From Clostridia bacterium (lineage in GTDB: Bacteria; Bacillota; Clostridia; Christensenellales; Borkfalkiaceae): 27,658 bases of DNA. The position numbers and the translations under genes are program-made. This document shows positions 1 to 27,658 of the stretch, piece after piece (positions within the stretch are counted from its first letter, which is position 1; each line of letters begins with the position of its first letter). The stretch covers positions 1 to 27,658 of the forward strand of contig JAFTHR010000116.1 of assembly GCA_017457345.1 (NCBI GenBank), read 5' to 3'. A model generated the notes under the pieces. That model was not told the origin of the DNA and ran no database searches. It saw only the letters and a list, made by a program, of their open reading frames with translations.

Positions 1-2
1 CT

Positions 3-656
3 CTTAAAGAAGACGAAGAATCCTTTGAAGAAAAAATTGCCGCTTCCGCAACGGTGGATTTAACGCCGAAGAAGGTATTTGAAGTAATCAACGCGGAAAA
101 GCCGGAAGGCACGATTATCGCAACGGACGTTGGTCAACACCAAATGTGGACGGCGCAATACGTGAAGTTCGATAGAGCGCGTAGATTCGTTTCGAGCGGT
201 GGTCTTGGCACAATGGGCTTTGGTATGGGCGCGGCAATGGGCGCGTACGTAGCCACGAAAGATCCTACCGTGCTTATCACGGGTGACGGCAGTTTCGGGA
301 TGAACTTGAACGAACTTGCAACGGCGGTTGCAAACAACTTGCCTATCGTAATCGTACTTATGAACAACGGTGTGCTTGGTATGGTACGTCAATGGCAAAC
401 GTTGTTCTTTGGTCAACGTTATTCGCAAACGGTGCTCACCGATAGAAAAACGGACTTTGTAAAACTTGCGGAAGCGTGCGGTGCGGTAGGGTATCGCGCA
501 AGCACTAAGGCGGAGTTTGAAGATGCGTTCAAAAAAGCAATCAAACTTGGTAGACCGGTTGTAATCGACGCGTTAATCGATAAGGACGAATACGTGTTGC
601 CTATGTTGCCTCCGGGCGGTTCGATTGACGATATTATCGTGAACGTGAAAAAGTAA
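3..656 (+). CDS. ilvB: Acetolactate synthase large (catalytic) subunit, 5'-truncated by window edge
   Basis: Frame is open from position 3 to TAA at 654-656. It contains TDVGQHQMW, SGGLGTMGFG and the ThDP-binding GDGSF...NN motif, and lies directly upstream of the ACT regulatory subunit. Confidence 0.96.
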   Translation, partial: LKEDEESFEEKIAASATVDLTPKKVFEVINAEKPEGTIIATDVGQHQMWTAQYVKFDRARRFVSSGGLGTMGFGMGAAMGAYVATKDPTVLITGDGSFGMNLNELATAVANNLPIVIVLMNNGVLGMVRQWQTLFFGQRYSQTVLTDRKTDFVKLAEACGAVGYRASTKAEFEDAFKKAIKLGRPVVIDALIDKDEYVLPMLPPGGSIDDIIVNVKK

Positions 657-672
657 AAGGAGGGAGTGCAAA

Positions 673-1167
673 ATGAGTAAGTTTGTTATCGCTGTTTACG
701 TAGACAATAAGTACGGCGTGTTGACGAGAGTAACGAGTATGTTTACCCGCCGTGGTTTCAATATCGACGCGTTGACGGTTGGAGAAACGGAATCTCCCGA
801 GTATTCGCGTATCACCATTTGTATGAGCGGAGACGGGTATGCGCGCGAGCAAATGATCAACCAACTTCGCAAGTTATACAACGTGAAGAAAGTGGAAGTA
901 TTGCAAGAAGAAGCAATCAAGCGTGAATTGATGCTCATCAAAGTGAAAAACACGGGCGAGCATAGAAGTGAAATTATGACGGCAGTAGACGTGTTCCGCG
1001 CAAAGGTAATCGATTACACCACGAACGAAATGTGCATTGAAGTGACGGGTGAACCGAGCAAAATTGATGCGTTCGTGGCGTTGATGATTCCTTTCGGGAT
1101 TTTGGAGATGTGCCGCACGGGTATCGTAGCGCTCGAACGTGGAGCAACTACGTTGTTTGAAAAGTAA
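673..1167 (+). CDS. ilvN: Acetolactate synthase small (regulatory, ACT) subunit
   Basis: N-terminus V.N..GVLTRV..MFTRRGFNIDAL.VG.TE and C-terminal E.CRTG.VAL.RG are typical of IlvN/IlvH; AGGAGGGAG RBS upstream. Confidence 0.96.
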   Translation: MSKFVIAVYVDNKYGVLTRVTSMFTRRGFNIDALTVGETESPEYSRITICMSGDGYAREQMINQLRKLYNVKKVEVLQEEAIKRELMLIKVKNTGEHRSEIMTAVDVFRAKVIDYTTNEMCIEVTGEPSKIDAFVALMIPFGILEMCRTGIVALERGATTLFEK

Positions 1168-1188
1168 TAAAAAAGTAATTAAAAATAA

Positions 1189-2238
<1,050 letters not shown>

Positions 2239-2252
2239 TCAAATAAAATCGC

Positions 2253-2296
2253 ACGGGAGAAAACGGCTTGTTTCGGCAAACCGTTTTCAAGCCCGT
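2253..2296 (+). other. Intergenic RNA stem-loop between ilvC and ilvD, no U-tract
   Basis: ACGGG(2253-57)/CCCGT(2292-96), GAAAACGG(2259-66)/CCGTTTTC(2281-88) and TTGT/GCAA closing a TTCG loop (2272-75). It ends just before the ilvD RBS. Confidence 0.7.
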
Positions 2297-2315
2297 TAGA
2301 AAGGAAATAAGCATT

Positions 2316-3977
2316 ATGATGAAAGAAAAAATCGTTGACGGGTTTCAAAACGCCCCTCATCGTTCCTTGTATCACGCGCTTGGGTTGACGGACGAAGAAC
2401 TTTCCAAACCGCTTATCGGGATTGTAAGTTCTTATAACGAAATCGTGCCCGGGCACATGAATCTTGATAAAATTACGCAAGCCGTAAAACTCGGCGTTGC
2501 AATGGCGGGCGGTACGCCGATTATGTTCCCTGCTATCACCGTTTGCGACGGGATTGCAATGGGGCACGTGGGGATGAAGTATTCCCTTGTCACGCGCGAT
2601 CTTATTGCCGACTCCACCGAAGCAATGGTTATGGCGCACGGGTTCGACGGGCTCGTAATGATCCCCAACTGCGATAAGAACGTTCCGGGGCTTTTGATGG
2701 CGGCGGCACGTTTGAATATCCCCACCGTATTCGTGAGCGGCGGTCCTATGCTCGCAGGGAGAGTAGGCGGTAAAAAGCGTTCGCTTTCTAGTATGTTCGA
2801 AGCGGTAGGTGCTTATAGTGCAGGCAAAATCGGGGAAGAACAACTTTGTGAATTTGAGAAAAAGGCTTGCCCTACCTGTGGTTCGTGTTCGGGTATGTAT
2901 ACCGCGAACTCTATGAACTGCTTAACCGAAGTGCTCGGTATGGGTTTAAAAGGCAACGGTACCATTCCCGCGGTATATTCGGCGCGTATTGAACTTGCCA
3001 AACACGCAGGTATGCAAGTAATGGAACTTGTTCGCAAGAACATCCGTCCTAGAGATATTATGACCAAGGCTGCAATCCGCAACGCAATCACGGCGGATAT
3101 GGCGCTCGGCTGTTCGACGAACAGTATGCTCCATTTGCCCGCAATTGCCAACGAATGCGGCGTGGAATTCAATTTAGACGAAGTAAACGAAATCAGCGAA
3201 AAAACGCCGAACCTTTGTCACCTTGCGCCCGCCGGCCCCACGTATATGGAAGACTTGAACGAAGCAGGCGGCGTATACGCGGTACTCAAAGAAATTGATA
3301 AACTCGGCTTGCTCGATACGAGCGTGATGACGGTGACGGGCAAAACGCTTGGCGAAAATATCGCTACCGCGGTGAACTCTGACGAAGAAGTTATCCGCAC
3401 GATCGATACAGCGTTTAGCAAAACGGGCGGTATCGCGGTGCTCAAAGGCAACCTTGCTCCAGACGGGTGCGTGGTGAAGCGCAGCGCCGTGGCAAAGGAA
3501 ATGCTCGTACACGAAGGCCCTGCCAAAGTTTACGAAAGTGAAGAAGAAGCGATTGCCGCTATCTACGCAGGGAAAATTGTGAAAGGGGACGTGGTGGTTA
3601 TCCGCTACGAAGGCCCTGCAGGCGGCCCTGGTATGCGCGAAATGCTTTCCCCCACTTCTGCAATTGCAGGGATGGGCTTGGATAAGGACGTTGCGCTTAT
3701 TACGGATGGTCGTTTCTCGGGCGCTACGCGCGGTGCATCTATCGGTCACGTTTCTCCCGAAGCGGTTTCGGGCGGCTTGATTGCATACGTAAAGAACGGC
3801 GATATCATTTCGATCGATATTCCTAACTACAAAATCGAACTCAAAGTTTCTAGCGAAGAGATTGAAAAGCGTAAAAAGGAAATGCCGATCAAGAAGAAAG
3901 AAAATATCAAGGGCTATTTAAAACGTTACGCAGCGCAAGTAAGTTCGGCGGACAAAGGCGCTATTATCAATAAATAA
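2316..3977 (+). CDS. ilvD: Dihydroxy-acid dehydratase
   Basis: [42 protein letters not shown] and TDGRFSG. Start placed at ATG 2316 behind AAAGGA rather than at the ORF-track TTG 2268. Confidence 0.97.
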
Positions 3978-3978
3978 T

Positions 3979-4578
3979 ATGAAGGCGTTTGAAACGGAAA
4001 TCCCCGAAGGGTACGTGGAAAAGTTGCATATCAACGCAACGGATAAAAAAACGGGTTTAATTTTTAACGGCATAGCGTTTTTGGTGCTCATTGCCGTGCT
4101 TGCGGTTGTTATTCCCACGTCGAACGGCAGTTTAAGCAATATGATAAGTGAAAACGTTATGTTTCTTGCGCTTGCTTGTGTGGTTATCGGCGGCGGCTTA
4201 ACGGTGTATATGGTTTTGCACGAACTCGTGCACGGCTTGGCGTATAAACTGTTGACCAAACAAAAACTGACGTTCGGGATGACGTGGAGTTGTGCGTTTT
4301 GCGGGGTGCCGAACGTGTTCGTGTATCGCAAAACGGCGCTAATCGCGTTGACCGCGCCGCTTATCACGTTCACGGTGGTATTGCTGCCGGCGTTGATTTT
4401 TGCGGGTGTGTACGGTTCTTGGCTCTATATTCCGCTCGGCATTATTTTTGGAATGCACTTGGGCGGTTGTAGTGGAGATGCGTATTTAACGTGGTTGCTT
4501 TTAACCCGTTTCCGTAGTGGTGAAACGTTGGTGCGTGATACCGGACCGGAACAATTTATTTATCAAAAAGAAGAATAA
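3979..4578 (+). CDS. Membrane protein with HExxH motif, DUF3267-like putative zincin peptidase
   Basis: HELVHG motif, several hydrophobic segments, ALTAP and GCSGD motifs. Family call is from motif recall, not from a search. Confidence 0.75.
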
Positions 4579-4603
4579 GGCTATAAAAAGGCAGGAAAAA
4601 ATT

Positions 4604-5875
4604 ATGTCAATGACAATGACTCAAAAAATCCTTGCGGCGCACGCGGGGCTTGAAAAGGTGGAAGCAGGGCAACTTATCCTTGTCAATTTGGATAGAGTGC
4701 TCGGCAACGACATTACTTCTCCTGTGGCGATTCGTGAGTTTAACCGTATCGGCGCAACGAAGGTGTACGATAAAGAAAAGGTGACGATGGTCATGGATCA
4801 CTTCGCACCGAACAAGGATATTAAAGCGGCAATTCAATGCAAAATGTGCCGAGACTTTTGTGGTGAACACGAAGTGGTGAACTTTTTCGACGTTGGTCGT
4901 ATGGGGATCGAACACGCGTTGTTGCCTGAAAAGGGCTTGGTGGTTGCAGGGGACGTGGTAATCGGTGCCGATTCGCATACCTGTACTTACGGGGCGCTTG
5001 GTGCGTTCTCCACGGGCGTAGGCTCTACCGATATGGCGGTAGGTATGGCAACGGGCAAGGCTTGGTTTAAAGTGCCTTCGGCTATCAAGTTCGTGCTCAA
5101 AGGAAAATTAAATCCTTTCGTTTCGGGTAAGGACGTTATTTTGCACATTATCGGTAAAATCGGTGTAGACGGCGCGCTTTATAAGTCTATGGAATTCGTA
5201 GGCGAAGGGGTAAAATCGCTTTCGGTGTTCGATAGATTAACCATTTCGAATATGGCGATTGAAGCAGGCGCAAAGAACGGCATTTTTGAAGTGGACGAAC
5301 AAACGCTTGCGTATATCGAAGAGCGCTCGAACAGAAAACCCGTCGTTTACAAAGCGGATGAAGACGCGGTATACGACGAAACGTATGAAATAGATCTTTC
5401 CACGATCCGTTCCACGGTGGCGTTCCCGCACTTGCCTGAAAACACGAAAACGGCAGAAGAGTGGGGAGAAGTAAAAATAGACCAAGTTGTAATCGGTTCT
5501 TGCACGAACGGGTATTATAAGGATTTGGAAGAAGCGGCAAAAATCTTGAAAGGGAAAAAGATTGCAAAGCACGTGCGCGCGATCATTATTCCCGCCACGC
5601 AGGATATTTACTTAAAGGCAATGGAAAACGGCTTGCTTAAAATTTTCATTGAAGCGGGTTGCGTTGTATCCACGCCTACTTGCGGCCCTTGCCTTGGCGG
5701 ACATATGGGTATTTTGGCGGCAGGCGAACGCGCCGTTGCCACTACGAATAGAAACTTCGTAGGGCGCATGGGCGACGTGAAGTCGGAAGTGTACCTTGCA
5801 AGCCCCGCAGTTGCGGCGGCGAGTGCAGTAGCAGGAAAAATTGCCGATCCGAACGAAGTGATGAAGGGGGAGTAA
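4604..5875 (+). CDS. leuC: 3-isopropylmalate dehydratase large subunit (short ~420 aa type)
   Basis: MTMTQKILA start, [23 protein letters not shown] and CGPCLGGH Fe-S cysteines, TTNRNF.GRMG. Start moved to ATG 4604. Confidence 0.96.
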
Positions 5876-5876
5876 G

Positions 5877-6371
5877 ATGAAATTTCAAGGAAAAGTAATT
5901 AAATACGGTAATAACGTGGATACCGACGTAATTATCCCCGCTCGTTATCTCAACACGAGCGATCACAAAGAACTTGCCGCTCATTGCATGGAAGACATTG
6001 ATAAGGATTTTGTGAACAAAGTTGAAAACGGCGATATCATGGTAGCAGGGTTTAACTTTGGTTGTGGCTCTTCGCGCGAGCACGCGCCGATCGCCATTAA
6101 AGCGAGCGGCATTTCGCTCGTTGTTGCCAAGAGTTTTGCTCGAATTTTCTACCGCAACGCCATCAATATCGGGCTTGCAATCGTAGAGAGTGAAGAAGCC
6201 GTGGAAGGCATTTCGAACGGTGACGTGGTAGAAGCCGATTTAACCAACGGTTTGCTCGTGAACAAGACCAAGGGGCAATCCTTCCCCATTACGCCGTTCC
6301 CCGAATTTATCCAAAAGATTATTGAAAACGGCGGGCTTGTAGAATCGGTGAAAAAAGGCGTTATTGCTTAA
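5877..6371 (+). CDS. leuD: 3-isopropylmalate dehydratase small subunit
   Basis: [24 protein letters not shown] and [15 protein letters not shown]; 1 nt after the leuC stop. Confidence 0.97.
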
Positions 6372-6386
6372 CGAAAGGAGAGAACA

Positions 6387-7457
6387 ATGAACTATAAAAT
6401 TGGGCTTTTAAGAGGGGACGGAATCGGTCCTGAAATCGTGGATAGCGCCGTGCGCGTGCTTGAAAAAATCGGTGAAAAATACGGTCACAGTTTCTCGTTT
6501 ACGCCGTATCTTATCGGCGGCGCGGCAATCGATCAATGTGGCGAGCCGTTGCCGAAAGAAACGGTAGAAGGCTGCCTTGCATCCGATAGCGTGTTGCTTG
6601 GCGCTGTCGGCGGACCTAAATGGGACGGTTTATCGGGGGATAAACGCCCCGAAAAGGCGCTTCTTGGGATTCGTGCGGCAATGGGGCTTTTCACCAACTT
6701 GCGCCCTGCTAAATTATATCCTGCATTAAAAGCGGATTGTCCTTTGCGTGAAGATATCGTTGCGCAAGGGTTCGATATCGTTATCGTGCGGGAACTTACG
6801 GGCGGCATTTATTTCGGCGACCGCGGCTATCGCACGGGCAAGTACGGTGAAGAAGCGTTCGATACCGAAGCGTATAGCCGTATGGAAATTGAACGGATAG
6901 CGAAAGTGGCGTTTGAAACGGCGCGCAAGAGAAATAAAAAACTTACGAGCATTGATAAAGCAAACGTGCTCGAAACTTCTCGTCTTTGGAGAAAAATCGT
7001 GCACGAAATGGCGGCGGATTATCCCGACGTTTCTTGCAGCGATATGCTCGTGGACAACGCGGCAATGCAACTCGTTCGCAATCCCGCTCAATTCGACGTG
7101 ATCGTCACTTCGAATATGTTTGGGGATATCTTATCGGACGAAGCCTCTCAAATTACGGGCTCTATCGGTATGCTTCCTAGCGCTTCGCTTGGGGACAACA
7201 CGTGTGGGCTTTACGAGCCGATTCACGGTAGCGCGCCCGATATTGCAGGGCAAAACAAGGCGAACCCGATTGCAACCATTTTGTCGGCGGCTATGATGCT
7301 TTTGTACTCGTTCAACTTAGCAAAAGAATCGCAGGCGATTGTAGACGCGGTGGATAGAGTTTTGAACGATGGGTATAGAACGGCGGATTTGGCGCACGGT
7401 AAACCTAGCCTTTCAACGGTAGAAATGACCGATAAAATTATTGAATATCTGGATTGA
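6387..7457 (+). CDS. leuB: 3-isopropylmalate dehydrogenase
   Basis: [42 protein letters not shown] and [13 protein letters not shown]. Confidence 0.97.
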
Positions 7458-7460
7458 TAT

Positions 7461-8633
7461 ATGGCAAAAGATCTTGGAAAAATCTATGACGCGTTTTGTA
7501 CGACCGCCGTTTTTTGCGAGACGGTAGAAAAACCGTTGTTCCGCTATTTTGAGCGGTATATGGAAAGCGAAACGCGCGCGGAAAAAATGCGTGCGTACGG
7601 AAAATTCGTTGCCGAAATTTACGCGCTCGGCGGCTCGTTGACGGACGCCGTTTGTAGGCTGTTATCGGAAGACGAAAACGTGTTCGTGAAAACGGCGGCA
7701 AGAGAAGAGCCGGTAAAGGCTTGCATAGCGCAAGCAACGAAAGCGGAACTTACGGCTTTTTCGGCGTTCGCTTCGCTCACCTTAGCGGACTTTGAAGCGG
7801 ATTTAAAGGAAAGCGGCTTGCCTGCATTTGAAAGCAAACCGATCGATTTAGTGGCGTATTATAGCGAGCGTTTAAAAAATATCGAACGCCATGGCTACGG
7901 AATTTTTGCCACCAACGGAATGTTCCGTTTTTCAGACGATAAGCAAATCGTGCCTATTCGTGCGGCGGATAAGATACCCATGTCTCACTTCGTCGGCTAT
8001 GAAAGAGAGCGCCAGGCGGTGGTGGATAACACCCTTTCGTTCTTGCAAGGAAAGCCTGCGGCGAACGTGCTTTTATACGGAGACGCGGGGGCAGGTAAGT
8101 CTTCTACGGTAAAAGCGATTGCAAATAAGTATTTTGATCAAGGCTTACGGCTCATAGAAATTCGAAAGAACCAACTTTGCCATTTGCCGCTCGTTATGGA
8201 AAAGATTGCGCAAAACCCTTTGAAGTTTATTTTGTTTATCGACGATCTTTCTTTCCAACAAAGCGACGACGATTTCAGTATGCTCAAAGCGGCGCTCGAA
8301 GGTTCGGCTTCCGCGCGTGCGGAAAACTGCTTACTGTATGCAACGAGCAATCGCCGCCATATCGTGAGAGAAACGTTTGCGGATAGGGAAGGTGGAGACG
8401 TGCATAGAAACGACACGCTCCAAGAAACTCTCTCGCTTTCCGAGCGGTTTGGCTTAACCGTTTACTTTTCAAAACCGGATAAAAAATTATATCTTGAAAT
8501 TGTGGAAGGGCTTGCAAAACGCAAAGGGATTGCGTTCGACGCCGACGTGGCGACGAGAGCGGAAGCGTTCGCTTTAAAACGCGGCAACCGCAGCGCGCGG
8601 TGCGCCGAACAATTTGTGGATAGTTTGTTATAA
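7461..8633 (+). CDS. AAA+ family ATP-binding protein, DUF815-like
   Basis: Walker A GDAGAGKSS, Walker B ILFIDDLSF, YATSNRRH and SLSERFGL motifs. Confidence 0.85.
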   Translation: MAKDLGKIYDAFCTTAVFCETVEKPLFRYFERYMESETRAEKMRAYGKFVAEIYALGGSLTDAVCRLLSEDENVFVKTAAREEPVKACIAQATKAELTAFSAFASLTLADFEADLKESGLPAFESKPIDLVAYYSERLKNIERHGYGIFATNGMFRFSDDKQIVPIRAADKIPMSHFVGYERERQAVVDNTLSFLQGKPAANVLLYGDAGAGKSSTVKAIANKYFDQGLRLIEIRKNQLCHLPLVMEKIAQNPLKFILFIDDLSFQQSDDDFSMLKAALEGSASARAENCLLYATSNRRHIVRETFADREGGDVHRNDTLQETLSLSERFGLTVYFSKPDKKLYLEIVEGLAKRKGIAFDADVATRAEAFALKRGNRSARCAEQFVDSLL

Positions 8634-8652
8634 ACCCTTAAAAGGAGAAAAT

Positions 8653-9846
8653 ATGCTTACTCTAGATAACGTGTATCGCGCAAGTTATGCGCTGAAAGAA
8701 GTAGTTCGTAAAACGGACGTCATCTACGCGCCAAAACTCAAAAAAGGCGCGAACTTATACTTAAAAACCGAGAACTTGCAAATTACGGGTTCTTTCAAGG
8801 TGCGTGGCGCGTATTATAAAATGACTCGCCTTTCGGAAGAAGAAAAAGCCCGCGGGGTGGTGGCTTGTTCGGCAGGCAACCACGCACAAGGCGTTGCGCT
8901 TGCGGCGGCAAAAAGCGGCATTAAGTCGGTAATTTGCTTGCCGGACGGCGCACCCATTTCCAAGGTAGAAGCAACGAAAAGTTACGGTGCGGAAGTGTGC
9001 CTTGTAGAAGGCGTGTACGACGACGCGTATAAAAAGGCGTTAGAACTCCGCGATACGCAAGGCTACACCTTTATTCACCCGTTTAACGACGAAGACGTTA
9101 TCGCCGGGCAAGGAACGATCGCTTTGGAACTTTCCGAGCAAATCCCGGATTTAGACGCGATTATCGTGCCTATCGGTGGCGGCGGCTTGATTGCGGGTAT
9201 GGCGTATACGATTAAGACGATCAATCCCAAGGTAAAGGTATACGGCGTGCAAGCGGCGGGTGCGCCTTCTATGTATCAATCGGTAAAGGACGGGCAAATT
9301 GAAGAACTTGCATCCGTCTCCACGATTGCAGACGGGATTGCGGTAAAACAACCCGGAGATTTAACCTACGAACTTTGCAAAAAATACGTAGACGAAATCG
9401 TCACCGTTTCCGACGACGAGATCTCGGCGGCAATTTTGGCGCTTATGGAACAACACAAACTCGTTACGGAAGGCGCGGGTGCGGTATCCGTAGCGGCGGC
9501 AATGTTCGGCAAAGTGCCCGTGGAAGGCAAGAAAACGGTTTGCCTGCTTTCGGGCGGTAATATCGACGTGACCATTTTATCCCGTGTGATTAAGCGTGGG
9601 CTTTTGATGTCGGGTAGAAGTTGCCAACTTATGATCGAACTCGTCGATAAACCCGGGCAACTGAAAAACGTATCCCGCATTATTGCCGATCTTGGCGGCA
9701 ACGTCACTTCGGTACACCACGAACGTGCAAACGAAGGGTCAGACGTAAACGGTTGCTACCTTCGTATTATCCTTGAAACGCGGAACTTTGAACACATTGC
9801 GCAAATCAAGAAAGCGCTTACGGATTTTGGTTTCAAACTGTTATAA
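8653..9846 (+). CDS. ilvA: Threonine ammonia-lyase with C-terminal ACT domain
   Basis: LKTENLQITGSFKVRGA (PLP lysine), SAGNHAQG, PIGGGGL and LSGGNID; ACT domain L.DKPGQL. Start at ATG 8653 behind AAAGGAG. Confidence 0.95.
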   Translation: MLTLDNVYRASYALKEVVRKTDVIYAPKLKKGANLYLKTENLQITGSFKVRGAYYKMTRLSEEEKARGVVACSAGNHAQGVALAAAKSGIKSVICLPDGAPISKVEATKSYGAEVCLVEGVYDDAYKKALELRDTQGYTFIHPFNDEDVIAGQGTIALELSEQIPDLDAIIVPIGGGGLIAGMAYTIKTINPKVKVYGVQAAGAPSMYQSVKDGQIEELASVSTIADGIAVKQPGDLTYELCKKYVDEIVTVSDDEISAAILALMEQHKLVTEGAGAVSVAAAMFGKVPVEGKKTVCLLSGGNIDVTILSRVIKRGLLMSGRSCQLMIELVDKPGQLKNVSRIIADLGGNVTSVHHERANEGSDVNGCYLRIILETRNFEHIAQIKKALTDFGFKLL

Positions 9847-9861
9847 AAAGGAGAAAGAACA

Positions 9862-10245
9862 ATGGCAGAAAAACTCGTAAAAATCTCCACGGAGAAAGCC
9901 CCTGCGGCAATCGGTCCGTACTCCCAAGCAATCGTATGCGGCGGAATGCTCTATACGTCTGGTCAAATCGGCATCAACCCCGCAACGGGCGCGATTGAAG
10001 GCAAAACTACGGCGGAGCAATCCGAACAAGTGATGCAAAACTTGAAAGCGGTGCTTGAAGCGGCGGGAACGTCGTTTGCGAACGTAGTAAAAACCACCTG
10101 TTTTTTGGCGGATATAGCCGATTTTGCAGCGTTTAACGAGGTGTACGGTAAATACTTTACCGAAAAACCCGCAAGAAGTTGCGTGGCGGCAAAGGACTTG
10201 CCCAAAGGCGCGCTCGTGGAAGTGGAAGTTATCGCTCAACTTTAA
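9862..10245 (+). CDS. ridA: RidA/YjgF family reactive enamine/imine deaminase
   Basis: APAAIGPYSQA, SGQIG, F..FN.VY..YF, PARSCV and LPKGALVEVE. Confidence 0.93.
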   Translation: MAEKLVKISTEKAPAAIGPYSQAIVCGGMLYTSGQIGINPATGAIEGKTTAEQSEQVMQNLKAVLEAAGTSFANVVKTTCFLADIADFAAFNEVYGKYFTEKPARSCVAAKDLPKGALVEVEVIAQL

Positions 10246-10283
10246 AAAAGGTTTCCCCGTTTATCAAAAACGGGGGACTTTTT
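10246..10283 (+). terminator. Intrinsic terminator ending the ilv-leu operon
   Basis: CCCCGTTT(10255-62)/AAACGGGG(10268-75) stem, extendable, followed by TTTTT (10279-83). Confidence 0.85.
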
Positions 10284-10327
10284 GTGTAAAGTACTTATAA
10301 AAAAAGTAAAAAACTCCGTAAAATCGG

Positions 10328-10356
10328 TTGACAAACCTTTACAAAAGGTATATACT
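10328..10356 (+). promoter_or_regulatory. SigA promoter of the hisR-his operon
   Basis: TTGACA (10328-33), 17 nt spacer, TATACT (10351-56). Confidence 0.9.
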
Positions 10357-10372
10357 TTAACTAAGTAAAGCG
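10353..10372. promoter_or_regulatory. Putative HisR (TrpR-family) operator
   Basis: TACTTTAACTAAGTAAAGCG contains the CTTTA-N6-TAAAG palindrome. It matches the HisR consensus as I recall it (YACTTTANYNNRNTAAAGTR) at 19/20 positions and overlaps the -10 box. Confidence 0.8.
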
Positions 10373-10395
10373 ATAAACCGATAAAGGGGAAAAGT

Positions 10396-10683
10396 ATGAA
10401 GCAATTACAAACGGAAGAAGTGAAGGCGTTATTCGAGGCGATTTTATCCCTTGAAACGGTGGAGGAGTGCTACTCTTTCTTTGAGGACGCCTGCACGGTA
10501 AAAGAGATTTTAGACGTGGCGCAACGCTTAAAAGCGGCAAAGATGCTCAAAGAAGGAGAAAGCTATGCCACGGTTTGTAAAGAAACGGGGATGAGTTCGG
10601 CAACGGTTAGCCGTGTGAACCGTTGCTTAGAATATGGCAACGGCGGGTACGCGTTAGTGATTGATCGCGCGTGTAAGGAGTGA
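10396..10683 (+). CDS. hisR: YerC/YecD TrpR-like repressor, probable histidine repressor HisR
   Basis: LF.AILSL...EECY.FFED.CT..E...AQRL and G.SSAT.SRVNRCL.YG..GY; first gene of the his operon. Confidence 0.88.
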   Translation: MKQLQTEEVKALFEAILSLETVEECYSFFEDACTVKEILDVAQRLKAAKMLKEGESYATVCKETGMSSATVSRVNRCLEYGNGGYALVIDRACKE

Positions 10684-10687
10684 AAAA

Positions 10688-11782
10688 GTGGACGAACGTT
10701 TATTAAAAAATGAAGAAAAAGCGGTGTTCGCGTTGCGTGCACTCTACCAAAATTACGGATACTTGCCCTTTAAAATGAGCAAGTTTGAAGAATACGATTT
10801 ATACGCATACAACAAAGAGTTTTTGGTAAGCGACCGTGTAATCACTTTTACCGATACAGACGGGAAGTTGATGGCGCTCAAACCAGACGTCACTTTGTCC
10901 ATTGTAAAAAACACGCAAAGCGCAAAGGAAAAGCGCAAGGTTTTTTATAGCGAGAACGTGTATCGCGTGTCCGAGCGGACGAACCAGTTTAAGGAAATTA
11001 TGCAAACGGGTTTGGAATGTATCGGTGAGATCGGATTATACGACGTGTTCGAAGCAGTCTTGCTTGCGGCTAAGAGTTTAGACGTTATCAGTGAAGAGTT
11101 CGTTCTCAGCGTTGCCGATACCGTGCTCTTTGAAGCGGTACTTGAAGAAATCACGGCGGACAAAAAGGTAAAAAGCGCGCTTGCCGTGCTTTTAGCGGAT
11201 AGAAACCGTGACGATTTAGCAAGGGTGTGTTTCGAAAACGGGTTTACGAAAGAACAAACGGAAAAAGTAATGGTGCTTGCTAGCGCATACGGCGATGCGG
11301 AAAAAGTGTTAGCCGCGTTGAAAAGCGTTTGCGCGTCGGTTCAAGCCAAGGAAAAAATAGAAGAACTCAAAACGTTATTCGCGTTGCTCGGCGAAAGCGG
11401 ATTAGCAGGCAAGATTCGGTTAGATTTTTCGCTTGCAAGCAATTCGGCGTACTATAGCGGAACGGTGTTTAAAGGGTACGTAAAAGGGATTCCGGAAGCC
11501 GTTCTTTCGGGCGGTAGATACGATAGCCTGCTCAATCGAATGGGGAAAGCAGGCGGCGCGGTCGGCTTTGCCATTTACTTGGATTTGCTTGAACAATTAG
11601 AGCAAACGGCTAAGGCGTACGATATAGACTGCGTGGTATTATATAGCGATTCCACGCCTGCGCATAGTATTGTAAAGGCGGTGCAAGGATGCGTGGAAAA
11701 AGGGGAGCGTGTGCAAGCGCAAAAAGAGTTGCCTGCGCTTCGCTATAAAACGGTGATCGATTTGAGAGGGGAAAAGGCATGA
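10688..11782 (+). CDS. hisZ: ATP phosphoribosyltransferase regulatory subunit
   Basis: ALKPDVT, Q.GLE.IG, SGGRYD and VGFAIYLD (HisRS-like fold); precedes a short HisG. GTG 10688 behind AAGGAG. Confidence 0.93.
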   Translation: MDERLLKNEEKAVFALRALYQNYGYLPFKMSKFEEYDLYAYNKEFLVSDRVITFTDTDGKLMALKPDVTLSIVKNTQSAKEKRKVFYSENVYRVSERTNQFKEIMQTGLECIGEIGLYDVFEAVLLAAKSLDVISEEFVLSVADTVLFEAVLEEITADKKVKSALAVLLADRNRDDLARVCFENGFTKEQTEKVMVLASAYGDAEKVLAALKSVCASVQAKEKIEELKTLFALLGESGLAGKIRLDFSLASNSAYYSGTVFKGYVKGIPEAVLSGGRYDSLLNRMGKAGGAVGFAIYLDLLEQLEQTAKAYDIDCVVLYSDSTPAHSIVKAVQGCVEKGERVQAQKELPALRYKTVIDLRGEKA

Positions 11783-12414
11783 TAAATATAGCGTTGCCGA
11801 AAGGACGGCTTGGCGAAAAGGTGTACGACTTGTTTGAAAAAGCAGGTTATGATTGCCCGTCCATCAAAGAAAATAGCCGTAAATTGATTTTTGAAAATGC
11901 CGAAAAAGGCGTCCGCTTTTTTTGGGTAAAACCTTCGGACGTAGCCATCTACGTAGCACGCGGCGCTGCCGATTTGGGGGTAGCAGGGAAGGATATCTTG
12001 CTTGAATACCGCCCAGACGTGTACGAGTTGCTCGATTTACAAATGGGCAAATGCTCTATGGCGGTAGCAGCGAAAAAGGACTTTTACGACGATACCGAAA
12101 GAACGCTCAAAGTAGCCACGAAGTTCGTGCGTATCGCAAAGGAATACTATGCGAAAAAGGGAAGAGAAATCGACGTGATAGAGTTGCACGGTTCCATTGA
12201 ACTTGCGCCGATTTTGAACCTTTCAGACGTGATCGTGGATAGCGTGGAAACGGGCGCAACGCTCCGTGAAAACGATTTGGTGGTAGTGGAAAAGTTCTTG
12301 CCTATTTCGGCGCGTATGATAGCAAACAAAGCAAGTTTTTGTTTTAACACGGAAAAAGTAGAAGAAATCGTGAAAAAGATCGGAGAGATTTTGAAAAATG
12401 GTGAAAGTTTATAA
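11779..12414 (+). CDS. hisG: ATP phosphoribosyltransferase, short form
   Basis: IALPKGRL, DLGVAGKDILLE, VATKF and GSIELAPIL.L.DVIVD.VETGATL.EN.L; 211 aa; ATGA overlap with hisZ. Confidence 0.96.
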   Translation: MINIALPKGRLGEKVYDLFEKAGYDCPSIKENSRKLIFENAEKGVRFFWVKPSDVAIYVARGAADLGVAGKDILLEYRPDVYELLDLQMGKCSMAVAAKKDFYDDTERTLKVATKFVRIAKEYYAKKGREIDVIELHGSIELAPILNLSDVIVDSVETGATLRENDLVVVEKFLPISARMIANKASFCFNTEKVEEIVKKIGEILKNGESL

Positions 12415-13675
12415 GATGAACGAAGTGCCGAAAGAAGAGATTTTTGCCCGTGATAACGTGACGGGCAACGTATCGGCAATCGTGACAGACATCATTGAAA
12501 ACGTAAAAGCAAAAGGGGACGCCGCGCTCTACGAATACGCGGAAAAGTTCGACGGCGTGCGTTTGAACGCCCTTCGCGTGAGCGCAGAAGAAATAGAAGA
12601 AGCGTTCTCGCTCGTGGAAAAGCCGTTTATTGAAATCATTGAAAAGGCGGCGAAAAATATCCGCGCGTTCCACGAAAAACAGGTACGAGAAGGATTTTGC
12701 ATCAAGAAAGAAAACGGCGTGGTGACGGGGCAAAAAATCACCCCGATCGAAAAGGTGGGCTTGTACGTGCCCGGTGGTACGGCGGCGTATCCTTCCACGG
12801 TCCTTATGGATTCTATTCCTGCTAAAATTGCAGGTTGCAAACGAGTGGTAATGGTCACCCCCCCGAAAAAGGACGGTAAGGTAAACCCCGTTATTTTAGC
12901 GGCGGCAAAAATTGCAGGGATAGACGAGATTTATAAAGTGGGCGGCGCACAAGCCGTTGCCGCGCTCGCGTACGGCACGGAAAGCATTGCGAGCGTAGAT
13001 AAAATCGTAGGGCCCGGGAACGCCTTTGTTGCCGAAGCGAAAAAGCAAGTGTTCGGTAAGGTGGCGATTGATATGATTGCAGGGCCGAGCGAGATATTAA
13101 TCGTTGCGGACGGAACGTGCAACGCGGCGTACGTGGCGGCGGACTTGCTTTCGCAAGCCGAACACGATAAGAACGCAAGTGCCGTGCTCGTAACGGATAG
13201 CGAAGCGCTTGCGGCGGGCGTTGTGGAAGAATTAGAAAAGCAAATCCCGTTGTTGCCGCGCGCGGAAATTGCAAGAACTTCGATCGATAAAAACGGTAAA
13301 ATTATCGTGGTGAACGATTTAAACGAAGCGATTGCGGTGTCGAATGAAATTGCGCCCGAACACTTAGAGATTTGCGTGGATAACCCGTTCGAGTATTTAG
13401 AAAAGGTAGAAAACGCCGGCTCGGTATTCTTGGGCAAAAACTGCCCCGAAGCGCTCGGCGATTACTATGCCGGCCCGAACCACACCTTGCCTACGGGTGG
13501 TACGGCGCGTTTTTCCAACCCGCTTGGGGTAGACGATTTCGTGAAGAAAACGCAGTACACTTATTACACGAAGGAAGCGCTTTCACAAGTAGGCGCGGAA
13601 GTGGCGTATTTTGCGAATAAGGAGGGCTTGGACGCGCACGCAAGAAGCGTGACGATCCGTACGGAAGATGAGTAA
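12398..13675 (+). CDS. hisD: Histidinol dehydrogenase
   Basis: GLYVPGG.AAYPSTVLM, GPGNAFV, IDMIAGPSE, QAEHD, APEHLE and AGPNHTLPT. The start could alternatively be ATG 12416. Confidence 0.97.
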   Translation: MVKVYKMNEVPKEEIFARDNVTGNVSAIVTDIIENVKAKGDAALYEYAEKFDGVRLNALRVSAEEIEEAFSLVEKPFIEIIEKAAKNIRAFHEKQVREGFCIKKENGVVTGQKITPIEKVGLYVPGGTAAYPSTVLMDSIPAKIAGCKRVVMVTPPKKDGKVNPVILAAAKIAGIDEIYKVGGAQAVAALAYGTESIASVDKIVGPGNAFVAEAKKQVFGKVAIDMIAGPSEILIVADGTCNAAYVAADLLSQAEHDKNASAVLVTDSEALAAGVVEELEKQIPLLPRAEIARTSIDKNGKIIVVNDLNEAIAVSNEIAPEHLEICVDNPFEYLEKVENAGSVFLGKNCPEALGDYYAGPNHTLPTGGTARFSNPLGVDDFVKKTQYTYYTKEALSQVGAEVAYFANKEGLDAHARSVTIRTEDE

Positions 13676-14729
13676 GTTTTTTTCAAAAAAACACGGCGGG
13701 CTAGTGGCGTACACACCCGGCGAACAACCCAAAGATCGCGGCTACGTGAAACTGAACACGAACGAATCACCGTTTCCCCCTTCGCCATTTGTTTCGGCGG
13801 CGGTGCAAGCGGGCGCAAACGGATTGAACTTATACTGCGATCCTGAAAACACGCGGGTGAATACGGCGATTGCAAATTACTACGGCGTGCAAAAAAATCA
13901 GGTGATTACGGGCAACGGATCAGACGAGATTTTGAACTATGCCGTGTGCGCGTTTTGCGACGATACTTCACCGCTCGTGTTCGCCGATATCACCTACGGG
14001 TTCTATCCCGTATTTGCTAAAATCAACGCCGTTCCAACCAAGATAATCCCGTTAAAAGAAGACTTTTCTATCGACGTGGAAGCGTTTTGCGCGGAGCAGG
14101 GAACGGTTGTGATTGCGAACCCGAACGCCCCTACGGGGATTTGTTTGTCCCTTGAAACGATAGAAAAAATCGTGGCGGCGCACAAAAACAGCGTGGTGAT
14201 TATCGACGAAGCATACGTGGATTTCGGTGGCGAAAGCGCGGTAAAACTCGTGGAAAAATACGAGAACCTTTTAGTGGTGCAAACCTTTTCAAAGTCCCGC
14301 TCGTTAGCCGGCGGAAGATTAGGGTTTGGGATTGCAAACGAAAAAATTATTGCCGATTTAAACACGGTAAAATACTCGTTAAACCCCTACAACGTGAACA
14401 CGCTCACGCAACTTGCGGGAGAAGCGTCTATGCAGGATAAAGGGTATTTTGAAAAGAACGTTGCCACGGTGATAGCAAACCGCGAATATACGGTTGCAAA
14501 ACTTGAAGAAATGGGTTTTGAAGTATTGCCTTCGAAAGCGAACTTTGTGTTTGCAAGAAAGAGCGGGCTAGACGGGGGCGAGTGGTACGTTCGCTTAAAA
14601 GAAAAAGGGGTGCTCGTTCGCCATTTCACGAGCGAGCGGATTAAGGACTTTAACCGCGTGACGATCGGTACGAAAGAACAAATGGACGCTTTTTTGAAAG
14701 CGACGAAAGAAATCCTACAAGGAGAATAA
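13668..14729 (+). CDS. hisC: Histidinol-phosphate aminotransferase
   Basis: KLNTNESPFPPSP, GNGSDE, NPNAPTG, DEAYVDF and TFSKSRSLAG.RLG. Confidence 0.96.
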   Translation: MSKFFSKKHGGLVAYTPGEQPKDRGYVKLNTNESPFPPSPFVSAAVQAGANGLNLYCDPENTRVNTAIANYYGVQKNQVITGNGSDEILNYAVCAFCDDTSPLVFADITYGFYPVFAKINAVPTKIIPLKEDFSIDVEAFCAEQGTVVIANPNAPTGICLSLETIEKIVAAHKNSVVIIDEAYVDFGGESAVKLVEKYENLLVVQTFSKSRSLAGGRLGFGIANEKIIADLNTVKYSLNPYNVNTLTQLAGEASMQDKGYFEKNVATVIANREYTVAKLEEMGFEVLPSKANFVFARKSGLDGGEWYVRLKEKGVLVRHFTSERIKDFNRVTIGTKEQMDAFLKATKEILQGE

Positions 14730-14732
14730 AAA

Positions 14733-15323
14733 ATGAGAGAAAGTAGCATTGCAAGAAAAACGGCGGAAACGGATATCACCTTAACGCTTAATTTAGACGG
14801 ATCGGGCAATTCAAAGATTGAAACGGGTTGCGGCTTTTTAGACCACATGCTCACCCTTTTTTCCAAGCACGCGCACTACGATTTGAGCGTATGCTGCAAA
14901 GGGGACGTGGAAGTGGATTATCACCACACGGTAGAAGACGTTGCCATTTGCCTTGGTACGGCGTTTGCAAAGGCTTTGGGGGATAAAAAAGGCGTAAATC
15001 GCTACGGCGATAAAATTTTGCCGATGGACGAAGCGCTTATTTTATCGGCGGTAGATTTATCGGGAAGAGATTATTTGGGCTATGCGCTTGATATTCCTTC
15101 CTTTAAGGTGGGCGACTTTGATACCGAACTTTGCGAAGAATTCTTTAAAGCGTTCGTTCGCGAAGCGAAGATCACGTTGCATATTCGTCAACTTGCGGGA
15201 ACGAACTCCCACCACATTATTGAAGGCGCGTTCAAGTGCGTGGCGCGTGCGCTTGCGCAAGCCACGCAAATCAACGAAAAATTCGCGGCGGAAATTCCGT
15301 CTACTAAGGGTACGCTCGTATGA
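14733..15323 (+). CDS. hisB: Imidazoleglycerol-phosphate dehydratase
   Basis: R.T.ETDI, FLDHML, DYHHTVED, PMDEAL, NSHHIIE and PSTKG.L. Confidence 0.97.
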   Translation: MRESSIARKTAETDITLTLNLDGSGNSKIETGCGFLDHMLTLFSKHAHYDLSVCCKGDVEVDYHHTVEDVAICLGTAFAKALGDKKGVNRYGDKILPMDEALILSAVDLSGRDYLGYALDIPSFKVGDFDTELCEEFFKAFVREAKITLHIRQLAGTNSHHIIEGAFKCVARALAQATQINEKFAAEIPSTKGTLV

Positions 15324-15934
15324 TAGCAATCGTCGATTACGGCGTGGGCAATTTATTTTCGCTGAAATCGTCGTTTGAAGCGGTGGGCGCGGAAGTAGTG
15401 GTCACGGGAGAAAAATCGGTTATAGAATCGGCGGATAAAATCGTTTTGCCCGGCGTCGGCGCGTTTGCAGACGCCGCTCGTAAGTTGCGTGAAAGCGGGC
15501 TTGCGGAAACGGTAAAGGCGGAAGCGGCGAAAGGGAAACCGTTGCTTGGGATTTGCTTAGGGATGCAATTATTGTTTGAAGAGAGCCACGAATACGGCGT
15601 GCATCAAGGCTTAGGGCTTATCCAAGGCAAAGTCGTTTCTATGCAGGGCGTAATTCCACAAAACTTGCAAATTCCGCAAATCGGTTGGAACGCTTTAAAA
15701 TTCCACCAAGACCACCCTGTTTTAAAGTATATTAAAGAAGGGGATTGCGTGTATTTCGTGCATTCGTACTATGCAACCGAGTGCAATAAGGATTTGCTTT
15801 TGAGCGTGGAATACGGCGCGGAAATCACGGCGGCGGTTGTGCGCGGCAACGTGTTAGGGATGCAATTCCACCCCGAAAAGAGCGGCACGGTAGGGTTAAA
15901 CTTGTTGCGTGCGTTCGTGGAATGGGAGGCTTAA
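15320..15934 (+). CDS. hisH: Imidazole glycerol phosphate synthase glutaminase subunit
   Basis: DYGVGNL.S, LPGVGAF, GICLGMQ, YFVHSYY and QFHPEKS. Confidence 0.97.
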   Translation: MIAIVDYGVGNLFSLKSSFEAVGAEVVVTGEKSVIESADKIVLPGVGAFADAARKLRESGLAETVKAEAAKGKPLLGICLGMQLLFEESHEYGVHQGLGLIQGKVVSMQGVIPQNLQIPQIGWNALKFHQDHPVLKYIKEGDCVYFVHSYYATECNKDLLLSVEYGAEITAAVVRGNVLGMQFHPEKSGTVGLNLLRAFVEWEA

Positions 15935-15935
15935 A

Positions 15936-16649
15936 ATGAAAATTTTTCCTGCCATTGATTTATATCAAGGCAAAGCAGTCCGCTTGTATAAAGGGGACTA
16001 CGCTCAAATGACAATCTATTCCGAAGATCCCGTATCCGTTGCAAAAGAGTTCGAAAAAAAAGGCGCGGAGTACGTGCATCTTGTGGATTTAGAAGGCGCA
16101 AAATTCAACTCCACGCCCAACCGTAGCGTGGTGGAAAGGATCGCAAAAGAAACGAACTTGTTCGTGGAAATCGGCGGCGGTATTCGTGACGACGAGTGCG
16201 CGGCACGCTATTTCTCCTGCGGCGTAGACCGCGTGATTTTAGGCACGGCGGCGGTGACGGACGAAGCGTTTTTGCGCCGCGCCGTAAAGCAATACGGCGA
16301 AAAAATTGCCGTGGGCGCGGATATTAAGGACGGGTTTGTGGCAATCAAAGGCTGGCTGGAAAAATCGGCTTACGACGCCGATTCCTTCTTTGAAAAAATG
16401 CAACAAATCGGCGTGGATACCGTTATTTGTACCGACGTTTCAAAAGACGGCGCAATGAAGGGTGCAAACCACGCGTTATACGAAAGTCTTTCCAAAAAAT
16501 ATAGTGTGAAAATCGTAGCGTCCGGCGGGGTGTCTTCGATAGAAGATATCGTGCGGCTCAATGCGCTCGGCGTAGACGGTGCAATTATCGGCAAGGCGTA
16601 TTACACGGGTGATTTGGATTTGAGTGAGGCAATAGAAAAAGCAAGATGA
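15936..16649 (+). CDS. hisA: ProFAR isomerase
   Basis: PAIDL..GKAVRL..GD, HLVDLEGA, GGGIR, TD.SKDG and ASGGV. ATG 15936 behind GGGAGG. Confidence 0.96.
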   Translation: MKIFPAIDLYQGKAVRLYKGDYAQMTIYSEDPVSVAKEFEKKGAEYVHLVDLEGAKFNSTPNRSVVERIAKETNLFVEIGGGIRDDECAARYFSCGVDRVILGTAAVTDEAFLRRAVKQYGEKIAVGADIKDGFVAIKGWLEKSAYDADSFFEKMQQIGVDTVICTDVSKDGAMKGANHALYESLSKKYSVKIVASGGVSSIEDIVRLNALGVDGAIIGKAYYTGDLDLSEAIEKAR

Positions 16650-17404
16650 TTACCAAGAGAATAATTCCCTGCCTAGACGTAAAAGACGGGCAGGTAGTGA
16701 AAGGCGTGAATTTCGAAGGGGTGAAAACGGTTGCCGATCCCGAGCGTTTGGCAAAGTTCTATTCCGATTGTGGAGCAGACGAGTTGGTGTTTTACGACAT
16801 CACCGCAAGTTTCGAAAAACGCGCTCTGTTTACCGAGATTTTGAAAAAAGTGGCAAGCCGCATTTTTATTCCGTTAACGGTGGGCGGCGGCATCAATTCG
16901 CTAGAAGATTTCGATCGCGTTCTCAAATGCGGCGCGGATAAAGTGAGCGTGAATTCGGGTGCGATTCGCAATCCCGCGCTCGTTGGCGAAGCGGCGAAAA
17001 AATACGGCGATCAATGCGTGGTGTTATCGGTAGACGTAAAACGGGTAAACGGTGAATTCCGCGTGTTCTCGCACGGGGGGCGGATTGATACGGGTATGGA
17101 AGCGCTTTCTTGGATTCGGCGTTGCGTGGAAAACGGCGCGGGGGAAGTGGTAGTAAACTCCATTGATACCGACGGCGTAAAAAAAGGCTTCGATTTAGAA
17201 ATGCTCAAAGCCGTTTGCGAAATTGTGAAAGTGCCCGTAATTGCTTCGGGCGGGGCTGGTTGTCAAGAAGATTTTATAAAACTCTTCCAAGAAATCCCCG
17301 ATATTAGCGCGGGGCTTGCGGCGTCCGTATTCCATTTTGGAGAAATTGAGATTGCCGATTTAAAAGAAAATTTGCGCCAAAACGGCGTGATTGTGAGGTT
17401 GTGA
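16646..17404 (+). CDS. hisF: Imidazole glycerol phosphate synthase cyclase subunit
   Basis: [41 protein letters not shown] and IASGGAG. Confidence 0.97.
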
Positions 17405-17405
17405 T

Positions 17406-18056
17406 ATGTTGAAAATAGAAGAACTTAAATTCGACGAAAAAGGTTTAATTCCCGCCGTTGTAGTGGATTCTATCAGCGGGGAAGTATTAATGGTGGCATA
17501 TATGAACGCCGAGAGTTTAAAAGTCACTATGGAGAAGGGGCGTACTTGTTTTTATTCCCGTTCTAGAAAAGAGTTATGGCTCAAAGGAGAAACGAGTGGG
17601 AACTACCAAAACGTTGTGTCCATTACCGCCGATTGCGATAACGACGCGTTAGTGGTGGTAGTAGAAAAAGAAGGCCCTGCCTGACACACGGGAAAAGAGA
17701 GTTGCTTTTTCAACCCCGTATACCAAAGCGAAGAGAGAAACCGCTTTACGCTCAAAGGGTTATACGAACTCTTAGAAGATAGAAAGGCAACGAAGCCCGA
17801 AGGATCGTACACCACGTACCTGTTCGAAAAAGGGATTGATAAAATCCTGAAAAAGATTGGGGAAGAGAGCACGGAAGTGATTATCGGTGGGAAAGCGGGG
17901 GATAAAAAGGAAACGATTTACGAACTTGCCGACCTTGCATACCACGCAATGGTATTGATGGTGGAAATGGGCATTACGGTGGAAGACGTGCACAAAGAAC
18001 TTGCTTCTCGCCATATTATCGATCACAAGGTAAAACAAGAAAAAATGACGAAATAA
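17406..18056 (+). CDS. hisIE: Bifunctional phosphoribosyl-AMP cyclohydrolase / phosphoribosyl-ATP pyrophosphatase with an in-frame TGA at codon 93 (17682-84); a pseudogene if the TGA is real and not recoded
   Basis: The HisI part ([16 protein letters not shown]...DCDND...GPA) continues in frame after TGA as HTGKESCFF, then the HisE domain ([22 protein letters not shown]...E.ADLAYH), to TAA at 18054-56. Total 217 codons including the terminal stop. Confidence 0.93.
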
Positions 18057-18073
18057 GCGCGAAAAACGCAACG

Positions 18074-18105
18074 AAAAAACCGCTCCTGTATGGGAGCGGT
18101 TTTTT
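18074..18105. terminator. Bidirectional intrinsic terminator between hisIE and the MFS gene
   Basis: AAAAAA-CCGCTCC-TGTATG-GGAGCGG-TTTTTT, located between convergent genes. Confidence 0.92.
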
Positions 18106-18118
18106 ATCGTTTAAAAAA

Positions 18119-19438
18119 TTATTCTTCGCTTTGCGCGTTTTCCGTGGCAGGTTCTTCCGCAATCGTTTCTTCCTTTTGGAAAGTGGGGTGTTTTGCCGCG
18201 ATAATGAACATAACTAAGCCGGCAATCGTTAAAAGCGGAATGGGAATAAGTTCCAAGTTCATTACCGCCGAAACGGTAGTGGGCACGTTCGAGAAAATAA
18301 GGGTGAACGTGGAAACGAGTGCAGGGCCGAGCGTTGCAGCGCCTTTTGCGAAAATATCGTAAATGCCAAAGTATTCGCCCGATTTTTCGCTAGGGATAAT
18401 TCTCGTGAAGTAGGAACGGGACATGGCTTGAATACCGCCTTGGAACATACCTACCACAACGGCAAGAAGCCAGAATTGCCATTCGAACTTTAAGAAGAGT
18501 GCAAACAACGAAACGGCAACGTACCCGGAGATGCAAACAAGGATAAGCCACTTATCTTCGAATTTCTTGGAAAGTTTACCCATCAAGATTGCCGAAGGGA
18601 AAGCAACGATTTGCGTTAACAGAAGGGCAAGGAGCAATTGCGTGGTTTCAAAGTGAAGCATATCTTCGCCGTATACGGTTGCCATCTTAATAATGGTGGA
18701 CGTACCGTTGATATACAAGAAGAACGCAAGCAAGAAAAGGAACGCCTTTTTGTTTTGCTTAATTTCTTTAAAGATTTGACCAAGACGAGAAAACGTTTCT
18801 TTTACGGGGTGAGCGGGTTTGGGCAAATAGTGCTTTTGCTCGTAGCTTTTAAAGATAGGAAGGGTAAAGCAGAGCCACCAAGCCGCCGTAATAATAAACG
18901 CCGCGATCATACGCCATTTCATAGCGATCACTTCGTTGGGAACAACGAGCACGAGCAAAAGGCAAACAAGGAAAGGGATGCAACTACCGATATACCCCCA
19001 AGCATAACCGTTTGCGGAAACGTTATGCACTCTGTCGTCCGTCGTCACGTCCGTGAGCATAGAATCGTAGAATACGCACGAAGAAGATAAGCCCACTTCC
19101 GTTAAGATATAGAATATCAAGAAGATGATAGGCGTTAAAATGGGAAGGGACAAAATTGCGCAGCCGCAAATGCCGAGCAGAGCAAACCCAAAGAAGAATT
19201 TGCGCTTTCCGCTAAAATCTGCAAGCGTGCCGAAGATCGGGCAAATGAACAAAGCGATTAACGCAACGATCGAAGATGCGTACCCCCAAAGGGTGGTTGC
19301 CACGCCGTCTTGCCCTTGAACGAGCGAAGAAAAGTAAATGGGCAAAATGGTGGAAGCGAAAAGCACCCAAGCGGAGTTGCCTACGTCGTAAAGTACCCAT
19401 TTCTTTTCGAGTGAGGTAAGTTTGTTGGATTGACTCAT
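18119..19438 (-). CDS. MFS transporter, UMF1/Atg22-like family
   Basis: About 12 hydrophobic segments; W.LYD.GNSA, P..GTLADFSG.RK, FYDSML, S..GYAWGY.G, QAMSRSYF..IIP and GEYFG.Y motifs. Confidence 0.9.
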   Translation of the reverse strand: MSQSNKLTSLEKKWVLYDVGNSAWVLFASTILPIYFSSLVQGQDGVATTLWGYASSIVALIALFICPIFGTLADFSGKRKFFFGFALLGICGCAILSLPILTPIIFLIFYILTEVGLSSSCVFYDSMLTDVTTDDRVHNVSANGYAWGYIGSCIPFLVCLLLVLVVPNEVIAMKWRMIAAFIITAAWWLCFTLPIFKSYEQKHYLPKPAHPVKETFSRLGQIFKEIKQNKKAFLFLLAFFLYINGTSTIIKMATVYGEDMLHFETTQLLLALLLTQIVAFPSAILMGKLSKKFEDKWLILVCISGYVAVSLFALFLKFEWQFWLLAVVVGMFQGGIQAMSRSYFTRIIPSEKSGEYFGIYDIFAKGAATLGPALVSTFTLIFSNVPTTVSAVMNLELIPIPLLTIAGLVMFIIAAKHPTFQKEETIAEEPATENAQSEE

Positions 19439-20250
19439 AATTTATCCCCCGTAAAGTCTTTATTGAAGATTTTATTCATCTCGCCGTTTTCAGCGATTTG
19501 GTTAAGGTTTTCAAAATACTCTTGTACGAGTGCGGCAGTTGGTTCAACTGCGTTTTTCATATTTTGTGCAAGCACCACGTTGCATTCGCTGCAACGAGGA
19601 TCGTCCTTTTTATGCAAGAACATATCGCCGAACTTGCGGTCCATTTTTGCAATTTTAAGAACTAAGTGCGCCAAGCCGTGGAACAGATAACTGCGGCTCA
19701 CGAACATACCGTTAATGGTGCGAATCGTTTTGATAGCGCTTTTTAAAACGTCTTCCGATTCGTTTAATAAAAGGGCGGCGGCAGAAGCCGTTCCGTTTTC
19801 GCTGTTTAAGTGTTTCGCGGGGTTGTATCCTGCAATTTTCAATCCGTTTTCACGGAGCAGGTATTTATCGAACTCCGATTCAATTTTTCCGTGGGATACG
19901 CCCGTGTCTTCTAATTTATAAATATCGCCATGGCAAGCGTCGTCTAAACCGAAATGGCAAATAAAACCTGCGGCGTATGCACCTGCCGCCGTTTCAAGCG
20001 GATCTTCGTTTTGCGCTACGAGCGTTTTTGCCGTGGGCAAAAAGAAGTTTTTCGCGGGAGCAAAGTGCATATCCAACCCCTTTTTGCGGTTGGAGTTTTT
20101 GGAGAGCGGCTTATAGTAAAATAAGATATCCGGACCGTGTAAGCCGAGATAAAAAGCCGTTTTATGTTTTTCAATTTTTTCTTGCATTTGCGCGGGCAAT
20201 TTCTCGAATACGAGTTCACCGAAACGCTTATGCGCGTAAGTAGAGGGCAT
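19435..20250 (-). CDS. Zinc-dependent phospholipase C family protein, no signal peptide evident
   Basis: N-terminal MP..YAH, G..GPDILFYY, GFICHF.LD..CH and H..IE..FD metal-ligand pattern. AGGAGG RBS; 4 nt overlap with the MFS gene. Confidence 0.8.
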   Translation of the reverse strand: MPSTYAHKRFGELVFEKLPAQMQEKIEKHKTAFYLGLHGPDILFYYKPLSKNSNRKKGLDMHFAPAKNFFLPTAKTLVAQNEDPLETAAGAYAAGFICHFGLDDACHGDIYKLEDTGVSHGKIESEFDKYLLRENGLKIAGYNPAKHLNSENGTASAAALLLNESEDVLKSAIKTIRTINGMFVSRSYLFHGLAHLVLKIAKMDRKFGDMFLHKKDDPRCSECNVVLAQNMKNAVEPTAALVQEYFENLNQIAENGEMNKIFNKDFTGDKL

Positions 20251-20274
20251 AACCGTACCTCCTGTTCTTTTTTA

Positions 20275-20302
20275 ATTATAACACATTTTCCGAAAAAAGC
20301 AA
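20275..20302 (-). promoter_or_regulatory. SigA promoter for the phospholipase-MFS pair
   Basis: On the minus strand: TTGCTT, 16 nt spacer, TATAAT, with a TG extension one base upstream of the -10. Confidence 0.7.
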
Positions 20303-20361
20303 TGAAATGAACGTTAAAAACTTAAAAAACCCCGTTCGCGTGCGTCAAAAACGCCGAAAAA

Positions 20362-20391
20362 GCATAAAAATCTTGCAGTTGCGAATACTTT
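20362..20391 (+). promoter_or_regulatory. Possible weak SigE-like promoter for the two hypothetical genes
   Basis: GCATAAA-N15-AATACTTT resembles the SigE consensus (KCATATT-N14/15-CATACAWT) with mismatches. Confidence 0.3.
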
Positions 20392-20415
20392 TTTGGAGAA
20401 TACGGGGGGCGAAAG

Positions 20416-20814
20416 ATGGAAGAAAAACTCCTTTGCTTAATGAAAACGATAGAAAAACGCTGCGGCGAAGGGGAATATCACGTGTTCGCAGACGACGATT
20501 TTTTAGAGTGTTTTTGTTGCGACGGGGAAGAAAACACCCCGCAAAAAGAAGAACTATCTTCGCTCATTCATATCCTTGCCGAGCGCGGTTTTATAGGCGT
20601 CAAATACGCGCGCGAAGGGATGTATTGTTTATGCGCGCGCTCGGCGCTCAAAGAGTTTTTTGAAACAAAAAAGCGGGAAGAAGTTCGGGAGACGGAGCGG
20701 TTGCTTCGTGAAACCGATTTGCAAAAAAAGGAGTTCCTTGTGGCGTTTGCAGGGGGCGCGGCTGGCGCAGCGGCGGCAACGGTAGTATTGCGGCTGTTGG
20801 CGCTTTTGTTTTAA
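20416..20814 (+). CDS. Hypothetical protein, winged-helix-like segment plus C-terminal transmembrane helix
   Basis: 132 aa ORF after a GGGGGG RBS; segment EELSSLIHILAERGFI and hydrophobic tail FLVAFAGGAAGAAAATVVLRLLALLF. Confidence 0.7.
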   Translation: MEEKLLCLMKTIEKRCGEGEYHVFADDDFLECFCCDGEENTPQKEELSSLIHILAERGFIGVKYAREGMYCLCARSALKEFFETKKREEVRETERLLRETDLQKKEFLVAFAGGAAGAAAATVVLRLLALLF

Positions 20815-20826
20815 GGCGGGTAGGAT

Positions 20827-21186
20827 ATGCTGAGTAAAACGGAAAACGAAGTAATGTGCGTGGTATACAAACTTTGCGCGGGTGAAGGCAGGTGTTTAAT
20901 TCCGCCAAAAGAAGTGCTTTCGCATTTTTCACGCAAACAAAAACCGCTCACGGAAGAAAAGTTGGAACGCGTTTTGCGTGCGCTGGAATTAGACGGGTAT
21001 TTTGAACTACTCTCTTCCGACCGAAAGGGGGAAAAGATGTACGTAATCACTCTGCGTGCAAAAGGGTACGCTTTCCGCCGTTTATACGAGCAAGAAAAAC
21101 GCCGCTTTTTTCTCAAACTCGGTTGGGCGGTTGCCTCGGCGGCGATTGCCTTTTTCGTGGGGATGTTGCTCAGCGCCCTTTTTTAA
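20827..21186 (+). CDS. Hypothetical protein, winged-helix-like segment plus C-terminal transmembrane helix
   Basis: 119 aa ORF 12 nt after the previous gene; segment EKLERVLRALELDGYF and hydrophobic tail LGWAVASAAIAFFVGMLLSALF. Confidence 0.75.
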   Translation: MLSKTENEVMCVVYKLCAGEGRCLIPPKEVLSHFSRKQKPLTEEKLERVLRALELDGYFELLSSDRKGEKMYVITLRAKGYAFRRLYEQEKRRFFLKLGWAVASAAIAFFVGMLLSALF

Positions 21187-21215
21187 AAAAGGCGGAAGAA
21201 AGTTCTTGCAATCTA

Positions 21216-21244
21216 TTTACTTTTTTGGGAAAATATGGTATAAT
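21216..21244 (+). promoter_or_regulatory. SigA promoter of uvrBA
   Basis: TTTACT (21216-21), 17 nt spacer, TATAAT (21239-44), with extended -10 TGG. Confidence 0.8.
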
Positions 21245-21246
21245 TA

Positions 21247-21260
21247 CAAACGAATGTTCG
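21247..21260. promoter_or_regulatory. LexA/DinR SOS box
   Basis: CAAACGAATGTTCG is 13/14 to the Firmicute consensus CGAACRNRYGTTCG and sits over the predicted +1 of uvrB. Confidence 0.85.
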
Positions 21261-21282
21261 GTTAAAAGTTTGGAGGAATGGC

Positions 21283-23247
21283 GTGGAATTCAAGTTGCAA
21301 GCACCGTACTCACCCACGGGCGATCAACCGCAAGCAATTGAGAAATTGAGCGAGGGGGTTTTAGACGGAATCCGCACGCAGGTTTTGCTTGGCGTGACGG
21401 GTAGTGGTAAAACGTTCACCATGGCGAACGTTATTCAAAAAGTGAACCGTCCCACCCTTGTAATTGCGCACAATAAAACGCTTGCCGCTCAACTTTGCAA
21501 CGAGTTCCGAGAGTTCTTCCCGGAAAACCGCGTGGAGTACTTCGTTTCGTACTACGATTATTATCAACCGGAAAGTTATATCCCGTCCACCGATACGTAC
21601 ATTGAAAAGGATATGAGTTTAAACGACGAGATCGATAAACTCCGCAACAGCGCTACCTGCTCTTTGATGGAGCGGAAGGACGTGATCGTGGTGGCATCCG
21701 TTTCCTGTATCTACGGGTTAGGTGCGCCGGAAGAGTATTTCCGTTTGTCTATTTCTTTGCGGCCCGGTATGGAGTGGGAGCGCAACGCTTTAATGCGCAA
21801 ACTCATTGAACTTCAATACGCACGCAACGATATTGATTTTAAGCGTTCCACCTTTCGCGTCCGCGGGGATAGTTTGGAGATATTCCCCGCGTCTAATTCC
21901 GAAGTGGCGATTCGCGTGGAATTTTTCGGCGACGAGATAGAAAAGATTTACGAAGTGGAAGCACTCACGGGGAACAAACTCAACGAACTTTCCCACGTGG
22001 CGATTTTCCCTGCGAGTCAGTACGCGGTGGGCACGGAAAAACTTAGAAACGCCCTTTGTATGATTGAGCAGGATTTAAAGGGGGAAGTGCGCGCCTTTGA
22101 AGAGAGCGGCAAAATTTTGGAGTCCCAACGCCTAAAACAACGGGTGGAACACGATTTGGAGATGATGCGCGAGATCGGCTATTGTAGTGGGATTGAAAAT
22201 TATAGCCGCTATTTCGACGGGCGTAAACCCGGCGAGCCTTCTTTCACCCTTCTAGACTATTTTCCTTCGGGCGAGTTCTTGGTATTTATCGACGAAAGCC
22301 ATATGACTCTTCCACAAATCCGCGCCATGTATCACGGGGACTTATCGAGAAAGAAAAATTTGGTGGACTACGGGTTTCGTATGCAAGCGGCGTACGATAA
22401 TCGTCCGCTCACGTTTGAAGAATTCGACGAGCGTATTCCACAACTCATTTGCGTATCGGCAACGCCCGCACCTTACGAGTTAGAACAGTCTGGGCAAACG
22501 GTAGAGCAACTGATTCGTCCAACGGGATTGATCGATCCGAAAGTGGAAGTTCGCCCCACCAAAGGGCAGATAGACGATTTGCTTTCCGATATACACAAGG
22601 TGGTAAATGAAGGGGGCAGGGTATTGATTACCACGCTCACGAAGAAGATGAGCGAAGAACTCACCGACTATTTAAAAGAACACTCCGTAAAGGTGAAATA
22701 TATGCATAGCGATATCGACACGTTAGAGCGTGTGGAGATCGTAAACGGTTTGCGTAGTGGCGAATTCGACGTGCTTTGCGGAATTAACCTTTTGCGTGAA
22801 GGGTTGGACATGCCCGAAGTGAAACTCGTTTCGATATTAGACGCCGATAAGGAAGGCTTTTTGCGCAGCGATACGGCGCTTATCCAAACGATCGGCCGCG
22901 CGGCGCGAAATAGCGAAGGACGGGTAGTGATGTATGCCGACGTAATAACGGGCAGTATGCAACGTGCAATCGGGGAAACGGAACGTAGGCGAAAAATACA
23001 AAACGCTTATAACCTTGAACACGGAATCGTGCCGAAAACGATTGTGAAAGAGATCAAATCCACTTTGAACATCACCAAGAAAAAGGTGCAAGGGGAAGAG
23101 ATTGAATTCAAGGATATTCCAGACGAGATTGAAAAACTTAAAGCCTTAATGAAAGTGGCGAGCGGGCAGTTAGACTTTGAGCGCGCCATTGAAATTAGAG
23201 AAAAGATTGCACAACATAAAGTGAAACTTCGAAAAGGACAAAGATAA
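21283..23247 (+). CDS. uvrB: Excinuclease ABC subunit B
   Basis: [47 protein letters not shown] and a C-terminal UVR domain. GTG start behind GGAGGA. Confidence 0.98.
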
Positions 23248-26055
23248 ATGCACGAAATCATTATCAAAGACGCCAGGGAGAATAATTTAAAACACGTAAA
23301 TTTAAGAATACCGAGAAATAAACTCACGGTATTTACGGGGCTTTCCGGTAGCGGGAAGTCCACGTTGGCGTTCGATACCATTTTCGCCGAAGGTCAACGC
23401 CGATACGTGGAGAGTTTGTCTTCGTATGCTCGTCAATTTTTAGGGCAAATGGAAAAGCCGGACGTGGAGAGCATAGAAGGGCTTTCTCCCGCCATTTCTA
23501 TCGACCAAAAAACCACTTCGCACAACCCGCGCTCTACCGTGGGTACGGTGACGGAGATTTACGATTATTTCCGTTTATTATTCGCTCGAATCGGCGTACC
23601 GCATTGCCCCAAGTGCGGTAGAGAAATCCGCCGCCAAACGGTGGACGAAATTGCCGATCGCGTAATGCAAATGGAAACGGGGAGCAAAATTTTAATCAAC
23701 GCTCCCGTGGTTCGTGGCAGAAAGGGCGAATACGCCAAAGAACTTGCGGCGTTTAAAAAGAGCGGCTACGGCAGAGTGAAAATCGACGGCGTGATTTACG
23801 ATTTGCAAGAAGAGATAAAACTAGAAAAAAATCTTCGCCACGATATTTCCGTTGTGGTGGATAGACTAATCGTAAAAGAAGGGATACAAAAACGCTTAAC
23901 GGATAGTTTAGAAACGGCGCTCAAACTTGCCGAAGGGCTGGTGATCGTGTCGTGTGGAGACGTAGACGAATTGTATTCAATAAACTACGCCTGCCCCGAT
24001 TGCGGCATTTCCATTGAAGAGATTGAGCCGCGCTTGTTCTCGTTTAACACGGTATACGGCGCGTGCCCCGATTGTTCGGGGCTTGGGTTTCGGCAAGTAG
24101 TCGACCCCGACCTTATCTGCCCTGATAAAACCAAAACCTTGCGCGAAGGGGCAATGAAAATAACCGGTTGGAACTTGGGCTCGCACTCTATGGCAATGAT
24201 GCAACTTTCGGCGCTTGCAAAGGCCTTTGACTTTTCGTTAGACGTGCCCGTAAAGGATTTACCTAAAGGGGTGTACGAACTTCTTATGTACGGCACGGAC
24301 GAAAAGGTGGAAATGTCCTATACCACCCGTTCGTTTAGTGGTAGTTTTAAAAAGGAATGGGAAGGGTTTGTAAACAATTTGCAGCGCCGCTATGGGCAAA
24401 CGACGTCCGACGGGGTGAAGTACGATATAGAAAAACTGATGCGTTCGTCCCCTTGTAAATCGTGCAATGGAAAGCGGCTTAAAAAGGAAGCGCTGTCCGT
24501 CACGGTGGGCGGAAAGAGCATTTGGGATCTTTGCGAAATGTCCGTTGACGAACTAGACGAGTTTATCGTGAACTTGCAACTCACCAAAACGGAAGAGTTA
24601 ATTGCCGCGGCGATCGTGAAAGAAATTCGCAACCGCTTAGGGTTTTTAAAGAACGTGGGGCTCAACTATTTAACGCTTGCAAGAACGGCAGTCACGCTTT
24701 CGGGCGGTGAAAGCCAACGAATTCGTTTGGCAACGCAAATCGGTAGTGCGCTCACAGGCGTTTTGTATATTTTAGACGAGCCGAGTATCGGCTTGCACCA
24801 ACGGGACAACGAAAAACTTTTGAACTCCTTAAAGGGTTTGCGTGATTTAGGGAATACGCTAATCGTTGTAGAGCACGACGAAGATACCATTCGTGCCGCC
24901 GACCATATCGTGGATATCGGCCCTAGGGCAGGCGTCCACGGAGGCGAAGTGGTGGTGAGTGGCACGCAGGAAGACGTGATGGCTGAGCCGAAGTCTATCA
25001 CGGGGGATTATCTTGCGGGCAGAAGAAAAATCGAAGTGCCCGAACTTCGCTATCGCCCGAACGAGAAATGGCTGGAACTTAACGGTTGCAAACAAAACAA
25101 CTTAAAAAACATTAACGTGAAAATCCCTGCGGGGCTAATTACGGCGGTGACGGGAGTATCGGGTAGCGGAAAATCTAGTTTGGTAAACGAGATTATTTAC
25201 CCTGCGCTTGCCAACCGGTTAAACGGCGCGCACCACGCTTTGGGGAATTGTGAAGAGATTTTGGGCGTGGAGCATTTCGATAAAGTAATTGCGATCGATC
25301 AATCCCCGATCGGCAGAACGCCGCGCAGTAATCCCGCAACGTACACGGGCGTGTTCAATATGATTCGCGACCTGTTTTCTATGACGCAGGATGCGCAAGA
25401 ACGCGGATATAAGGCGGGCAGGTTCTCGTTTAACGTGGCAGGCGGGCGCTGTGAGCATTGTTTTGGGGATGGCATCATCAAGATAGAAATGCACTTCTTG
25501 CCCGATATTTTCGTGCCTTGCGAAGTATGCGGCGGCAAGCGCTACAACCGCGAAACGCTGGAAGTTAAGTACAAGGGTAAGAGTATTTACGACGTGCTGG
25601 ATATGACGGTGGAAGAAGCGTGTGAGTTCTTTAAACCGCTCCCGAATATCTACAATAAAATTAAAACGCTGAACGAAGTGGGATTAGGATATATTAAACT
25701 TGGTCAAAGTTCCACCACCCTTTCGGGCGGGGAAGCGCAGCGGGTAAAACTCGCTACCGAACTTTCCAAGCGCTCCACGGGAAAAACGTTCTATATTCTA
25801 GACGAGCCGACCACGGGCTTGCACACGTACGACGTGGATAAACTGATTAAAATCCTTTTAAAATTGCGCGCAGGCGGCAATACGGTGGTGGTGATTGAAC
25901 ACAATCTAGACGTGATCAAAACGGCGGATTATATCGTGGATTTAGGCCCTGAGGGCGGTGACGGCGGCGGTACGGTCGTTTGCACGGGCACGCCCGAAGA
26001 AGTGGCGCAAAACGAACAAAGTTATACGGGTAGATTTTTAAGAAAAGTATTATAA
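23248..26055 (+). CDS. uvrA: Excinuclease ABC subunit A
   Basis: Two ABC cassettes (GLSGSGKS, GVSGSGKS; LSGGE..R; ILDEP) and CxxC zinc fingers; abuts uvrB (TAAATG). Confidence 0.98.
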   Translation: MHEIIIKDARENNLKHVNLRIPRNKLTVFTGLSGSGKSTLAFDTIFAEGQRRYVESLSSYARQFLGQMEKPDVESIEGLSPAISIDQKTTSHNPRSTVGTVTEIYDYFRLLFARIGVPHCPKCGREIRRQTVDEIADRVMQMETGSKILINAPVVRGRKGEYAKELAAFKKSGYGRVKIDGVIYDLQEEIKLEKNLRHDISVVVDRLIVKEGIQKRLTDSLETALKLAEGLVIVSCGDVDELYSINYACPDCGISIEEIEPRLFSFNTVYGACPDCSGLGFRQVVDPDLICPDKTKTLREGAMKITGWNLGSHSMAMMQLSALAKAFDFSLDVPVKDLPKGVYELLMYGTDEKVEMSYTTRSFSGSFKKEWEGFVNNLQRRYGQTTSDGVKYDIEKLMRSSPCKSCNGKRLKKEALSVTVGGKSIWDLCEMSVDELDEFIVNLQLTKTEELIAAAIVKEIRNRLGFLKNVGLNYLTLARTAVTLSGGESQRIRLATQIGSALTGVLYILDEPSIGLHQRDNEKLLNSLKGLRDLGNTLIVVEHDEDTIRAADHIVDIGPRAGVHGGEVVVSGTQEDVMAEPKSITGDYLAGRRKIEVPELRYRPNEKWLELNGCKQNNLKNINVKIPAGLITAVTGVSGSGKSSLVNEIIYPALANRLNGAHHALGNCEEILGVEHFDKVIAIDQSPIGRTPRSNPATYTGVFNMIRDLFSMTQDAQERGYKAGRFSFNVAGGRCEHCFGDGIIKIEMHFLPDIFVPCEVCGGKRYNRETLEVKYKGKSIYDVLDMTVEEACEFFKPLPNIYNKIKTLNEVGLGYIKLGQSSTTLSGGEAQRVKLATELSKRSTGKTFYILDEPTTGLHTYDVDKLIKILLKLRAGGNTVVVIEHNLDVIKTADYIVDLGPEGGDGGGTVVCTGTPEEVAQNEQSYTGRFLRKVL

Positions 26056-26087
26056 AAAACTCGGCGGAACTACCGCCGAGTTTTTTT
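26054..26087. terminator. Bidirectional intrinsic terminator between uvrA and veg
   Basis: AAAAAA-CTCGGCGG-AACTA-CCGCCGAG-TTTTTTT. Confidence 0.93.
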
Positions 26088-26325
26088 ATAACCGTTTAAT
26101 AATCACGTTGCCGCATAGAACGTCTGAATAAGAATAGGAAGTTTTTCCTAAAAAGTTTTTATCGTCTGGCTGTACGGTAAAAAGGGCGGGATACACGCCC
26201 GAAAGTACGCCGCAATAATCCAGGCGTTTGTTTCTTCCTAAATTGACTCGCACGGCAACTCGCTTTGCCTGACAATCGTTTACCATTCGTTTAACTTCGT
26301 GTATGCTTTTGGTTGGTTTAATCAT
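26086..26325 (-). CDS. veg: Veg family protein
   Basis: V.V.VN.GRNK.....G.L.GVYP.LFTV and SYSYSDVL motifs. Start placed at ATG 26325 (79 aa) rather than at 26382. Confidence 0.88.
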   Translation of the reverse strand: MIKPTKSIHEVKRMVNDCQAKRVAVRVNLGRNKRLDYCGVLSGVYPALFTVQPDDKNFLGKTSYSYSDVLCGNVIIKRL

Positions 26326-26412
26326 AAAAAGAGTATGCCCCTTTCGCTTCCGTTTTATGCCACGATCGGCAATTTTTTCCACGGTTATATAAAATTAGGC
26401 AAAAAACGACGG

Positions 26413-26441
26413 GCATATTCCCCCCTTTTCTTTCATAGAAT
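26413..26441 (+). promoter_or_regulatory. SigE (mother-cell sporulation) promoter
   Basis: GCATATT (26413-19), 14 nt spacer, CATAGAAT (26434-41); a close match to the SigE consensus, upstream of a spore-coat-type gene. Confidence 0.75.
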
Positions 26442-26476
26442 AAAAGGCAACGAAAACGAAAAAGGGGTGCAAGATT

Positions 26477-27658
26477 ATGTCCATTAAACCGCAATACGAA
26501 ACTTATCGCTACACGAGCGAACTTTGTAAAACGCGCAGTCAGTCCATTGTAGAGTGTAGGCTGCCGGGGAGTGAAATCAACGCCGTTTTAAAGGCACACG
26601 CCGCCGTTTCGGCAACGGAGTGTACGTGTACGGACGGCGCGGTGAACGTCACGGGGAAACTGGTTTTAACGGTGATGTACGAAGACGCGAATAAAATGAT
26701 TTGCCGCGCCGAGCGCGGTGCGGAGTTCTTTTTAAAAAGCGAAAATCCGCTCGTCACGCCTGCCTGCGTGGCGAAAACGCTGCTTTCGGCAAAATCGGTG
26801 AATACCCGCCGCGAAGGGTCGGGACTCTATATTTCCGTGGTGGTAGAAGCGGAAACTTCGGTGTTTGGCTCAAAGACGGCGGAACTGTTCACGGGCGGAG
26901 AAAATCTCGTGGTGAAAAAGGAAGAGAAAGGGCTGGTCAAAAGGCTTTGCGTTTCGGCGGAAACGGACGTGGAAGACGAGTTTGAAACGGAGTATTTTGG
27001 CGATTTATTATTGCATAGCGAGCGCGCTTGCGTCTCTTCGGTAAAGCCGCTCGGCGGAGAAATTGAAGTTTGCGGGGAGATCGTTTTGCACCTTTGCGCG
27101 TTAAAAGAGAACGGGCTGCTTTGCTCTTACGAGCGGTTGATTCCGTTCGTTGTCAACGTCCCGTGCGACGAGCCGGGGGTGGAGACCGTTTCGGCAACGG
27201 TAAAGGTGCTTTCTACTTCTTTGCAAGTGACGGCAGACGAAGAAAAAGGGCAGAGCAAAATTGTTGCCGAATGTAGCGTTTGCGCGGACTGCGCAATCTA
27301 CGGAAAAGAAGTGGTGCAATGTGTGACGGACGCCTTTTCCACCACGAATGAAATCCGCTTAAACAGGGAAAATCAGCAGGGCAGGTACTTGTTGAGAGAA
27401 GTTCGTTTTGGGGAACGGGTAAGCGGAAACGCCGCTTTAAACGCCACGTTGGAAACGGATGCAACCTTGCTTGCCGCCGTTTGCCCGCGTGCGGAAATCT
27501 CTTGTAGAAAACGGTACGACGAAGATGGCTACGAAAAGGGTACGGATGCCGAAGGGGCGATCGAAGCGGACGTTGTGTTTAAGTCGGCAGACGGATTGCA
27601 TAAAACGGCAACGCTCTCTTTGCCTTTTGCCTTCCCCGTGGCGGCAGACGAAGCGGAA
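26477..27658 (+). CDS. DUF3794 (SPOCS) domain spore-coat morphogenetic protein, SipL-like, 3'-truncated by window edge
   Basis: Not in the ORF track because it has no stop. I read an open frame from ATG 26477 (AAAGGGG RBS) to the window end, 394 codons. It shows repeated beta-rich units (V.V.GKLVLTVMY, IEV.GEIVLHL, G.IEADVVF) and neighbours veg. Family call is from recall. Confidence 0.7.
   Translation, partial: MSIKPQYETYRYTSELCKTRSQSIVECRLPGSEINAVLKAHAAVSATECTCTDGAVNVTGKLVLTVMYEDANKMICRAERGAEFFLKSENPLVTPACVAKTLLSAKSVNTRREGSGLYISVVVEAETSVFGSKTAELFTGGENLVVKKEEKGLVKRLCVSAETDVEDEFETEYFGDLLLHSERACVSSVKPLGGEIEVCGEIVLHLCALKENGLLCSYERLIPFVVNVPCDEPGVETVSATVKVLSTSLQVTADEEKGQSKIVAECSVCADCAIYGKEVVQCVTDAFSTTNEIRLNRENQQGRYLLREVRFGERVSGNAALNATLETDATLLAAVCPRAEISCRKRYDEDGYEKGTDAEGAIEADVVFKSADGLHKTATLSLPFAFPVAADEAE

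Follow-up and report, generated by a model that had tools for sequence, protein, structure and literature searches.

An in-frame TGA at a zinc-ligand cysteine codon of hisIE in a Clostridia MAG: apparently an ordinary, unrecoded stop of artefactual or very recent origin

The window, i.e., the whole stretch of 27,658 nucleotides analysed here, is contig C91 of a Clostridia MAG that comprises 1.28 Mb in 266 contigs and is 81.6% complete. It carries a his operon of the organization hisZGDCBHAF-IE on the forward strand, in which hisZ, hisG, hisD, hisC, hisB, hisH, hisA, and hisF occupy positions 10661 to 17404 and are all open (according to the list of open reading frames and to Pfam searches with the genes called on identical contigs). 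The last gene of the operon, hisIE (17406 to 18056, forward strand), codes for a bifunctional PR-AMP cyclohydrolase / PR-ATP pyrophosphohydrolase and is broken at codon 93. It is followed by a terminator-like hairpin with a T-run (18080 to 18105, forward strand). The operon is headed by a TrpR/YerC-like gene of 95 aa (Pfam Trp_repressor), which is situated upstream of hisZ at about 10396 to 10683 of the window.

The frame of hisIE begins with ATG at 17406 and runs over 92 codons to a TGA at 17682 to 17684; beyond it, 123 codons are open up to the TAA at 18054 to 18056, such that the read-through product has 216 aa. Both Pfam domains are present, complete, and colinear on this product, with PRA-CH (PF01502) at residues 29 to 102 (121.5 bits) and PRA-PH (PF01503) at residues 117 to 203 (85.6 bits). 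Its best structural relative is the HisIE structure 6J2L (E 4.6e-48), and the alignment with it places a Cys-His pair at codons 93 and 94. Concerning the zinc site, the cyclohydrolase domain of MtHISN2 possesses Cys126, Cys142, and Cys149 together with the general-base His143 (PMC8102479), and the spacings of 16, 1, and 6 between C77, codon 93, H94, and C100 of the window gene are those of the MtHISN2 site (PMC8102479). The codon of the first zinc ligand, Cys77 (TGC, 17634 to 17636, forward strand), is intact and spaced like that of Cys126, whereas the TGA (17682 to 17684, forward strand) takes the place of the second zinc-ligand cysteine. The codons of the general base His94 (CAC, 17685 to 17687) and of the third ligand Cys100 (TGC, 17703 to 17705), both on the forward strand, lie downstream of the stop, so that His94 would be untranslated. 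The initial annotation had described the in-frame TGA with its open continuation, its location at a zinc-ligand cysteine of the HisI motif, and the complete HisE domain behind it, and on all of these points it is borne out.

In its two-domain architecture, the window gene equals the bifunctional HisIE of Shigella flexneri (6J2L) and the plant HISN2 (7BGM), whose metal-binding and catalytic residues are colinear with C77, position 93, H94, C100, and the acidic residues of the HisE half. The difference is that codon 93 is TGA here and Cys there, whereas scaffold_3778, a near-identical assembly treated below, encodes a normal protein: the site of three cysteines and the general-base histidine is broken in the window and whole in that sister. 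Of the three zinc ligands, the truncated product of 92 aa retains only Cys77, and both His94 and the entire HisE domain are missing from it. Re-initiation yielding a separate HisE is ruled out, as the earliest in-frame start past the TGA, a GTG at 17877, sits inside the PRA-PH domain. Clustered at 90% identity, each of the two hisIE products stands alone.

Elsewhere in the MAG (contig C247, 9751 to 10383), a HisIE-like paralogue of 211 aa is encoded that shares 35% identity with HisIE. Its PRA-PH domain is good (77 bits), whereas its PRA-CH domain is degenerate (24.4 bits, under the cut-off) and without the zinc-ligand Cys-His-Cys residues, including the catalytic His; as a back-up HisI it is therefore ruled out. 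It may be a stand-alone pyrophosphohydrolase of HisE or MazG type with a remnant N-terminal domain. A second, similarly distant HisIE-like match (31-42% identical) is also found in most of the genus genomes searched.

Among orthologues, the column of codon 93 is uniform. It holds TGC or TGT in each of 30 orthologues found in relatives within the genus and the order, and Cys in all 80 further orthologues (52 TGC and 28 TGT, with zero internal stops), which are 73-84% identical and stem from named MAGs of Oscillospirales-type Clostridia of ruminant and other guts. A TGA is thus found in none of the 110 orthologues examined, and the recurrence in independent lineages for which the initial annotation had suggested looking does not appear; the TGA occurs in just two assemblies, both of one strain, namely the MAG and contig k141_117537 of ENA ERZ27256821. 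Two other assemblies of this strain that are more than 99.9% identical to the window have TGC. By look-up of the exact protein, scaffold_3778 of ENA ERZ28653984 (25.4 kb) was found to encode the full HisIE of 216 aa with Cys93; across 10598 to 21095, 5 bases set it apart from the window, and the sequence 3' of codon 93 is unchanged. Two Logan contigs of run SRR12529369 show one mismatch each to the window, the one covering 16242 to 17692 with C at 17684 and the other, covering 10896 to 12772, at 12242, and both mismatches are to the ancestral base. Logan contigs are built conservatively from k-mers. In the run that covers the window best, 0.96 of the window's sampled words are present, the k-mer depth being only about 5-6; the SRR12529369 contig with C at 17684 was matched to this run by its length, its end point, and its single mismatch. 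The depth in the bin of the site is fully explained there by the C-bearing contig and the next one, so that no contig with the A allele is present in this run. Contigs of three other runs break at 17660, 17685, and 17694, and none of them spans 17682 to 17684. A search of runs with 61 nt around the TGA, represented by 2 sampled words, listed no run. With TGC in the near-identical assemblies and TGC or TGT in the relatives, the base at 17684 is derived, and judging from these alignments the TGA is evidently a single C-to-A change (TGC to TGA) on a background of more than 99.9% identity.

Variation among the assemblies of the strain was followed by comparison of the window, k141_117537, scaffold_3778, and the SRR12529369 Logan contigs across a stretch of the his operon of up to 10.5 kb, with ancestry taken from relatives. 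Seven SNPs and one deletion of 39 nt were found. Transversions account for six of the SNPs and belong for the most part to the G/T or C/A class; the lone transition is the only synonymous change. At 14237, the window has C, and k141_117537 and scaffold_3778 have T (outside the Logan coverage). Private to the window is a derived G at 12242 (forward strand; T in the three others), which changes the conserved hydrophobic residue 155 in the PRPP-binding motif of HisG from Ile to Ser (I155S). Of 11 relatives, 10 have Ile in this column and one has Leu; Ser is found in the window only, and an exact look-up of the window HisG with Ser155 returned no other record. Private to k141_117537 are T at 12905 (G in the window and scaffold_3778), which causes A170S at an invariant Ala of HisD, and C at 12927 (A in the window and scaffold_3778), which causes E177A in a HisD column that is variable in relatives; both sites are outside the Logan coverage. 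These two hisD changes are transversions situated 22 nt apart. Private to scaffold_3778 is T at 14508 (G in the window and k141_117537, outside the Logan coverage), a nonsense change in hisC (GAA to TAA, E281 to stop) that leaves products of 268 and 72 aa, as well as T at 18057, where the window, k141_117537, and the Logan sequence have G. At 17684, the window and k141_117537 have A, and scaffold_3778 and the Logan contig have C. The stretch of 39 nt at the terminator is present in the window, k141_117537, and the Logan sequence and deleted in scaffold_3778; the deletion (window about 18080 to 18112) is flanked by an A-run of 6 nt and takes out the terminator hairpin of hisIE. Hence each of the three long assemblies exhibits private changes of its own, mostly radical or damaging and of transversion type, and the window and k141_117537 differ at four sites, all of them other than 17684. 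Taken at face value, such a private, transversion-rich set of changes would hardly be a selected natural spectrum.

Stops inside genes were also surveyed throughout the MAG, by a crude screen of coding potential for stops flanked by coding sequence, followed by Pfam checks. They are rare: four in-frame stops with a good coding signal on either side were confirmed, including that of hisIE. Only one other is a TGA, in a DUF4838 gene (contig C77, 1195 to 1197) whose homologues (28-37% identical) read through the position; the column is variable among them, with S, A, V, or Q. The third is a TAG in the N-terminal domain of PEPCK (contig C95, 2608 to 2613), the corresponding codon of nine genus relatives being AAG (Lys). 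The adjoining codon is altered as well (AGA to ATA), and with two changes in the space of five bases the consensus would seem to have incorporated a low-quality stretch; an exact look-up of the TAG-truncated PEPCK product found no other record. The fourth is a TAA in a pyruvate-formate-lyase-like gene (contig C258, 2021 to 2023), again by C-to-A, at a codon that is TAC (Tyr) in nine relatives. The stop-bearing conserved genes are 87-94% identical to those of genus relatives, and two of them are genes of central metabolism. The occurrence of all three kinds of stop in highly conserved genes speaks against a decoding specific to UGA, and the stops in genes point to sporadic, unselected base changes in the MAG assembly.

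The location of the TGA had led the initial annotation to propose recoding as selenocysteine or cysteine, and there is a genuine likeness to selenoprotein genes with an intragenic SECIS, such as E. coli fdhF with its UGA140, in that a UGA at a conserved Cys, here exactly a metal ligand, is followed by a hairpin just 3' of it. In hisIE, this hairpin (17688 to 17719, forward strand) begins 3 nt past the TGA and is weak, the 69-nt fold 3' of the TGA having -13.9 kcal/mol and a z of -2.1, with 7 of 200 shuffles folding equally well. Since scaffold_3778 has TGC and yet an identical sequence after it, the hairpin is older than the TGA and is not UGA-specific; it is an incidental structure of the coding sequence and no SECIS. 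Further differences from the fdhF type concern the lack of recurrence of the TGA in orthologues and the decoding machinery. SelA and SelD have no match in the MAG, 81.6% complete as it is, nor in the 60 other genomes of the genus (each 0 of 61, of which 15 are at least 90% complete); the best match to the SelB model in the MAG reaches 108 bits against a cut-off of 242, the matches being ordinary translation GTPases; and the best Rfam match to tRNA-Sec in the MAG, at 41.7, stays below the gathering score of 47, with none reported by ARAGORN. A selenocysteine at UGA93, by which HisIE would become a new selenoprotein with a Sec zinc ligand, is therefore extremely improbable, and as far as sequence analysis reaches this reading is already refuted. 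UGA followed by C, as at codon 93, is a weak termination context in E. coli, and a real UGA93 allele might be partly read through by near-cognate tRNA-Cys or tRNA-Trp in this leaky context, or by a suppressor tRNA, and so yield some active enzyme. A tRNA with UCA anticodon was not found by ARAGORN among the 16 tRNA genes recovered, although such a suppressor could lie in the missing part of the genome, where most of its tRNA genes are; the recovered tRNA-Trp has the usual CCA anticodon. Moreover, long open reading frames of the MAG regularly end with TGA, Trp as a zinc ligand would not restore the site, such that only rare insertion of Cys would be useful, and the conserved surroundings are all present in the TGC haplotype too. 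Readthrough is accordingly rated very unlikely. Genome-wide reassignment of UGA to a sense codon could draw on the two in-gene TGAs in hisIE and the DUF4838 gene, and on nothing beyond these two; against it, TGA is the true terminator of five genes of the window (with ends at 7457 and 11782, and hisB, hisA, and hisF) and ends 76 of 583 long coding open reading frames of the MAG (13%), in-gene TAG and TAA occur besides, and of seven further TGA junctions checked with Pfam only that of DUF4838 has a domain reading across, whereas six are without a domain across the TGA (one of these without any Pfam match). The probability of reassignment is practically nil; it is already refuted, in agreement with the initial annotation, which had excluded it because TGA acts as a genuine stop elsewhere in the window. 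Jointly, selenocysteine, readthrough or a suppressor tRNA, and reassignment of the code are quite unlikely. As a special case, a real A allele might persist in the population because weak termination at UGA-C lets an occasional Cys be inserted at codon 93, or a Sec if the required machinery is encoded in the fifth of the genome that is unassembled; the strain would then retain a trickle of HisI activity. This is highly improbable. The recoding proposal is thus unsupported: none of selA, selB, selC, selD, or a UCA tRNA was found over threshold in the MAG, and the observations named in the initial annotation as speaking against recoding (TGC in near-identical assemblies, Cys in the relatives, and machinery not found) were all made. 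Its null, an error or mutation for which one substitution is enough, is the reading that the evidence bears out.

The base at 17684 is hence derived, nearly private, not conserved, and without decoding machinery, and the TGA in hisIE is accordingly regarded as an ordinary, unrecoded stop, being either an artefact of sequencing or an allele broken very recently. Between these two we tentatively favour an artefact, in which the single C-to-A change would have entered the low-coverage MAG as a consensus error or through DNA damage, while the organism would have a normal HisIE with Cys93 and normal synthesis of histidine. The MAG resembles known low-coverage MAG errors, including the G-to-T / C-to-A artefacts of oxidative library damage, in its k-mer depth of about 5-6, its 266 contigs, the private, transversion-rich changes of each assembly, and the presence of all three kinds of stop in conserved genes. 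The same origin is suggested by the ancestral bases that the Logan contigs of the best-covering run show at both 17684 and 12242, by the intact HisIE of the otherwise closely matching scaffold_3778, by the second private change I155S in HisG being likewise derived and radical, and by the open state of the remaining eight his genes. A MutY-deficient mutator as source of the G/T-class changes is ruled out, MutY being present and intact in the MAG, so that there is no sign of one; Fpg was not found in the incomplete genome. The likeness to such errors has its limit in the A allele being found in two assemblies and in the window having been compared with assembled contigs: the A is common to the window and k141_117537 although their consensus choices differ at four other sites, and this is fitted at least as well by a real variant contained in several reads or in two samples. 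The TGA could accordingly be a real, very recent nonsense allele of the strain or a subpopulation, a possibility to be taken seriously even though we hold it to fall somewhat short of even. If the base is real, the ribosome would halt at codon 93, HisI activity would be lost, and external histidine from the gut would be needed, given the residues missing from the product, the lack of HisE re-initiation, and the inability of the sole other HisIE-like gene (on C247), with its degenerate cyclohydrolase half, to replace HisI. Very young bacterial polymorphism is expected to hold missense and nonsense changes that have not yet been purged; the hisC nonsense of scaffold_3778 would fit a relaxed need for histidine synthesis in the animal gut, and some of the genus genomes searched are without a match to hisIE or hisG. 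On the other hand, with the rest of the operon intact the loss would have to be extremely recent, the transversion-rich, selection-free spectrum and the stops in PEPCK and the pyruvate-formate-lyase-like gene resemble error more than biology, and the best-covering run is ancestral at both sites in question. Selection for loss of the his operon, as might be read from different his nonsense codons in two sister haplotypes, was rejected, since 2 nonsense changes among 6 coding SNPs are no significant excess (own estimate, p about 0.1).

The hisIE TGA, which we continue to regard as somewhat more probably an artefact than a true mutation, may serve as a negative control: a UGA at a metal-ligand cysteine, the classic selenoprotein signature, is insufficient alone, and one wrong or freshly mutated base in a low-coverage MAG mimics it. 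The tests that separate such cases are comparison with near-identical sister assemblies, a census of the orthologue column, a genus-wide search for Sec genes, and a genome-wide census of in-gene stops. Several nonsense and radical substitutions are present in this MAG, which is the species representative; the affected genes would be annotated as pseudogenes, and metabolic reconstructions from it could mistake the organism for a histidine auxotroph or for one that has lost PEPCK or PFL.
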